Shown here: positions 1 to 64,000 of the stretch, one piece after another
Position numbering within the stretch: the first letter of the stretch is position 1
Layout of the letters: every line of letters starts with the position of its first letter
Source: an uncultured Acidobacteriaceae bacterium
Lineage (GTDB): Bacteria; Acidobacteriota; Terriglobia; Terriglobales; Acidobacteriaceae
NCBI GenBank assembly: GCA_963836115.1
Contig: CAWIIH010000001.1
Coordinates: forward strand, 18,735-82,734
Direction of reading: 5' to 3'
Length of the DNA stretch: 64,000 nucleotides
The notes under the pieces: model-generated
What the model was told of the DNA's origin: nothing
Database searches by the model: none
What the model saw: only the letters and a program-made list of their open reading frames with translations
Position numbers and translations under genes: made by a program

Positions 1-188
1 GCAAGAACGGCCAGGAGAGTTGTGACTACGCAAAGCTGACGCCCGCTGAAGCCAAGACGCTGGCCGACGCCGAGCATAAACGCAACTACACGGCTTGTCT
101 GAAAGGCTATGGCTATTGCGACCGCTCTCGACTAACGCCCTCGGAAACCAAGGCAATTCCGGCCGGGCACGAGCCACTCCCCCAATAG
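1..188 (+). CDS. 3' end of a hypothetical protein (5' part outside window)
   Basis: Open frame from position 3 to TAG at 186-188. The tail has two copies of a C-x-LTP-x-E-x-K-like motif (CDYAKLTPAEAK, CDRSRLTPSETK). No family recognised. Confidence 0.35.
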   Translation, partial: KNGQESCDYAKLTPAEAKTLADAEHKRNYTACLKGYGYCDRSRLTPSETKAIPAGHEPLPQ

Positions 189-350
189 AAGGCCATTTGG
201 AAGAGCGCCAGGCCATCCTGCTTCTGTTTTGCATCGAAGCCTCATATGGCGAACTCGGGGTGCAACTTGGACGAATAACGTCTAGACACGGCACAAATCA
301 GGGCGTAGGACGCGAAAGAGGCATGGCGACCGGACATTGCGATCCGACAG

Positions 351-620
351 CTAGAGCGAGAGACTGTAAGTAAAAAATGCCAACGTTCCCGACGACAAAG
401 CCACCCCGAGATACCACCACTTGGAACCCCGAATCGCTGCAATGAATGAAAACACGATAGACAATAGGGCTGCACCCAACACGATCTTGTATTCGTGTTG
501 TGGCCCCGCAAGACTGTCTACGAAATGGTCGGCCTTTGGCGGATTGAGCAGAGAAAGCCAGAGCAGCATAACCAGCGACATTCCGACGGTCCCTAGCAGG
601 TGGGAGAAGTGGCGTCCCAT
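351..620 (-). CDS. small hydrophobic membrane protein, hypothetical
   Basis: 89-aa ORF with two or three hydrophobic helices. No recognisable family. Competes with overlapping ORFs. Confidence 0.3.
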   Translation of the reverse strand: MGRHFSHLLGTVGMSLVMLLWLSLLNPPKADHFVDSLAGPQHEYKIVLGAALLSIVFSFIAAIRGSKWWYLGVALSSGTLAFFTYSLSL

Positions 621-764
621 GTCGGAAATATACGCTTCGACGAGGCCGCTTCAATAACCGCAAGGGGGCGACTACGTCAGGCTAACTCAAAGGTAGCCAG
701 GATGGCTCTTTCGCGGACCAACTGATTTCCGAGTGATTTCGTAGTCTGTAACTGATTGAAAATA

Positions 765-854
765 TGGCGGAGAGAGTGGGATTCGAACCCACGTTACCCT
801 TTCGAGTAAACACGCTTTCCAAGCGTGCGCCTTCAGCCACTCGGCCATCTCTCC
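765..854 (-). tRNA. tRNA-Ser (anticodon GGA)
   Basis: The reverse complement gives a GGAGAGA acceptor stem pairing with TCTCTCC, then G-CCA. Anticodon loop TTGGAAA, long variable arm, GGTTCGAATCC T-loop. Confidence 0.9.
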
Positions 855-1042
855 GGCGAACCTGGGAAGGGACGATAGCTTTCCGGAAGGCTATCGCAAC
901 GGGCCGAGTCAGGTCGAATTCACAGCGACTTGGCCTCAGTTCATTCTATGGACGGGGACGCACGAGCGCAAATCGGCAAAAGGCGGCGAAGGCGGGCGCA
1001 TGGCCCGTGAGACAAGAACAAGAACGAGGCAAGCGGAGAGCC

Positions 1043-1909
1043 TTAGGAGAGTTTTTCGGGCGCAGATGCATCCGGTGCAGATGGATAAGAAGTAGTGGTT
1101 GACGCACCGGAAGTGGTTGCACCGGCGGCGGCACGCGCAGAGGAGGAATTGACAGGATCGCCAGGCTGGCGAGTTGCGGGAGGAACTGGCGGCGGCTTGA
1201 CCCCATCGACGACGTGATGGCTCAGGCAATAGAGCGCGAGTTCGAGGCGATCGGCAACGCCCAGCTTGTCGTACACTTTGCGCAAGTAGTTCTTTACGAC
1301 CTGCTCGGTCGTTCCCACGCGAACTGCGATTTCTTTGTTCTTCATGCCCTGAGTGACACAGGAAACGATCAGGGCTTCCTTGGGCGTGAGCTGGACTTTA
1401 GGGCGCGCTCCGGAAGGGCGCAGGGTGTGGCCGCGATAGGCTTCCATCACCCAATGGATGGCCTGGCTCTCGAGCCACGGCTCGCCGGCGGCAACCTTGC
1501 GGAGACAATCGACCAGAATCTCGGGTTCTACCTCGCGCGACAGAATGCCGTGAGCTCCGCGGCGGAACAGATCGAGCGTGAGCTGTTCATCCGACGCAGG
1601 TGTGACCACGACGATCTTCAGTTGCGGCGACTGGCGGAGCAGTTCCGCGACCGTTTCGACCGGATTGGGCGCCAGCGCCGATTCAAAAATCAGGACATCC
1701 GCGGAGAACTTCGTTACTGCCGATTGTGTCTGGGAAAGTGTCTCGGCCTGGCCGACCACGCGGATATCGTCTTCGAGGGCGAAGATCTTGCGCAGGCCCG
1801 CGCGGAAGATGGCCTGGGTATCGGCCAGGATCACGCGAATCAACTGGCCGGTACCGTCGTTCGCGTGAGCGCCGTGATTTTCTCCCGCACTGACCGAAGT
1901 GCTCGCCAT
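1043..1909 (-). CDS. LuxR/NarL-family response regulator with a degenerate (probably non-phosphorylatable) receiver domain
   Basis: Receiver-like N-terminus plus C-terminal LuxR HTH (LTPKEALIVSCVTQGMKNKEIAVRVGTTEQVVKNYLRKVYDKLGV). The expected phospho-Asp position reads DVLIFESAL (Glu), the acidic pair reads AD, and the conserved Lys position reads Arg. Confidence 0.85.
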   Translation of the reverse strand: MASTSVSAGENHGAHANDGTGQLIRVILADTQAIFRAGLRKIFALEDDIRVVGQAETLSQTQSAVTKFSADVLIFESALAPNPVETVAELLRQSPQLKIVVVTPASDEQLTLDLFRRGAHGILSREVEPEILVDCLRKVAAGEPWLESQAIHWVMEAYRGHTLRPSGARPKVQLTPKEALIVSCVTQGMKNKEIAVRVGTTEQVVKNYLRKVYDKLGVADRLELALYCLSHHVVDGVKPPPVPPATRQPGDPVNSSSARAAAGATTSGASTTTSYPSAPDASAPEKLS

Positions 1910-1923
1910 CAGTTTCCTTGCAC

Positions 1924-2388
1924 CTATGCTCGCTCGAAATGGTACTCGTCAATTACGACGCCAACCCCGCGACGGCCCCGGTCTTCAAAGCTGCGCACCA
2001 CGCGGCCATGGCAGTCAATCTGCACATCACAACGGGAACCCACGACATCTCCGGGAAGCAGGATGGTGAAGTCCACGATCGAGCCCACAGGAACGTCGCG
2101 ATCGATCGCGAAGAGCACGCCGTTGGCGGAAATGTTTTGCGTCTCCGCCGCACAAGCTCCGCTCTGCGACTGCAACTCCACGGGCAGATGCAGAGGGAAC
2201 CGCGGAGCACTCTGCATTTCGGCATAGTGCTTGATCGCAGTTTGCGCCTGCGGATCCACCGTCAGTTGCTCCTCTGCTGCTTCGCCTGACACCGTTTCTG
2301 ACGAACCTTCCTTCCAGTGCGCAGTACGCCTCTCAGCGCATCCGGATTTGCAGAACTTATGGGCAGCGTACACCCAGGAATCAGGCAT
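1924..2388 (-). CDS. PilZ-domain protein
   Basis: RFPLHLPVEL ... NISANGVLF ... pattern typical of PilZ c-di-GMP binding domains. Its stop lies 15 nt upstream of the regulator start, so it is probably in the same operon. Confidence 0.65.
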   Translation of the reverse strand: MPDSWVYAAHKFCKSGCAERRTAHWKEGSSETVSGEAAEEQLTVDPQAQTAIKHYAEMQSAPRFPLHLPVELQSQSGACAAETQNISANGVLFAIDRDVPVGSIVDFTILLPGDVVGSRCDVQIDCHGRVVRSFEDRGRRGVGVVIDEYHFERA

Positions 2389-2490
2389 GCAAAGTTACCG
2401 AAGTCATGGAACAGAAGGGTGCTAACTGCTTGTGGATGAGCGGATTAGAGGGAATTTACCAGGGGCAAACTGGGAACGGACTGCAGAGGC

Positions 2491-2570
2491 CAGCACTCAG
2501 CATTTCAGCACTCAGCATTTAGCCTGACAGAGCCTAAAGTAGCTCAGTGCTGAAGGCTGAGTGCTGAAGG
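2491..2570. repeat. heptamer-periodic inverted repeat (hairpin)
   Basis: Left arm CAGCACT CAGCATT TCAGCACT CAGCATT; right arm is its imperfect complement (TCAGTGCTGAAGGCTGAGTGCTGAAGG). Confidence 0.6.
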
Positions 2571-2599
2571 GCGGCAGCCTTCCGCGTTTTTCTTTTCCG

Positions 2600-2690
2600 T
2601 TCCGGAACAGCGGGTGCCCCGTCCTTGCGTTCTTTGCAAGAGCCTGCCCTGAGCGAAGTCGAAGGGACGGGGCAGCCACGGTGTTGGTGA
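2600..2690. repeat. GC-rich REP-like element (GCCTGCCCTGAGCGAAG[C/T]CGAAGGG family)
   Basis: The core at 2642-2666 recurs at 4645-4671, 19049-19074, 47300-47360, 47551-47573, and in reverse at 48909-48960. Confidence 0.6.
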
Positions 2691-2740
2691 TGCCAGCTAA
2701 GTTCAAAGCCTGGGCCACCCGCCGCCGCTGGCTCCTCTTT

Positions 2741-3133
2741 TCAAGCGTATTCCGACAGCTGATGCAACGGAAATTGCGACTCGATCAACGCGCGCGCATA
2801 TCGACTGTCAACAGAACTCAGAAGGCTCATCACCTGCTCCAGACTGGCAATCTCAAAGTCAACATGCTTCAGCTTGTCCTGCACGGGCCTGGAGGGGTTG
2901 AATAACTTGAATCGAATATCGTGGTCCTGGGCCCATCTCTGCAGAAGCATTAGCATGCCGAGACCGCCACCGCCGATTGCGTGCATTTCCGTGAGGTCCA
3001 AGACTACGACGCGGGCGTCCGTCTGGGACGTAACGGCGTCCCGTAACTTCAAAGCAGCTTCGTTGCGGACAAATCTGCCCGTGCATTCAATGATTGCCAT
3101 CTCACCCACGTTGTCGATATGTACGCTTGGCAT
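2741..3133 (-). CDS. STAS-domain protein (anti-sigma-factor antagonist family)
   Basis: 130 aa; layout GRFVRNEAALKLRDAV ... VVVLDLTEMHAIGGGGLGMLMLL is typical of SpoIIAA/RsbV-like STAS domains. Confidence 0.75.
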   Translation of the reverse strand: MPSVHIDNVGEMAIIECTGRFVRNEAALKLRDAVTSQTDARVVVLDLTEMHAIGGGGLGMLMLLQRWAQDHDIRFKLFNPSRPVQDKLKHVDFEIASLEQVMSLLSSVDSRYARALIESQFPLHQLSEYA

Positions 3134-3731
3134 TATTCCTCCGCGTTAATTGTTGTCTAGTTGTCATATCTAGAGAGCACGAACCCTGCCGCACTGTATT
3201 TTGTGCGAGATGCGAAAGGTAACTTGGCCGTGTTACCGGAACTTCCTGCATGGTGGAAGAAAATCTGACCTACAGGAAATGCTGTACGACCCCGTTCACA
3301 CGGATCGGCACCAGTGGAAATGAAATCTACGATCTCAAAGAGCGGAAGCACTACCAAACCCGGACCTTGCTGCAAATGGACTCGGCCGAGTGCGGTGTGG
3401 ACAGAAACGGCGGCAAGAGCGTGGTTGGCGAACTGGTGGGTACCGCGGTGAACAGGTTCGGCGAAGGGACGGACTAGTACCGCCCGAAACCTCAAGAATC
3501 GATTTGTAAGGCGACGGTTTCAAAGCGGCAGCGGTTCCCGGCGTATTGCGGTGTCGTCTCTCCGTCGCAGCCCCGCGACGTTCGGTGTCCATCTTTACCA
3601 AGCCATGTTGACATTCGAATGCTTTGCAAGTTTGGTACGGATCGTGCTTGGCAGATGGAAGGCGCTGCTCCGCGAATGACGCAAAGGCAAGTTCCTCATG
3701 TGTTTGCCCGGTGAAAAATCGGAGGAGAGTC

Positions 3732-4145
3732 ATGCCAAGAAAACCTGTAGTTCTATGTGTGGATGACGAATGGAATGGTCTTGAAGGTCGCAAGATGCTG
3801 TTGGAGGAAGCTGCGTGCAAGGTCCTGGTCGCCATCAGCGGAGCAGAGGCTTTGCAACTGTTTGCCTCCCAACCCGTCGATTTAGTGCTACTCGACTATC
3901 ACATGCCTGGAATGAATGGGGATGTCGTGGCAGAGCACATGAAAGCCGTCCAGCCCGATGTTCCAATCGCTCTGGTGTCCGCAGATGATGGGCTACCAGA
4001 GAGCGCTCTGAAATGGGTAGATGCGTTTGTGTCCAAGAGCGAGTCGCCTGCAAACCTGCTACAGATTGTCGAGCATTTGCTCGATCTGCGTTTTCTATTT
4101 GCGCCTCTCGATTTAACTGGCGGGCGAGGAAGACGCGTGGCATAA
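3732..4145 (+). CDS. single-domain response regulator (CheY-like receiver)
   Basis: VLCVDDE ... DLVLLDYHMPGMNG ... canonical receiver motifs. ATG at 3732 is preceded by GGAGGAGAG. Confidence 0.85.
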   Translation: MPRKPVVLCVDDEWNGLEGRKMLLEEAACKVLVAISGAEALQLFASQPVDLVLLDYHMPGMNGDVVAEHMKAVQPDVPIALVSADDGLPESALKWVDAFVSKSESPANLLQIVEHLLDLRFLFAPLDLTGGRGRRVA

Positions 4146-4357
4146 GACTTTAGAATTTGAGAGCGACGACGCAGGACTGTGTCGATTTCGTAACACGAAT
4201 CAAAGACGGCCACCATTGGCCACGGTAAGTTCTGCACCCGAGCATGTCCTTTTTGGGGTCGGCACGCGAGGACTTTTGTCATTTGAAGGGTCAAAATCTC
4301 GTGCTCGATATCCCTACGAATCACGCATCAGCTGGAAAACAAAGGACTTTTATAAAA

Positions 4358-4373
4358 TGGCACGGTTCTTGCA
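4358..4373 (+). promoter_or_regulatory. sigma54 (-24/-12) promoter
   Basis: TGGCACGGTTCTTGCA matches the TGGCAC-N5-TTGCA consensus exactly. About 60 nt upstream of the ATG at 4434. Confidence 0.65.
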
Positions 4374-4433
4374 GTCACAAGAGTAGTTTTCGCTGCTTCG
4401 TATTTTGCAAGAGCGCATGGAAGAGAGGTGCTT

Positions 4434-4625
4434 ATGGTAGGCGCAACGAATAATAACAAATACGATTTGAATTCTGCGATCACGTTCCTCTTGGTTGGCC
4501 TAGGTGTCGGGTCGGTTTTGTCCATTGTCTTCAATCCGAAACGAAGAGTCGCGCCAGAGAAAATCGATCGGTGGCGCATGTCAGAGTTGCGGCCACGAAG
4601 GGAAGCAGAGGAGCGAGTAGCGTGA
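4434..4625 (+). CDS. small membrane protein, hypothetical
   Basis: 63 aa with one hydrophobic helix (ITFLLVGLGVGSVLSIVF) and a charged tail. AGAGGTG lies upstream of the ATG. Sits behind the sigma54 promoter. Confidence 0.45.
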   Translation: MVGATNNNKYDLNSAITFLLVGLGVGSVLSIVFNPKRRVAPEKIDRWRMSELRPRREAEERVA

Positions 4626-4727
4626 CGGCTAGGCTGGGCGTCGGCACCTGCCCGGAGCGGAGCCGAAGGGGCGGGCGGCGATGCTGCCTGTCCTATTTGG
4701 TTTGTTATGCCACAGGCGGGCCAACGT

Positions 4728-6155
4728 CTAGAACTTGGTCACTTCCGTGAAATTAAACTCTCGAATCTTCATGGCAGGCACGACCATGTCAAACGACTCC
4801 TCGCCGCAGGAACGAACAGGTGCGCTCATGGCCTCCACGCTCGACAGCATGTGGATGAGGCTCTCGTTAAAACGGAAGTTGCGGATTCCCCGTTTGACTT
4901 TTCCGTCTTCCACCAGGAACGTGCCGTCGCGGGTCATTCCCGTAAGCATTTTTTCGTACGGATCGACTTCGCGGATGTACCACAGCCGGGTGACCAGCAC
5001 GCCGCGCTCGGTGGAGGCGATCATCTCAGACAAGGTTTGCGGATTTTGCGGCGCGGCAAAAACGATGTTCAGCGGCATCTCGCCCATTTCGTTGGGCAGC
5101 GGGAATCCATGGCCGGTGGATGCGATGGGCCCGGCCTTATCTCTATGTTCCGAGCGCTTCATTCTTTCCGCCGTCGCCCGCGCATAGACAACGCGTTTGA
5201 CGACTCCTTTCTCTACCAGCGGTACGGGCATCCGGCGCATGCCCTCGCCATCGAAGGGAGAGCCGGTTTGCAGGGGATGCGTGACGTCGTCCCAGATGGT
5301 GATGTTCTCGCCGAAGAGTTGACTACCGATGCGGCCGGTGAGGAAGGAACGCTGGTCGAGGATCGCCATGCCGGAGTAATCCCAGAACATGAAGCCGACG
5401 ATGTCGAGCACGGCGGCGGGCTCGAGAATCACCGTGTACTTCCCTGCTGGAATCTCCGCGGGATGCGCCGAGTCGAGCGTCTTCTGCGCCGCCGTCTCAG
5501 CAAGACGGAGCGGATCGAGGTTGGCCACGTCGGGCGAGTTGGCTTTCTGCCATCCGGAAGAGTCCCCGCCCAGCATGGTGATGGAAACCTCCGCCAGAGT
5601 CTGGGTATGCCAATTGCTCAGGCCGCGCGAATTGAAAATGCCCTCGACAGATTCGGAACTGGAGAAGATTCCAGCAGCTGTGAGTTTGTGTTTCTGCGCA
5701 ACCTCGACGATCTTCTTTACGCTGTCGGCGCGAAGTTGCGGCGTGATGGCCGCAGTCTGAGCGAAATAGCGGGATGGAGCTTGCGTAGTGAGGACGCCCC
5801 CTTCGGCAAGCTCAGGGCGGGCATCGTCCGCGCTGCCGGCAGCTTCGCGACTGTCGGGCATGGGCAGCAAGTCAGGATCAGAATGCTGCACCTTTGCCAA
5901 TGCTTCCGAAGATTCCACCACCCGCCGCAAGCTTTCGTCGTCAAACTTGTTGGTCGTAGCGCGAGCGGTGCGTCCGCCAAAGGCCGTGCGAACCGAGACG
6001 ATATGATTTTCCTCGGCGACGTTCTGATGGATGGTATTGTTCGCAAACCGAGTCAGCGCAAAGCGTCCGCCGGAAATAAGAACCTCGATCTCGTCAGCGG
6101 ACGACAACTTCCTGATGCGGTCAAAGATGTCGCTCGCTTGTTCCCTGGCTAGCAT
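4728..6155 (-). CDS. pmbA: PmbA/TldE-family metalloprotease subunit
   Basis: 475 aa with TldD/PmbA family similarity. Directly downstream of tldD on the same strand. Confidence 0.85.
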   Translation of the reverse strand: MLAREQASDIFDRIRKLSSADEIEVLISGGRFALTRFANNTIHQNVAEENHIVSVRTAFGGRTARATTNKFDDESLRRVVESSEALAKVQHSDPDLLPMPDSREAAGSADDARPELAEGGVLTTQAPSRYFAQTAAITPQLRADSVKKIVEVAQKHKLTAAGIFSSSESVEGIFNSRGLSNWHTQTLAEVSITMLGGDSSGWQKANSPDVANLDPLRLAETAAQKTLDSAHPAEIPAGKYTVILEPAAVLDIVGFMFWDYSGMAILDQRSFLTGRIGSQLFGENITIWDDVTHPLQTGSPFDGEGMRRMPVPLVEKGVVKRVVYARATAERMKRSEHRDKAGPIASTGHGFPLPNEMGEMPLNIVFAAPQNPQTLSEMIASTERGVLVTRLWYIREVDPYEKMLTGMTRDGTFLVEDGKVKRGIRNFRFNESLIHMLSSVEAMSAPVRSCGEESFDMVVPAMKIREFNFTEVTKF

Positions 6156-6200
6156 AGGCTGTTTCTTGTTTTCTCTGTGCCTCTGTGTCTCTGTGGTGAA

Positions 6201-7688
6201 CTAGCTCCCCTTGTACGCGCTTCCCACTTTGATTTGCCGAAAGCGCGACGGCGCTGCGCCGTGACCCGTGCCCATCACTTGTTGCGGTTGACCTTTGCCG
6301 CAATTGGGTGTGCCCCAGAGCGTCCACTCATCGCGCGAGCAGATCGCATCCAGCGAATTCCAGAACTCGGTTGTGATTCCGGAATACGACGGGTTCTTCA
6401 CCATGCGCACGCGCTTGCCTTTCTTGATCTCCCAGCCGATCTCGCAGCCGAATTGAAAGTTGTACCGCCGGTCGTCAATCGACCAGGAACGGTTGGTCTG
6501 CATCAGGATGCCGTGATCGGTTGCGGCGATCAGTTGCTCGAGGGTCAGCGGCTTTTCGCCCGGCAGCAGGCTGACGTTGGTCATGCGGATCATGGGCAGA
6601 CGATTCCATCCCTCGGCGCGCAGCGTCCCGCCGGAGCGGCTTTCGCCGATGGCGTGCGCGGTCTCGCGCGAACTGAGGTAGCCGGTGAACAATCCATTCG
6701 TGATGATCGGCGTGCACTGCGCGGGGACGCCTTCGTCGTCGAATCCGAAAGTGCCGAGGCCCGGTCCGTGCTCCTGGCGCGCGTCGGCAACCACGTTTAC
6801 CATCTCAGTTCCGTAACGCAACGTGCGCAGTTTGTCGAGCGTCAAGAACGATGTGCCCGCGAAATTCGCCTCCATGCCCAGCACGCGATCAAGTTCGATG
6901 GGATGCCCGATCGATTCGTGGATCTGCAATGCCAGCTGCGAATTGTCGAGAATAATGTCGAACGTACCTTCGGGACACTGGTCTGCATGATGCAGGGCAA
7001 CCGCCTCTTCGGCGATGCGGCGGGCATTCTCGACGAGCTTCAACTCTTCGATCAGTTCGTACCCTTTGTTCTGCCACTGTCCGCCATAAGAATTAGGATA
7101 CGAACGTTTCTGGATTTCGTTTCCCGCAAACGCGTATGCGGTGTAGCCCGCACCCGCGGAATACTTGGTCTGATGGATGTCGGTTCCTTCCGACGATAGA
7201 AACCATTGCTCCTCACGATTGAAGTTGAGGTTGGTTTCGGCCAGGGTAATGCCGGCAACGGCGCGCAACTCAGAGTCGATATTCAGCAGCAGCGCGATGT
7301 TTTGCTCGACCGAGATCGAGAATGGATCAATCACATGCGGCGTGGTCCACTCGGCGGTCACGGCTTTTTCCGCAGCGAGGCGGACGTCGTGCTGCTTCAC
7401 TTGCGCCGAGGCGAGTGCAATTTCAACCGCGCGGGCAGCCGTGGCTTCAACGCCGGAGCGCGATAGATCTTCGGAAGCGGCGAATCCCCACGCACCATCG
7501 GCAATCACGCGCACGCTCATCCCCACAGACTCAGCGTCGGACGCGCTGCCGACTTTGCCGTTCTTCGTGGTGAGTGCGCGGCTTCTCTGACTGACGATGC
7601 GCGCATCGGCGTAGCTCGCGCCGCGCATTGTGGCAACATTCAAAGCCCAGTTGGCGACTTGCTTCATGCGGAGATTCAAATCTACCAC
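6201..7688 (-). CDS. tldD: TldD-family metalloprotease
   Basis: 495 aa. HESIGHPIELDR metal-binding motif and C-terminal GTGHGAAPSRF are typical of TldD. Confidence 0.9.
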   Translation of the reverse strand: MVDLNLRMKQVANWALNVATMRGASYADARIVSQRSRALTTKNGKVGSASDAESVGMSVRVIADGAWGFAASEDLSRSGVEATAARAVEIALASAQVKQHDVRLAAEKAVTAEWTTPHVIDPFSISVEQNIALLLNIDSELRAVAGITLAETNLNFNREEQWFLSSEGTDIHQTKYSAGAGYTAYAFAGNEIQKRSYPNSYGGQWQNKGYELIEELKLVENARRIAEEAVALHHADQCPEGTFDIILDNSQLALQIHESIGHPIELDRVLGMEANFAGTSFLTLDKLRTLRYGTEMVNVVADARQEHGPGLGTFGFDDEGVPAQCTPIITNGLFTGYLSSRETAHAIGESRSGGTLRAEGWNRLPMIRMTNVSLLPGEKPLTLEQLIAATDHGILMQTNRSWSIDDRRYNFQFGCEIGWEIKKGKRVRMVKNPSYSGITTEFWNSLDAICSRDEWTLWGTPNCGKGQPQQVMGTGHGAAPSRFRQIKVGSAYKGS

Positions 7689-7734
7689 GGAGGCACGGAG
7701 TCACAGAGAAAGGCAAGCTAAAATATTTGGACGT

Positions 7735-8578
7735 CTACGGTGTGGCCCTCGCCACATCCAGCGCTTTCCTCACCGCCAACAATTCTTTCAACAGGTCACG
7801 CAGCTTGGTGGATTCCAGCGCATTTGCTCCGTCAGATTTCGCAACTTTCGGATTATCGTGAACTTCGAGGAAGACGCCATCCACGCCGGCGGCGACCGCC
7901 GCACGCGCCAGCACCGGGATGAACTCAGGCTGGCCGCCGCTGACTGCGGGCCCACCGTCGTCAGCTTGAGCGGAAGGAAGCTGCACGGAATGCGTCGCAT
8001 CGAAAACCACGGGCGCGAATTTGCGCATGATGGAAAGCGAGCGCATATCTACGACGAGGTTGTTGTAACCGAAACTTGAGCCGCGCTCGGTCAGAAAGAC
8101 TTGCGCGTTGCCCGCCTCGCGGCACTTCTCCACCGCATGCCGCATGTCCCAGGGCGAAACGAATTGACCTTTCTTGATATTGACGGCGCGGCCGCTGAGC
8201 GCCGCCGCGAGCACGAGATCAGTTTGACGGCACAGAAACGCAGGGAATTTGCAGCACGTCAACGACCTCCGCGACTCTTGCAACATCGGCCACCTCGTGG
8301 ACATCGGTGAGTAACGGGAGCTGAACCTCGTCCTTGATCTTCTTCAGAATACGCAGACCTTCCTTGATTCCAGGCCCACGAAAACTGCGAATCGAGGTGC
8401 GGTTGGCTTTGTCGTAGCTGGCTTTGAAGATGAACGGGAAACCCAGCGCTTTGGTGACGCCTTTAATGATCTCGGCCATGCGAATGGCGTGCTCTTCGCT
8501 CTCGATCACGCACGGACCGGCAATAAGGAAAAGATTGCCTGAGCCGATGCGGACATCGCCGACTTGGAAGGAGGAAAT
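7735..8578 (-). pseudogene. kdsA: 2-dehydro-3-deoxyphosphooctonate aldolase (KDO8P synthase), frame-broken in this assembly
   Basis: Two overlapping ORFs (8219-8509 and 7735-8304) together give full KdsA: [14 protein letters not shown] ... [12 protein letters not shown] ... QIP|AFLCRQTDL ... DATHSVQ. The join needs removal of one base in the GGG run at 8243-8245. N-terminal homology ([20 protein letters not shown]) extends upstream of the GTG at 8509, with only CTG/ATT as possible starts. Confidence 0.85.
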
Positions 8579-8700
8579 CAGAAGCTAAAACCTCTCACCG
8601 CCGAGCACGCAGAGAACGCGGAGATAAAATCATGGAAAAACCACAGTTCCTTCTTGTTTCTCTCGGCGTACTCGGCGATCTCGGCGGTAAACTCTCTTAC

Positions 8701-10374
<1,674 letters not shown>

Positions 10375-10677
10375 CTATTCCTCGCTCCAAATTGTGTTTG
10401 AAAGTTTGTGCAGGTGGGGTGCACGATCAATTATGACAGAAGAGGCCTGTGGAAAGAAACAGAAGAATCAACGGGTCGTGTCTTAGCTTGCAGAGATGCT
10501 CATGTGCTGACAGGCACCTCGCCCGCCGAGCGGAGCGACGCGGCCTCTTGGCAGAGGCGGAACTAAGGCACTACCAATCGACGCGCGTTGACTATCCTGG
10601 GGATGTGGGCGAAAATGAATTGAGTACTTCCCTCGATCCCGACTTGTCGGGCTTCGGCATTTTTTGTCCTCAATCGT

Positions 10678-10753
10678 GGGCCTGTGGCGCAGCTGGGAGC
10701 GCGCTTCCATGGCATGGAAGAGGTCGTCGGTTCGATCCCGACCAGGTCCACCA
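10678..10753 (+). tRNA. tRNA-Ala (anticodon GGC)
   Basis: Acceptor GGGCCTG/CAGGTCC with the G3:U70 pair. Anticodon loop ATGGCAT, GGTTCGATCC T-loop, encoded CCA. Confidence 0.9.
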
Positions 10754-10764
10754 ATTCTCTCAAC
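10745..10764 (+). repeat. att-like direct repeat, left copy (overlaps tRNA-Ala 3' end)
   Basis: GGTCCACCAATTCTCTCAA; near-identical copy at 12641-12659. Confidence 0.55.
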
Positions 10765-10799
10765 AACTTAGACGGGGCGAGTAGTTACCGCAACGGCTC

Positions 10800-10819
10800 T
10801 TGTGTCATGTTTGTGTCAT
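10800..10819 (+). promoter_or_regulatory. tandem 9-bp direct repeats (possible operator or arm-type site)
   Basis: TTGTGTCAT-GT-TTGTGTCAT, 11-bp period, about 80 nt upstream of the ParA-like gene. Confidence 0.3.
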
Positions 10820-10900
10820 AACCCGCCGTGCAATGTTTGTCAGGAGTTAAGATGTAGCCTAGAAATAGTGCGAGTTTTCAATCACCGGGAGACATGACAG

Positions 10901-11857
10901 ATGACTAGTCGAATCGCCATGTTCAATCACAAGGGAGGCGTGAGCAAGACCACGACAACCTTTCACCTAGGCTGGATGCTGGCATCGAAGGGCCACCGAG
11001 TGATCGTGGTGGACGCCGATCCCCAATGCAATCTGAGCGGTCTGATTTTGGGCTTCAAAGGCGAGAATGAGTTTGAACAGTACTATGAGGCCGAGGGCAC
11101 CGGGAACATAAGGGCGGGCCTCGCACCGGCATTCGAGTCTCAACCCCGCGCAATTGAGCCCGTCGAATGCGTTGCCGTGGACGGATGCGAGGGCCTATTT
11201 CTGTTGCCGGGGCACATTCGGCTGTCCGAGTGGGAAGTCACACTTGGTATTGCGCAAGAACTCTCCGGTTCGATTCAGACTTTGCAGAATCTACCTGGTT
11301 CCATCACATACCTCCTTGACATCACTGCCCAGAAGTACAAGGCTGATTATGTCTTAGTTGACATGAACCCCAGCCTCAGCTCGATCAACCAAAACATACT
11401 GATGACCAGTGATTTTTTCATTGTTCCCACTTCACCTGATTACTTCTCGGTAATGGCCATTGAATCACTGTCTACGGTGCTCCCTCGCTGGCAGGCGTGG
11501 GCCGAACGCGCGAAACAAAACCCCACGCTTAAGGGTGCTGCATATCCTTACCCAGGAAACACTCCAAGGTTTCTTGGAACCATTATTCAGAAGTACCGGC
11601 CACGCAAAGGAGCTCCTACGGTGGGCTTCCAAAGCTGGATTGATACGATTAACGATAGGGTCGCGAAGCAACTTGTGCCCACTCTTGCGCCTTTAACCAT
11701 GCTGCTACCGCCCGAGCGCTACCAGCAAGTCACAGGCCTCCTGCCCGGCTATTGTCTTTCTCAGATCGCGGACTTCAACACGCTCATAACGAGGTCCCAG
11801 GAGTACAAGACACCCGTTTTTGCCTTAACGAAGGAGCAGTTGGGCCATGTCGGTTAA
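10901..11857 (+). CDS. ParA/Soj/MinD-superfamily P-loop ATPase (orphan, no ParB)
   Basis: Deviant Walker A FNHKGGVSKTTT, then VVDADPQCN and DYVLVDMNPS. The TAA at 11855-11857 is followed by 28 more in-frame sense codons (VLEIDQAKMKEFEAAFSSLADDVATLTA), so the true end may be 11944. Confidence 0.8.
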   Translation: MTSRIAMFNHKGGVSKTTTTFHLGWMLASKGHRVIVVDADPQCNLSGLILGFKGENEFEQYYEAEGTGNIRAGLAPAFESQPRAIEPVECVAVDGCEGLFLLPGHIRLSEWEVTLGIAQELSGSIQTLQNLPGSITYLLDITAQKYKADYVLVDMNPSLSSINQNILMTSDFFIVPTSPDYFSVMAIESLSTVLPRWQAWAERAKQNPTLKGAAYPYPGNTPRFLGTIIQKYRPRKGAPTVGFQSWIDTINDRVAKQLVPTLAPLTMLLPPERYQQVTGLLPGYCLSQIADFNTLITRSQEYKTPVFALTKEQLGHVG

Positions 11858-11991
11858 GTTTTGGAGATTGATCAAGCAAAGATGAAGGAATTTGAGGCGG
11901 CGTTCAGTTCGTTGGCCGATGACGTGGCAACGCTGACAGCCTAATGACGCAGCGAGATTCAGGGCCAATGTGGTAACAACGCCTAGGCCAA

Positions 11992-12595
11992 ATGAAACCG
12001 GCGCTCGATCAGTTCGATGAGAATATCTCTCGGGCTCGCGTCCTTTCGGGGCTGGCGAGATCGCTCTCAGTACTCACAACAACAGCAGTTGAACCTTAGC
12101 GACATTTATCGCGCCTCGCTGGTTTTGGGGGTGAGCGCACTTGATCAGTTTGTACACGAGTTCGTCCGGCTTGGAATGCTTGATGTGCATAGGGGAAATC
12201 GGCCCGTTACTGATGCCAACCTCGCCTTTAGGATTCCACTGGGAGCTGCCAGGCTTGGAATAGCCAATCCGACGCGAGACGACTGGCTGGATGCGACCGT
12301 ACGAGAGGCACACTCATGGCAAAGTTTTCAACAGCCCGACAAAATCGCGGACGCGATACGCTTGGTATCAGGCGTCAAGTTATGGGAGGAGGTTGCGAAG
12401 GAAGTCGGAACAGATGCAAAAGCAGTCAAAGTCCGGTTGACCGCAATAATCGACAGGCGAAATCAGATCGCACACGAGGCTGATATGGACCCAACGAATC
12501 CAGGAAATCGGTGGCCAATCAGCAGTGCTCTTACGGAGGATGCGCTTGATTACATCGAGCGCCTGATTCATGCAATCTACAAGTCAACCGTCTGA
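11992..12595 (+). CDS. HEPN-like protein (Rx4H motif), apparent 1-nt frame break near 12094
   Basis: All-helical ~200 aa. C-terminal IIDRRNQIAHEAD carries the R-x4-H HEPN signature. The N-terminus (MKPALDQFDENISRARVLSGLARSL...) is in another frame and joins the 12017-12595 ORF if one base is removed near the CC at 12094-12095. Confidence 0.55.
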
Positions 12596-12640
12596 AGCAT
12601 TACCACTTGGCTGTGCAGACTCGTGCTGAAACTATCGGCG

Positions 12641-12659
12641 GGTCCACCAACTCTCAATC
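12641..12659 (+). repeat. att-like direct repeat, right copy
   Basis: GGTCCACCAACTCTCAATC duplicates the tRNA-Ala 3' end plus flank. Confidence 0.55.
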
Positions 12660-12689
12660 TCGTTTCTGACAGATTATCCAGAGCACCTT

Positions 12690-13862
12690 TTAAGCTCTTG
12701 CGCGCCGCCCCGCAGGTCGGACCTTATCTAACGCCTGACCCAGATCTGCGATCAGATCCTCTGCGTCCTCAATCCCCACCGAATAACGGATGAGCGCCTC
12801 CGGGATGCCCGCCGCCGCGCGTTCCTCCCTGGTGGACTCGACGTGGCTCGTGGTGGCGGGCGGGCCCGCAACCGTCTCGACCGCACCCAGATTTGCCGCC
12901 AAATGTGCATAACGCAAACGCGGCAGGAAAGATTTCACGGAGTCGAAGCCGCCCTTGATGACAAAACTGAGTACGCCTCCAAAACCGCGCATCTGTCGGC
13001 GAGCAATCTCGTAATGCTCGTGGGACTCCAATCCGGGATAGAAGACTTTCATAACGTTCGGGTGTGATGCCATGTATCGCGCAATCTTCAGCGCACTCTC
13101 GTTCTGCCGTTCGATTCGAAGATGAAGAGTTTTCATCCCTCGAAGCAGCAGGTAAGCCGCCATGGGATCGAGGCAGGCTCCGGTGATTTCACGAAAGTGA
13201 TAAATCTTCGCGACCAGATCGGCCGTACCGCAGACTACGCCGCCGAGCGCATCCGCGTGCCCGCCCAGAAACTTTGTCGCGCTGTGAATCACGAGATCGG
13301 CGCCGAGTTTCACAGGCTGCTGATTGATCGGCGTGGCAAAGGTGTTGTCCACAATCACCACGGCCTTGTGGCGATGGGCCGCGGCAGCCAGGCGGCCGAG
13401 ATCGACAACTTTGACGGTCGGATTCGTCGGGCTCTCCAGATACACAGCCTTGCACCCCTGTGCGATCGCCGTTTCAATTGCTTTGTGATTACTGGTATCG
13501 CACAGCGACACGTCGATACCAAATCGTGGCAGGAATTCGATAAACAGCTTGTTCGTCCCTCCGTAAGTGTCTTTAATGGAAACGACGCGATCCCCGGGAA
13601 ACAGAAGCGCAAAGAGCGTATTGCTGATCGCGCCCATGCCGCTCGAAAAACTGGTGGCAGCTTCGGCGCTCTCGAGATTCCTTACCTTCTCTTCGAAGGC
13701 GGCTACGGTTGGATTTGTGTTGCGGCTATAGATGTGGCCATGGCTCTTTCCTTGCGCCACCGCGAGCCATTCATCCACACTGTCGTAGCCGAACGAGACG
13801 CTAAGCGCCACTGGTATTTGCGTAGCACCTTCCCAATGCGTGCCGCCCTCACCAGCCCACAC
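12690..13862 (-). CDS. Cys/Met-metabolism PLP-dependent enzyme (cystathionine gamma-synthase/lyase family)
   Basis: SATKFLGGHAD PLP-lysine motif with family-wide similarity. Homology (TRAVWAGE) continues about 14 codons upstream of the GTG at 13862 to an in-frame TGA without a canonical start, so the start is uncertain. Confidence 0.85.
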   Translation of the reverse strand: MWAGEGGTHWEGATQIPVALSVSFGYDSVDEWLAVAQGKSHGHIYSRNTNPTVAAFEEKVRNLESAEAATSFSSGMGAISNTLFALLFPGDRVVSIKDTYGGTNKLFIEFLPRFGIDVSLCDTSNHKAIETAIAQGCKAVYLESPTNPTVKVVDLGRLAAAAHRHKAVVIVDNTFATPINQQPVKLGADLVIHSATKFLGGHADALGGVVCGTADLVAKIYHFREITGACLDPMAAYLLLRGMKTLHLRIERQNESALKIARYMASHPNVMKVFYPGLESHEHYEIARRQMRGFGGVLSFVIKGGFDSVKSFLPRLRYAHLAANLGAVETVAGPPATTSHVESTREERAAAGIPEALIRYSVGIEDAEDLIADLGQALDKVRPAGRRARA

Positions 13863-13934
13863 TGCACGGGTGCCAAGTCCGGCTTGATCTTTCTTCTCGC
13901 TGCGTCAACGCACGAAGAATGCCTCCTGAAATCG

Positions 13935-14011
13935 GCACTCAGCATTCGCACTTAGCATTCAGCCATCACAGCTCGAGTTGGCTGAATGCTGACTGCTGAG
14001 TGCTGAATGCT
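13935..14011. repeat. heptamer-periodic inverted repeat (hairpin)
   Basis: CACTCAGCATTCGCACTTAGCATTCAGCC ... GGCTGAATGCTGACTGCTGAGTGCTGAATGCTG. Confidence 0.6.
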
Positions 14012-14122
14012 GCCTCACTTCGTTCGTCAGTCTAGCAGGCTATGAAGTCGGCGCGCCGCGCTTTCCGGCACCCCCGCTAGGATCATTGCCGAGGGCGGCG
14101 CGAGGAATGCTAGGCTTGTGAG

Positions 14123-15025
14123 ATGAGCGGCCGGCTAACAACTCTTCTTGGATTCCTCTTTCTTGTCTGGTCATTGTTCCTCTCGGTCCCGACGGCCTCG
14201 GCCGCGAACTGGACCGTGCGTGCGCAACCCACGCGGTTGGTGAATGGCGGGCCGGTACTGTTTCAGGTCAAGCCACCTCAGCATTTGGAATCGCTAAGCG
14301 GGACCTGGCTGGGTCATGACGTTTCTTTCAGCTTCGATGCGAACAGCAAGACCTGGTTCGCGCTGGCGGGCGTGAGCTTTGAAACGGCTCCCGGAACTTA
14401 CCCGCTTGAACTGACCGGCGAAACCGAAGCGGGAAAGGCACCCCGCAAGAACATTGCGTTCAGCCGCAAGTTCACGGTCACCCGTGGCAAGTATCCCAGG
14501 ATCCAAGCCAAGCTCAGCGTTGAAGGCAAGTTCACCGAGCCCAGCCCCGAACAGCAGAGACAAATCGAAGAAGGCCAGCAAGTCAAGAAAGATTACCTGA
14601 ACCGGGTCACGCCAGAACGCGAGTGGTCGGGGCCATTCTCCGCGCCGGCGGACGCCGCCATTTCTGACGTCTTCGGTTCACAACGCATTTTCAATGGCAA
14701 GACCTCGAGTCCCCACCTCGGCTTGGATTTCCGCGTCCCCAGCGGAACCCCCGTCGAGGCCATGAATGACGGCACAGTGCTGCTGGCGCGGCCACTTTAT
14801 TTCGAAGGCAATTTCGTCGTCTTGGATCACGGCCAGGGCCTGCTCACCATCTATATGCATCTTTCGGAATTCAAAGTGAAGGAAGGGGATCTGGTGAAAC
14901 GCGGGCAGGTGATTGCGCTGAGCGGCGGCACGGGCCGGGCCACGGGCCCGCATCTCCACGTCGGGGTGCGGTGGCAGGGAACCTACCTCGATCCCGCGAG
15001 CCTGACGCGTTTGCGGCTGCCGTGA
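14123..15025 (+). CDS. M23-family (LytM-type) peptidoglycan endopeptidase, secreted
   Basis: Signal peptide, then HLGLDFRVPSGTPV ... DHGQGLLTIYMHLS ... TGPHLHVGV zinc-ligand motifs. Confidence 0.85.
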   Translation: MSGRLTTLLGFLFLVWSLFLSVPTASAANWTVRAQPTRLVNGGPVLFQVKPPQHLESLSGTWLGHDVSFSFDANSKTWFALAGVSFETAPGTYPLELTGETEAGKAPRKNIAFSRKFTVTRGKYPRIQAKLSVEGKFTEPSPEQQRQIEEGQQVKKDYLNRVTPEREWSGPFSAPADAAISDVFGSQRIFNGKTSSPHLGLDFRVPSGTPVEAMNDGTVLLARPLYFEGNFVVLDHGQGLLTIYMHLSEFKVKEGDLVKRGQVIALSGGTGRATGPHLHVGVRWQGTYLDPASLTRLRLP

Positions 15026-15035
15026 CCAGCACCTT

Positions 15036-15101
15036 GCAATTAGCAGTTAGCAGTTCAACCCGTACCAACCCGCATTGGCTAACCGCTAACTGCCAAATTG
15101 C
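15036..15101. terminator. hairpin between convergent genes (heptamer-periodic arms TAGCAGT)
   Basis: GCAATTAGCAGTTAGCAGTT ... GGCTAACCGCTAACTGCCAAATTGC. Lies between the M23 stop and the EBP stop. Confidence 0.5.
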
Positions 15102-15109
15102 TGCTTTCC

Positions 15110-17071
15110 TCACGCGTTCCCGCCCGAAATCCCACTCAACCCGCGCGCCGGAATGTCCCGCAGCGCATCCTTCAGAGCCTCTTTCAGCTCGAGGTTGCGG
15201 ATGAGGCGATGCAGATAGTTAGGATGCACACCCAGAATGCGGGCAGCGTCGGCATAGCTGCCTTGCGTCTGCTCCACGGCATCAAGAATCAATTGCTTCT
15301 TCAATTCCTTGACCGCCGCATGATATTTCGCTTCGGTTATCTCTGGCGGCGGAGTGCGCTCCAGCAGCGATTCCGGCAGATCCTCGGGCAGAATCATATC
15401 CGAGGTCCCCAGCACGAGCGCGCGCTCGATGGCGTTTTCCAGTTCGCGCACGTTACCAGGCCAGTCATAGTTCACCAGGCAAGCCAGGGCCTCGCGCGAG
15501 ATCGGCCGGGGCTTCACTTTGCAGCGTTTCGCATGCTTCTGCACGAAATGCCGCACCAGCATGGGGATATCTTCGCGGCGGTCCCGAAGCGTCGGCATCG
15601 TGATCTTCAACACCGCCAAACGGTAATACAAATCCTGGCGAAACCTGCCGTCGCGCACGGCCTGCTCCAGGTCGCAGTTGGTGGCGGCAATGATTCGGAT
15701 ATCCACCTTGATGGGATGGATCCCGCCGACTCGTTCGAACTCACGCTCCTGCAGCACGCGCAGCAGTTTGACCTGCAGCGTGGGAGCCAGCTCGCCGATC
15801 TCGTCGAGAAAAAGCACGCCTCCATCGGCGACCTCGAGCCGTCCTCTCTTCAGCGATGCGGCTCCGGTAAACGCTCCGCGCTCGTGGCCGAACAGATCGC
15901 TTTCCAGAAGCGTTTCCGGAATCGCAGAGCAATTGATGGCCACAAACGGCTTGCCCGCCCGTGGACTGTTACGGTGCAACGCCCGCGCTGCCAGCTCCTT
16001 GCCGGTTCCGCTCTCGCCCTCGATCAATACTGTCGAATCGATGGGCGCCACGCGCTTCAGGAACTGATAAACCTCTTTCATGTGGGCGCCGTCTCCGACC
16101 AGGCTCCGATCCTGACTGATCTCCACCGTCAGGCGCTCATTTTCCTGTTCCAGCCAATGCAGGCGGCGGGCGTTCTCCAATGCCACCGCGGAGATGCCTG
16201 CGATCGCCGCCACCAGTTGCAAATGCTCTTCGTTGAGACGGTTGCTGACACTGTCGCTGTCGAGATAAATGCACCCAATCACCCGCTGGAATACGGTCAA
16301 CGGCACGCACAGCAGTGAACGCACCTGCGACGCCGCCAGGCTTTCGACCTCGCGCAATTCGCTGCTGCCGGGCACATCACTGCCTAGCATTGCAATTCCC
16401 TGCTCCAGCACCTGGCGCGCGACTGTGCGGCTCACCTTGACCAACTGGGCTTGCCCGGCCTGCCGCATGCGGGCGAACGTGGAATTGAATTCATGGCCGT
16501 CCCTGTCCGCCAGCAGGATGGCGCCCCGGCCTGCGGGAACCACCTCGAAGATCAGGTCGAGCAACTGTCCTTGCAGATCGTTAAGATCGCGAATGGCATG
16601 TACAATCCGGCTGATCTTGAGCAGCGCGTTCAAGTTACGGGCCACACGCGAGGTCGCCGGCAGCTCGCGCAACAATCGGTCCGGCTGCAGATAGATCACG
16701 TCCCTGGGATGGATAATGGTGGTTGCCGCTGTGGCTTGGGCGTCTTCCAGTTCCACGCGGCTCGCCGGCGTAAGATCTTCGTCCTCCAGCAGAAATAAGA
16801 AGGAGGAGTCGCCCGCGGCGATTTCGTCTCCGTGTTGCAGCCATTGTTCTTCGATCCCTGCGCCGTTCACCAGGGTTCCATTGCGGCTTTCGAGGTCCCG
16901 CACCCGGAATCTTCCCTCTCGCCCGCTCACCAGACAATGCTTCCGCGAGACGGACGGATCGGTGATTGCGATTCCATTCGACGCTTCCCGCCCAATGGTC
17001 ACGTCTCCCTCAGACAGAGGAATCGTCGAGTCTTTCAAGGGCCCGGAAAGCACCAGGAGTTTGGGACGCAA
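15110..17071 (-). CDS. sigma54-dependent transcriptional activator with FHA and GAF sensory domains
   Basis: N-terminal FHA (TIGRE ... SRKHC ... SRNGTLVNG), central GAF, AAA+ core ([14 protein letters not shown]), C-terminal Fis-type HTH. Confidence 0.9.
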
Positions 17072-17140
17072 GCTTCCTCACCTCGCGGCCTTCTTATCAC
17101 ACTTCGGCCCTAAATTCATACCCGAAATGAAGTTGTTCCA

Positions 17141-17178
17141 CTATCCGAACGGATAGGAGCTGCTATCCGATCGGATAG
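17141..17178. promoter_or_regulatory. two tandem palindromes, candidate enhancer (UAS) sites
   Basis: CTATCCG-AA-CGGATAG (17141-17156) and CTATCCG-AT-CGGATAG (17163-17178), 22 bp centre to centre. About 120 bp upstream of the sigma54-type promoter and about 70 bp upstream of the EBP start codon. Confidence 0.5.
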
Positions 17179-17297
17179 CAAATGGCCCGGACAGCCGGGA
17201 GAACTCGAAACGGACAGCACCTTGAATTAGGCAATAACTACTTTGCCGAGAATGAGTTGGGTGGATGGCTACATTTCGTGGCAAGCCCGGTGCCGAC

Positions 17298-17313
17298 TGG
17301 CATACGGCATGCA
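17298..17313 (+). promoter_or_regulatory. sigma54-type (-24/-12) promoter
   Basis: TGGCATACGGCATGCA has the GG-N10-GC spacing and 13 of 16 matches to TGGCACG-N4-TTGCA. Confidence 0.5.
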
Positions 17314-17323
17314 ATTGTGAGGT

Positions 17324-17432
17324 TACGCAGGGCTCGGTAAAAGGCGATAGGGGAAGCGCTTTTGATCCGTTCTTGCCGAGTTCGCGCAAATCAGGGATCC
17401 GAGGGGCCCCCTCATCGGGTCCCTGGTTTTTT
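17324..17432 (+). ncRNA. candidate sigma54-dependent small RNA (~110 nt)
   Basis: Bounded by the promoter at 17298-17313 and the intrinsic terminator at 17392-17432. No ATG or plausible ORF inside. Confidence 0.4.
17392..17432 (+). terminator. Rho-independent terminator
   Basis: 11-bp stem CAGGGATCCGA/TCGGGTCCCTG (one G-U), GC-rich loop, then G-TTTTTT. Confidence 0.6.
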
Positions 17433-17453
17433 GGGGCCATTTCGACCTGGTAG

Positions 17454-20400
17454 CTAACTGGCCACCGCTTCGTTGCCCGCAGACGCCGCGACCACAGGCA
17501 CGGCCATCACTGCTCCATCGCGAAACGTAACGCTGTTTCCGGAAATCGCCGGCACGCGCTCACCCGGAACCAAAATTCCCACAAGGTTCAGCGGATCGGC
17601 AGCCGACAGCGTGATCGTTCCCGTAGCGGCATCGAGCTTGCGCATCGCTCGCACGGATTCTACTGCGACCGGAAGCGCAAACTGCTCGCCCAGAAATCCA
17701 TCTACGAAACGGCCGCCACGAATCTCGCCGCGGTCCTCAAGCCTGCGGAAGCCGCCAAGCAACTCTCGCCACGGCGGCAAGTTCGCCTCCCGCGCCAGCA
17801 CATCCCGGACAACAATGCCGTAACGCCGCAGCAGCATCCAGCAGGCTGCTTCGACTGCGCGAGGCCGCTCAACAACTTCATCGGTGTGCAGCAGCGCCCA
17901 CCGGCCCGCATTGTGCCGCGGACGCGTCGTGCGCCCGCTGCCCTGCCCCGCCCGCCGTTTGGGATCGATGAGCGAGCGCAGATTGTCGAACCCGTCAGCG
18001 GTCACCAGGCCGGCAGCCACCAGTTCCCAAAGCCCGGTCTCGATTTCCGCTTTCAGCTTGCCGGTGCCGCGCACGATATCGGCAAAGAACGATGCGCCAC
18101 GCTGCCGCAGAAAATCCAGCACCATCTGTGCTCCATGGCTCAGGCCGCTGGTCGCGCCCGGTTCCGCGCCCGGATGCCGCGGCGTCATCCAATCGGCATC
18201 TTCGCGGATGAAAAACGTAATGGGCGCAACGCTGGTAGGAATCACCCGGCGCTGGCGCGGAGCGGCTGCCGACTGAGAGTCCGTCCCGCGACTCGCACCC
18301 GAGTAATCCAGCGTCGCCGGATGCGGCGACAACCTTCCCCAGCCCACCGCCCCGGTCAGGCAAAGCTGGTCCAGCCATTTGGGATCGTAGTCCGCAATGC
18401 GCCGGGCCAGCACCTGCCGCTCCCACGCATTCGCCGGGATCTCAAACCCTTGCAGTTGCCGCAGCACTTCGAGCGTGCCCCGCTCGCCCGCCACCTGGGT
18501 TCCCGGAGCCATGTGCTGCCAGCGCAGCAGCCATTGCATGAATTGCGCCGCCGTGACCGGCTCGATCTGCTTGCGCAGCGTAGCGACGGTCAGCCGGTGA
18601 ATGCGCGCCAGCAGCCGCCGCTCGCACCATTCGATTCGGCTCGTGTGGCGCGGACGCCCCCGCCCGCGAGGCAGCGCCACTGAAGTTTCCCCGCAGCACA
18701 GTCCCGCTGGCTTCCATGCGAAGCAAAACGTTCGAAATCTCGGACGCGGGAATCCCCAAAGTTCCCCAAGCTGTGTAGCAGTAGTCGGCCCCACATGCGA
18801 CATCCATCCAGTAACCAGCGTAAGTAAAGCATCGTCGCGAGTGGGAGCCGACACTTCCACCGTCGGCCAATTCCTGTTCAAACCGCGCCTCGGGAAACAA
18901 CAGCTGAAAAAGTCCTGGCGCGCTCGGCAGCAACCCAGTAGCGCCGGCCCTCGAATAAAGCGGTCCCCGCCCGCCTTTCGTCAACCAGCCTCTGGAAATG
19001 GCCCAGCCAGTTGTTCCCGGCACTGCCTATGTGGGGAAAGCCGCCCTCGCCTGCCCTGAGCGAAGCCGAAGGGGCTGTCCGGTCGAGCGAAGCTCGACTC
19101 TCCGGCAGCGCCACCAGCGTATGCAGCACATCATGCAACTCATCCGCGTCGCGCACATCCGGCCACGCCTCTTCCCGCACCTGGGCAATCGCCGCCGGAT
19201 CCAGACCTCCCACTTCCTCGAGCACCGATTCCGGCAGCATGCGCCGCATCTGTACCGCGCGCGCCCGCCGCTCCTCCAGCGGCGCGTCGTCGAGAAACGC
19301 ATACGGATTCGCATTCAGAATCTCATGCGAAAACTGCGATGGAACCGGCGTGTCGACCGCGAGACAACGAATCCGCCCGTCGGCCAGCCCGCTCAGCACG
19401 AACTTCAGCCCGTCAATATCCATCGCCTCGGTGAGCACATCCTTCATCACTTCGCCCACCAGCGGATGATCCGGAATCTGTCGCTCGCCTTGAATGTTTT
19501 CGAAACAGGCGGCCGCGTCGGGAAAAACCGAAGCCAGCAGATCGTCGGAGCGCATGCGCTGAATCTGCGCCGGAACTTTCTTTCCGTTCTGAAAGCGCAA
19601 CAGCGCCAGCGCCCGGTTCGCATCCCAGCGCCAGCGCGTGGCAAAGATCGGAGAATCCAGCGCCGCCTGCTCCAGAATCGGCTGCACCGTCGCCGCCTGC
19701 AGAAAGTTGAACACGTCCCCCAGCGGGAAGCTGTGCTGCTCGGCCAACGCGATGTTCAGTCCGTTGTCGGTGGCCGCCGCCTGCAACTCGAAGTTGAAGC
19801 CGCGGCAGAAGCGCTTGCGCAGAGCCAGTCCCCAAGCCTTGTTGATGCGTCCGCCGAACGGCGCGTGGATCACCAATTGCATCCCGCCGCCTTCGTCAAA
19901 GAAGCGCTCCGCAATCACGGTGGTCTGCGTCGGCACCGCGCCCAGCACTGCGCGGCCCTTGCAAAATGTATTCAATTGCCTGCTCCGCGCCGGAATCATC
20001 GAGGCCGCATTCTTCTTTGAGCCAGCCCACCGCTGCGGCCACCTCCGGCTGGGTCGCGGAAAATCCCACCGGCGAGGTATGCGGCAGCATCTCGCTGATC
20101 TTTTCCCGCAGCGTTCCCACATGCGCCGAAAGTTCTTCGGTTCGCGCCGGAGCTTCTCCTCGCCAGAACGGCACACTGGGCGGCGCGCCGTGCGCATCCT
20201 GCACCAGCACCCGGCCAGCGTTGGTTTCGATTCGCCGAATCATCCACGACGTGTTCCCCAGCAGCATGATGTCGCCGCGGTTGCTCTCCACGGCAAAGTC
20301 TTCATCCACCGTGCCCACTACAACGCCATCGGGTTCCGCCACCACGGCGTAGAGCGAGTTGTCCGGGATCGCTCCGCCGCTGGTGATCGCCGCCAGCCGC

Positions 20401-22013
20401 GCCCCGCGCCGCGCCCGCAGTTTGCCGTTCACGCGATCGCGATGCAGATACGCGCCGTAGCGTCCGCGCCGCGCCGCAATGCCCTCGGCCAGCATCTCCA
20501 GAATCGCGTCGAAGGTTGCACGTGCCAGATTGCGATACGGATACGCGCGCTTTACCAGCGCAAATAACTCATCCTCGCCCCACCCATCGGTCGCATTCGT
20601 AGCGCCGGCGTCCTCGCCGGCTGTCGCGAGCCCATCCTGGGCTCGCTGCCGTGATCGAGGCATCGTTGTCTCTGTTCCCGAAGCGCAAGCCGCCACGATC
20701 TGCTGCGCCAGCACATCCAGCGGTGATTCCGGAATCATCAGCCGGTCCAGATCGCCTTGCCGGATGGCACGCACCAAAGCCGCGCACTCCAGCAAATCAT
20801 CGCGAGTCGTGCAAAAAAGTCGTCCCTTGGGAACGGCGCCGCGCCAGTGCCCGGACCGCCCCACACGCTGCAGCGTCACCGCAATCGCGCGCGGCGAATT
20901 GATCTGTACCACCAGATCCACCGTCCCCACATCAATTCCAAGTTCAAGCGACGCGGTCGCCACCAGCACTCGTACCTGGCCTTCTTTCAGTTTCTTCTCG
21001 GCCGCCAGACGCAGCTTGCGCGAGAGACTGCCATGGTGCGCCGCCACATTCTCTTCCCCGATGCGCTCGCCCAGTTGATGCGCCACGCGCTCCGCCATGC
21101 GCCGCGTGTTCACAAACACCAGCGTCGAGCGGTGCTGCTCCACCAGCGCCACCAGCCGGTTGTAAACCTCATCCCACATTTCGTTCGAAGCCACCGGCCC
21201 CAGCGGCATGGGTGGAACTTCGACCGCAAGATCGAGTTTCCGCTTATGCCCGATGTTGACGATCACGGGATCACCGCTTTGAAAGGACGCGGCTTCCAGT
21301 CGCGCCGCAGAGCCCTCTGAGGGTAGAGCGGCTTCAGCCGCTGAGGTCCCGGTCAGAAAGTGCGCCACTTCTTCTATCGGCTTCTGCGTGGCAGATAGTC
21401 CAATCCGCACCGGCGGTTTGTAAGTCAGCGCTTCCAGCCGTTCCAACGACAGCGTCAAGTGCGCTCCACGCTTGTCGTCGGCCACCGCGTGGATTTCATC
21501 CACAATCACCGTCTCGACGTCGCGCAGAATCGCCCGGCTCTTATCCGCCGTCAGCAAAATGTAGAGCGACTCCGGCGTGGTAACCAGAATGTGCGGCGGC
21601 CGCTTCAACATGGCGCGCCGCTCGTGCATGAGCGTGTCGCCGGTACGGACTGCGGTGCGAATCTCGGGCATCAGCAGTCCGCGCTCCCCGGCCATGGCGA
21701 GGATTTCGCCCAGCGGCACTTCCAGGTTTTTCTGGATGTCGTTCCCCAGCGCTTTGAGCGGGGAAACGTAGAGAACTTCGGTCCGATCCGCGAGATCGCC
21801 CGCCAGCGCCTTGCGCACCAGTCGATCAATGCAGGCAAGAAACGCAGCCAGCGTTTTACCCGACCCGGTGGGCGCGGAAATCAGCGTGGTCCGGCCGGCC
21901 AGAATGTGCGGCCAGCCCTGCTCCTGCGGCTCAGTCGGCGTGCTAAACCGCTGCACAAACCACTCTGCCACGAGAGGGTGTGCCCAAGCCAGCGACGCAG
22001 GAAAGGACGGCAT
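17454..22013 (-). pseudogene. lhr: Lhr-family ATP-dependent helicase (~1520 codons), read through at least five frame changes
   Basis: ORFs 19896-22013, 18878-20197 and 17454-18881, plus parts of 18442-19023, concatenate to a full Lhr. It has DEAD/DEAH motifs ([12 protein letters not shown]), the DEAD-associated region and a C-terminal EWCERRLLARIHRLT. Frame changes map to about 19956-19958, 18907-18911, 18867-18868, 18754-18775 and 18657-18661. Confidence 0.85.
19030..19106. repeat. REP-like GC-rich element embedded in the lhr reading frame
   Basis: GCCTGCCCTGAGCGAAGCCGAAGGGG plus the palindrome GTCGAGC-GAA-GCTCGAC, the same family as the intergenic copies. Translates in the lhr frame as ...SLDRTAPSASLRAGEGGFPHIG... 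Confidence 0.5.
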
Positions 22014-22081
22014 TCGGATATTGTAGCCGGAAGATGGAGTTTCGTAAAATGTTCGCCCAGGCGTTCGAAAGGTGCAACAAT

Positions 22082-22453
22082 CTACCTCAGAGCAAGCGTG
22101 ATCCTGATCGCTTCTTCAATCCGCGCGAGAACGTCCCGATCTAGTCGGCCGTAATAGCCCACCAGTCGCGAAACCTGAATCGCGCGAATCTGCTCCGCTT
22201 TTGCGACGCTATCCACCTTTAACCCACCCGAACCTTTGGGAAGTTCGGCGTGGCTGGGGTAAAGACGCCTGACATTGGCTGCTTCGGTGACGGGCACCAC
22301 CACCACCACTGGACTGTTGGCGTTGATGGAATCGCGGCTGATGACCACGACCGGCCGCGTCCCCGCCTGCTCGCTGCCTTCGGTAGGGTCAAGCCGGGCG
22401 CTGAATACGTCGCCGCGAACGGGTTTTGGCAGTGCGGATCTTTGACTGGTCAT
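22082..22453 (-). CDS. mazF: MazF/PemK-family toxin (endoribonuclease)
   Basis: [27 protein letters not shown] ... VVPVT ... [12 protein letters not shown] is typical of PemK/MazF. Confidence 0.8.
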
Positions 22454-22745
22454 GTGCGGCTTCAGGAGTGGCCCTGACCTTGAAAGCTTCCCAGTCGCTC
22501 TTCTCGAATTCGCCGGCCAGCGCAATCGAAGCGCGCTGATAGTCGGCATCGTTCGCCATTTGCGCAAAGGCCGCGTCGATCTCCGCTTCCGTCAGCCTTC
22601 GTACCTTCTCTTCGATTGCCTGGACGACAAAGTCGTTGAAACTCGAAGCCCGCGACTGGACCACTACGGTCTTTGCCCGCTCATACACCTGCCGCGGCAG
22701 CCGCACCGTCGTGTTTTGATATTCCTTCCGGGCGGCTAGGGACAT
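22389..22745 (-). CDS. RHH (CopG-like) antitoxin of the MazF module
   Basis: N-terminal TVRLPRQVYERAK ribbon-helix-helix pattern, directly upstream of mazF. The 65-nt overlap with mazF is unusually long, so the 3' end is uncertain. Confidence 0.55.
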   Translation of the reverse strand: MSLAARKEYQNTTVRLPRQVYERAKTVVVQSRASSFNDFVVQAIEEKVRRLTEAEIDAAFAQMANDADYQRASIALAGEFEKSDWEAFKVRATPEAAHDQSKIRTAKTRSRRRIQRPA

Positions 22746-22821
22746 ATCCAGGTCACCATCTTGAATATCAGAATTGTATCATATCGCTCTATCAATTCTG
22801 ATATCATTTGTCATATCCACA

Positions 22822-23412
22822 ATGCCACGATCCGCGATGCCGAAACCTTCCGCCCAAGCCCGCGCCCGCAAAATCAAACTGCTCCTCTTCGACGTAGACG
22901 GCGTGCTCACCGACGGCAAGCTATTCTTTTTGCCTGCTCCAGCCGGATCGCAGCCCAGCCAGATCGAATTCAAAGGCTTCCACTCTCACGACGGCGCCTC
23001 GATTTCGCTCGCCCGGCTTGGCGGAATCAAGACCGGATTGATCACCAAGCGCCGCTCGGAAACGGTTGCGCTCCGTGCCCGCGACCTGAGACTCGAATTC
23101 GTCCATCAAGGCGTGGACGACAAGCGCACCTGCTTCGAGGAGGTCGTGAAAAAGGCAGGCCTGAAGCCGGATGAAGCCGCCTTCATCGGCGACGACGTAA
23201 TCGATCTCCCCGCCATGCGCGCCGGCGGACTCGCTATCGCGGTGAAAAATGCCCGTGCCGAAGTGAAGAAGGAAGCCCACTACGTCACTCCTCACGCCGG
23301 CGGCGAAGGCGCACTGCGCGATGCCGTCGAGTTCATTCTGAACGCCCAGGGCAAGTGGAAGCGTGTGGTGGAAGATTACATCGGCGAGAGAAGCTCGAAA
23401 AGAAGCTCTTAG
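22822..23412 (+). CDS. kdsC: KDO 8-phosphate phosphatase (HAD family)
   Basis: LLLFDVDGVLTDG ... ITKRRSETVALRARDL ... FIGDDVIDLPAM ... KdsC/YrbI pattern. Confidence 0.8.
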   Translation: MPRSAMPKPSAQARARKIKLLLFDVDGVLTDGKLFFLPAPAGSQPSQIEFKGFHSHDGASISLARLGGIKTGLITKRRSETVALRARDLRLEFVHQGVDDKRTCFEEVVKKAGLKPDEAAFIGDDVIDLPAMRAGGLAIAVKNARAEVKKEAHYVTPHAGGEGALRDAVEFILNAQGKWKRVVEDYIGERSSKRSS

Positions 23413-23526
23413 CTTTTAGCTCTTAGCTTGAAGCGCGCAGCTCTACCCTGTGGACCTCTGTTTCCTCTGTGGTTAAAAGGTTTGGGGTTTCAAGCTAAAG
23501 GCTAAGAGCTAACAGCTAAGAGCTTA
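23404..23526. repeat. heptamer-periodic inverted repeat with 55-nt internal spacer
   Basis: Arms AGCTCTTAGCTTTTAGCTCTTAGCTTGAA and TTCAAGCTAAAGGCTAAGAGCTAACAGCTAAGAGCTT. The spacer contains CTCTGTG-type words also seen at 6165-6200. Confidence 0.6.
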
Positions 23527-23528
23527 AC

Positions 23529-23581
23529 AAAAAACCCACCGGATGCTTGCTTGGGGCGTGCTCGGGTCAGCATCCGATGGG
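23529..23581 (-). terminator. Rho-independent terminator (minus strand)
   Basis: Stem CCCACCGGATGCT/AGCATCCGATGGG, followed on the minus strand by TTTTTT. Confidence 0.55.
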
Positions 23582-23796
23582 CTACCGTTTCTCCTTACTC
23601 ACCCTGTAGTTTTCAGGAGTATTTCCATCATTAAACCCGAGAACTCAGGCAAGTTCCGTCTAATTTTGTAAAACTTTGTAATTTTCGCCGGCGTCAAAGA
23701 CAAACTTAGCGTTATCTATCGGGCCGATCCTGTATTGGACTAAGAAATTTCCCGTAGGTCGGGCGCCCTCAGGGCGAGACTTCAATTTTCCCGCAC

Positions 23797-24606
23797 CTAA
23801 TCCGAGATCGCGGGTGTCTTCGATGCCATCAGCTCCGTGAACCGCGGATTCTTTCGCAGTTCCGCAAACTCCACATCTTTGTACACATTCTTCAGATCCT
23901 TGTAGCCAGCCTCGATCGCCCTCTTCAGATACTCAAGCGATTGGTCGGAATAGCCCATCTTGGCGTACAGCTTCGCGACCGTGTAGTCGTAGTGGGCGCG
24001 GTCCTCGGGATTCGGCAATTGCGCCTGGACGCCCGCGCGCGAAGTCCGCGTAAAAACATCGGGGTCCATTTCCAGCGCATGCTGGTAAGCCGCCACCGCG
24101 GGCTCAAATTCGTGCTTGGAAAAGTGAGCAGCCCCCAGATTGCTGAAGAACGAGGCCGAACTGCCGTCTCTCGCGATCGCCTTCTCGTACTGCTTGATCG
24201 CCGCTCCGTATTTCTTGTTCTCGTAGAAAACCACGCCCAGATTGTTGTAGGCATTGGCGAACTCATGGTCGGACTTGATGGCGCGCTCGAAGGATTTCCG
24301 CGCCTCCTTGTAGCGCTGCATCATGAGTTCCGTAATGCCAATCTTATTCAGCAGGGCTGCGTCATGTGGCTTCTTGGCCAGCGCCGCGTTGTAATAATCG
24401 AGTGCATCCAGATAGAGCTTTTCCGAGCGCAAGCGGTCGGCTTGTTCCTCCAAAGCCGCCGCGGTTGCGTCCGGGGCCGGAGGATCGATGGCGCGCACCA
24501 GGGGCGGCGCGATCTGCACCTGCTCCGAATGAGAAACTTGTGCCAGTGCGGCAGGGAAGAAGGAAGACACAATCAGAAGCGTCAGGCAGGCTTTCCAGTA
24601 GGACAT
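23797..24606 (-). CDS. secreted TPR-repeat protein
   Basis: Signal peptide MSYWKACLTLLIVSSFFPAALAQ, then several TPR units (YNNLGVVFYENKKYGAAIKQYEKAI...). Confidence 0.75.
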   Translation of the reverse strand: MSYWKACLTLLIVSSFFPAALAQVSHSEQVQIAPPLVRAIDPPAPDATAAALEEQADRLRSEKLYLDALDYYNAALAKKPHDAALLNKIGITELMMQRYKEARKSFERAIKSDHEFANAYNNLGVVFYENKKYGAAIKQYEKAIARDGSSASFFSNLGAAHFSKHEFEPAVAAYQHALEMDPDVFTRTSRAGVQAQLPNPEDRAHYDYTVAKLYAKMGYSDQSLEYLKRAIEAGYKDLKNVYKDVEFAELRKNPRFTELMASKTPAISD

Positions 24607-25043
24607 ACACACCCCCCAGACAACCAGTTCCCACCAAGCCATTCTGACACAGTTCTGGCTTGGCGGCGCAGAATTTGTGGACTCAGATCTCTTCACCACG
24701 GAGGCACCGAGGCACGGAGGAGCAAACGAAAAAGCAAAAAGAACCTTACGGATCCTCTCGCTGTCTCCATAGTGATACAAGACCCCGCCCGTCAATGCGT
24801 GGCGTCTGATCGCCGTCTACAGGCTTAGACACCGGAGCCGCCGGCCTTGGCACACTAACCGAAAATAAAGTTTGGGTAGCCTTGCCGGAACGGGACATTT
24901 TAGCAGCCTACGAGCCTGAAACCAGGGCCCCCCCTCCCCCCATACCCCCTGAAAATCCCAATATTCGAATAGGGATCCTTCGACTCCATTTGTCACGCGC
25001 TTCGCGCGCGACAAATTCCGCTCAGGATGACAGTCTTACAGGG

Positions 25044-27605
25044 TCAGTGGGGCGCGGGCTGGCTGTTGTCCGGCGGTTTGGGCGGCGGCGTTGCCGCTTT
25101 GTCATCCTTGAAAATGCCTGCGATCTTGCCGAAGAAACCCTTCTTCTTCTTTGGATCTTGCGCATCCTGCCCGCTGGCCAGCGTGGGCGGCGCGGCTTTC
25201 TCCCCACCGCCAAAGAGTCGATTGAAGAATCCCGCCACCGCGCCGGTTTGGTCGCAGGTCTCGCGCGGCTCCGTGCCTGCTACGAAGGCTGCCTCGTAGT
25301 CGTCCGGACACGTAGGCGTCGCCAGGCGGTTCGTGGCTTTGTCCAGTTGCACGTCCACCACGCCGGTAGGTTGCGTGAAGGCTTTCATGTCGGAGTACTG
25401 CGGCAGCGCGGAGGCCTTTTTCATGAACTCGGTCCAGATGGGCGCGGCGGTCATGGCTCCGCTCAGCCGCAGATCGCTGTAGTCGTCGTAACCTACCCAG
25501 ACCACGCACAGTAAGTTGGATGTGTATCCCGCGAACCAGCCATCGTGCGAACTGCCGGTCTTGCCCGCCGCCGGCAGAGTAAATCCGCGCAAGCGAACCG
25601 CCGTATAGCCCAATCCGTTGTTGATCACGCCTTCCATCATCCTGGTCATGACGTAGGCAATGCGCGGATCGAGCACTTGCCGCTGGTCCGTCTTGTAGTT
25701 CGCGATCACGTCGCCCTTGGTGTTGCGCACCGAATTCACGAGGATTGGAGAGAGCCGCGCGCCGTTGTTGGCGAATGAAGTATAGGCTGCCGCCATGTCG
25801 ATCGGAGGAGCGTCGTAGGATCCCAGCGCCATGGCCGGCGTCGCCTTCACCGAAACGATTCCCGCCGACTTCGCCAGGTCCGCGACTTTGTCGTATCCCA
25901 CTTCCTCCGCCACTTTCACAGTGGCGTTGTTCAGCGACATGGCCAGCGCGTAACGCAACGTCACATCGCCGTGATACTCCTCTTTGTAGTTACGCGGTTC
26001 GTAGATCTGATCTCCATAGGCGAAGCTCGTCGGCGCATCGGTCACCGTGGAAGCCGGTGTTATCACCGTGGCTGAACCGTCGAGCGCCGTATTCATCGCC
26101 GCGGCATAAACGAACGGCTTGAAGATGGAGCCAGTCGGCCGTTTCGATACGGCGTGATTCAATTGGCTCCAGCCATAGTCCCTTCCGCCCACCAGAGCCA
26201 GCACCGCACCCGTGCGCGGGTCGAGCGCGACCAGCGCCACCTGCGCTTGCGGACCCTGCGCCACTTGCGTTTCCACTTTCTTGCCCACCTTCACCTTTTT
26301 GGTGCGCATCTTCTTGACCTGGTCGTCCACCAGCTTGATGCCGGTCTCGACCGCTTGCGCCGCGGCTTTCTGCAGATCGGGATCGAGCGTGGTGTAAATC
26401 CGGTAGGACTGATCGTTCAGATCGTGTTCGCTGAACTTGTTGATCAGCGTGTCGCGCACCATGTCGACGAAATACGGAGCGTCGCTGGCCTCCACGTTCG
26501 GTGGCGCCAGCTTCAGCGGCGTTGCCTTGGCCTTGTCTGCCTGCTCGCGGGTGATGGCGTGGTTTTCCACCATCGAATCCAGCACCAGGTTGCGCCGCTC
26601 CAAAGCGCGCTCGGGATGCCGGTAGGGCGACAACCGGCTCGGCCCCTGGATGATTCCCGCCAGCAACGCCGCCTCGGGCAGCGTGATGTCCTTCAAGTCT
26701 TTATTGAAATATGTGCGCGAGGCTTCGCCAAACCCGCTGATGGCGAACGATCCGCGCTGCCCGAGGTTGACCCAGTTCGCATAAAACTCGAAGATCTGCT
26801 GTTTGCCGAACTTCTGCTCCAGTTCTTCGGCGATCAGCATCTCCGTGAGCTTGCGCCTTATGGTTTTTTCCGGCGTCAGGAAGAAGCCGCGCGAGAGTTG
26901 CATGGTAATGGTCGAGCCGCCCTGCTCGTGCCGTTGCCGCGTCAGATCGATCCACCCCGCCTCGAACATGCGGATAAAGTTCACCCCGCTGTGCTCGAAA
27001 AAACGCCGGTCTTCGATCGCCAGCACCGCATCGATCATTACCTTGGGGATCTCGGTGTACTTCACCACTTGCCGCTTGGAACGCTGTTCCGCGTCGAACA
27101 GTGCCGTCACCAGTTGCGGCTCCAACTCGTATGCGGCAAGTTCATTGCCTTGGCTGGTGATGTGGTCGACTTGCCCGTTGTGAATGGAGATATGCGCCTC
27201 TTCCGGGCTGTGGTAGCTTTCCGGCCCCGGCGTGATCTCGATGCCGTCCTTCACCAGGCGAAAGCTGCCGAGCGCCGACTGGCCGTCTTTTTCGGAGTGC
27301 CCCTGGTCGGCATACCCGGCGCGACGCAGGGATGCGGCGATTTCCTTGGCGTCGATCTTGTCGCCATCGTGCACCGTGCGTGGCAGAGCATAGATTTTGG
27401 CCGAATTGCTGAAGACCGGCGAGCGGAAGCGTTGCTCGATAATGCGGTCGTATTTGATGTAGAAGTAGCAGAGAACTCCGCCCACGCCAACGGCCGCCAC
27501 CAGGAAGACAACCAGCGCGGCTCGAATCACGGGATCGCGTGGCAGGCCGCGCGTTGCCTTGCTGGCTTTGGCTCCGCTCTTCGGGATTTTGATCTTAATG
27601 GCCAC
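25044..27605 (-). CDS. mrcA: bifunctional penicillin-binding protein 1A (glycosyltransferase/transpeptidase)
   Basis: GT51 motifs (EDRRFFEHSG, GGSTITMQL), transpeptidase motifs (TGSIFKP, KTGS), N-terminal TM anchor. Confidence 0.9.
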   Translation of the reverse strand: MAIKIKIPKSGAKASKATRGLPRDPVIRAALVVFLVAAVGVGGVLCYFYIKYDRIIEQRFRSPVFSNSAKIYALPRTVHDGDKIDAKEIAASLRRAGYADQGHSEKDGQSALGSFRLVKDGIEITPGPESYHSPEEAHISIHNGQVDHITSQGNELAAYELEPQLVTALFDAEQRSKRQVVKYTEIPKVMIDAVLAIEDRRFFEHSGVNFIRMFEAGWIDLTRQRHEQGGSTITMQLSRGFFLTPEKTIRRKLTEMLIAEELEQKFGKQQIFEFYANWVNLGQRGSFAISGFGEASRTYFNKDLKDITLPEAALLAGIIQGPSRLSPYRHPERALERRNLVLDSMVENHAITREQADKAKATPLKLAPPNVEASDAPYFVDMVRDTLINKFSEHDLNDQSYRIYTTLDPDLQKAAAQAVETGIKLVDDQVKKMRTKKVKVGKKVETQVAQGPQAQVALVALDPRTGAVLALVGGRDYGWSQLNHAVSKRPTGSIFKPFVYAAAMNTALDGSATVITPASTVTDAPTSFAYGDQIYEPRNYKEEYHGDVTLRYALAMSLNNATVKVAEEVGYDKVADLAKSAGIVSVKATPAMALGSYDAPPIDMAAAYTSFANNGARLSPILVNSVRNTKGDVIANYKTDQRQVLDPRIAYVMTRMMEGVINNGLGYTAVRLRGFTLPAAGKTGSSHDGWFAGYTSNLLCVVWVGYDDYSDLRLSGAMTAAPIWTEFMKKASALPQYSDMKAFTQPTGVVDVQLDKATNRLATPTCPDDYEAAFVAGTEPRETCDQTGAVAGFFNRLFGGGEKAAPPTLASGQDAQDPKKKKGFFGKIAGIFKDDKAATPPPKPPDNSQPAPH

Positions 27606-27855
27606 GTCTTAGAGTCGTACGCCCGCCGAAAAAACTTCTTGATGGTCAGACGATGAGATGCGTCAAAAGGTTTGAACCGCCCCGCTTCCTGCTTGACTGC
27701 TCCCCTGCCTGCGTTTTCAAGAATACGCAATGTCAGGATGCGATGCCTTCCATTGTACCGCCGCGCCCGCAAACACGAAGAGACCCGCCGTTCGTGCGGG
27801 TCTCTAAGCTGTCAACAGGGTTGAGCCGCCGGCCTGGCGGAAGCCGCACCTCAGA

Positions 27856-29055
27856 CTACGGTGCGTCGTTCAAGTCGCTCACAGCAAAGCCTCCACCCGG
27901 AAATCCCAAAGTGCCGAACTTCGGCGCCGAGATGACGCCTGTGCTGGTGTCGGCGCCGTAAGGACCGAAGTCGATCGCGACCTGTCCCTCTGCGACGCCA
28001 AACAGGAACTTGCCGCTTTGATCGAACTGGCCGGCGTTCAGGTTCACGCCGGTAAACGGAGAATCCGTCAAGACTGTCAGAGCGCCCGTGGAGGCATTGA
28101 GTTCATAGCCCTCCATGGGAAGGCTGAGTCCGTCGAACGCATATACGAAGCTCCCGTTCGGACTCGCTACTGGACTCACTGCAAGATCCACCGGAATCGA
28201 TTGTGTAAGGGGCAGCCCGATTTCCGAGAGCGCCCCGGTTTGCGCAGTGATGCCAAACACGTAGAGGTGGCTATCAACTCCGGTAATTCCGACCATGTAC
28301 TTGCCCGAGTTCTCTCCCAGGACCTTCGACATGGAGAAAGTGAACGGGCTGCCGATTACGGCCGACAGGGCTCCGGTCGACCCGATGGCCAATGCTGCGA
28401 CTTGCGTGCCACCCAAGCCCGACGTCACATAGAGATACTTTCCCAGACCGTCAGTGGCAATTTGCGCCGCCAGGATTCCCGAGGGGAAAGGCGATCCGCT
28501 CACTGCCGATAAGGAGCCGTCGGTTTGGCTGATGTTGAACACGGAGATATCCCCAGTCCCAAAATCGCTGATGAAAAGCAGGGTTCCAGCAGGGTTGCTC
28601 GTGATGGAGGTTCCGCCAATCGCAGTGACGGGACTGAACGGCACGCTGGTCAGTGCGCCTGTCGTGCCGTCGATGGCATAGCCGAAAACGGTGCCATCGT
28701 TGAACGGAATGTAGAGATACTTCTGATTGGGCAGATTCACCACCACCGTCCCGCCGTCGAGCGGCAATCCTAGAGGAAGCGGCGGCGCGACAAAAGCCGT
28801 TGGCTCCTGGAAGGTATTCGCACTGAGGCTCAGTGTGTCTGCCGCCATGCCATCCGACGAGCCAGTCTCGGACAGCAGATATGCGAAAACGGTTCCGCTG
28901 GCGCCGTTTCCGCCGCCGCCCAGACTAGGAGGGCCGTTAGACGTGCAGGTCGAGCTGCCAAACCCGGCGCCGCACGTGTAATGACCGCAACCGGTCAGCC
29001 CGATCGCTGCCATTCCCGCCACCAGCATTAGAAACCCTCGAACTCGCATCGTCAT
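27856..29055 (-). CDS. lipoprotein with beta-propeller-like repeats, hypothetical
   Basis: Lipobox LTGC followed by Gly/Ser/Thr-rich repeats resembling 7-bladed lactonase-type propellers. The family assignment is weak. Confidence 0.55.
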   Translation of the reverse strand: MTMRVRGFLMLVAGMAAIGLTGCGHYTCGAGFGSSTCTSNGPPSLGGGGNGASGTVFAYLLSETGSSDGMAADTLSLSANTFQEPTAFVAPPLPLGLPLDGGTVVVNLPNQKYLYIPFNDGTVFGYAIDGTTGALTSVPFSPVTAIGGTSITSNPAGTLLFISDFGTGDISVFNISQTDGSLSAVSGSPFPSGILAAQIATDGLGKYLYVTSGLGGTQVAALAIGSTGALSAVIGSPFTFSMSKVLGENSGKYMVGITGVDSHLYVFGITAQTGALSEIGLPLTQSIPVDLAVSPVASPNGSFVYAFDGLSLPMEGYELNASTGALTVLTDSPFTGVNLNAGQFDQSGKFLFGVAEGQVAIDFGPYGADTSTGVISAPKFGTLGFPGGGFAVSDLNDAP

Positions 29056-29248
29056 GAACTGCCTCCGCCTGAGCTTTACTTGTCGTTCCTTGGAAGGTCG
29101 CAAGCCTGGATTCTGGTTGAACTCCTGGAACCGGCCACCTTGCGAGGCCCGCCGGTTGCAGCGGCCCTGAGAAAACTCTCACCTGTCGGCGATATTAGGA
29201 GGAAGGTAACGCAACGGCAAGGTTACGAATGTCACTGGCTGAGCGGAC

Positions 29249-29395
29249 AGTACCTAGTACCGAGTACCTAGTCGCCGACTCCCGGTTGCCGCTGAAGTGA
29301 TCCGTGCTCAAATGGAGAGCTGTGCCCCATCAACGCCCCGTTCGAGCAGTCGATCGCCAAGATCGCTGGGTACTGGGTACCAGGTACTAGGTACT
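29249..29395. repeat. heptamer-periodic inverted repeat with ~95-nt spacer
   Basis: AGTACCTAGTACCGAGTACCTAGT ... GGGTACTGGGTACCAGGTACTAGGTACT. Confidence 0.6.
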
Positions 29396-29744
29396 ATTTG
29401 TTTCCGCTGTCCGGATTGAAGTGCATGTCGAAGGAATAGAACGGCAGATTGATGGGCACCGAATAGTCTGCCGCGACGTAAATAGCCGACATGCCGGGCG
29501 TATTGATGCGCTGCACGGTCACCTGCTTGGGCTCGATCGGCAGGTTGTGCTCCTTGATTTTCCGCATCACGTCGTTGCGGACGTCTTCTTCCGTCTTCTG
29601 GAAGTTGCCACTATCCATCAGCGCAACATTCCTGAGGTCGTCCGTAAAACTGTAATTGGCCATCATGGGAGGAATCACTTCAAAGCAGCACACCACTACC
29701 AAGAGGATCGCGAGAAATCCACCAAGTGCCTTTATGGTCGCCAT
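29394..29744 (-). CDS. small membrane-anchored protein, hypothetical
   Basis: 116 aa, N-terminal TM helix (GGFLAILLVVVCCFEVIPPMM). No family recognised with confidence. Confidence 0.45.
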   Translation of the reverse strand: MATIKALGGFLAILLVVVCCFEVIPPMMANYSFTDDLRNVALMDSGNFQKTEEDVRNDVMRKIKEHNLPIEPKQVTVQRINTPGMSAIYVAADYSVPINLPFYSFDMHFNPDSGNK

Positions 29745-29783
29745 AGTCTCGAAAACTGCGCCGTTCAGCCAGCGGCGCAAATT

Positions 29784-31554
29784 TCAGGCCCTGGCTTGCA
29801 GCACTCCTTGAAAATATTCAACTACCGCCGCGATCCTAACATCGCGCACTTCCCGAGTCGAGCGTAGAACCACTTCCACAGTACCTTCGGTAACCTTCTT
29901 CCCGACCGTGATTCTAAAGGGGATACCGACCAAATCGGCATCCTTGAACTTCACCCCGGGCCGCTCATCGCGGTCATCGAGAATTACATCGAACCCCGCC
30001 GCTTCCAGCCGCGTTCCAATGTCGACCGCCGCACTCAGTAGACTCTCATCCTTCACGTTCGTGGGAGTGACCACGATCTCGAACGGCGCAATCGCCGGCG
30101 GCAACCAGAATCCGTTTTCGTCGTTGCTCTGCTCTACCGCCGCCGTCAGAATGCGCTCGATGCCAATCCCGTAACTGCCCATGATCGGCATCACTTCTTT
30201 GCCGTTCTTGTCGAGAACACGTGCGCCCATGGACTCCGAATAGCGGTAGCCGAGCTTGAAAATGTGTCCAACTTCAACCGCGGTATCGATGCGCAGCACG
30301 TTGCCGCAATTGGGACAACCTTCGCCCGCCGTGACCGCAGCGCAGGTCGGCATACGCCGTAGGATGAAAGTCCTTCCCCGGCGTGAGATTCTTCAGGTGG
30401 TAGTCTTCTTTATTCGCGCCCGCAATCAGGTTGGTGCGCCCTTCGAGAGCCTTATCGACCAGCAAGACCGGAAGCGCCGCATCTTTCTTCAGGTCCTTCG
30501 CCCACTCGATCCCCACCGGCCCTAGATATCCTGCCGGAGATTTGAACAGGGCCTTGATCTCGCCTTCCTCCATTGGCCGAGTCGCAACCACGACCGTGGC
30601 GTTGAGTTTAGCTTCGTTAAGCTGGTGGTCACCACGCATCAGCACCACAAACGCCCGCGATCTGGTCTTGCCGGTCTTTTCATCTTTCTCATCCGCCATT
30701 AAAGCCAGCGTTTTGATCTTGTTCTTCGGCGAAACCCCAAGAAACCGCGCGACATCTTCAATCGTCTTCTGCCCCGGAGTGTGCACCTCCAGCGGCGTGC
30801 CATCGCCCTCGGACTTCAGGTCCTCAACCGCCTCCAGCTTCGAGGTAGCTTTCTCCATGTTCGCCGCGTAGTTGCAGCCATCGCAGCTCACGATCTGATC
30901 TTCGCCCGCCGGCGTGCGCACCATGAACTCGTGCGATTCCTTGCCACCCATCGCTCCCGAGTCGGCCTCCACCACCATGTACTTCAACCCGCAGCGGTCG
31001 AAGATGCGGCAGTAGGTGTCGTAATGCTTCTTGTAAGAAACATCCAGCCCGGCCGCGTCGATGTCGAACGAGTAAGCGTCCTTCATCATGAACTGCCGTA
31101 CCCGCAGCAACCCAGACTTCGGCCGCGGCTCGTCGCGAAACTTCGGAGCAATCTGGTACCAGATCTGCGGCAACTGCTTGTAGCTGCGCAGTTCCTTGCG
31201 CGCAATCTCGGTCATCACTTCTTCTGCGGTAAAACCGAGCGCGAGATCGGCGCCCTTGCGGTCTTTCAGCCGAAACAGGTTGTCGCCCATCAGAGCCCAG
31301 CGCCCGCTGGCCTCCCAAATCTCCCGCGGATGCAGCAAGGGCAGAAAAAATTCCTGCCCGATCCGGTCCATCTCCGCGCGCACGATGGCCATGATCTTGT
31401 TGAACGACCGGTTGCCCAGAAAAAGATACGAGTAAATTCCCGCCGCCAGTTGCCGAATATAGCCAGCCCGCACCAGAAACTTGTGGCTGGCAACTTCCGC
31501 GTCGGCAGGAGCCTCGCGCAGGGTGGGAATGAAGAGTTCTGACCATCGATGCAT
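29784..31554 (-). pseudogene. proS: prolyl-tRNA synthetase, one frame break in this assembly
   Basis: N-terminal part from the ATG at 31554 ([16 protein letters not shown] ... [25 protein letters not shown]). C-terminal part is ORF 29784-30353 (GCPNCG ... [14 protein letters not shown] ... anticodon-binding domain). Total length is 3n+1. The join ADLR|AVTAGEG needs removal of one base near 30339. Confidence 0.9.
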
Positions 31555-31565
31555 AGAGTTTTCTT

Positions 31566-31605
31566 GCAGTACCGAGTTGCGAGTAACGAGTACCGAGTTA
31601 CATGC
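31566..31605. repeat. heptamer-word array (GAGTNNC units), left arm
   Basis: CAGTACC GAGTTGC GAGTAAC GAGTACC GAGTTAC. An inverted partner lies at 32288-32326. Confidence 0.5.
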
Positions 31606-31692
31606 ACTCGCTGATCCCTTGGTGGAATTTATCATTGTAGCAGCGGATTTCTTTGACCGGCTTCCAGCCCCTGCTAGAATGATTGCAGTCTC

Positions 31693-31932
31693 ATGGCTAA
31701 AGCTCGTTACCGCTACAACATCATCCTCCGACCGGAACCGGAAGGCGGTTACACCGCTCTGGTTCCCGCACTGCCTGGCTGCGTAACCTACGGCCGCACC
31801 GTGGACGAAGCTCGGGAAATGGCGAGGGACGCCATCTCTGGTTACATTGCCAGCCTGCGCAAGCACAACGATCCAATTCCAACCGACGACAATACACTGG
31901 TTGCCTCTCTCGATCTGGAGTATTCGCGCTAA
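31693..31932 (+). CDS. hicB: HicB-family antitoxin
   Basis: [41 protein letters not shown] matches the HicB/UPF0150 N-terminal domain. Confidence 0.8.
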
Positions 31933-32045
31933 AGATGAGGGAAACTCCCTGAAAACAGGTATGTTCGGGAAGTTTTCCACTTTCTTCGGCGGCCTACGGT
32001 TACTGCTGGTTTTATAGGTTTTGTACTTGATATAAGGGTAGACAG

Positions 32046-32279
32046 ATGCCCAAGCTACCCGCAATTAGATCACGCCAAGTCGTCCGTTTCCTAGAGCAAA
32101 GCGGCTTCGCTCTCGACCATACCTCGGGCAGCCACTACGTTTTCTACCATCCCAGGTCACGCCGCCGCGCCGTTGTGCCCAGTCACAATCGCGACCTGCC
32201 CAAAGGCACTCTGATGTCACTGTTGAGAGAAGCCGGATTCTCCCGCGAGGAACTGATCGACTTCTTGGCAGGCAAATGA
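32046..32279 (+). CDS. hicA: HicA-family toxin (mRNA interferase)
   Basis: [27 protein letters not shown] ... [21 protein letters not shown] matches HicA/YcfA. Confidence 0.8.
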
Positions 32280-32287
32280 CATCTGCC

Positions 32288-32326
32288 CAGCTCGGTACTC
32301 CGTACTAGCAACTAGGTCACTCGGGA
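32288..32326. repeat. heptamer-word array, right arm (inverted relative to 31566-31605)
   Basis: The reverse complement reads AGTCCCGAGTGACCTAGTTGCTAGTACGGAGTACCGAGCTG and shares GAGTACCGAG with the left arm. Confidence 0.5.
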
Positions 32327-32593
32327 CTAAGCGCTCAGCTGCTTCAGAATCTCTTTCCCCAGCTTCTGCGTTTCCCCGAAAAACTTCTGATACTCGACGA
32401 ACAGCCGGTTCAGTTCCAGCGACCTGTCCGCCGAGAGATGCTTGCGCAGCATCATGTCGCGCACATGCACCGGGTTGGGCAGGGTTGCGTCTTCGTTCAA
32501 TTCTTCCAGCGCCGTATTGGGATCGTAGTGATACATGGGCCCTCTAATCATTGCGTCATTGTGCGATCGGGTGATTGTGCCATTGGAAGTCAA
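32327..32593 (-). CDS. hypothetical small protein
   Basis: 88-aa ORF downstream of kdsD on the same strand. No family recognised and the start is uncertain. Confidence 0.35.
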   Translation of the reverse strand: MTSNGTITRSHNDAMIRGPMYHYDPNTALEELNEDATLPNPVHVRDMMLRKHLSADRSLELNRLFVEYQKFFGETQKLGKEILKQLSA

Positions 32594-32657
32594 AGTTAAT
32601 CTGATGTTCCTGTGTTTTTCAATCGCCCGATGGCCCGATCACCCAATCACTCAATTT

Positions 32658-33647
32658 CTACACTAGTTCGGTACTCCACAGATCGTGCAGGTGCACGATC
32701 CCCTCCAATTTCCCGCCACCATCCACCACCATTAGAGAAGTAATCTTCTTCTCTTCCATCAAAGCCAAGGCAGTCGCGGCGAACTCTCCGGCCGCAATCG
32801 TCCGCGGATTCTTCGTCATGCACTCCCCCGCCGTCAGATCGAGCACGTCTTTCCCGCGCTTCTCCAGCAGCCGCCGCAAGTCTCCGTCGCTGATGACGCC
32901 CACCAGTTTCTCGCCTTCCACCACCGCCGTCACGCCGAGCTTCTTGCGCGACATTTCATAAATCACGTCCGGCATCTTCGTCTGCGGACCAACGCGAGGC
33001 AACGCCTCGCCTGAGTGCATCAGTGACTCCACCCGCGCCAGCCGCTTCCCCAACTTTCCGCCCGGATGCAAATTGGCAAAATCTTCTTCCTTGAACCCGC
33101 GCTTCTCGCTGAGCGTAACCGCCAACGCGTCTCCCAGCGCCAGCATGGTCGTAGTCGACGCCGTAGGAGCCAGCCCCAGCGAGCAGGCCTCCTCCGCGAT
33201 CGAACAATCCAGAGCCACATCAGCAGCCGCCGCGAGGGTGGATGCTCGTGTTGGACATAACCCGTACACCTCATCCCCGGTCATCGCAATCAGGGGCACC
33301 TGCAGCCGCTTGATCGTCGCCAGCAACGCCAGAATCTCCTCCGTCTCGCCAGAGGCCGAAAGCGCCACCACCACATCCCCGCGCACTACCATTCCCAAAT
33401 CTCCGTGCAGCGCTTCCACCGGATGCAGATACAACGCCGGAGTCCCCGTCGAACTCAGCGTCGCCGCGATCTTGCGCGCAATCAGCCCACTCTTCCCCAT
33501 CCCAGTCACCACCACGCGTCCCGCACAACCAAACATCAAATCCACAGCCCGCTGAAACGCATCCGCCATCGGCCCACCAATGCGGTCCGCCAGCGCGCGC
33601 AGCGCCTCCGCCTCTATGCGCACCACGTTCTCGCCGATATTTTTCAT
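32658..33647 (-). CDS. kdsD: arabinose-5-phosphate isomerase (KpsF/GutQ family; SIS + tandem CBS)
   Basis: GRVVVTGMGKSG, SASGET, C-terminal CBS pair, full-length similarity. Confidence 0.9.
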   Translation of the reverse strand: MKNIGENVVRIEAEALRALADRIGGPMADAFQRAVDLMFGCAGRVVVTGMGKSGLIARKIAATLSSTGTPALYLHPVEALHGDLGMVVRGDVVVALSASGETEEILALLATIKRLQVPLIAMTGDEVYGLCPTRASTLAAAADVALDCSIAEEACSLGLAPTASTTTMLALGDALAVTLSEKRGFKEEDFANLHPGGKLGKRLARVESLMHSGEALPRVGPQTKMPDVIYEMSRKKLGVTAVVEGEKLVGVISDGDLRRLLEKRGKDVLDLTAGECMTKNPRTIAAGEFAATALALMEEKKITSLMVVDGGGKLEGIVHLHDLWSTELV

Positions 33648-33670
33648 GGAAACGCGATCCTCAAAGCAAC

Positions 33671-33768
33671 TGAGTGATTGGGTAATTTAGTAATTGGGCA
33701 ATTGAAAACCAAACTCCACAGTGCCGCCGTTTTTCAAATTACCCAATTACTAAATAACAAGATTACTC
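33671..33768. repeat. heptamer-periodic inverted repeat (hairpin)
   Basis: GAGTGATTGGGTAATTTAGTAATTGGGCAATTG ... CAAATTACCCAATTACTAAATAACAAGATTACTCAATC. A related inverted array lies at 32621-32656. Confidence 0.6.
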
Positions 33769-33774
33769 AATCCC

Positions 33775-34962
33775 TTAGAAGTGGTCCTCACTGCCCCGCG
33801 GCGCCACCGTCTTCTGCCCCAGCACCGCCAGCCCCTTGGCCTGGATCATCCGGTCCCACGGCCCCGCCTGCCAGTTGTCCCGCATCTTCGCCGGATGCTG
33901 CCACGGGGGCAGCGAGAGCATCAGATTTTTCCCCATCGAATGCAGGTAAGGTTCATACATCGACCGCAACTTGTTCAGCTTTTGCCGCGCTTCATCGCCC
34001 GTCCGCAGTTTCAATCCAGCGCCCGCCAGCGTCTCTCGCAGTGCGTCGAAATCGGCGTCGGTCAGCCGTTCTGCGGCCTGCGGATCGTAGCGCGCATTCA
34101 CCACCTGCGCCAGATCCACGGCCGCATGCCGCGCCATGGCGAAGGTCAGCCGCGCCTGCCCGGGATGAATACCCTCGATCCCGGTCATCACCAGCGATGT
34201 CACGTCCAGCATGGTCATCAGCGCTCCCAGCCAGGACTGGTTGCTGTGCTGCGAACGAAAAAAACTCAACGCCGGATAAGAAATGTGGCTCTCCAGCAAT
34301 TCCCCCGACCAGCGCTCCCAATCGCGCAAGACTCCGTCGAGCACCTTCTGGTCGATCGCCGGGTCCTCCGAACTCCCCGCTAGCCGCACCAGCAACTCGG
34401 TCGCCGTCGGCGGCGATCCCGCGCGGGCGTCGAGCATCGAGATCTGAATCTCCCGCCGCGAAAACGAACCGTACACCACCGGGAGATAGCCGATCACAAC
34501 GCCGAGAAACGCAAAGCCCATCCCCGCTTCCAGCACCGAAAGCGCACGCGCCAGACTCGACGTCGGCACAATGTCGCCATAACCCAGCGTGAAAAATGTC
34601 TCCCCGCTCTGGTAGATGATCCTGCCAAACGTGATCGGCTCGTTGCCCAGTTGTTCGTGCCCGCCAATGCCATACTGCAGCAACGCAAAGCCGAAGATCA
34701 GACTCGCGGCCCAAAACTCCAGCAGCAGAATCAGCGACAGCGGCCCGAAGTATCCCAGAAAATTCTGCTGCCGCGAAGAGGTCCGGATGCGACCGGCGAG
34801 ATTCCTCCACGGAATCCAGGTGCGCCGGTAGAACCATGCGGTCAGCTTGAACTGCCGCGTCACGCGCCGCGGCAGCACGATGGTCTCAAACGCGTCCAAA
34901 AGCACGACGCAAATGATGACGATGCCGAAGATCGCCGCGGGAATGCTGCCGTGAACGTTCAT
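33775..34962 (-). CDS. two-TM potassium channel family protein
   Basis: Selectivity filter TLGYGD (FFTLGYGDIVPT) flanked by TM helices, followed by a large cytoplasmic C-terminal domain. Confidence 0.75.
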   Translation of the reverse strand: MNVHGSIPAAIFGIVIICVVLLDAFETIVLPRRVTRQFKLTAWFYRRTWIPWRNLAGRIRTSSRQQNFLGYFGPLSLILLLEFWAASLIFGFALLQYGIGGHEQLGNEPITFGRIIYQSGETFFTLGYGDIVPTSSLARALSVLEAGMGFAFLGVVIGYLPVVYGSFSRREIQISMLDARAGSPPTATELLVRLAGSSEDPAIDQKVLDGVLRDWERWSGELLESHISYPALSFFRSQHSNQSWLGALMTMLDVTSLVMTGIEGIHPGQARLTFAMARHAAVDLAQVVNARYDPQAAERLTDADFDALRETLAGAGLKLRTGDEARQKLNKLRSMYEPYLHSMGKNLMLSLPPWQHPAKMRDNWQAGPWDRMIQAKGLAVLGQKTVAPRGSEDHF

Positions 34963-35101
34963 GCCGGATTCTCAGCTTGCATGGATGCGGAAGGAAGGGT
35001 AACAGATTCGGCGTCTGGCGTCCGGCAACCGGCTCCCGGACTCTGGCGCGCGCTGCGTCAGTGAAGATTTTCCGGCAGCCCGGAGCCGGACGCCGGTTTT
35101 C

Positions 35102-35872
35102 TCATTGCGGCTTAGACTGTGCTGGCGGTGTCTGTGTGGTGGAAGGCGTGGTCACCGTCGCCGGCTTCTTCGCTACCGGCTTCTTTTTCACCGCCGGCTT
35201 CTTTGCCGGCTCGTTATCGTCCACCACAATTTTCTTCGGAGGCTCGGCCGGACCCGCCGCCTGCGCCGTCTTCAAGTCCGCGCGGAGACGCACGATCTCT
35301 TGCTCCTTCGACGTGGCCAGGTTCTCCAGGCGCTCCGCCAGCGCTTTCAGGTTTTTGTCGAAACCTTCCAAATCGTTGGAAAGAGCCTGGTAATCGTTCT
35401 TCGATCCAAATGCGCCGGTGGATTCGGTCGCACTGGCGAGCACGTAGCCGAGGGTATCGAGGTTGCGATAGAGCCGGAAGGTTGCGGCCAGGTCCTCCGG
35501 CGCATTGCGCAGTTTCCCAATGATCTCCGGCAACGCCTTCTCCAAATTGTGCTGGATGGAATCCGCGTCCGCGAGCGCCCGCTTCTTCGTGGCGTTGTCC
35601 GTCTTCCATCTTTCGATTCGCAGTTTCGCGAGATCGTCCTGCGTGGCCTTCGATGTGGCCTCCAGTTGCGCCAGCAACTGGTTCAGTTGCGTCACCGACG
35701 CATAAGAAACCGCCGTGCCCTGCGGCGGAGTTGCTGCAGAGGCCAAACTCCCCTGCGCCGAATATTGCGGACTTGCATTCGCGGCCGGCGCGGTAGCCGC
35801 AGCGGACTGGCTGAACGCCGCCCCGGCGCACAGCAGCACAAAGAAACAGGAGAGGATGAGTTTGGAGTTCAT
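35102..35872 (-). CDS. secreted coiled-coil protein with Lys/Pro-rich tail, hypothetical
   Basis: Signal peptide MNSKLILSCFFVLLCAGAAFSQ. No family recognised. Confidence 0.55.
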   Translation of the reverse strand: MNSKLILSCFFVLLCAGAAFSQSAAATAPAANASPQYSAQGSLASAATPPQGTAVSYASVTQLNQLLAQLEATSKATQDDLAKLRIERWKTDNATKKRALADADSIQHNLEKALPEIIGKLRNAPEDLAATFRLYRNLDTLGYVLASATESTGAFGSKNDYQALSNDLEGFDKNLKALAERLENLATSKEQEIVRLRADLKTAQAAGPAEPPKKIVVDDNEPAKKPAVKKKPVAKKPATVTTPSTTQTPPAQSKPQ

Positions 35873-36101
35873 TGTCTGTAGACGGCGGCGTGCCAGGCAA
35901 CAGAATAACGACAAGCCGAGGATACTACAAACCGCAACATTCTTCCGTGGGTTGTTCGAGATGCAACCTACGATCCGGGTCAATGCGTGCAACGGCGATG
36001 CTACACCCACAACCACTATGGGCCGAAACCTCAACGCGGCAGGGTCGTCTCCAGCCCGGCCTTCGGTGGATGCCGTTTCGACCTCTTCTGACTCTGTCGA
36101 C

Positions 36102-36347
36102 TCACGCAATTCTTGCAGGCGCCTTTTCGGCTTCTTCTTCCAGAAGCGAATCCACCTTGGCCCGGATCTGTGTCCATTTGGCCCGTTGCCTCTCTCTTGC
36201 TGCTTCGATTCCTTGTTGAAGTTCTAGCTTGTTGACTTGCCCACGTTCCAGCATTATCTCGAAAATCGCGTCTGCTCGAACAGCAGCAGTTTCGATGTGC
36301 GTCAATATCTCTCTGCATGCCTGGATTGCCTGTTTGTTTTGTACCAT
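36102..36347 (-). CDS. small helical protein, hypothetical
   Basis: 81-aa ORF from the ATG at 36347. No family recognised. Confidence 0.3.
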   Translation of the reverse strand: MVQNKQAIQACREILTHIETAAVRADAIFEIMLERGQVNKLELQQGIEAARERQRAKWTQIRAKVDSLLEEEAEKAPARIA

Positions 36348-36699
36348 GATGCCACTCCTAGTCTCGGGTTGGTGTGTCGCCGTTGCACAGCGACGCACAG
36401 CACGGGAAGCCCGCCCTCCGAGGAGCAGGTGATCGTTTAACCAATCTTAGTAGGAATGGCTTCCTAAATCAGTGACCCTCGGCACTCTACTTCGTGAGGA
36501 AACTCGCAACCCACGCTTGTTCCATTCTCAAATCCCGGCGCTGCCACGCGCACGGCGCCAGTTCAGGATTGTTGAAACCAGCAGGCCATTACGCTCCTTG
36601 ACCCCGGGTCAATGAGTGATATCGCGATTTTTCGCCAACAACCCTTCTTGCGCAAGCTCTCACGCTTCTATACTGCAATGAGGAAAGGATCTGGCTGAA

Positions 36700-37926
36700 A
36701 TGCCTCTCGACAAAGCGGCTCGTAGCGGGGTTCGTCGCTTCTTCCGGCGGCAGCAAGTCCTGGTGTTCGCTGCTGTTGCAGTTTTCGCATTGTTATCCGT
36801 GCTGAGGATATCCTCGCATCTCTGGACCTGCATTGTGTTCGCGTTATGCATCGGGAATCTCATGTTTCCCATCATGCGCCGCTTGGAACGGTACTATTCC
36901 CGACTCGCTGTTCCCCTTTATTGGATCGTGGGGCTCCCTGTCTTGGCTGTGGTTAGTTTTGGAACTGTGATTGCGGCCACTGCCATCATTTACGCCTTGC
37001 TAATGGAACCTGCAGACCGAACCCGGGCGAATGTGACCGCTGACATTCGGCTCGGCACAATGGTCGCCTTCATTGTTGGGATGGTTTCCCAATTCTACGC
37101 AGTCATGAAAAACAGGCTTGAATCGCAGAATGTAGTGCTCCAAGAAGCGGTGCAGACCAGGACCTCCCAGCTCGAACAACATGAAAAGGAACTGGAAACT
37201 GCAAGGGAGATTCAAGCCAGGCTCATTCCCACGCGGATTCCTCAGTTACCGAATCTCGAAATCGTTGGAAGCTATCAACCAGCGCGAGTTGTGGGAGGCG
37301 ACTATTTTGACGTAATCCAATTCAGTGAGACAAGAGCAGCCGTATGCGTGGCCGACGTTGTGGGCAAAGGGATTGCAGCCGCCCTTCTCATGGCCAACGT
37401 TCAAGCCGTGGTGAAGGGGTTCGCAGCGGAGAATGTGGCTCCATCTGAAATCTCCGCACAGCTCAACCGCGTGCTGTGCAGTAATCTCGCACCGGGCAAG
37501 TTCGTCACATTTTTTTACTGCGTCGTTGACACGATCGCAAGGACATTGACGTACAGCAACGCGGGACACTGCTTCCCCGTGTTACACCGCTCTACAGGGA
37601 ACACGGAAGTCCTCGGCAATGGGGGAATCGTTCTGGGGATATTTCCCGATTCGAAGTATTGGGATGTGACGGTGCAGTTCGACCCTGGAGACAAAGTGCT
37701 GTTGTTCACGGATGGAATCACCGAGGCCACGAACACCCGCGACGAAGAATACGGCGAGGCCAGGTTGCGGCAGGGACTTGATGGCGATTCAAGCAGCAAC
37801 CCTGCGACGATGCATCGCAAATTGATGCAGGAAGTAACAGCCTTTTGCTTGGGCAACTTTGCCGATGACGCAACGCTCGTATTGATTTCATTCCGACCTT
37901 CGGCGAAATCCCGTGTGGTCCAATAG
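36700..37926 (+). CDS. membrane-bound PP2C/SpoIIE-family serine phosphatase (RsbU-like)
   Basis: N-terminal TM helices, then GGDYFDV ... VADVVGKGIAAALLMA ... LLFTDGITEA motifs. Confidence 0.8.
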   Translation: MPLDKAARSGVRRFFRRQQVLVFAAVAVFALLSVLRISSHLWTCIVFALCIGNLMFPIMRRLERYYSRLAVPLYWIVGLPVLAVVSFGTVIAATAIIYALLMEPADRTRANVTADIRLGTMVAFIVGMVSQFYAVMKNRLESQNVVLQEAVQTRTSQLEQHEKELETAREIQARLIPTRIPQLPNLEIVGSYQPARVVGGDYFDVIQFSETRAAVCVADVVGKGIAAALLMANVQAVVKGFAAENVAPSEISAQLNRVLCSNLAPGKFVTFFYCVVDTIARTLTYSNAGHCFPVLHRSTGNTEVLGNGGIVLGIFPDSKYWDVTVQFDPGDKVLLFTDGITEATNTRDEEYGEARLRQGLDGDSSSNPATMHRKLMQEVTAFCLGNFADDATLVLISFRPSAKSRVVQ

Positions 37927-38141
37927 TAGAACAGGTGGGTAGTTGGCCAGAGTCCTTTGCGCCTGCACGCCATGTGGCCTTCAATCTCCGGCAAAAGTTT
38001 TCGCTCGGAACCGGCAAGTGCCAGTCTTAAGTGACGAGTATTTGGTCAATTGATGTAACCGGGCCTTAGCACTAATTGACCCGGTTCTGAGTGTAGTGGC
38101 GATCCTCCGCCAGCCCTGTTTTTGCTAGGTTGCAAACTCGA

Positions 38142-39671
38142 CTAATTCAACTTCAGGAAGGGCATGACGGAGGGTACGCCGCTCGAGTTCACGATCACGA
38201 GCATGTAATAGCCGGGCGGCGCTATGCTCCCGTTCGCCGGAGCCGTGGCCGAAATCGTACCCGCGCCGATCATGAACTTCAGGTCCACATAGCGTTGGTC
38301 AAAGTCATCCGCGTGAGTTGTCGCCCCCGGCCGCACCAGAGCCACTCGTGTGATGGTCGAGGCGTTCGTGGTCGTGATTTTGAACTTGGCGCCATAGGTC
38401 AGAGTCGTCGGCGCCGATTGGATCACCGGACGCGCACCCTGGAACAGGTACGGCGGGCTGTAGATCTCATAGGTGACTTGCGGGGAAGCGCCGTTGTCGG
38501 AACCGGCGGAAACCACCCGCCCGTCCGGGATCAGCACCGCCGTCGAATGATAGGTTCGCTGCACCGTCTGCGATGCCATGACCGTCCATTGCCCGGTCGT
38601 CGGATTGTACAACTCGGCCGCCAGCACCGGGTTCGCGTAGCGCCCGCCTCCGCCCCCGCCGCCCACCGCCAGCACCGTTCCATCCGCCAGCAGTACCAGG
38701 TTTTCGTTATAGCGGGCATAAGTCATAGCGCCGGTATAGCTCCATGCCGGCTTGGCTGCGGACATGTCAATGATCTCGGCGGTATTCGTGGCCGTGGTGC
38801 CGCCGTTATCCTTACCCGGCGAACCGCCCGCGACCATGATCTTCTCCTGCCCCGGCAACAACACATGCGGAGCGAAATACCGGTAACCAAAATTGACCGC
38901 GGCTACGAACGACCATGCATTTGTGGTTGGGTTGAACTGGTAGGTTTGCGCCGCCGGCGACGATAGAAACACATTCCCATTGGGCAACAGCGACATCCGG
39001 GGATAGACCTGGGTGACCGGACTGGGCAGGTTGGCTGAAGTAGGCAGATTCGTCCACTTGCCGGTCGTATAGTTGTACGTCTCCATTGTCTTCTGGACGA
39101 ACGCGCCGGTCTCATTGGTGCCCGAGAGTTCCAGCATCGTCCCGTCGGTAAGTTCCACGCTGCTCGGATACCAGCGGGCATAGTTCATGTCGGTGCCGGT
39201 CGACCAGGTGGAAGTGCTGGGACTAAATATCATCACATTCTTGGTTCCGCATCCACTGGCGGTGTGGGAACAGGTCATGCCCTCTACGTTTCCGCCCGTC
39301 GCCATCACATTGCCGTTCTCCAGAATCGTGATGCCGGAGCAGAAGATATCTTCCGAGACCGGCAACGCAACATTGGTTAGAGCGCCGGTAATCGGATTCA
39401 GCACCATCGCCTGGGAGTTTTCCGTGCCGGTCGCCGGGTAGTAGTAGAAAAGCACATTTCCATTGTTCATCACCGCGGCATTCGATCCAACCAAACAGGG
39501 ATACGTGCAGAAATTCACCGGGGCCGCCCATTCTCCTATAGTCGAACTGGACGACTTAGCTGCAGGAGCTTTGGCCGCAACCTCCGCCTGCCCCAATACA
39601 AAGACAGGCACCACGCAAGCACACAAAACCATAGCAACTAAGACAAGTCGCAAGGACCGCAACATGAGCAT
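38142..39671 (-). CDS. secreted glyoxal/galactose-oxidase-like protein (kelch propeller + C-terminal DUF1929-type Ig domain)
   Basis: Signal peptide and a propeller repeat region. C-terminal YEIYSPPYLF ... ATTHADDFDQRYV ... PPGYYMLVIVNSSGVPS is typical of the family. Confidence 0.7.
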   Translation of the reverse strand: MLMLRSLRLVLVAMVLCACVVPVFVLGQAEVAAKAPAAKSSSSTIGEWAAPVNFCTYPCLVGSNAAVMNNGNVLFYYYPATGTENSQAMVLNPITGALTNVALPVSEDIFCSGITILENGNVMATGGNVEGMTCSHTASGCGTKNVMIFSPSTSTWSTGTDMNYARWYPSSVELTDGTMLELSGTNETGAFVQKTMETYNYTTGKWTNLPTSANLPSPVTQVYPRMSLLPNGNVFLSSPAAQTYQFNPTTNAWSFVAAVNFGYRYFAPHVLLPGQEKIMVAGGSPGKDNGGTTATNTAEIIDMSAAKPAWSYTGAMTYARYNENLVLLADGTVLAVGGGGGGGRYANPVLAAELYNPTTGQWTVMASQTVQRTYHSTAVLIPDGRVVSAGSDNGASPQVTYEIYSPPYLFQGARPVIQSAPTTLTYGAKFKITTTNASTITRVALVRPGATTHADDFDQRYVDLKFMIGAGTISATAPANGSIAPPGYYMLVIVNSSGVPSVMPFLKLN

Positions 39672-39968
39672 CTCCCCCGTTTCTCAAGCTGGCGCCCGTC
39701 CGCGAAAACCGGCCTGCAAAGCGCGTCCAGCGCAAGACTACTCACTTCACCATGGGGGATGTGAGGTGTCAAGATGAAGGATTTTGCAACTCAACCTGTC
39801 GTAACAAGCAGTTCTGGGCGCCGAACCACAGCCGCCGCCGCGTTTGAGAAGTGGCCGGCCCCGGTCAACGAGAGCAATCGGCATGTTACGTCAACAAACC
39901 ACAAGTTCGCTCCAGCATGCCTTTGCTGGACTTCGCTTGGCCTCGGCCAGCCCCTCAGCCTGGCCTCT

Positions 39969-41585
39969 TCAGGCCGTCATCACCGGTCGTGAGGCCCGAT
40001 AAAGCTGTCCGGCAAACGCTCCCAAACCCAGGCAAACCACACCCAAGCGGACCAGCCCGCCAAGGTACGGGATGAACCCAACGACCGTGAGGATCAACAG
40101 GCCCACCAGAAGTCCCAGCAACCAATCGCCCTTCGTGGCGCCCGAGGGCTTCAGAAGCATCCGCCCCAGGAAGGCTCCAACCCAAACTTTCGCCAGGTAG
40201 ATCGCAGCCATATACACCGCGAACAACATGAGCGAGATCGGAATGCCAATCAGCGTGATGGCTATCACGACCATGGCCACCGGCACACCCGCCAGAACCC
40301 CAACCCCCAGCCCGAGGCTGAGCCAGCCTGAGCCCACCGCCTGACTCGTGGCCCGGAAGAAGCCGGGAAACAGAATCAAGCCCAACCATCCCACCAGCAT
40401 GGCGGCAGCGAACCAGATAGCTTGGTGGAAGTAGAATCTGGGGCGCGTGAACTTGCTCTCCCGCACCTGCACCTGGATGTCACGTTTGCCCGCAATAGTC
40501 GCACCGTCGGCGATGTGCACCTCTTTCAGTTGGTGCACGCGAGCGCTCAGGTTGCCGCCGACCCGGGCTGTGTTCGTCAGCGTAAGGCCAACTCCCGACG
40601 TTGTCAGATCGCGGCCGATACTGCCGCTCACATCGACGCTGCCACTCGTCAGGATATCCACACTGCGCTTCACGTCGCCCTCGAGCGTGATGTCGCCGGC
40701 GGCAGCCACAACACCCTCACCCACCCGGCCCCGGTCATTCACCCGCAAGTTCTGCGCAAAGCCGTAGAGGCTGTGACCCAATTGCCCGTCCAGGTCGAGC
40801 GACTCGGAAAAGGTGTAGATGCGGCCTTCCACGGTTCCGCTGACCACAGTTCTCTTGGCAAAACTGAGCAGGTCACCCTTGACGGTGCCGCGTACTTCCA
40901 CGATCCGGCCGAAAGCCAACAGGTCGCCATTGACCACGCCGTCCACGCGCACGGTGTTGCCAGCGGCCAAGAGAGTGTCGTCCACAGTGTCGTTGACCCC
41001 CACCGTGACCAACTCACCGTGACGCCGCTCCAGCGCAAAGCCGGGCAACGACAACGCCAGCATCACGATCAGCAGGCGCAGGCCAGACGGGCGCAGCCGC
41101 CCTCGTCCCAACAGCAGTGCGCTTCCGCCCAACAGCAACACCAGAGATAGGAACCCCACGGCCTCAGCATAGTCAGTTAGCATGGCAGTACCTCCTTGTG
41201 CAAAATGGTGAAAAAGACTGAAGATCAGGTTCGTGCGGCCGCTTGCGCTGAAGGGATTGAACCATGCCAGCGCTGCCGGAATACTCAGTTCGTCGATCCA
41301 AATAGAACTGATCGAACCTAGCGCCAGCACCCCGGCCATCACCCCCAGGTCGCGCCACACCCAGGACCTTCCCCGATGGGAGAAGCCCGCTGGACTGGCT
41401 GCTTCGTCCGGAAGCTCGTGCAGACTTTCGCTCAGAACGCGATTCTCGGCGCGCAATGCGTCCACTAGCTCCCGGCAGCGCCGGCAGGTGCCCAGGTGGT
41501 CTCGCAGGCGCCGCGCCTCGTCCGCCCCCAGTTCGCCGTCTACGGCGAGGGCGCAGGTCTGTTCCGAATAACATTCCATGATCAC
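39969..41585 (-). CDS. anti-sigma factor (zf-HC2) fused to a bactofilin-like beta-helical repeat region and a polytopic C-terminal membrane domain
   Basis: N-terminal CALAVDGEL ... HLGTCRRCRE motif. Central degenerate repeats (GDLLAFG.., GDLLSFA.., GDITLEGDV..). Four or five C-terminal TM helices. 4-nt overlap with the sigma gene. Confidence 0.65.
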   Translation of the reverse strand: MIMECYSEQTCALAVDGELGADEARRLRDHLGTCRRCRELVDALRAENRVLSESLHELPDEAASPAGFSHRGRSWVWRDLGVMAGVLALGSISSIWIDELSIPAALAWFNPFSASGRTNLIFSLFHHFAQGGTAMLTDYAEAVGFLSLVLLLGGSALLLGRGRLRPSGLRLLIVMLALSLPGFALERRHGELVTVGVNDTVDDTLLAAGNTVRVDGVVNGDLLAFGRIVEVRGTVKGDLLSFAKRTVVSGTVEGRIYTFSESLDLDGQLGHSLYGFAQNLRVNDRGRVGEGVVAAAGDITLEGDVKRSVDILTSGSVDVSGSIGRDLTTSGVGLTLTNTARVGGNLSARVHQLKEVHIADGATIAGKRDIQVQVRESKFTRPRFYFHQAIWFAAAMLVGWLGLILFPGFFRATSQAVGSGWLSLGLGVGVLAGVPVAMVVIAITLIGIPISLMLFAVYMAAIYLAKVWVGAFLGRMLLKPSGATKGDWLLGLLVGLLILTVVGFIPYLGGLVRLGVVCLGLGAFAGQLYRASRPVMTA

Positions 41586-42186
41586 TTGCTCCTGGGGCCC
41601 AGTCTCCGGCGCAGCTCCTGCTTGGCCCGAAATATCAGCGCCGCCACGTAATTCCTCTCCAAGCCCAACTCCTGCGCGATTTCGTCGTAACTCAGCTCGC
41701 CGTAATAGCGCAGGACCAGCGGCAAGCGATAGTTCTCCGGCAGGCGTGCGATGGTATCCCGCACCTGCGCTCTCTCTTGCGTGCTGATGACTGCAACCAG
41801 CGGCGACGGCTCCGAACTGGACGCCTCGATCACGGCGGCCCCGTCTTCAACTTCCACAAACACCTTCAATCCGCGCTGCCGGCGCCGCAAAGCGTCAATA
41901 CATTGGTTGCCAGCCACCCGTAGCAGCCACCTCGGGAACGGTATCGAACCGTCATAGCTCTCGATGGAGCGCTGCAGCTTGAGGAAGACTTCGCTGGTGG
42001 CATCTTCTGCGCCCTCCCGTGTGTTCAGCATGTAACGGCACAATCCGAATACGCGCCGGAATAGCGGCGATAAATCTCCCCCAGGGCCTCGGCATCGTGG
42101 CCCTGGGCGCGCTTTATTACGCTCTCCAAACCGAGCCCGTCCATCTGCCTGGTTTCGCCCTCGCGGGGCTGCGGTTCTTTCGCCAT
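41582..42186 (-). pseudogene. ECF-type RNA polymerase sigma factor, one frame break in this assembly
   Basis: ORF 42025-42240 supplies region 2 start (AQGHDAEALGEIYRRYS). ORF 41582-42043 supplies the rest (RVFGLCRYML ... region 4 SYDEIAQELGLERNYVAALIFRAKQEL). The join needs one base added near 42053-42060. Confidence 0.8.
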
Positions 42187-42501
42187 GTTCCCTTTGGCGT
42201 TCATAAAGCAGTACGCTGCCGATCGAAGGAAGTTACACACATTTTAGGGGGACGAGGGGAACCCAAGGCTGGACGCCTGGCTGTGGCTCTGGCAAAGCCC
42301 CACTATTCCCCGCGGGGAAGGCTACGAATTCGCGCCTTTCCCGGTTGCCAGTTCCATGTTGTCGTCGGATCGCTATCGTAAGCAGGCCACAGAACTCATC
42401 GCCCTGCGCTCTAACTGTGCGCACACAGATCCGCACCCCACCTCAAGCCTTAAATCAACGATAATATCAATAACAGTTACTAACTCGCATCGAATAGAAG
42501 C

Positions 42502-43632
42502 ATGTCCCGCACAACCACAACATCACCGAGTCTCCGTCGCACGCTACTGTCCACCGCCATCACTCTGGCCATGCTCGCTCTAGCTCTTCATTCCCCGGCC
42601 CAGGACCTCGCCAGACGTCTCATCCTGAAAGACGGCTCCTATCAACTGGTCACCCACTATGAAGTGAAAGGGGACCGCGTCCGCTACAAGAGCGCCGAGC
42701 GCAACGAATGGGAGGAGCTTCCCTCTTCGCTGGTGGATTGGGCGGCCACTGAAAAGTATGAGAAGGACCGCGCCACCTCCGCCATTCCCGAGGCCGCTGC
42801 CCTCGACAAGGAACTGGATAAGGAAAAAGACAGAGAAGCCGAGCTGTCCCACCTTCCGCAAGTCGCCCCCGGACTGCGCCTCCCGGAAGATTCCGGCGTC
42901 TTTCTGCTCGATACCTATCAGGGCCAGCCGCAACTCGTGGAGATGCAGCAAACCGAGGGCGATATTAACCGCAACGTCCGGGGCAACATTTTTCGCGGAC
43001 CCCTCAGCCCCATCGCCAACCCCAAGCAGACCGTCGAACTCGAAGGCGAACACGCAGCCCTGCACGTCCACGTGGCCGTGCCTTCCATCTACATCAATGT
43101 CGACGAGCAAGACCGGGAGCGCCCGCCCGGCGGCCAAACCGCCTCTGGCCAGCTATCTCAGCCCAGCCTCGACGCTCCACGCGCCCAACCGCAACGCCCC
43201 CAGCAACCGCAGCAGCCTGAGCAGCCCATCATCCCGTTTAACCGCTTCCGCATCGTGCGCGCAAAAGTGAAAGGCGGCAAGCGCCTGGTGAGCAATCTCA
43301 AGCGCAACGCCGCCGGCAAGATCAGCCAGGACCAGGAATTCGTCAACACCACCATCGACCGCATCAGCGGCGGATGGTTCAAGCTAACTCCCACCCACGA
43401 TCTCGAACCCGGCGAATACGCCCTGGTTGAAATTCAAGGCAACGAGGGCATGAACCTCTACCTCTGGGATTTCGGCGTAAACCCAAACGCCCCCGCCAAC
43501 GCCAACCCCTGGAAGCCGGATGAGAAGCCAGCCGAAACGCAGAAGCCCAAGGAGAACTTGAATGCGATAAAGTGTGAATCATTGATTCCAAAGAGTCAAG
43601 CAACGGACGCGACTGGGATCGGGCAGGTTTAA
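42502..43632 (+). CDS. secreted hypothetical protein
   Basis: Signal peptide (LAMLALALHSPAQD). 376 aa with a Gln/Pro-rich linker. No family recognised. Confidence 0.5.
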   Translation: MSRTTTTSPSLRRTLLSTAITLAMLALALHSPAQDLARRLILKDGSYQLVTHYEVKGDRVRYKSAERNEWEELPSSLVDWAATEKYEKDRATSAIPEAAALDKELDKEKDREAELSHLPQVAPGLRLPEDSGVFLLDTYQGQPQLVEMQQTEGDINRNVRGNIFRGPLSPIANPKQTVELEGEHAALHVHVAVPSIYINVDEQDRERPPGGQTASGQLSQPSLDAPRAQPQRPQQPQQPEQPIIPFNRFRIVRAKVKGGKRLVSNLKRNAAGKISQDQEFVNTTIDRISGGWFKLTPTHDLEPGEYALVEIQGNEGMNLYLWDFGVNPNAPANANPWKPDEKPAETQKPKENLNAIKCESLIPKSQATDATGIGQV

Positions 43633-43662
43633 AATCTACCCAATGGCCCGATAATATTCACT

Positions 43663-44715
43663 TCATTTCATCAATCCGCGCTGCGCGATCCCAATATTGT
43701 CGCGGGTAGTGTTCTTCACCAGATACATCATCTCGTCGGCCTGCCGGATGATGTCGTGCGCGTCGCGCGCATCGTGCGGGTAGGTGGCCAGGCCGATCGA
43801 AGCACTCACACTCAGATGCATTCCTTCATCGCCGCAAAAAGTGCTGGCGCGCAACGCATCGCGCAAGCGCTTGGCCACTACCAGCGCCTGATCCTTCCCC
43901 GTCTGCGGCAGCAACACCACGAATTCATCGCCTCCGTAGCGGAAGGCAAAGTCGATCAACCGCAGTTGCGCTTTCACCAGGTGGCCAATTTCCTTCAGCA
44001 GTTTGCTGCCCACCAGGTGGCCGTGCGTGTCGTTGACCACCTTGAAGCGATCAATGTCGATGAACAGCACGCTGAACTCATAGCCAAAACGCGAAGAGCG
44101 GTAGACCTCGGTCTCCAGCGTCTTGTACAAGTGCCGCGCGTTATAGAGCCCCGTGCAGTCGTCGGTGATCGTCAGTTCCTGGATTTTTTCCACCCAGCGC
44201 GCGTTCTCGATGGCGATGGCGGCGTAGTCGCAAAGCGCCCGCAGAAAGAAAACTTCCTGCTCGGTGAACTGCGCCACGTCCACATTCACCAGTTGGATCA
44301 CGCCCAGCACCCGCAGCCTCGACCGCAGCGGCACACAAATCACCGAGTGCGTCTCCCATTGCGTGGTTTCGTCGACGCGCTTGGCAAATCGCGGATCATG
44401 TCTCACATCGGTCGAGATCACCTGTTCGCCGTGCTTCGCCACCCACCCCGCGATGCCCTCGCCCATCTTCAGCCGGACATTCTTCAGAGCTTCCGCCACA
44501 GGCCCCACAGCAATCGCAAAGTAGAGTTCCTCCTGCCGCTCATCCACCATCAGCAGTGACCACGTGTCCGGACGGAAGTACTCCGCCATCTTGTCCATAA
44601 TGGTCTGCAGAATGGAGTCGAGGTCCAGCGACGACGTGAGCGCCTTGGCCACGTCGTGAAAGATGGTCAGTTCCTGGCTCTGGCGGGTTAGTTGCGTGCC
44701 GGTGGCCTCGGACAT
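43663..44715 (-). CDS. GAF-domain diguanylate cyclase (GGDEF)
   Basis: N-terminal GAF, then a GGDEF domain with RYGGDEFVVLL. The ATG at 44715 is preceded by AAGGAAG. Confidence 0.85.
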   Translation of the reverse strand: MSEATGTQLTRQSQELTIFHDVAKALTSSLDLDSILQTIMDKMAEYFRPDTWSLLMVDERQEELYFAIAVGPVAEALKNVRLKMGEGIAGWVAKHGEQVISTDVRHDPRFAKRVDETTQWETHSVICVPLRSRLRVLGVIQLVNVDVAQFTEQEVFFLRALCDYAAIAIENARWVEKIQELTITDDCTGLYNARHLYKTLETEVYRSSRFGYEFSVLFIDIDRFKVVNDTHGHLVGSKLLKEIGHLVKAQLRLIDFAFRYGGDEFVVLLPQTGKDQALVVAKRLRDALRASTFCGDEGMHLSVSASIGLATYPHDARDAHDIIRQADEMMYLVKNTTRDNIGIAQRGLMK

Positions 44716-44994
44716 GCCTGCTTCCTTGATCTCTGCTGGACGGAGTGACAATCCCAAAAAGTATATGGCTGCACCGTCACTGGAGCAATGAACCTTAGTA
44801 ACCAGAACCCGTAACGCCAATGGGACGCTGATCTTAGCGAGTTAGCGAACTCGTGTGGGGACAACCGCCTAGGGCTCGTGTAGGGACAGCCCGAGTGCAG
44901 CGAGCGCCCTGCTGCCACCGTGGCGGCTCTAATCCGTGTGATCCGTGCAAATCCGTAGCTAAGCATTTCTCGGCAGGGCGTATCCTTGTAGATT

Positions 44995-45400
44995 ATGAGA
45001 CTTCGCCTTTTCCCCCGCCTTCCTGCTGGCGATGTTTTCTATCCCAGCCTTGCCAGCCCAAACCGCCCCACCGGTCAACCCCAAAACGATTCCCGTCATC
45101 GACGGCGGCATCGGTCCGTGCTCCGTCGGCTTCACGGTCAATGATTCCAACGGCGCACCGGTCTATGCCGCCAAAATCCAAGTCCACATTGCCTACCGAT
45201 TCATGAATCTGCACAAGCTTGACCTGGAAGTCGGCACCAACGCCGCCGGCAAAGCCCGCTTCACCGGACTGCCCGACAAGCCCAAGCAAGCACTTTTTTT
45301 CCGCGCCTCCGAAGGCGACCGCGAAGGCTCAGCCTTCGACGACCCCGCGAAAACCTGCAAAGCAGAATTCACCATCAAGCTCGAAAAAAAATCCCAGTAA
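44995..45400 (+). pseudogene. small secreted protein (carboxypeptidase-regulatory-like fold?), frame break in the signal peptide
   Basis: Removing one C from the C5 run at 45012-45016 joins the ATG at 44995 (MRLRLFPAFLLAMFSIPALPAQ, a clean signal peptide) to ORF 45032-45400. Confidence 0.5.
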
Positions 45401-45634
45401 GCGGCTTTGGGAAAATCGGCGAGTCTCTCGAACCAAGCTCGTTCGAACAAAGCTCGTCGGCCTTCTTGGTTTACCCTGTGTAACTCTGTGCCCCCTGTGG
45501 TTCGCTCCTGGGTTTCCATCCGCACCCTCGGTAACGTCGATCGCCAAGCCTGTTCTGGCATCCGCTTCCGCCTTCGCCTATGATGAATGCGTCTCGATGC
45601 GGACGGACCCTAACCCCGCCCGCCGGAGCCAGAC

Positions 45635-46726
45635 GTGGGCGCCTTCGGAGAAAAACTTCGCCAGCAGCGCGAACAGCGCGGCATCGAGCTCGATGCCATC
45701 TCCAATACCACGAAAATCAGCACCCGCATGTTGCGCGCCCTTGAAGACGAACACTTTGACCAGCTCCCCGGCGGCGTTTTCAATAAAGGCTTCGTGCGCG
45801 CCTACGCTCGCCACGTCGGACTCGACGAAGAAGAAACCGTGGCCGATTATCTCGCCGCCTTGCGCGAGAGTGAACTCCCGCCGCAGTCCGCTCTGCCGGA
45901 TTCCCGCTCCCCGGCCGCGAAGTCCACCCCTGTCGCCGAGCCCGGCCTGGGCAACGAGTTACGCGACAATGACCTTCTCGCCAACTATAGCGACGGCGGC
46001 AACAACGTCCACGAACTTCGCCGCGAAGACCGCCGCAAGCAGGGTCGAGACCGTCGTCATCCCTACAAAGATCAGAAATATCCTGCGGGAGACGCTGCCG
46101 ATGAGTCTTCCGCCCCGATCCCATGGGGCAAGCTGGCTGTGACTTTGCTCCTGGTAACGCTGATTCTGGCCTTCTGGAATTTTCGCCGCCACGCGCAGCC
46201 CACTGCTGCGTCACCCGCCGTAGCCTCTTCCAACCAGTCTCCGGCTCCAGCCTCCGCTCCGCCGTCAGCCGCAACCCAACCCTCCGGTTCCGCCAGTGCG
46301 CCAACCGTTGGACCAGCAACGTCCGCAGCCCTGTCCTCAGGAGCATTGCCGCCGGCAACCACCGCCGCAGCCACCGCGCCAGATTCAACCTCCACGCCGC
46401 CTGCCCGGGTCACGGCTCCGGCCGCTGCCGCCAAGCCACCCAGTACCTTCACCCTGCTCATCCGTGCCGAGAAAAGTACCTGGGTCTCCCTCACCGCCGA
46501 CGGCAAACCCGTCGCCCAGGAAACCCTCATCGCGCCGGCGCACACCTCCATCCGCGCCACCCGCGAGATCGTCGTAAAAGTAGGAAACGCAGCCGGCGTC
46601 AGCTTCGTGCTAAACGGCAAAACCATTCCCGCGGAAGGCAACGAAGGCGAAGTAAAAACCTACACCTTCGACGCCACCGGCCTGCGCACAGGCCAGCAGC
46701 CGCAACTCCCCAACACCAATCGCTAG
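45635..46726 (+). CDS. rodZ: RodZ-like cytoskeleton protein (HTH + TM + C-terminal DUF4115-like domain)
   Basis: N-terminal FGEKLRQQREQRGIELDAISNTTKISTRMLRALE HTH, a TM helix, a Pro/Ala/Ser linker and a conserved C-terminal beta domain. Confidence 0.7.
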   Translation: MGAFGEKLRQQREQRGIELDAISNTTKISTRMLRALEDEHFDQLPGGVFNKGFVRAYARHVGLDEEETVADYLAALRESELPPQSALPDSRSPAAKSTPVAEPGLGNELRDNDLLANYSDGGNNVHELRREDRRKQGRDRRHPYKDQKYPAGDAADESSAPIPWGKLAVTLLLVTLILAFWNFRRHAQPTAASPAVASSNQSPAPASAPPSAATQPSGSASAPTVGPATSAALSSGALPPATTAAATAPDSTSTPPARVTAPAAAAKPPSTFTLLIRAEKSTWVSLTADGKPVAQETLIAPAHTSIRATREIVVKVGNAAGVSFVLNGKTIPAEGNEGEVKTYTFDATGLRTGQQPQLPNTNR

Positions 46727-46755
46727 CTGTACCTATAACGTGGACGTCTGCAGTA

Positions 46756-46822
46756 ACGTGGAAGAGCGGCGCTTAAGCGCCGCGTAAAACATCCACAATC
46801 AATTCGGGCTTTAGCCCGTGGG
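46756..46822. repeat. REP-like element (GCGGCGCT[G/T]AAGCGCCGC family), reverse orientation
   Basis: CGTGGAAGAGCGGCGCTTAAGCGCCGCGTAAAAC ... GGGCTTTAGCCCGTGGGG. Related to 53833-53990, 54808-54960 and 58726-58789. Confidence 0.6.
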
Positions 46823-47248
46823 GTGCCACGCGTTACTGAAGACACCAACCACATCGAAAGACGCATGCTATCGTCGGACCTAATGCCGAACCCAGACAAT
46901 TCCATTTCCCGAACCATCGAATGGGGACCTTGGATCGTACTTTCAATCGGACTTCTGCTGTTTCTCCTCGGCACGGCGCGCTTCGTACTCAGGCATCACT
47001 TTAGTTTCACCGACGCCCTCCATTGTGTTCTAGCAGTCATCCCGGCCGGATTCCTGCTTCTGGTCTTCGACTACGTCCTTCATCACGCCAAGCTGGTATC
47101 GGTGATCCCGATTGTTGCATCCGGAGTGCTGATCTTCTCGTCTCCAGTTCTCGATGTTGCCCTGGGCCTAGCCCTGATGGCAGCCATGGCAGGCCCCACT
47201 CTAAGTGACTGGAAAAACGAAAACCGGGGCACGGCCCACCCGTCTTAG
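46823..47248 (+). CDS. membrane protein, hypothetical
   Basis: 141-aa ORF with about four hydrophobic helices. No family recognised. Confidence 0.4.
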   Translation: MPRVTEDTNHIERRMLSSDLMPNPDNSISRTIEWGPWIVLSIGLLLFLLGTARFVLRHHFSFTDALHCVLAVIPAGFLLLVFDYVLHHAKLVSVIPIVASGVLIFSSPVLDVALGLALMAAMAGPTLSDWKNENRGTAHPS

Positions 47249-47264
47249 GCTTGATCTAACCGAC

Positions 47265-47580
47265 ATCAGCAAACCGAGGGTGCCCCATTTCTCGCGTCCT
47301 TTGCGAGAAAGCCTGCCCTGTTTTGCCGAAGCCCCCGAGCGAAGCCGAGGGGGAAGCCGAAGGGTGGGCAAGATGCTGCCGGCAGCGCTCTCTTTCCGCT
47401 TGACGCCCGAATCCGCCATCCACCACGACAATTCCGCAATTGAATTCATCATCGTGCACTTGCGGCTAAAACCATTGCGCGACCGGCAGCCGTCTGTTAG
47501 CCTTTTTATTGGCTCGCTTCATTATTTGATCGTTGCGACCGCGTGCCGCTGCCTGCCCTGAGCGAGCGAAGGGTCCGCGG
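47265..47580. repeat. cluster of GC-rich REP-like elements
   Basis: GGGTGCCCCATTTCTCGCGTCCTTTGCGAGAAAGCCTGCCCTG ... GAGCGAAGCCGAGGGGGAAGCCGAAGGG, and a second core GCCTGCCCTGAGCGAGCGAAGGG at 47551-47573. Confidence 0.6.
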
Positions 47581-47629
47581 ATCTCGCCAGAAATAAAGTC
47601 CAAGCAGCTTTTCTAAGGAGAAACAAATT

Positions 47630-48754
47630 TTGCCCTCAACATCAAAGAATCGCATTTTATTTACCTCCGAATCCGTAACCGAAGGCCATCCCGATAAGAT
47701 CGCCGACCAGATTTCCGACGCCATCCTCGACGCCTGCCTCGCCGAAGATCCCTCCAGCCGCGTGGCCTGCGAAACCCTCACCGCCACCGGCCTGGTCGTC
47801 ATCGCCGGAGAAATCACCACCAAAGCCTACGTCGATTTCCAAAACGTTGTCCGTGGCACCGTCGGCGCCATCGGTTACGACAACGCCGTCTACGGTTTCG
47901 ACTGCAACACCTGCGCCGTAATCTCCACCATCAACAAACAGTCCGGCGACATCGCCATGGGCGTAGACACCGGCGGCGCCGGCGACCAGGGAATGATGTT
48001 TGGTTATGCCTGCGGGGAGAATGAGGAATTGATGCCTACTCCCATTTCTCTGGCGCACAAGCTGACTATGCGGCTCTCGCAGGTGCGCAAGAATGGAACG
48101 CTTCCCTTCCTTCGTCCGGATGGAAAATCCCAGGTCACAGTGGAATACGATGCGCACGGTAAAGTGCTGCGGGTGGATGCGGTGGTGATTTCCACGCAGC
48201 ATGCGGAGACCGTGGGCAATGAGGAGTTGCGCTCCAGCATTCTCAAGCACGTGATTCAGGCTGTCATTCCGGCGCACCTGCTGGACGAAGACACGAAGTA
48301 CCACATCAATCCCACCGGTCGGTTTGTGATTGGCGGGCCGATGGGCGACACGGGGCTGACTGGACGCAAGATCATCGTCGACACCTACGGGGGAATGGGG
48401 CGTCACGGCGGAGGAGCGTTCAGCGGCAAGGATCCGACCAAGGTCGACCGCTCGGCGGCTTACATGGCGCGGCATATTGCGAAGAACATTGTGGCGGCAA
48501 AGCTGGCTAACCGCTGCGAAGTGCAACTGGCTTACGCCATTGGCGTGGCCGATCCGGTGAGCGTGCGGGTGGAAACTTTTGGTACTGAGAAAGTGGATCC
48601 GGCAGTCATTCCCGACCTGATTCGTGCGCACTTCAAGCTGACGCCGCGCGGGATCATCGAGTCTCTCGATTTGCGGCGGCCGATTTACAAGAAGACGGCG
48701 GCGTACGGGCACTTCGGGCGCAACGATCCTGACTTCACGTGGGAAGCTGACTGA
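47630..48754 (+). CDS. metK: S-adenosylmethionine synthetase
   Basis: [55 protein letters not shown] start. Confidence 0.95.
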
Positions 48755-49162
48755 CAAGGCGGCTAAGTTGGCTAGTGACGCCGGTGTGCGCGAGCCGGTG
48801 GCGCACGTTGGGCGCAAGTAGCCGGCGGGAAACAATAAGGAAGCGAGCCAAACGCGCGATTGCTGCGTCGCAAGAAGCGCGACGCGTCGCGCGGCTCGCC
48901 CAGATTCCCTCGGCAAGCTCGGGACAGGCTCTTCGCTGCGCAAAGAACGCTTGCTCAGGATGACAAACGGGCGGGCTAACCTAAGGTGCAACTCATGAGA
49001 TGGGCCGAAAGTGCCACTCCCTTTAGAGCCGCTGGGGTATGCCGAACTTTCTGCCGAGTCGTGTATTCTGGGTGTGCTAGGCAATCAAATTAATCTCTCA
49101 CGTCACGCAAGGTAACCAGGTAACCAAAACAATCTTCAGCAGGAAAGCGCCACAGGAGGCGT

Positions 49163-50437
49163 ATGTCAACAGCAGCACAAATCAATAGCGATATCAAGAG
49201 CCTGGAACTGGCCGAACTGGGCAAGAAGCGCATCGAGTGGGCGAACCAGTCCATGAAGGTGTTGCAGATTGTCCGCAAAGAATTCATCAAGAACCAGCCG
49301 TTGAAGGGGATCCGCATCTCGGCCTGCCTGCACGTTACGGCGGAGACCGCGAACCTCGCCATCTGCCTGCGCGATGGCGGAGCCGACGTGGTGTTGTGCG
49401 CCTCGAATCCGCTTTCGACGCAGGACGATGTTTCGGCGAGCCTGGTGCGCGATCAGGGCATTCCGGTTTTCGCCATCAAGGGCGAGGACAACGACACTTA
49501 CTATCAGCACATCTTGTCTGCGATCGATCACAAGCCGCACATCACGATGGACGATGGCGCGGACCTGGTGACGATTCTGCACACCAAGCGTACTGACGCG
49601 CTCGAAGGAGTGATCGGCGGCACCGAAGAGACCACGACTGGCGTGATCCGGCTGCGCGCGATGGCGAAGGAAGGCGTGCTGAAGTTTCCCATCGTGGCGG
49701 TGAACGACGCCGACACCAAGCATCTGTTTGACAACCGTTACGGCACGGGGCAGTCGACCATCGACGGCATCATCCGGGCGACCAACTTCCTGCTGGCCGG
49801 GTCGAAGTTTGTGGTGGCCGGCTACGGCTGGTGCGGGCGCGGGCTGGCGAGCCGGGCGCGCGGCAACGGCGCGGAAGTAATCATCACCGAAGTCGATCCG
49901 ACAAAGGCGCTGGAAGCTGTGATGGACGGTTTCCGCGTGATGTCGATGACCGAAGCGGCCAAGCTCGGCGACGTGTTCTGCACGGTTACCGGTAACAAGA
50001 GCGTGCTGACCAAGGAACACTTCGAGCTGATGAAAGACGGCGCAATCATTTCGAACTCCGGGCACTTCAATGTGGAGATCGATATTCCGGCGCTGGAAAA
50101 GATGTCTTCCTCGAAGCGGACGACTCGTGCGTTTGTGGACGAATACTCGTTGAAAGACGGACGCAAGATCAATCTGCTGGGCGAAGGACGGCTGATTAAT
50201 CTGGCGGCGGCCGAGGGACATCCCGCGTCGGTGATGGATATGAGCTTTGCCGACCAGGCACTTTCCGTTGAATTCATGGTGAAGAATTTCAAGACGCTGG
50301 AGAAGAAGGTCTACCGCGTTCCTGACGAACTCGACAAACGCGTCGCCAAGCTGAAGCTGGAGTCGATGGCGATTAAGATCGACCGGCTGACTCCGGAGCA
50401 GGAGGAGTATTTGGCGGGGTGGTCTGAAGGGACTTAG
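49163..50437 (+). CDS. ahcY: S-adenosyl-L-homocysteine hydrolase
   Basis: 424 aa with full-length AhcY similarity (NAD-binding [24 protein letters not shown]). Confidence 0.95.
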
Positions 50438-50475
50438 GACAGTGGTCAGTGGCTAGTGGTCAGTGGTCAGTTTTT
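50438..50475. repeat. heptamer tandem array (CAGTGGT units)
   Basis: GGACAGTGGTCAGTGGCTAGTGGTCAGTGGTCAGT. With the following terminator it forms an ~80-bp element that has a degenerate second copy at 54733-54810. Confidence 0.55.
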
Positions 50476-50478
50476 CGG

Positions 50479-50512
50479 CGGGGCGGCATTGAGCCGCCCC
50501 GTTTGTTCTTTT
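50479..50512 (+). terminator. Rho-independent terminator of ahcY
   Basis: Perfect 9-bp stem CGGGGCGGC/GCCGCCCCG, loop ATTGA, then TTTGTTCTTTT. Confidence 0.7.
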
Positions 50513-50516
50513 CGCG

Positions 50517-50795
50517 CTACGAGCGGTCTTGGGCAGGATGCCAGATGCGCAGCACTTCCACCGCATCTTCTTTTACGCGATAGGCCACGATGTGAGGCAG
50601 GCGGACGTGAAGCAGTTCACGAGTGCCCGGCTCGCGGCCTGGCCTTCCTCGATGCGGAAGACGCTTCAGCGAGCGAACCGCTTTCCGAATTTCGATTACC
50701 GTGGAGCGCGCGAGATTGGGGTTGGTCTCTCTGAGGTAGTCAAAGATGTGTTGCAGGTCGTCTGCCGCGGCGGGAGTCCAGCGGATACGCATCAA
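50517..50795 (-). CDS. RelE/ParE-family toxin
   Basis: 92 aa; IRWTPAAADDLQHIFDYL ... GRPGREPGTRELL ... YRVKEDAVEVLRIWH matches the ParE/RelE pattern. Confidence 0.8.
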   Translation of the reverse strand: MMRIRWTPAAADDLQHIFDYLRETNPNLARSTVIEIRKAVRSLKRLPHRGRPGREPGTRELLHVRLPHIVAYRVKEDAVEVLRIWHPAQDRS

Positions 50796-51016
50796 GACTT
50801 AAGCATACGGTCAATGCGCGCGTCCATTTCCCGCTCCTCTACAAATTGGCCGCGGTCCGCCTGTTCAAGGCCTTTGCGCACGGCAGCCCGAAAGTGCTCG
50901 TCTTGTTTCAGCAGGCGCAGGGCAGCCTCCTTTACCACGCGTTCGGTGTCCGTGCCGGTCTGGCGGGCGATTTCTGAAAGCTGCGCTTCCTGTTCTGGCG
51001 TGAAATGAACTTCCAT
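50792..51016 (-). CDS. antitoxin (ParD/Phd-like) of the RelE/ParE module
   Basis: 74 aa with a 4-nt overlap with the toxin start. C-terminal ...GLEQADRGQFVEEREMDARIDRML is typical of ParD-type antitoxins. Confidence 0.7.
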   Translation of the reverse strand: MEVHFTPEQEAQLSEIARQTGTDTERVVKEAALRLLKQDEHFRAAVRKGLEQADRGQFVEEREMDARIDRMLKS

Positions 51017-51089
51017 GGGTGCAGTCTAGCAAAATGCAGGTCCCTGTCAATATCCGGCAGCGGGTAGAATGAGCTTTGTGACGCTCACA

Positions 51090-51199
51090 AACTCGACAAG
51101 CGCGTGGCCAAGCTGAAGCTGGAGTCGATGGGGATCAAGATCGACCGGCTGACTCCGGAGCAGGAGGAGTATTTGGCGGGGTGGAGCGAGGGAACGTAA
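51090..51199 (+). pseudogene. duplicated 3' end of ahcY (last ~36 codons)
   Basis: 110 nt, roughly 90% identical to 50328-50437. Encodes the same peptide except one Ala-to-Gly change. The last five codons (WSEGT) are respelled synonymously (TGGAGCGAGGGAACG versus TGGTCTGAAGGGACT). Confidence 0.8.
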
Positions 51200-51471
51200 A
51201 GCGGCACTCAGCGTGTACATTCAGCAATGCGGGGCGGCTCGCTTACATCAGTAAAATGTCTCGCATAGGGGACGGTGGTAAGGAATCACTCAACTTCTTT
51301 ACTTTTTTGTCCATTACCTCGTCGAGCCTTCGGTGTAGTTCCTCGCGGTTAATCATTGTGTTTGTCCCAGATTTGACAGAGCATCAGTCCCAAGTGTCAC
51401 GGTTACTTAGTGTAGTCTGTTCGGCCCTTGATGAACGCACTTGATCAGCCAGCCACGACATCTGCGTAATC

Positions 51472-53366
51472 TCAGCCTGCTTTTAGTGGCAGCGACAGTA
51501 CCTGACCACGACTTTGCACGGCAAGACGGCGACGGATCAGTCGTCCAACCAAGGTGGCCATGGTCCCTTCACGCATGGCTAGCTTTGCGGCGATAGCAGC
51601 TATCGTCGGAGTATCGTCCATAGCAGCCCAAAGGATCTCTCCTTCTTATTGGGTCTTAGCCGGAAACGCCGTCTCCCGTTCCCTCGCGAATCATGGATCA
51701 GGGTTGACCCACCTTTCAGTTTTCGGGCTGTTAATGCCACGGGAGCGCGCTTTAGCTTCGCGAGGAACGTACTGACCTTCTTCCACTGATGCGCGACGGG
51801 CAGGGCATCGTACGCTATGCAGAACATGGGAGTATCGTGCTGTAGCCGGCTGGCAGGATACAAGCGCCGGTAATAATCGAATTGTCTTAGCTGGCCAAGG
51901 TGGAACCGTCCCGCCTGCGGTACATACGGCTGTGCGGTACAGGCTTACCTCTTGAAGGATTGGATAGACCGGCGGCGCAGTAAAGTGGCTGCATCAATCG
52001 CAATACCCGATGATTCCCCGCCGGATCATCAGTGCTGGAAAGCGGGTGGTTGCACAATATGTTGAACAGTAAAGGTCGTCCAGCCTTGCTTCGATCCCCC
52101 ACTTGAGGACTTTTATGTTGTCCACCAGAGTCGCCCGTTTCCCGATTAACCGCAGCGTGTTTTCACTGAATGATTCAATGCCGACCTAACGTACGTATCC
52201 CCACCCTTCTCATTTTGGCCAGAAGTGATGGAGACGTGTTCCGTGCGTTGAGCTCTCCCATGAGACCAACTTGAGCCTCTTCTTCACTAGTAAATCGCAC
52301 AACTCCCCGAGGTACCGCGGATCACCGTTGATTCCCAATCGACAAAGTCGATATCCGCCTGCCGTGGGCGGCGTAGAGGCGACGGACATCTTGGCAATCG
52401 TCTTCGGCGGGCGAAGATGTTGACCGACGCTGCTGATGGGGCAAAGGAGCAGCCCGAATTCGAACATCCAGCCCCCAGGTTGAGCGTCAGAGAATACTTG
52501 GCGACACGGCGGTGGCGCAGCTCGCTGAAATCCGGGGTTGGAAAGAAGTTGACGCGGTCGGGCTCAGCTCGCCTGTAGCGGTACGCTCCGCGATCCGGCA
52601 TAGTGCCGGAGAGCCGCGGTGCCGGCTCACCGTTTGCGATCTGCGCCAGCAACGCTGCCAGTTCCTCCTCTGCCTGTCCAACCACAATGTGGTCGATGTC
52701 CGGAAAATTTTTAAGAAACTGGGTGGTGTTGTAAGACTGGGAAGACTTCCCCGCCAACGATACGCGGTTTCAGGCTGCGCTGTCTGATTTGCCTAGCTAG
52801 ATACAAGCTGGTTAAAAACTGCGTGTCGAGGCATGAAAAGCCGATAGCGTCGTAAGCAGCCCAATTGGTTCCTCCAGAACACGGGACAGAAAACTGTTCA
52901 TGAGGGCGCAATAGCGCTTGATGCGCTGGAAATCGGCGGCCACGGCCTTTGCTTTCGGTTTGCATTGCAGTCCACCATCAAAGTTTAGATACGTACGGTA
53001 GATATCTACGTTGGCGTGCCGGTCTTTTACGCAGTCAAGCAGGAGGTCCTCAGGCCGAGCATGTCCAAAAACCATTCCGGAGTAAAAGACCTCGTGCCAG
53101 CAGGTGCCGAACTCGCTGATTTGCGTATCGACAGGTATCAAATATGGCGCGTGGCGGCGCAGGTGATCGGTAAATAGTACGCAGAGCGGCAGACACCTCG
53201 CGCGGTATCCTTTTGCCCTCAAGAACCCCTTCAAACGCGCGATACCCAACGGTGACCACCCATATTCGAATCCGGGAGCTGAGACGAGAAGGATGGACGG
53301 CGGCTTGCCCTCAACTGGGGAGAGGTGAGCCGCGCTGAAGGCGTCGAGGCAACGATTAGTGCTCAT
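51472..53366 (-). pseudogene. B12-binding-domain radical SAM-like gene, fragmented over at least six reading-frame segments (possibly with a C-terminal or adjacent wHTH-like segment)
   Basis: Fragments 52812-53366 (ILLVSAPGFEYGWSPLGIARLKGFLRAKGY), 52711-52965 (AYDAIGFSC ... KPRIVGG), 52287-52757 (IDHIVVGQAEEELAALL ... GAGCSNSGCSF), 52210-52467, 51887-52102 and 51600-51863. The region is AT-richer than its surroundings. Confidence 0.45.
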
Positions 53367-53547
53367 AGCTCACCAGCTCGGTCTTCCAGTATTATGCGCT
53401 CCTTACGACTTATTACTTCAAACAATTGTTCTAGAACGTCGTACTCTCGACGGGTGGCCCACACTTCGCTTGTTGAAGGGTGGGACTCCAACGGTCGAGT
53501 CCCGCCGGGGCCCCTTCGTTTTGCCTAATATTGCTAAATCATGCCTT

Positions 53548-53818
53548 ATGATACTTAGCATGAGAAGCACTCGTACCCTATCCGTGACTCTGCCGCCGGA
53601 GATGCTGAAGCGGGCCCAGTCCATTGCCAAGCGGGAGAGCCGCACCATGAGTAAGTTGGTTCGGGAGGCTCTCCGCCACTACGACCGGCGGGCTTGGTGG
53701 GATGAGGTTAATGCCTACGGCCGTCAGCGCGCAGAAGAACGTGGGTCTCCGCGAAGGGGATGTGGATCGGTTAATCCACGAATCCCGCCGGGGCTCAAGG
53801 AAAGCCGTGAAGAAGTAG
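53548..53818 (+). pseudogene. orphan RHH (CopG-family) antitoxin-like gene, one frame break
   Basis: LSVTLPPEMLKRAQSIAKRESRTMSKLVREALRHY RHH motif. The C-terminus (GLREGDVDRLIHESRRGSRKAVKK-stop at 53816-53818) is in another frame and joins if one base near 53746 is removed. No adjacent toxin gene. Confidence 0.55.
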
Positions 53819-53832
53819 ACCTCAGCGGCTAA

Positions 53833-53990
53833 AGCCGCGTTCTAATCTGGGCGCTTAACGCGGCGCTGAAGCGCCGCTCTTCCACGGTGCTGCATGCGTC
53901 CGTGGTGGGCGCAAAAGCAAAGTCAAAATCAAAATCAAAATCAAGATCAAGGTCAAAGGCAGCGGACGGGGGCGTCCGCTCTACGCGAGC
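53833..53990 (+). repeat. ~150-bp REP-like element with internal hexanucleotide tandem repeat (7 units)
   Basis: GCCGCG ... GCGGCGCTGAAGCGCCGCTCTTCCACGG ... (AAGTCA AAATCA AAATCA AAATCA AGATCA AGGTCA AAGGCA) ... GGACGGGGGCGTCCGCTC. Direct copy at 54808-54960. Confidence 0.7.
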
Positions 53991-54099
53991 AAAATCCTTG
54001 CCCCTATGTCTACCAAAGTAGACTCTACTTTCGTAGACTTTACCTTCCCCAATCCTGATGTGACAGTGGAGTAGGTTCCGAGAATTGTGCGGCTGCTGG

Positions 54100-54190
54100 G
54101 CCGCGTTTTTTGTTTGGGCACAAAGCGAAAAGCAGATCCCTCGCTGGCGCCGTCGCTGGCGCTCCGGCTTGCTCGGGATGACAATCATTT
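54100..54190. repeat. GC-rich REP-like element (…CTTGCTCGGGATGAC type)
   Basis: GGGCACAAAGCGAAAAGCAGATCCCTCGCTGGCGCCGTCGCTGGCGCTCCGGCTTGCTCGGGATGAC. Related ends (GCTCAGGATGAC) occur at 25021-25032 and 48952-48963. Confidence 0.5.
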
Positions 54191-54271
54191 TATGAGTCGC
54201 TGTCGCTTTGACTGGCTCGGGATACAAGGGGTTTAGGAAGGGATGGCATGAGAAGAAATCGGTGGGCGGGG

Positions 54272-54731
54272 ATGAGGATTATCAGGAATTGCAAGAAGCG
54301 CGGGGAGTGGGTGGAGTTGGTGTTTGCGGTGCGGGCGATTGGGCTGGGGCTGCGTGCTGGGGCGGCCTTGGGGAGAGTCGTCGGGATATGACTTTACGGT
54401 GGACGCGGGGTGGCGGATTGTGCGGGTGCAGGTGAAGTCCACGATGTTCCGGGAGGGTTCGGGGTATTCGTGCACGCTGAAGGACAGCCGCGGTCCTTAT
54501 AAGAAGAATACGTTTGATTTTGTGGCGGCTTATGTGATTCCGGAGGATGTTTGGTACATCCTGCCGGAGAAAGTTGTGCGGGGGATGTGGAGCATTGGGC
54601 TGAATCCGAAGCTGGAGGGGGCTAAGTATAACTCTTACAAGGAGGCGTGGCATCTGCTGACGGGGGAAACGCCAGGGTTCGTGGCGCGGATTGAGGCTTG
54701 TGCGGAGGAGAATTTTCTGGAGGGAGCTTAA
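54272..54731 (+). pseudogene. PD-(D/E)XK endonuclease-like protein (PDDEXK_5-type), one frame break
   Basis: KKRGEWVELVFAVRAIGLGLRA|GRPWGESSGYDFTVD ... RVQVKST ... FDFVAAYVIPEDVWYILP. The join needs removal of one G from the G4 run at 54359-54362. Confidence 0.65.
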
Positions 54732-54807
54732 GGGGCAGTCTGGTCGCTGGTGGTTGGTCGTTCGCGAGGCGGCGGTTGTTGCCCCGTTTGTTCGTTTCGA
54801 CTGCGTA

Positions 54808-54960
54808 CCTCAGCGGCTGAAGCCGCGTTTCTCGTGGGGGCGTTTTACGCGGCGCTGAAGCGCCGCTCTTCCACGGTATTGCAGGGGTCCGCGCCGACAC
54901 CTTGCAAAATCAAGATCAAGGTCAAAGGCAGTGGACAGGAGTGTCCGCTCCACACGAGCC
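54808..54960 (+). repeat. ~150-bp REP-like element, second direct copy (4 hexanucleotide units)
   Basis: Same architecture as 53833-53990, with a shorter AAATCA/AGATCA/AGGTCA/AAGGCA array. Confidence 0.7.
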
Positions 54961-54980
54961 GGACTGGTATTATCCCCAAG

Positions 54981-55682
54981 ATGGCGCGGCGCGGAAAATT
55001 TATTACTTTCGAAGGGCTGGACGGAACCGGCAAGAGCACGCAGATGCGCAAGGCCGCGGCCGTGCTGCGCGCGGCTGGATATAAGGTGGTGGAAACGCGG
55101 GAGCCGGGGGGAACGGCTACGGGGGAGAAGATTCGGCGGGTTTTGCTGGACTCGTCGACCGAGGGCCTAGCGCCGCTGGCGGAAATGGCCTTGATGTTCG
55201 CTTCGCGGGCGCAGCACATTGCGGAAGTGATCGAGCCGGCGCTGGAGCATGGGCAGATTGTGCTGTGCGATCGCTTCACTGACTCTACCGAGGCTTACCA
55301 GGGCTGGGGGCGGAAGCTGGGCAGCGAGGCGGTGCTTGAGCTGCACCGTCTGCTTTGTGGAGGGCTGCAGCCTGATTTGACGATCCTGCTGGACTCGGAC
55401 CCGGCGATGAGCGTGGGGCGGGCGCGGCGAAGGAACCGGCGGGCGTCGCATGGGGCGGATCATGTTTCACACAAGAGTGCCGGTAAACATCCCGACGAAA
55501 ACCGCTTCGAGCAGCAGACGCGAGTTTTCTTCGCCCGAGTACATGAGGGTTATCTGGCGATTGCCGCTCGAGAGCCGCAGCGCGTAGTGGCGGTGGATGC
55601 CAGCGGGACTCCGGGGCAGACGCATGGGCGGATTATGGAGGTTATCGCGCGAAGGCTAAAGTTGGCTGCGAGAGTCGCGTGA
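54981..55682 (+). CDS. tmk: thymidylate kinase
   Basis: FITFEGLDGTGKSTQ P-loop, REPGGT, DRF motifs. Confidence 0.9.
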   Translation: MARRGKFITFEGLDGTGKSTQMRKAAAVLRAAGYKVVETREPGGTATGEKIRRVLLDSSTEGLAPLAEMALMFASRAQHIAEVIEPALEHGQIVLCDRFTDSTEAYQGWGRKLGSEAVLELHRLLCGGLQPDLTILLDSDPAMSVGRARRRNRRASHGADHVSHKSAGKHPDENRFEQQTRVFFARVHEGYLAIAAREPQRVVAVDASGTPGQTHGRIMEVIARRLKLAARVA

Positions 55683-55752
55683 GAGCATCTCGAAATGTCA
55701 CTGGATTGAAATTTGACATGATCACCGATAATGACATACCATGTAAAATGTC

Positions 55753-56007
55753 ATGAGTGCCGGTGAGAGCCTTACGCGTATTAATGAAAATGGCCGGGTA
55801 GTGATCCCCGCTTCCTTCCGCCGCGCTCTGGGTATCCGTTCCGGCGACACTGTCGTTCTGCGGATCGAGAATGACGAGCTTCGAATTACGACTTTGCGGC
55901 AGCGCCTGGCAAAGGCCCAGCAGCTTGTGAACAAACACGTGCCGCCGACCACATCTCTCGTGGATGAGCTGATTGCGGAGCGGCGCGAGGCTGCGCGGCG
56001 TGAGTAG
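55753..56007 (+). CDS. vapB: AbrB/SpoVT-family antitoxin (VapB-like)
   Basis: INENGRVVIPASFRRALGIRSGDTVVLRIE is a swapped-hairpin AbrB motif. Overlaps the PIN gene by 8 nt. Confidence 0.8.
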   Translation: MSAGESLTRINENGRVVIPASFRRALGIRSGDTVVLRIENDELRITTLRQRLAKAQQLVNKHVPPTTSLVDELIAERREAARRE

Positions 56008-56392
56008 AATCGTGCTGGATACCTCTGCGCTCCTGGCTATCCTTCACCGGGAGCCGGGCGCGGAAATGTTCACCAAACAATTTCATCTCCTCGAGAACGC
56101 CGCCATGAGCGCTGTGAATGTGGCGGAGGCCTATGGGAAGCTGGTGGGGCGAGGAATCGCTCCCGAAGAAGCATGGGAGGCTGTGATCGCCCCCATCCCT
56201 GAGATTCTGGATTTCGACACGGAACAAGCGAAGATTGCGGGCGGGTTGCTGCCGCAAACTCGGTCGTTGGGATTATCGTTAGGAGATCGCGCGTGCCTGG
56301 CTCTCGGCATCGCACTCAAGGCGCCCATCTACACGGCGGATCGGGCGTGGAAGGGTTTGAGGCTTAAGGTTTCGATTCACTTTATTCGCTAA
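56000..56392 (+). CDS. vapC: PIN-domain toxin (VapC)
   Basis: IVLDTSALLAIL ... NVAE ... LSLGDRACLALG ... YTADRAW, the conserved acidic residues of PIN domains. GTG start. Confidence 0.8.
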   Translation: MSRIVLDTSALLAILHREPGAEMFTKQFHLLENAAMSAVNVAEAYGKLVGRGIAPEEAWEAVIAPIPEILDFDTEQAKIAGGLLPQTRSLGLSLGDRACLALGIALKAPIYTADRAWKGLRLKVSIHFIR

Positions 56393-56402
56393 AGTCTGAC
56401 CC

Positions 56403-57500
56403 ATGCCTTTCTCCGATTTTCACGGTAACGCCGAGACGGTTCATCGCTTGCGCGAGATGCTGGCGCGGAAGCGGTTGCCGCATGCGGTGATTCTTTCGGG
56501 TGTGCGCGGGGCGGGTAAGTACACGCTGGCTCTCATGCTGGCGCAGGCTTTGAATTGTGTGGCGCCGACTGAGACCGATGGGCTGCCGGACTTCTGCGGG
56601 CAATGCGCGAACTGCCGGCGCATCGCGCAGGCTGCCGATCTCGATGCACGGTTTGCCGAAGCGGTGGAGACGCGCGAAGGTCTGCGCGAGGCTGACAAGA
56701 AAGATACGCGGCTCTTCGTGCAGACTCACCCGGATGTGCTCGTCATTCCTCCGGATCCTCCGCAGATGATGATCAAGGTGGATCAGGTGCGGCGGGTCAT
56801 TGAGACCATCTATTACCGGCCGGCGGAGGCGCGGGAGCGGGTTTACATCTTCACCGACTCGGCGTTTATGAAAGAGGCGGCGAATTCGCTGCTTAAGGTG
56901 CTGGAGGAGCCTCCGGAGTTCGCTACGATCTTTTTGCTCTCGGAGAATCCGGGCGAACTGCTTTCTACGATTCGCTCGCGTGCGATGGTCTTTCCACTCG
57001 GGGCTGTGCCGGTGGAAGAGGTGGAGAGCTACCTGGCCAAGTATCGTCCGGAATGGAAGGCGCAGCAGCGGGCTCTGGTTGCGAGACTGTGCGAGGGCGC
57101 TCTGGGCCGAGCTCGCAGCTTCGATGTGGAAGCCTATGTGGCTGCGCGCGCCGACGCGATGGCCATCCTCAACTCGGCGTTGCTGGGAGGCGAGCACTCG
57201 CAGCTCTTCAAGATCACCGAGTCGTATCGCGCTGGCGCTGAGGGCCGGGAGAAGACGGAGCAGCTTCTCCGCACACTCTACTCGCTGCTGCGCGATTTGA
57301 TGTTTCTGGGATCGGGAGCGTCAGGGATGGTCCACAATACCGACATTCAGAGCCAGCTTGTGAAGATGGCGGAGGTGGCTGATTTCGAGTGGATCGCCGC
57401 CGCTTCGGACCGGTTAGCCGAAGTGGAACGCGGCATGCGGCGCAATCTGCTGCGGTCGTTGTCGCTGGATGGGTTGAGTCTGGCGCTGGAGAAAGGGTAA
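56403..57500 (+). CDS. holB: DNA polymerase III delta-prime subunit
   Basis: LPHAVILSGVRGAGK, zinc-module Cys cluster (CGQCANC), NSLLKVLEEPP. Confidence 0.85.
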   Translation: MPFSDFHGNAETVHRLREMLARKRLPHAVILSGVRGAGKYTLALMLAQALNCVAPTETDGLPDFCGQCANCRRIAQAADLDARFAEAVETREGLREADKKDTRLFVQTHPDVLVIPPDPPQMMIKVDQVRRVIETIYYRPAEARERVYIFTDSAFMKEAANSLLKVLEEPPEFATIFLLSENPGELLSTIRSRAMVFPLGAVPVEEVESYLAKYRPEWKAQQRALVARLCEGALGRARSFDVEAYVAARADAMAILNSALLGGEHSQLFKITESYRAGAEGREKTEQLLRTLYSLLRDLMFLGSGASGMVHNTDIQSQLVKMAEVADFEWIAAASDRLAEVERGMRRNLLRSLSLDGLSLALEKG

Positions 57501-57803
57501 GGCTGGGAGATCAAAGTCCCCGCCCTGTCTCTGCAAAAAGCGCAGAGACAAGGACTGGGCACTCGCTCAACGAAATGTCACGACCGGGATGGGCATCCCC
57601 ACAGAACTATCTTTGGTTTCAGCAAGTTACTGAGATTACTCTGGTGGTTCTACACCCTTCAGATAGGTTGCCGGTGGCATCTCCAGCGCCTATAATCGTC
57701 TTACTCTGGTTTAAGAATTCTCCGTCAGGTTCCGGGTAGCGGCACGCGAGGGTGAAGTCTGTCTTTTGCATCAGTCTTTGCCCATGAGGATAAGAGCCCG
57801 GTA

Positions 57804-58655
57804 ATGCGAAAGCGCCTGCAAATCGCCCTGATGGCTAGCACTGTAGCCGCGACCTCTCTTTCTCTCACGGTCCAACTCCGCGCCGCGGATGGCGACGGAG
57901 CCTCGGGAAAAATCACTGCAAGTGACGAACACGGCCGCAAGATCTACGTCAATGATTCCGAGACAGCAACTCCATCCCACCGCACTCAGGAGTCCCAAGC
58001 CCCCCGGCGCACGCTGAGGTATTGGAGCTCCAAAGAAAACCGGTGGAAGCCAGTGCCTCCGCCGAATGGGGCGGTCATGCGGGCGGCTAAGTCGGCTGCG
58101 GCCGAGGTGGACGAGTACCTGGGGCATGAGTCCAGCCAGTCGGCACTCTCTAAGATTGCAACGGCCAATTTCCGCGGCACAGTGGCGACGCCTGTGGACA
58201 TTGATGGCGCGATCGAGCAGGCTGCGGCACGGCACAACGTGGACCCCAACCTGGTGCGCGCGGTGGTGAAAGTGGAATCGAACTTCAATCCCAACGCGGT
58301 GTCGCGGAAGGGCGCGATGGGACTGATGCAGTTGATGCCATCGACGGCACGCCAGTTGAAGGTGAAGAATCCGTTTGACCCGGAACAGAATGTGGACGCC
58401 GGGGTGCGGCATTTGAAGCAACTTCTGGAAAGTTATGGCGGCGATGTCCGGCTGACCCTGGCCGCCTATAACGCGGGTTCGGGGGCGGTGGCGCGCAGTT
58501 CCGGCGTGCCGCGCTATGCCGAGACCCAAAACTACGTCCGGCGGATCACCAACCTGTACTACGGAGGGTCCGTTATCAACTCGGGCGCTTCGCATGATCC
58601 CGTGACGGTTCAACGGGATGCGCGGGGCGTACTCTACATCAGCAACACCGATTAG
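57804..58655 (+). CDS. soluble lytic transglycosylase-domain protein
   Basis: VKVESNFNPNAVSRKGAMGLMQLMP ... AAYNAG SLT catalytic motifs, plus a signal peptide. Confidence 0.85.
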   Translation: MRKRLQIALMASTVAATSLSLTVQLRAADGDGASGKITASDEHGRKIYVNDSETATPSHRTQESQAPRRTLRYWSSKENRWKPVPPPNGAVMRAAKSAAAEVDEYLGHESSQSALSKIATANFRGTVATPVDIDGAIEQAAARHNVDPNLVRAVVKVESNFNPNAVSRKGAMGLMQLMPSTARQLKVKNPFDPEQNVDAGVRHLKQLLESYGGDVRLTLAAYNAGSGAVARSSGVPRYAETQNYVRRITNLYYGGSVINSGASHDPVTVQRDARGVLYISNTD

Positions 58656-58725
58656 GTTGGTTCTACTTTAGTCTCTTTAACAGGTTCAATCTCTGGCAAA
58701 GGCCAGTTCATAAATTGCGGGAGAC

Positions 58726-58789
58726 CTCAGGGGCTAAAGCCCGCGTTCTTATGGGCGATAAACGGCACGGCTGAAGCCGTGCCCTTCCC
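58726..58789. repeat. REP-like element (GGCTAAAGCCC / GGCTGAAGCC type)
   Basis: CCTCAGGGGCTAAAGCCCGCGTTCTTATGGGCGATAAACGGCACGGCTGAAGCCGTGCCCTTCC. Confidence 0.55.
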
Positions 58790-58921
58790 AAAACGATTTA
58801 TGAGATAGCTTCCAGACGATGATGAGATAGCTTCTAGTCGATCGGGATTTTATCTGGCACCCAGGGCATTGGTTCACCAACGGTTGCAGACGAGCAGGAA
58901 CGAGGGCACGGGCTGGTTATC

Positions 58922-61126
58922 TTGAAGAGCTCATCGCGCCAGCGTGGTCTGTGGAGAATGTTGCTTGTGCTCGCCGTGATGGCGGCGTTCACTCCCGCTG
59001 CCCACGGCCGGGCGCACCATTCCGACGCCTGGGCCCGGGAGCGCTTCGCCACGGCCGAGCGAATGCGCGAGGCGCTGAACGGAAGGCTTCCCGCGGACCG
59101 CACGCGCCGCAATTATCAGCGCGTGCTGAATGCATACCGCTATGTTTATCTGGGAGCGCCCGCTTCCACGAAAGCCGACCCGAGCGTGGTTGCGGTGGCC
59201 GAGACGCTGGTGGAAATGGGACGGCGCTTTAACGACGACAAAATCCTGAAGGAGGCCATCGAGCAGTATAAATTCCTGCGCCGCGAGTATCCCGGCAGCA
59301 GGTATCGTTTCGATGGGCTGTTCACCATCGGCGAAATCTACAAGGACGATCTCAACGATTCCAAGGCCGCCCGCACCGCATTCCAGGAGTTTCTGCGCCG
59401 CTATCCCCACAACCGGCTGGCCGACGATGCGCGTCAGGCCATCGTAGAGATCAACCAAAAAACGCAGGCCGAGAAAGCCGCTGAAGCGCGAAGGGCTGCG
59501 GAGGAAAAACGGTACGGGAAGAACGGCAGCAATAAGAATGGGAGAGTTGCCGGGGACGCTGCTTCTCGTGCGCGGTCTTCTTCTGCGCAATCTTCTTCTG
59601 GAGAATCTTCTTTTGTGCAATCAGGGAAGGATGAATCCCCGGAGGCACGTTCCGAGCGCCTGCCTCGGGTGACGGGCATCCGGCACTGGTCCGCTCCCGA
59701 CTACTCGCGGGTTGCGATTGACCTGGAGAGCAACGTGAAGTTTGAATCCCGTCGGATCGACAGTCCGGCGCGTATCCTCTTTGACCTGCCTGATACCAAG
59801 CTGGCGTCCACACTGGTGGGCAAGAGCCTGGACGTGGATGACGGTTTTCTGAAGAAGGTTCGCGTGGCTCAATTTGCGCCGGGGAGCACGCGGGTGGTGC
59901 TTGAGGTGGACAATCTTTCCGATTACGACGCGTTTCTGCTGCCCAATCCCTACCGGCTGGTCATTGATATTCACGGCAAGGACATTCATGGCAAGAATGG
60001 GCGGATAAAGCAGCCTCGAGACAATGACGCGGGCGAAAACACCTCGGATGCGGCGGATGGGATGTCCTCGCCGAACGCCATCGGCACGGGCTTGAGCGAT
60101 GAGGCGACCGCGTCTGCACCAGACACCGTTGCGGCGGCCAAAAAGTCACCAACTGCGGTGGTCAAGAAAATCGTGGAGGCTGACGATGACGACACCTCCT
60201 CGGCCAGCGTGGCGAAACGAAATGCCCCGGTGACGAAGAGAGGAGCGTTGCCGGCGCGGAGAGCGGTAGTTGCGAAAAATCAGGCGCACAAAGAACTTGA
60301 CGGCAACTCGGAGGCTTCAGATTCGAATGTCGCGCGGGCTTCCGATTTGAGGGTTCGTGAGGCGAGGCCTACCACGGGCGGCGACCGTTCCCTGATTCGA
60401 GCCCTGGGACTGAAAATCGGCAAGATTGTGATTGATCCCGGGCACGGAGGCCACGATACGGGAACCATCGGTCCCAACGGCCTGGAAGAGAAAGATCTCG
60501 TCCTCGATGTGGGCCGGCGTTTGGGCAAGTTGCTGGAGACTCGGCTGGGAGCGGAAGTGGTCTACACGCGGAAAGACGACACGTTCATCCCGCTGGAAAC
60601 TCGCACGGCGGTCGCCAATCAGGCGCGCGCGGATCTGTTCGTCTCCATTCACGCCAATTCGAGCCACGATGCTGCGGCCCGGGGAGTGGAGACCTACTAC
60701 CTGAATTTCACATCGTCGCCGGAAGCGCTGGAGGTGGCGGCGCGGGAGAACGCGGTTTCCGAGAAATCGATCTATGAGTTGCGGGACCTCGTGAAGAAAA
60801 TCGCACTCAAGGAAAAGATCGAAGAGTCGCGGGAATTTGCCGGGGACGTGCAGGAATCGCTGCACAGCGGGCTGGCGGCGAAGAGTCCGGCGATTCGCGA
60901 CCGGGGAGTGAAGAAGGCTCCGTTCATTGTGCTGATCGGGGCGAATATGCCTTCGATTCTTGCCGAGATTTCTTTTGTCAGCAATCCTACCGACGAGCAC
61001 CGGCTTGCCACCAGCGAATACCGCCAGCGCATCGCGGAGTCGCTCTACCGTGGCATCGCCAAGTATGTGAACGGGCTGAGCGGGATGAAGGTGGCCAGCA
61101 AGATGGACAAGGGCACCGGGCAGTAA
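58922..61126 (+). CDS. N-acetylmuramoyl-L-alanine amidase (AmiC-like) with TPR-like N-terminal region and AMIN domain
   Basis: C-terminal Amidase_3 motifs (IDPGHGGHDTG, FVSIHANS, ILAEISFVSN). Central AMIN-like segment (IRHWSAPDYSRVAIDLE). The start is uncertain (TTG 58922 or ATG 58958). Confidence 0.85.
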   Translation: MKSSSRQRGLWRMLLVLAVMAAFTPAAHGRAHHSDAWARERFATAERMREALNGRLPADRTRRNYQRVLNAYRYVYLGAPASTKADPSVVAVAETLVEMGRRFNDDKILKEAIEQYKFLRREYPGSRYRFDGLFTIGEIYKDDLNDSKAARTAFQEFLRRYPHNRLADDARQAIVEINQKTQAEKAAEARRAAEEKRYGKNGSNKNGRVAGDAASRARSSSAQSSSGESSFVQSGKDESPEARSERLPRVTGIRHWSAPDYSRVAIDLESNVKFESRRIDSPARILFDLPDTKLASTLVGKSLDVDDGFLKKVRVAQFAPGSTRVVLEVDNLSDYDAFLLPNPYRLVIDIHGKDIHGKNGRIKQPRDNDAGENTSDAADGMSSPNAIGTGLSDEATASAPDTVAAAKKSPTAVVKKIVEADDDDTSSASVAKRNAPVTKRGALPARRAVVAKNQAHKELDGNSEASDSNVARASDLRVREARPTTGGDRSLIRALGLKIGKIVIDPGHGGHDTGTIGPNGLEEKDLVLDVGRRLGKLLETRLGAEVVYTRKDDTFIPLETRTAVANQARADLFVSIHANSSHDAAARGVETYYLNFTSSPEALEVAARENAVSEKSIYELRDLVKKIALKEKIEESREFAGDVQESLHSGLAAKSPAIRDRGVKKAPFIVLIGANMPSILAEISFVSNPTDEHRLATSEYRQRIAESLYRGIAKYVNGLSGMKVASKMDKGTGQ

Positions 61127-61181
61127 GGCCCTCCGGAAACTTTTCCTCCTCCTCTGTGGTCTAATTACAGAAGGGGATTCT

Positions 61182-62378
61182 GTGCCTAGCGGTCTATCCA
61201 TGCGCGCATCAAGGTTTTTACTCTTGCCAGCTATCGTTGTTTGCCTCGTCAGCGGGGGCTACGCGACCAGCCCGGGAACGGATTCCCCGGCGCCGCCCAT
61301 CCTGCCCAAGCAGTTTGCCGGGTGGCAGATCGAGGGCGCGGCTCAGGCCGCCAAAGACGCGGCTGGCGCCGATCCTACGAATGCCGCGCTGCTCAAGGAA
61401 TACGGGTTCAGGGATTTCGAGGCGGCTACCTACAAGAGTGACGACGGCCGCACGCTGAAACTTCGTGCTGCGCGGTTTGCCGACGCCAGCGGAGCCTTCG
61501 GCGCATATTTGTTCTACGTGCAGCCGGAGATGGCACGGGAAGATATCGGTGATCAGGGTGCATCGGCAGATCCGCGTGTACTGTTTTATCGCGGCCACAT
61601 CCTCGTGGAAGCGGTGTTCAGCCGGGTGTCGCCGATGTCGCCAGCGAATCTGCGCGAACTGGCCGGCTTGTTGCCGCGCCCGGCCGGAAATGCGGGCAAC
61701 CTGCCTCCGATTCTCGCGTTCATGCCGCACCACGGCTACCAGGCGAACACCGAGAAGTATGCCGAGGGACCGCTGGCTCTGGGAGCGATCGCGTCTCCTC
61801 TTCCCGCCGACCTGGTCGATTTTGGGGCCAACCCCGAAGTAGTGCTCGGACAGTACTTGACTCCCGGCGGAGAAGCGACGCTGATGCTGATCCAGTATCC
61901 GACGCCTGCGCTGGCTGCCGAACATTTGCGCCGCATCGATGCCGCCCATCATGCCGCTCAACCCCAGGCCGGAGTTGCGACAATCGAAAACGTCGGACCG
62001 TTTTTCGATAAGCGCACCGGGCCGATCATCGCCATCGCGGCTGGTCCGCTATCGCAGAGTGACGCGCAGACACTTCTAGGGGCGGTGAACTACGAGGCCA
62101 GCGTCACCTGGAACGAGAACACGTATTTCGACAAGAAAAACAACATCGCCAACCTGCTGGTCAACATTATTCTGCTGTGCATTATCGTGGGAGCGATTTC
62201 GCTGGCGGCGGGAGTCGCCTTCGGTGGCGCCCGCGTGCTGTTGCGGCGCTATTTCCCCGGCCCGGTTTTCGGTCGTGCCGATCAAACTGAGTTCATCTCT
62301 CTGGACCTTGGAGAGGCGGCGGCGCAAGGCTCCCCAGCCCGCCCCGAGCCTACCCCAGACACGTCCAATCGTTCATAA
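61182..62378 (+). CDS. secreted/membrane-anchored hypothetical protein
   Basis: 398 aa with a signal peptide and one C-terminal TM helix. No family recognised. Confidence 0.5.
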   Translation: MPSGLSMRASRFLLLPAIVVCLVSGGYATSPGTDSPAPPILPKQFAGWQIEGAAQAAKDAAGADPTNAALLKEYGFRDFEAATYKSDDGRTLKLRAARFADASGAFGAYLFYVQPEMAREDIGDQGASADPRVLFYRGHILVEAVFSRVSPMSPANLRELAGLLPRPAGNAGNLPPILAFMPHHGYQANTEKYAEGPLALGAIASPLPADLVDFGANPEVVLGQYLTPGGEATLMLIQYPTPALAAEHLRRIDAAHHAAQPQAGVATIENVGPFFDKRTGPIIAIAAGPLSQSDAQTLLGAVNYEASVTWNENTYFDKKNNIANLLVNIILLCIIVGAISLAAGVAFGGARVLLRRYFPGPVFGRADQTEFISLDLGEAAAQGSPARPEPTPDTSNRS

Positions 62379-62504
62379 GTGCCTTAGAAGTATTGGCTTA
62401 GGCCTGCTTTGCCAGCCTTTCGTCTCAATGTGAAACAGTTGGCTCGCGTGTTGATTGATTCTGTAAGTGATTGAAACGAAAGACATTTATTTCCCAGAAA
62501 TTGC

Positions 62505-62534
62505 TTGACACCCTGCTTTTTCGGCTCTTAAGAT
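62505..62534 (+). promoter_or_regulatory. sigma70-like promoter
   Basis: TTGACA, 18-nt spacer, TAAGAT. Confidence 0.4.
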
Positions 62535-62540
62535 TTTGTC

Positions 62541-62636
62541 ACAAGAAAGTTTTGACGGAATCTAAAGCCTCCGTTGGAACTATTCTCCCTTGAAAAGAGA
62601 AGGTCGCCCTGTTGCCGGGCGGCCTTTTCGTTTGTT
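62541..62636 (+). ncRNA. candidate ~95-nt structured small RNA
   Basis: Lies between the promoter above and a terminator at 62602-62636. Internal hairpins ACGGA..TCCGT and TTCTC..GAGAA. No ATG. Confidence 0.35.
62602..62636 (+). terminator. Rho-independent terminator
   Basis: 8-bp stem GGTCGCCC/GGGCGGCC (one G-U), 7-nt loop, then TTTTCGTTTGTT. Confidence 0.55.
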
Positions 62637-62877
62637 GCGGAAACCGATCTCGATTTTGTAGCGGGGCAGTGGGGAACAAGCGCAAGTGGACGCAGACACT
62701 CTCAACCAAACTCTTAACGCGCTTGCGTATCATCTATTGGGTATCACGAATTGAGTGGCCGCTCGCGCCGCATAGTTGCACTGATCTTGAACGATTTTCT
62801 TCTCGGTGGGCTGGCCTGCCTGATCATCTGCGGTTGCTCCCGCGGCGATTTGATAAACTGGGACAGTCACACCAGAA

Positions 62878-62953
62878 GCCGACGTAGCTCAGTTGGTAGA
62901 GCAGCCGATTCGTAATCGGCAGGTCAGCGGTTCAAGTCCGCTCGTCGGCTCCA
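62878..62953 (+). tRNA. tRNA-Thr (anticodon CGT)
   Basis: Acceptor GCCGACG/CGTCGGC, anticodon loop TTCGTAA, GGTTCAAGTCC T-loop, encoded CCA. Confidence 0.9.
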
Positions 62954-63071
62954 TCATTTCAGTCACTTGCGCGTCTTCTCACTGCACTCTCAATCACTCC
63001 CGATGAGGCTGGGAGTTCAGGCCTCTTTTGCCTACCACGATCCTCAATCCCTTAGGCAGTAGGGCACCTTC

Positions 63072-64000
63072 CTACTTTGTCTCCGCAGGAAAGTTCAGAC
63101 GAAGGCCCACGCGGTAGAGGATTGGCGGTCCTAGATTGACGATGGGTGTGCGCGCCACCTGGTAGCGCTGGTCGAAGAGATTTTCAGCGGCTGCAAAGAA
63201 CTCGAGGTTCCGGGTGAGGGCGCGGCCAACTTGAATATCCATGGTGAAGAAGCGATCCAGAGGAAGCAGGTTCTGGTCGTCGTCGAATTGCTTGCCCACG
63301 AAGCGTCCCTGAACACTGAACATAAGCCGCGAGGGACGCCAGTAGCGGGCTTCCCAGGTGAAGACATTGCGCGGGACTTGCGCTACCTCCAGACCCACGA
63401 GAGGGATGACGGGAGGTGAAGGGTAACTAACCACCGCGGCGGCGGTGAATTCATAGCCCGCGGAAATCTGGATGTCGCGGTTGACGTGCACCACGCCATC
63501 AAGTTCGACCCCGCGCGAGCGGGTGCGGCCCAGATTCTCTTTTTCCCGCGTAATCAGAGACGACGTCTGGCTAATGGTCACGTTCTGGACGGGATTGACG
63601 ATGTCGCTCCAGAAAAAAGTTCCACGCAGGCCGAGTCTACCCTCCCATCCTGTGATGTTGATTCCAGCTTCCGCGCCGGTCAGGCGCTCGGCGTTCAGAG
63701 ACGGATTGTTGTAGGTCAGGATGTTGCCCACGCGGAACGTGCGGTAGAGTTCATTCAGAGTGGGCGCGCGAAACGCACGGTAGATGGAGCCGGTCAGCGA
63801 GACATGAGGGTTAAGAGATCGCAGCACCGACAGGCGAGGATTAAAAGCCATGTCGCTGCGAGTGGGATATTGCGCGCTGGGCGAAGAAGAACAAGAGCCG
63901 GAGACCGGTGTGCAGATGGAACTCGCGTTGAAATTGCTCCAGTTGTCAAAGCGGCCGGCCGGAATGATGGTCCACTTCTGGCGGAAACGCAGAATGTCTT
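63072..64000 (-). CDS. TonB-dependent receptor, C-terminal beta-barrel part (5' end outside window)
   Basis: The frame is open to the window edge. The C-terminus ...NLFDQRYQVARTPIVNLGPPILYRVGLRLNF is typical of TBDR barrels. Confidence 0.8.
   Translation of the reverse strand, partial: DILRFRQKWTIIPAGRFDNWSNFNASSICTPVSGSCSSSPSAQYPTRSDMAFNPRLSVLRSLNPHVSLTGSIYRAFRAPTLNELYRTFRVGNILTYNNPSLNAERLTGAEAGINITGWEGRLGLRGTFFWSDIVNPVQNVTISQTSSLITREKENLGRTRSRGVELDGVVHVNRDIQISAGYEFTAAAVVSYPSPPVIPLVGLEVAQVPRNVFTWEARYWRPSRLMFSVQGRFVGKQFDDDQNLLPLDRFFTMDIQVGRALTRNLEFFAAAENLFDQRYQVARTPIVNLGPPILYRVGLRLNFPAETK

What the first reader, a model, noticed from the sequence alone, without database searches (positions are those of the whole stretch)
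10745..12659. tRNA-Ala-linked 1.9-kb islet carrying only a ParA-like ATPase and a HEPN-like protein: candidate new two-gene conflict (defence/TA-like) module
Directly 3' of tRNA-Ala(GGC) the sequence is visibly more AT-rich for about 1.9 kb. The last 9 nt of the tRNA plus its flank (GGTCCACCAATTCTCTCAA, 10745-10764) recur at 12641-12659 (GGTCCACCAACTCTCAATC). That is the classic footprint of integration into a tRNA 3' end, yet no integrase is present. The cargo is two co-oriented genes. The first is a deviant-Walker-A ParA/Soj/MinD-type ATPase (KGGVSKTT, DADPQ) with no ParB, no visible centromere repeats and no replicon context. The second is a ~200-aa helical protein whose C-terminal helix carries RRNQIAHEAD, the Rx4H signature of HEPN RNases. 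HEPN nucleases paired with NTPases are a recurring theme in abortive-infection and TA systems. I know of no experimentally characterised ParA-type ATPase + HEPN pair. Two 9-bp direct repeats (TTGTGTCAT, 11-bp period, 10800-10819) upstream could be an operator. Caveats: in this assembly the ATPase ends at a TAA followed by 28 in-frame sense codons, and the HEPN gene needs a 1-nt correction near 12094.
Basis: partly seen in the sequence, partly recalled or inferred. Interest (0 to 1): 0.78.

Follow-up and report, generated by a model that had tools for sequence, protein, structure and literature searches.

The report
tRNA-linked ParA-like ATPase plus HEPN module
A 1.9-kb insertion next to a tRNA-Ala gene in a soil acidobacterium carries a widespread two-gene cassette, a ParA-like ATPase and a HEPN RNase, which is probably a toxin-antitoxin or anti-phage module that was predicted on paper in 2013 but never tested.

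Summary
tRNA-Ala(GGC) ends at 10753. Its last 9 nt plus 6 flank nt recur at 12641-12655 (14/15; 1 of 300 shuffles). The interval has 52.8% GC against 58.6% for the window. The close relative L026 has the same tRNA directly next to the same PLP-enzyme gene, that is, an empty site. Another relative has a tyrosine integrase at this tRNA.

The cargo is a ParA/Soj-fold ATPase with a deviant Walker A. With it comes a RiboL-PSP-type HEPN protein (Pfam PF18735) with an invariant Rx4H motif. The two genes form an obligate operon: 55 of 55 metagenome loci with enough flank, 11 of 12 viral contigs, Burkholderia glumae plasmids and the Pseudomonas Pf5 prophage all have both. No ParB is ever present. Neighbours include restriction-modification, CBASS, toxin-antitoxin genes and integrases.

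I read it as a mobile toxin-antitoxin or abortive-infection module. It is not wholly new. A ParA/Soj + HEPN dyad was predicted in 2013 for a sister HEPN family, and PF18735 HEPN domains occur in validated defence systems. The module has no PADLOC v2 match, and I found no experimental study.

The HEPN frameshift is probably an assembly error, because housekeeping genes in this window carry the same kind of 1-nt insertion. The proposed TTGTGTCAT operator is not conserved.

The parts
10678..10753 (+). tRNA-Ala(GGC), the integration target. The gene is identical in six of seven related Terriglobia genomes; L007 differs at two compensating T-stem positions.
   Evidence: ARAGORN; comparison with L004-L008, L026 and L045
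10745..10759 (+). Left (attL-like) copy of the direct repeat, GGTCCACCAATTCTC: the last 9 nt of the tRNA plus 6 nt of flank.
   Evidence: 1 of 300 shuffles. Homology with the empty-site relative L026 stops at 10759.
10754..10781 (+). Semi-conserved flank ATTCTCTCAACAACTTAGACGGGGCGAG. Similar sequence follows the tRNA in L004, and follows the displaced partial tRNA copy in L005. It is either an old flank or the shared arm of a family of elements.
10800..10819 (+). Two TTGTGTCAT copies at an 11-nt period. They lie outside the conserved module, so an operator role is not supported.
10830..10900 (+). Conserved upstream leader of the module, 88% identical to L001. It holds a possible promoter (TTGTCA-N17-TAGAAA, 10837-10865) and the ribosome-binding site GGGAGAC. 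The promoter is my reading by eye; the consensus scan did not call it.
10901..11944 (+). ParA/Soj/MinD-fold ATPase, 347 aa if the TAA at 11855-11857 is read through and 318 aa as assembled. Deviant Walker A at 10931-10954, DADPQ at 11012-11026.
   Evidence: Pfam AAA_31 3.6e-28 and CbiA; homologues of 347-352 aa at up to 90% identity; 27-sequence alignment with invariant KGGVSKTT, D38 and D40; AlphaFold2 model with Foldseek matches to 3pg5 and Soj/ParA
11914..11991 (+). Degenerate tandem duplication of about 49 nt at the gene junction. It separates the ATPase stop from the HEPN start, which overlap in homologues.
   Evidence: gene gaps of 34 nt or less in 55 of 55 other loci
11992..12595 (+). 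RiboL-PSP-type HEPN protein, 200 aa once the +1 insertion at about 12092-12094 is removed. The Rx4H motif RRNQIAHEAD lies at 12455-12484.
   Evidence: Pfam PF18735; homologues of 200 aa at up to 92% identity; invariant residues; all-helical AlphaFold2 model with pLDDT 90
12641..12655 (+). Right (attR-like) copy of the direct repeat, GGTCCACCAACTCTC. It sits 34 nt from the PLP-gene stop. In L026 the real tRNA end sits 31 nt from the same stop.
12690..13862 (-). Cys/Met-metabolism PLP enzyme, the chromosomal gene on the right flank.
   Evidence: Pfam PF01053 1.5e-132; 89% identical orthologue beside the tRNA in L026

Best explanation
The 1.9-kb interval is a small mobile islet inserted at the 3' end of tRNA-Ala(GGC) in a Sulfotelmatobacter-like acidobacterium. 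The insertion most likely occurred by site-specific recombination. The islet now lacks its own integrase.

Its only cargo is a self-contained two-gene operon that moves between plasmids, phages, integrative elements and defence islands. The downstream gene encodes a standalone HEPN RNase with an Rx4H active site, which I take to be the toxic effector. The upstream gene encodes a ParA/MinD-type ATPase. I infer that this ATPase holds the RNase inactive by nucleotide-dependent binding or modification. I further infer that it releases or licenses the RNase when the cassette is lost or when a phage perturbs it. That would make the pair a toxin-antitoxin or abortive-infection module.

Shown here: the insertion, the domain identities, the obligate pairing and the mobile or defence contexts. 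Inferred: RNase toxicity, neutralisation by the ATPase and the trigger.
For: Insertion:
- An empty site exists in L026. Homology with the window stops at 10759 and resumes at 12690.
- A 15-nt direct repeat includes the tRNA 3' end.
- The interval is a low-GC outlier.
- The flank of this tRNA differs in all 7 relatives. L008 has a Phage_integrase + HTH_17 element there. L005 has an integrase-less islet of about 990 bp bounded by a 45-nt partial tRNA copy.
- The closest copy of the module, L001 (88% nt identity over 10830-12615), has a decayed tRNA-Ala 3' fragment about 100 nt upstream.
- A tRNA lies within 600 bp of the module in 3 of 33 other loci.

Domain identities:
- HEPN: PF18735 above the gathering cut-off; 30 of 30 homologues hit it; R155, R156, N157, H161, E162 and D164 are invariant.
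- ATPase: KGGVSKTT, D38 and D40 are invariant, and the fold matches Soj/ParA.

Pairing:
- 55 of 55 loci with enough flank have both genes, abutting or overlapping.
- 11 of 12 viral contigs, Pf5 and the B. glumae plasmids also have both. The pairing holds down to 29% HEPN and 41% ATPase identity.

Context:
- Type III restriction-modification + CBASS + integrase.
- BrnT.
- RelB, HicB and DUF433.
- An integrase element with a BamHI-like restriction-modification system.
- DnaB and a resolvase.

Precedent:
- A ParA/Soj + HEPN toxin-antitoxin dyad was predicted, with the ATPase as antitoxin (PMC3710099).
- PF18735 HEPN domains occur in the validated systems PD-T4-2, PD-T4-5, PD-T7-3 and ApeA (PMC10952713).
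Against: - There is no experimental evidence for toxicity, RNase activity or phage defence.
- Neither protein hits a known system in PADLOC v2. The only match is the ATPase P-loop to candidate PDC-M28B.
- The Foldseek search of the HEPN model against the PDB gave nothing significant. HepT toxins were the best recurring hit, at probability 0.3-0.47.
- A 348-aa ATPase is an unusual antitoxin.
- Some copies sit alone between housekeeping genes, with no mobile or defence neighbours.
- In this window the ATPase has a premature stop, the HEPN gene is frameshifted and the gene junction is duplicated. This copy may therefore be inactive.
- The repeat is only 15 nt long, and there is no integrase in the islet.
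- The 28 nt after the tRNA resemble flanks in L004 and L005, so the exact left boundary is ambiguous.
Confidence: 0.68

Rival explanations
1. It is a maintenance or partition device of mobile elements rather than a toxin system. The ParA-like ATPase would position or segregate the element's DNA, and the HEPN-like protein would act as a non-catalytic adaptor in place of ParB.
For: - The ATPase has a ParA/Soj fold, and its best PHROG match is 'ParA-like partition protein'.
- The pair occurs on conjugative plasmids, phage contigs and the Pf5 prophage, where the ATPase was annotated 'putative regulatory protein'.
Against: - The catalytic Rx4H and surrounding residues are invariant across the family, which a mere adaptor would not need.
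- Many copies are single chromosomal islets between housekeeping genes with no replicon (and this window).
- No centromere-like repeat array lies near the module.
- No NCBIfam partition model reaches its cut-off.
Confidence: 0.1
2. The module is real, but the 'integration footprint' is not. On this view the region downstream of tRNA-Ala is a recombination hotspot, the cassette arrived by illegitimate or homologous recombination, and the 15-nt repeat is chance or microhomology.
For: - The repeat holds only 9 nt of the tRNA. The neighbouring L005 islet has a 45-nt partial tRNA copy.
- No integrase or integrase remnant is present.
- The 28 nt after the tRNA look like flank sequence shared with L004 and L005.
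- About 0.15 repeats of 14/15 are expected somewhere in any 2.6-kb stretch (my estimate).
Against: - When anchored at the tRNA end, only 1 of 300 shuffles reproduces the repeat.
- The right copy sits before the PLP-gene stop at almost the same distance as the true tRNA end in L026 (34 nt against 31 nt).
- A relative has an integrase at the same tRNA.
Confidence: 0.2
3. The copy in this window is a dead relic. On this view the stop codon, the frameshift and the junction duplication are real mutations, so the locus has no function in this organism.
For: - Three lesions lie within 250 bp.
- No nonsense codon was seen in about 4,400 codons of neighbouring housekeeping genes, so the TAA stands out.
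Against: - Single-base insertions of the same kind disrupt housekeeping genes at about 8247, 18903 and 19955. The HEPN frameshift therefore fits the error rate of the assembly.
- The reading frames are otherwise 87-92% identical to intact homologues, with no further decay.
Confidence: 0.35

Closest known systems
ParA/Soj-like ATPase + HEPN (MAE_18760 family) dyad predicted as a toxin-antitoxin system by Anantharaman et al. 2013 (Biol Direct 8:15, PMC3710099)
   Same: - Two-gene operon with a ParA/Soj-type ATPase upstream of a standalone HEPN protein carrying Rx4-6H.
- Predicted roles: ATPase as antitoxin, HEPN as RNase toxin.
   Different: - Here the HEPN protein belongs to Pfam PF18735 (RiboL-PSP type). 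Its match to the MAE_28990/MAE_18760 model is only marginal (E = 0.099).
- The 2013 table lists RiboL-PSP HEPN with L-PSP fusions and ParB operons, not with ParA.
- Neither dyad has been tested experimentally, as far as my literature searches show.
MntA-HepT (MNT-HEPN) type VII toxin-antitoxin systems
   Same: - A HEPN RNase toxin is encoded just downstream of an NTP-using partner that neutralises it. In MntA-HepT the partner AMPylates the toxin; this is from my own knowledge of the literature.
- HepT chains were the only recurring family with raised probability in the fold search.
   Different: - The partner here is a P-loop ParA/MinD ATPase, not a minimal nucleotidyltransferase.
- The HEPN protein is larger (200 aa against about 130 aa) and has no significant sequence or fold match to HepT.
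PD-T4-2 and other validated defence systems with PF18735-type HEPN domains (PD-T4-5, PD-T7-3, ApeA)
   Same: They use the same Pfam HEPN family as a presumed effector in proven anti-phage systems (review PMC10952713).
   Different: - The partner in PD-T4-2 is a DUF262 (ParB-like) NTPase, not a ParA-like ATPase.
- PADLOC models of these systems do not recognise this HEPN family beyond chance. PD-T4-2_B hit 2 of 30 members at E = 0.016.
ParABS partition systems
   Same: The ATPase has the deviant Walker A, the Asp motifs and the Soj/ParA fold.
   Different: - No ParB and no centromere repeats are present.
- The partner is always the HEPN protein.
- The ATPase has an extra C-terminal region of about 100 aa.
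- Its closest solved structure is the uncharacterised 3pg5/DIP2308.
tRNA-linked genomic islands and integrase-less, att-flanked remnants (cis-mobilisable elements, CIMEs)
   Same: - The islet sits at a tRNA 3' end and is bounded by a direct repeat that includes the tRNA end.
- Its composition is atypical, and a relative has an empty site.
- The comparison with CIMEs is from my own knowledge.
   Different: - The islet is only 1.9 kb and the repeat only 15 nt.
- No recombination gene or remnant is present.

Membership tests
ParA/Soj/MinD (SIMIBI) ATPases | Deviant Walker A, KGGxxK[ST], with the signature lysine | tested here: met
   KGGVSKTT at residues 11-18, invariant in 27 homologues
ParA/Soj/MinD (SIMIBI) ATPases | Fold similar to Soj/ParA/MinD | tested here: met
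   AlphaFold2 model (pLDDT 75). Foldseek gives 3pg5 at 6e-12, then Soj 2bek at 1e-9 and ParA 8ray at 2e-9.
ParABS partition systems | Adjacent ParB-type adaptor and centromere repeats | tested here: not met
   The downstream gene is the HEPN protein in 55 of 55 loci. There is no repeat array. No NCBIfam partition model reaches its cut-off.
HEPN superfamily, RiboL-PSP family (PF18735) | Profile match above the curated cut-off | tested here: met
   32.9 bits against a gathering cut-off of 28.4 for the repaired window protein. 30 of 30 homologues match, best E-value 3e-13.
HEPN superfamily, RiboL-PSP family (PF18735) | Conserved Rx4-6H catalytic motif | tested here: met
   R156-x4-H161 within the invariant block RRNxxAHEAD
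HEPN superfamily, RiboL-PSP family (PF18735) | All-alpha HEPN fold similar to solved HEPN structures | tested here: inconclusive
   The model is all-helical with pLDDT 90. No Foldseek PDB hit has E below 1. HepT chains reach probability 0.3-0.47 and TM-score about 0.5 on the target. The profile search of PDB sequences found nothing.
HEPN superfamily, RiboL-PSP family (PF18735) | Metal-independent endoRNase activity | not testable with these tools
   Needs biochemistry.
Toxin-antitoxin modules (type II/VII-like) | Compact two-gene operon with overlapping or abutting genes, patchy and mobile distribution | tested here: met
   Gene gaps are 34 nt or less, mostly 7 nt or less. Called genes overlap in L001, L003, L166-L171 and L184-L188. 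The module is absent from 7 close relatives. It occurs on plasmids and phages. In this window the junction is split by a duplication.
Toxin-antitoxin modules (type II/VII-like) | Toxin arrests growth and the cognate partner neutralises it | not testable with these tools
   Needs expression assays.
Catalogued anti-phage defence systems (PADLOC-DB v2.0) | Significant match of the components to a system's models | tested here: not met
   HEPN: no hit for the window protein, and only chance-level hits for 30 homologues. ATPase: only the P-loop matches candidate PDC-M28B. Newer DefenseFinder models could not be run.
tRNA-integrated genomic island | Direct repeat containing the tRNA 3' end at the far boundary | tested here: met
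   10745-10759 against 12641-12655, 14 of 15 identical; 1 of 300 shuffles
tRNA-integrated genomic island | Empty site in a related genome | tested here: met
   L026 has the tRNA, then 31 nt, then the PLP-gene stop.
tRNA-integrated genomic island | Integrase encoded in the island | tested here: not met
   The islet has only two ORFs and no integrase similarity. L008 has an integrase at the same tRNA, but it is unrelated to the integrases seen near other copies of the module.

The most novel reading that the evidence does not exclude
The ParA-like ATPase + RiboL-PSP HEPN pair may be a widespread anti-phage abortive-infection system that has not been validated. The family has about 1,500 clusters at 50% identity. 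In this reading a ParA-type ATP/DNA-dependent dimer switch senses infection and licenses a HEPN RNase. This sensor-effector logic is not represented among characterised defence systems. Filamentous prophage Pf5 of P. aeruginosa PA14 and B. glumae plasmids carry the pair as accessory cargo.
Probability: 0.35. Interest if true: 0.65.

Novelty: new member of a known kind. Interest (0 to 1): 0.45.

Why it matters
HEPN RNases paired with NTP-using partners recur in toxin-antitoxin and anti-phage biology, but the ParA-type partner has never been tested. This analysis shows three things:
- The pair is an obligate, highly conserved and very mobile cassette.
- It is absent from a current defence catalogue (PADLOC v2).
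- Tractable copies exist: Pf5 in P. aeruginosa PA14, where the HEPN gene is unannotated, and Burkholderia glumae plasmids.

The 2013 prediction is therefore directly testable. The locus also documents a tRNA-Ala hotspot in Terriglobia where tiny integrase-less islets accumulate.

Tried and rejected
- **Integrase fossil.** I looked for a remnant in the left arm (10754-10900) by tblastn with the L008 integrase and by six-frame reading. Nothing was found. The L008 integrase is also unrelated to the integrases near other copies of the module.
- **TTGTGTCAT operator.** The repeats lie upstream of the DNA shared with L001 and L002 and are absent from 17 other upstream regions. Rejected as a conserved feature.
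- **'Toxin decays first' argument.** The HEPN gene is frameshifted here, in L002 and in L184, while the ATPase is intact in the last two. I dropped this argument for three reasons. L189 and L190 are intact and differ only in gene calling. The record names of L002 and L184 look like long-read assembler output, which is my inference, not something a tool stated. The window itself has 1-nt insertions in housekeeping genes.
- **Fold search for the HEPN protein.** It gave no significant hit, and the sequence-profile search of the PDB gave none.
- **NCBIfam.** No family reached its cut-off for either protein.
- **Source genome.** An exact-sequence look-up of the window's pyrG found nothing on record.
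- **Literature.** Searches for an experimental study of a ParA + HEPN pair or of PA14_49030 returned nothing relevant.
Full report
**1. The observation**

ARAGORN places tRNA-Ala(GGC) at 10678-10753. The sequence GGTCCACCAATTCTC (10745-10759) is the last 9 nt of the tRNA plus 6 nt of flank. It recurs as GGTCCACCAACTCTC at 12641-12655. I anchored a 15-mer at the tRNA end and searched 5 kb downstream. Only 1 of 300 shuffles gave a match of 14/15 or better.

The enclosed 1,881 bp have 52.8% GC. The window mean is 58.6% (sd 2.4%), and only 0.3% of equally long windows are as low.

The interval holds two co-oriented genes and nothing else. So are the in-frame TAA at 11855-57 and the +1 frameshift near 12094.

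**2. Organism and the integration site**

A scan of one genome per species with the neighbouring CTP synthase places the window in Terriglobia, close to Candidatus Sulfotelmatobacter. The pyrG product is 94-97% identical to those of seven MAGs. All seven have the same tRNA-Ala beside pyrG. None has the ATPase or the HEPN gene.

- **L026 (97%) is an empty site.** Its tRNA end is followed by ATTCTC, then 25 further nt, and then the stop of the same Cys/Met-metabolism PLP-enzyme gene that flanks the islet in the window. Homology with the window stops at 10759 and resumes at 12690.
- **The spacing matches.** The window's right repeat lies 34 nt before that stop. In L026 the true tRNA end lies 31 nt before it.
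- **The tRNA flank differs in every relative**.
  - L008 has a tyrosine integrase (Pfam Phage_integrase) and an HTH_17 excisionase-like gene starting 6 nt after the tRNA.
  - L005 has an integrase-less islet of about 990 bp bounded by a 45-nt partial tRNA copy.

This tRNA is therefore a genuine integration hotspot. The window's islet has the geometry of an integrated element that lacks its own integrase.

Two cautions apply. The repeat is short. The 28 nt after the tRNA (10754-10781) resemble the flanks in L004 and L005. They may be an older flank or a shared element arm, and I could not decide which.

**3. The two proteins**

The ATPase matches Pfam AAA_31 (3.6e-28) and CbiA.
- KGGVSKTT, D38, D40 and many other residues are invariant in 27 homologues.
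- An AlphaFold2 model (pLDDT 75) matches Soj/ParA structures. The best match is the uncharacterised 3pg5 (DIP2308).
- No NCBIfam partition model reaches its cut-off.

The second protein, once the frameshift is repaired, scores 32.9 bits on PF18735 HEPN_RiboL-PSP against a gathering cut-off of 28.4.
- 30 of 30 homologues hit the same family.
- R155, R156, N157, H161, E162 and D164, which include the Rx4H motif, are invariant.
- The model is all-helical with pLDDT 90.
- The fold search against the PDB was not significant. HepT HEPN toxins were the only recurring family with raised probability.

Membership of the HEPN clan therefore rests on the sequence profile and the motif, not on fold comparison.

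**4. The pair is an obligate, mobile cassette**

- Both families are large. The HEPN query found 1,366 clusters at 90% identity. A profile search found 1,542 clusters at 50% identity, nearly all standalone proteins of about 200 aa.
- Of 80 metagenome loci found with the HEPN profile, 55 have at least 1,100 bp upstream. All 55 carry the ATPase directly upstream on the same strand, with a gap of 34 nt or less.
- The same holds for 11 of 12 viral contigs, for Burkholderia glumae conjugative plasmids and for prophage Pf5 of P. aeruginosa PA14.
- In Pf5 the 'Soj-like Orf317' (PA14_49030 of Mooij et al. 2007, PMC3820363, by my identification) is followed by an unannotated 175-aa ORF with RRNSIVHEAD.
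- The pairing persists down to 29% HEPN and 41% ATPase identity. No ParB is ever present.
- Neighbours fall into several groups:
  - type III restriction-modification, CBASS (SMODS + Cap15) and a tyrosine integrase;
  - BrnT;
  - RelB, HicB and DUF433;
  - an integrase/HTH_17 element with a BamHI-like restriction-modification system;
  - DnaB and a resolvase;
  - sometimes only housekeeping genes.
- A tRNA lies within 600 bp in 3 of 33 loci with enough flank, two of them tRNA-Ala.
- The closest copy, L001 (88% nt identity over 10830-12615), has a decayed tRNA-Ala 3' fragment about 100 nt upstream.

**5. Mechanism**

Shown here:
- an insertion at a tRNA;
- a ParA-fold ATPase with intact nucleotide motifs;
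- a HEPN protein with an intact catalytic motif;
- obligate pairing, with called genes that overlap in homologues;
- carriage on mobile elements and in defence or toxin-antitoxin neighbourhoods.

Inferred:
- The HEPN protein is an RNase toxin or effector.
- The ATPase restrains it by nucleotide-dependent binding or modification.
- Loss of the cassette or a phage cue frees the RNase.

This is the logic Anantharaman et al. proposed in 2013 for a ParA/Soj + HEPN (MAE_18760) dyad (PMC3710099). It parallels MntA-HepT, which I cite from my own knowledge. PF18735 HEPN domains also occur in the validated systems PD-T4-2, PD-T4-5, PD-T7-3 and ApeA (PMC10952713).

PADLOC v2 does not recognise the module. 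I found no experimental paper on it.

**6. State of this copy**

Homologues show three differences from the window copy.
- The TAA replaces a Ser or Thr codon.
- The HEPN gene carries one extra base.
- A degenerate duplication of about 49 nt splits the normally overlapping gene junction.

Comparison with relatives also shows 1-nt insertions that break housekeeping genes. One is at about 8247 in the gene next to pyrG. Two more are at about 19955 and 18903 in a large conserved protein. No nonsense codon was seen in about 4,400 neighbouring codons.

The HEPN frameshift is thus most simply an assembly error. The TAA and the duplication may be real. I cannot tell whether this copy is active.

**7. 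What did not hold**

- The TTGTGTCAT pair is real, and these are the only two copies in the window. It lies outside the conserved module and is absent upstream of other copies.
- The consensus promoter scan called nothing in the islet. A weak TTGTCA-N17-TAGAAA inside the conserved leader is my own reading.

**8. Verdict**

Novelty is moderate. The architecture was predicted in silico in 2013 for a sister HEPN family, and the HEPN family is already in Pfam and PHROGs (phrog_13503, unknown function). The system remains experimentally uncharacterised, is absent from a current defence catalogue and is present in tractable hosts.

Noticed in passing
window ~8247, ~18903, ~19955: Single-base insertions split conserved housekeeping genes relative to four related genomes. 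One is in the gene next to pyrG and two are in a large conserved protein. The assembly seems to have a noticeable indel error rate, so frameshift-based pseudogene calls in this window are unsafe.
   Followed up: partly
window 11914-11991: A degenerate tandem duplication of about 49 nt covers the ATPase-3'/HEPN-5' junction. Homologues have overlapping stop and start codons (GCCAAATGA), whereas the window has a 47-nt spacer.
   Followed up: partly
L005 (Ca. Sulfotelmatobacter MAG), about 1 kb downstream of its tRNA-Ala: A second integrase-less islet of about 990 bp sits at the same tRNA-Ala. It carries a 216-aa zinc-ribbon membrane protein with no Pfam hit and is bounded by a 45-nt partial tRNA copy.
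   Followed up: partly
L008 5512-6732 and 5125-5463 (locus coordinates): A 407-aa tyrosine integrase and an HTH_17 excisionase-like gene start 6 nt after the same tRNA-Ala(GGC) in a relative. This shows that integrases use this site.
   Followed up: yes
L084 (AY324828, Pseudomonas prophage Pf5) 2977-4528: The Soj-like 'Orf317' reads as a 343-aa ORF. An unannotated 175-aa HEPN ORF (RRNSIVHEAD) follows it, about 400 nt from the att site. This is a distant copy of the same two-gene module in a well-studied strain.
   Followed up: partly
L085 (Burkholderia glumae plasmid NZ_CP021160) 3949-5588: An AAA-family ATPase (WP_017432679) and a HEPN-domain protein (WP_017432680) form the same pair. It occurs on 13 Burkholderia plasmids, mostly typed as conjugative.
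   Followed up: partly
L130 3600-7200: The module sits inside an array of tRNA-Ala genes: two CGC, one GGC, and a tRNA-like pseudogene at 4669-4742. The 5' halves of the tRNAs on either side are identical over 31 nt.
   Followed up: no
window ~2650-4600: This is a second low-GC patch (about 53%), as extreme as the islet. It holds small ORFs that by eye resemble a STAS domain and a response-regulator receiver, which I did not verify.
   Followed up: no
PDB 3pg5 (DIP2308, Corynebacterium diphtheriae): An uncharacterised structural-genomics protein of similar length is the closest solved structure to the ATPase, by both sequence and fold. I did not check whether it has a HEPN neighbour.
   Followed up: no
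L001 7040-7150: Two copies of a roughly 30-nt GC-rich hairpin-like repeat (CAATCCACGCCCCGYGTTCTTCTGCGRGGCG) lie just downstream of the HEPN gene in the closest copy of the module.
   Followed up: no

Follow-up and report, generated by a model that had tools for sequence, protein, structure and literature searches.

A conserved gene for an approximately 110-nt non-coding RNA beside a predicted sigma54 promoter and a divergent FHA-GAF activator gene in soil Acidobacteria

Layout of the locus

The window, by which we mean the whole 64-kb stretch of Acidobacteriaceae DNA that was analysed, contains a short intergenic spacer between the start codon of a minus-strand activator gene and the end of a gene for an Lhr helicase (Pfam), which converges on the RNA described here. 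From the activator start at 17071 to the lhr stop at 17454 the spacer measures 382 bp, close to the 380 bp given in a preliminary description of this DNA, which had proposed that it holds a sigma54-dependent small RNA. The features of the locus are listed below.

15110-17071, minus strand: gene for an enhancer-binding protein of 653 aa with FHA, GAF, Sigma54_activat and HTH_8 domains (Pfam)
17085-17104, no strand assigned: block just 5' of the activator start codon with highly conserved columns in 80 loci
17141-17156, no strand assigned: candidate upstream activator site 1, CTATCCGAACGGATAG (CTATCCG-N2-CGGATAG), centred at about -175 from the predicted start
17163-17178, no strand assigned: candidate upstream activator site 2, CTATCCGATCGGATAG, the same palindrome, centred at about -153
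17233-17262, no strand assigned: island of moderate conservation, GATAA..CTTTGCC.AGA..AAGTTGG, between site 2 and the -24/-12 element
17298-17313, plus strand: -24/-12 element TGGCATACGGCATGCA (TGGCAT-N5-ATGCA), a predicted sigma54-type promoter
17324-17432, plus strand: small RNA of about 109 nt, start predicted, supported by conservation, fold, covariance and metatranscriptome contigs
17333-17338 with 17375-17380, plus strand: helix P1 of the consensus structure
17340-17346 with 17357-17363, plus strand: helix P2, with a G-rich apical loop at 17347-17356
17389-17405 with 17410-17428, plus strand: helix P3 of the consensus structure, the terminator hairpin
17427-17432, plus strand: U-tract (T6)

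By its motifs, the activator is a complete bacterial enhancer-binding protein, as it contains GAFTGA (residue 399), a Walker A motif (GESGTGK, 352), a Walker B motif (VLFLDE, 419) and a C-terminal helix-turn-helix (HTH). Its AAA+ sigma54-interaction domain (PF00158) scored 239 bits, and the Fis-type HTH_8 domain scored 21.3 bits, slightly below the cut-off of 22. No equivalog cut-off was attained when the protein was compared with NCBIfam, the best model being NifA (410 bits versus a cut-off of 529), and the AAA+ part is nearest to the structures of ZraR, NifA and NtrC. Motif searches of the 64-kb window found no rpoN, Ser/Thr kinase or PP2C phosphatase gene, and no second activator or other GAFTGA-containing protein. 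The conserved block at 17085-17104 may belong to the promoter or the 5' UTR of the activator gene.

In the window, lhr (17454-22013, minus strand) is broken into three open reading frames (ORFs) in frames 2, 1 and 2. Because all three parts share one frame in two related metagenome loci (L101 and L179), the lhr of the window carries two frameshifts, which reflect either a pseudogene or an assembly error. On the wider flanks of the locus lie a MazF/PemK-type toxin gene (22082-22567, minus strand) on one side and a RiboL-PSP HEPN-domain gene (12017-12595, plus strand) on the other.

The elements that the preliminary description had placed in the spacer were all found there: two palindromes 22 bp apart (17141-17178), a -24/-12 element with GG-N10-GC spacing, about 70 nt after the promoter that lack an ATG (none occurs between 17324 and 17392), and a plus-strand terminator with an 11-bp stem and T6 (17392-17432). 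The centres of the palindromes are separated by two helical turns, and these two are the only perfect copies of CTATCCG-N2-CGGATAG in the 64-kb window, the other four matches having three mismatches, which is chance level. Among the matches listed, two TATC-N6-GATA palindromes were present in 162 of 175 distinct loci; in 161 loci, also among the matches listed, this core was invariant, the palindromes were spaced 19-23 bp apart (mostly 22 or 21), and site 2 sat 111-147 bp 5' of the -24 element. Tandem dyads two helical turns apart and 110-150 bp 5' of -24/-12 are the usual enhancer layout, as for NtrC and GlrR (PMC3045617). Taking dyad symmetry, a usually tandem arrangement and a position about 80-200 bp upstream of -24/-12 as the marks of an upstream activator site, we regard the palindromes, on their geometry and their co-occurrence with the activator gene, as candidate sites for the activator. 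The island at 17233-17262 could be the site of a DNA-bending protein or a third half-site. An integration host factor (IHF) site between enhancer and promoter was considered, and its consensus occurred in only 9 of 159 loci among the matches listed; we therefore claim no IHF site.

In the predicted promoter TGGCATACGGCATGCA, GG at 17299-17300 and GC at 17311-17312 have the GG-N10-GC spacing, in a context resembling TGGCAC-N5-TTGCW. The motif alone is not above chance in the window (five matches with at most one mismatch, two of them exact, versus 7.9 expected), so its significance comes from conservation in relatives and not from rarity. Of 175 distinct loci among the matches listed, 168 have TGG-N9-TGCW, always at the same position, and in these 168 TGG and TGC were invariant and the spacer between them variable. 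GG-N10-GC was kept in all 79 evaluable loci from the genome scan described below and TGGCA-N7-TGCW in 74 of them; the five L001-L080 loci missed by the stricter motif search still have GG-N10-GC. In both sequence and positional conservation, the element thus looks like a sigma54 promoter. The second exact match in the window, TGGCACGGTTCTTGCA (4358-4373, plus strand), lies about 50 nt 5' of a Shine-Dalgarno sequence and a 63-aa ORF (ATG at 4434; region 4358-4625) with one predicted membrane helix, and a gene for a receiver-only response regulator (3624-4145) lies upstream of it.

Conservation and structure of the RNA

A genome scan with the activator protein yielded 80 loci, all from metagenome-assembled genomes (MAGs) of Acidobacteriaceae or Ca. 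Sulfotelmatobacter, with 80-92% protein identity, and a metagenome scan with two core words of the RNA added at least 120 further loci. In total, we compared at least 200 related loci from genomes and soil metagenomes, of which about 175 were distinct and had enough flank. The RNA core was present in all 79 genome-scan loci that had upstream sequence. Column conservation across the 80 loci showed that the palindromes and 17325-17432 are nearly invariant and that the remaining spacer drifts; no other stretch of the spacer is as well conserved as the transcribed part, whose conservation sets in at the predicted +1. The preliminary description had made conservation of the spacer next to orthologous activators a test of its proposal, and promoter, palindromes and RNA were retained in about 95% of the roughly 175 distinct loci among the matches listed.

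Gene linkage was uneven on the two sides of the RNA. Among the matches listed, 170 of 176 evaluable loci had the activator gene as the divergent neighbour of the RNA, and a gene for an M23 peptidase lay beyond it in 140 of 143, whereas Lhr was the next gene after the RNA in just 91 of 175 loci, with 31 unrelated gene families in that place elsewhere. Because the downstream gene varies, the conserved unit is the activator, enhancer, promoter and RNA, and not the RNA with lhr.

In 83 loci the next gene was not lhr (for example L005:2336-3559, L137, L081 and L011), and 70 of them have a co-oriented gene that begins 10-270 nt past the terminator, again among the matches listed. Of the three larger downstream families, two are secreted proteins that match nothing in Pfam and one is a CDP-alcohol phosphatidyltransferase. 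Pfam searches with four downstream-gene representatives gave no family for three of them; the downstream protein in L005 matched TPR/PPC. One RNA contig continues out of the RNA into a co-oriented gene of this kind, so read-through may place downstream genes under the promoter of the RNA.

Several loci depart from the common arrangement. One (L120, minus strand, around 5747-5812) carries a natural deletion that leaves the palindromes 50-72 nt before the RNA core; both the sigma54 promoter and the 5' portion of the RNA are lost. In another (L133:10693-10808), the RNA copy is degraded (58 bits), its terminator is broken and the sigma54 motif is absent; a partial activator-like gene lies 1.5 kb away. 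One metagenome contig contains two RNA copies 2.5 kb apart (L153:8366-8427 and 10914-10975). The second copy, also seen at L116:13335-13448, has a sigma54 promoter, TGGCATAAGGCTTGCA, and no palindromes within 260 nt. Pfam gave no match for the ORFs between the two L153 copies, and one flanking ORF matched DinB_2.

The structure of the RNA was assessed in an alignment of 80 distinct copies with a consensus of three helices. In this alignment, 98.0% of pair cells were paired, compared with 39-56% when the partners were slid, and 55 cells were compensatory, with both sides changed, compared with 17.9 in shuffled alignments, none of 500 shuffles reaching 55. When 15 diverse members, the sigma70-type class described below among them, were fitted to the model, pairing was 97.1% and 12 pairs showed double changes. 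The pairing also points to a strand: 239 G-U cells fit the plus strand alone, and pairing was 98.0% on the plus strand versus 88.1% on the minus strand. The covariance check suggested earlier, by model and by pair counts, thus favours a structured plus-strand RNA. P2 and the apex of P3, GGGCCCCCUC, are invariant and so give no covariation support; this invariance argues for selection on sequence as well as shape. In the window, the RNA folds at -53.1 kcal/mol (z -4.1), and the covariance model has a sole full-length match of 111 bits, the other match (12.8 bits, E 0.15) being the terminator hairpin on the opposite strand. A covariance-model search found no extra RNA copies in the window or in L001-L080.

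The 3' end has the make-up expected of an intrinsic (Rho-independent) terminator. The hairpin CAGGGATCCGAGGGG-CCC-CCTCATCGGGTCCCTG (17392-17425) is followed by G and T6, and its stem has 11 lower pairs, one of them G-U, and four upper pairs. A terminator consensus scan matched the plus strand only, the stem has compensatory changes at seven pairs, and the T-tract is retained in relatives.

No conserved ORF was found in the RNA: the longest plus-strand ORFs vary in start, frame and sequence among copies, with lengths of 5-39 aa; indels whose lengths are not multiples of 3 interrupt the central part of the alignment; and column conservation showed no 3-nt periodicity. With its own predicted promoter and terminator, no conserved ORF and a conserved structure, the RNA has the properties of a stand-alone small RNA (sRNA). 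In the spacer, Rfam 15 gave no match at gathering thresholds (models including Qrr, GlmY/GlmZ, Pxr, CrcZ and Acido-1), and at E values up to 10 there were only chance-level matches, the best of 17 bits against a gathering score of 91. Scanning the window with Rfam likewise brought up no relevant family. RNAduplex runs of the full RNA against 244 translation-start regions of the window returned whole-length duplexes and were uninformative, with the activator ranked 168th and the M23 peptidase gene 159th.

A second class of loci has the same RNA with another type of promoter. Homologous RNAs were found in five metagenome loci among the matches listed (L090, L101, L147, L179 and L186; for example L101:1948-2139). 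These RNAs match the whole length of the model with 53-70 bits and share its fold; their chromosomal site is also the same, with the M23 peptidase gene on one side and a convergent lhr on the other. None of the five loci has the activator, the palindromes or the sigma54 motif; in their place is a sigma70-type promoter, TTGCGA-N17-TATAGT/TATATT, with an inverted repeat, GCAACAAA-N10-TTTGTTGC, over the -35, which suggests control by a different DNA-binding protein. Because these loci keep both the RNA and its site, we read them as the same RNA gene under two kinds of promoter. They occur only in wetland and peat metagenomes, and no isolate carrying one was found.

The RNA in soil metatranscriptomes

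Soil RNA contains the small RNA, whose 5' boundary there lies beside the promoter. Words of the small RNA were found in about 30 soil metatranscriptome runs from separate studies, and contigs covered it in all 12 soil metatranscriptomes examined. For the window, all eight metatranscriptomes compared with it covered 17365-17426, seven of them from 17334, and none covered the promoter and enhancer region 17086-17302. The DNA metagenomes X5 and X7, by contrast, covered the enhancer region 17086-17178 (depth 40-154) as well as the RNA, so the RNA signal is not DNA carry-over. These data are assembled, unstranded contigs that carry no direction. In one run (X31), three low-depth contigs reach into the promoter.

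The contig ends were consistent between loci. In the window, the 5' ends of RNA contigs fell at 17332-17338; in L189, three 100%-identical contigs end at 615-617, with a predicted start at 605; and in L005, a 914-nt contig (depth 31) ends at predicted start +11 (3744) and runs 810 nt into the downstream gene. The promoter and enhancer of L005 were devoid of RNA, and its activator gene had separate coverage at a lower level. Since the downstream gene of L005 is co-oriented with the RNA, this boundary is not the 3' end of a convergent mRNA. Taking the three loci together, ten unstranded contigs begin 8-14 nt past the predicted start and three more 20-49 nt past it. The cluster at 8-14 nt falls where P1 opens, at its first base; a library effect or 5' processing may account for the offset. 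At the other end, many RNA contigs extend 70-800 nt beyond the terminator, which indicates leaky termination or the merging of contigs with neighbouring transcripts.

The contigs that pass the terminator bear on a reading in which the RNA works chiefly in cis, as a 5' leader or attenuator, the promoter serves the downstream genes and the terminator is a point of regulated read-through. The 914-nt contig, running at depth 31 from the 5' end of the RNA 810 nt into a gene in the L005-like genome, would fit this reading, as would the 70 loci with a co-oriented ORF about 10-270 nt past the terminator among the 83 in which Lhr is not next. Nevertheless, we think it unlikely. The downstream genes belong to 31 unrelated families; a convergent lhr is next in 91 of 175 loci, including the window, where there is nothing to lead into; the RNA and terminator are equally conserved whether the neighbour is convergent or co-oriented; activator-free relatives have the RNA directly against a convergent lhr; and an 88-nt contig covering the RNA alone has the highest depth in one run. 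The varying neighbour speaks equally to the idea that the conserved stretch is the minus-strand 3' UTR and terminator of lhr, to which we give very little credence. In the window, lhr ends 22 nt from the T-tract, RNA contigs connect the RNA with the 3' end of lhr, and a weak hairpin with trailing Ts could arise from the reverse complement of P2. However, just 91 of 175 loci have Lhr next to the RNA, which is unchanged elsewhere, pairing falls from 98.0% to 88.1% on the minus strand, a U-tract follows the hairpin on the plus strand only, and the same 5' boundary is found where the downstream gene is co-oriented.

It is similarly far-fetched that the sigma54 promoter drives a small protein-coding gene. 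Mechanical ORFs do overlap the region (17265-17453, plus strand, 62 aa; 17182-17340, plus strand, 52 aa), but the transcript has no ATG, plus-strand ORFs are inconsistent among relatives (5 to 39 aa), and neither the indels nor the conservation follow a 3-nt pattern. A further reading leaves the RNA in place and questions its regulator: the palindromes could be bound as operators by some other regulator, or have autoregulation of the activator as their sole function, with a different enhancer-binding protein firing the promoter. They lie just 70-107 bp from the activator start codon, and the second RNA copy in L153 and L116 has a sigma54 promoter with no palindromes within 260 nt. Against this, palindromes, promoter and activator co-occur in about 95% of loci and are all absent from the sigma70 class, tandem dyads 110-150 bp 5' of -24/-12 are the usual enhancer layout (PMC3045617), and the window encodes no other GAFTGA-containing protein; we consider this reading quite unlikely.

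Proposed mechanism and relation to known systems

The spacer holds a real, conserved gene for a non-coding RNA of about 110 nt in soil Acidobacteria. Its most probable product is a stand-alone, structured small RNA driven by sigma54 and the divergent activator. The dependence of the promoter on sigma54 and on the activator, the plus-strand direction of the transcript and its action in trans are what we infer from the features described above. In this scheme, dimers of the FHA-GAF-AAA+-HTH protein would bind the two 16-bp palindromes, which lie about 150-175 bp upstream, and would oligomerise once the FHA module (a phospho-threonine reader), the GAF module (ligand) or both release the ATPase. 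The DNA would then loop to bring the activator to the closed sigma54-RNA polymerase complex at -24/-12, which ATP hydrolysis would open, and transcription would proceed rightward from near 17324, mostly ending at the intrinsic terminator at 17432. The predicted product is a long P1-P2 hairpin with an invariant G-rich loop, followed by the terminator hairpin with its invariant GGGCCCCCUC apex, and it could act in trans, either by base pairing as a riboregulator or by binding protein. As the palindromes abut the upstream region of the activator gene, they probably also autoregulate it. A link to Ser/Thr-kinase or ligand signalling, as the preliminary description had it, is suggested solely by the domain content of the activator.

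A more far-reaching version of this scheme can be put forward only tentatively. The RNA might be the dedicated, perhaps only, output of an undescribed route in a lineage that ranks among the most abundant soil bacteria, in which a Hanks-type Ser/Thr kinase or a ligand acts through an FHA/GAF-gated enhancer-binding protein and sigma54 on a riboregulator. The invariant apical loop, which contains GGGG, and the invariant GGGCCCCCUC apex would then form a protein-binding platform and not a classical seed, and a sister lineage would have been rewired to sigma70 under GCAACAAA-N10-TTTGTTGC.

The layout had been likened to LuxO/Qrr and GlrR/GlmY, and the regulatory design is indeed shared with these systems; no homology of the RNA to Qrr, GlmY/GlmZ or Pxr was found with Rfam models in the spacer. 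In Vibrio, qrr1 divergently adjoins luxO, and LuxO, through sites in the region that the two genes share, also represses its own gene. LuxO is a dedicated enhancer-binding protein that activates the sigma54 promoters of the roughly 100-nt Qrr sRNAs (PMC3252764). The present locus resembles that system in its presumably dedicated enhancer-binding protein, its sRNA of about 100 nt and, with respect to qrr1 and luxO, its divergent layout; it differs in that LuxO is a phospho-relay response regulator and that the seed and targets of Qrr are known. GlmY works by protein sequestration of RapZ. In Enterobacteriaceae, GlmY and GlmZ have sigma54 promoters with tandem GlrR sites upstream, and the homologous sRNAs of related species have either sigma54 with the activator or a plain sigma70 promoter (PMC3045617), which the two promoter classes found here parallel. 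The sites themselves differ, with three TGTC-N10-GACA and IHF sites there and two CTATCCG-N2-CGGATAG palindromes and no IHF consensus here, and GlrR is a response regulator, unlike the FHA-GAF activator of this locus.

Pxr of Myxococcus and other myxobacteria is an sRNA of roughly 108 nt with three stem-loops, including the terminator, and a predicted sigma54 promoter, lies in an intergenic region beside nla19, and has paralogous copies in some myxobacterial genomes (PMC5568312). RNA size, a three-helix structure that includes the terminator and a predicted sigma54 promoter beside an activator gene are common to the two systems, and both have hosts that are soil bacteria rich in enhancer-binding proteins. 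By contrast, Pxr lies downstream of nla19, whereas the RNA here is divergent from its activator, and Nla19 is a response regulator from a different phylum, whereas the activator here has FHA and GAF domains and no receiver. In Desulfovibrio vulgaris, comparative reconstruction of the sigma54 regulome placed four non-coding RNAs under enhancer-binding proteins, and such regulators tend toward free-living soil and sediment species (PMC4641369); these are different RNAs in a different phylum, with no relation detected.

A literature search found no description of an sRNA or a sigma54 regulon in Acidobacteria of this group. These bacteria are among the commonest in soil and peat. The locus thus offers a concrete regulatory module for them, an RNA with a predicted promoter, enhancer and activator that is seen in 12 of 12 soil metatranscriptomes examined. 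As a simple read-out of the activator's signal, the RNA lets one ask what FHA/GAF activators sense, and its sigma54 and sigma70 versions at the same chromosomal site are a natural example of an sRNA gene switching promoter type. What is new is the RNA family and the pairing of activator and RNA, within a regulatory design already known from other bacteria; compared with LuxO, GlrR and Nla19, the activator of this pair has FHA and GAF inputs in place of a receiver domain.
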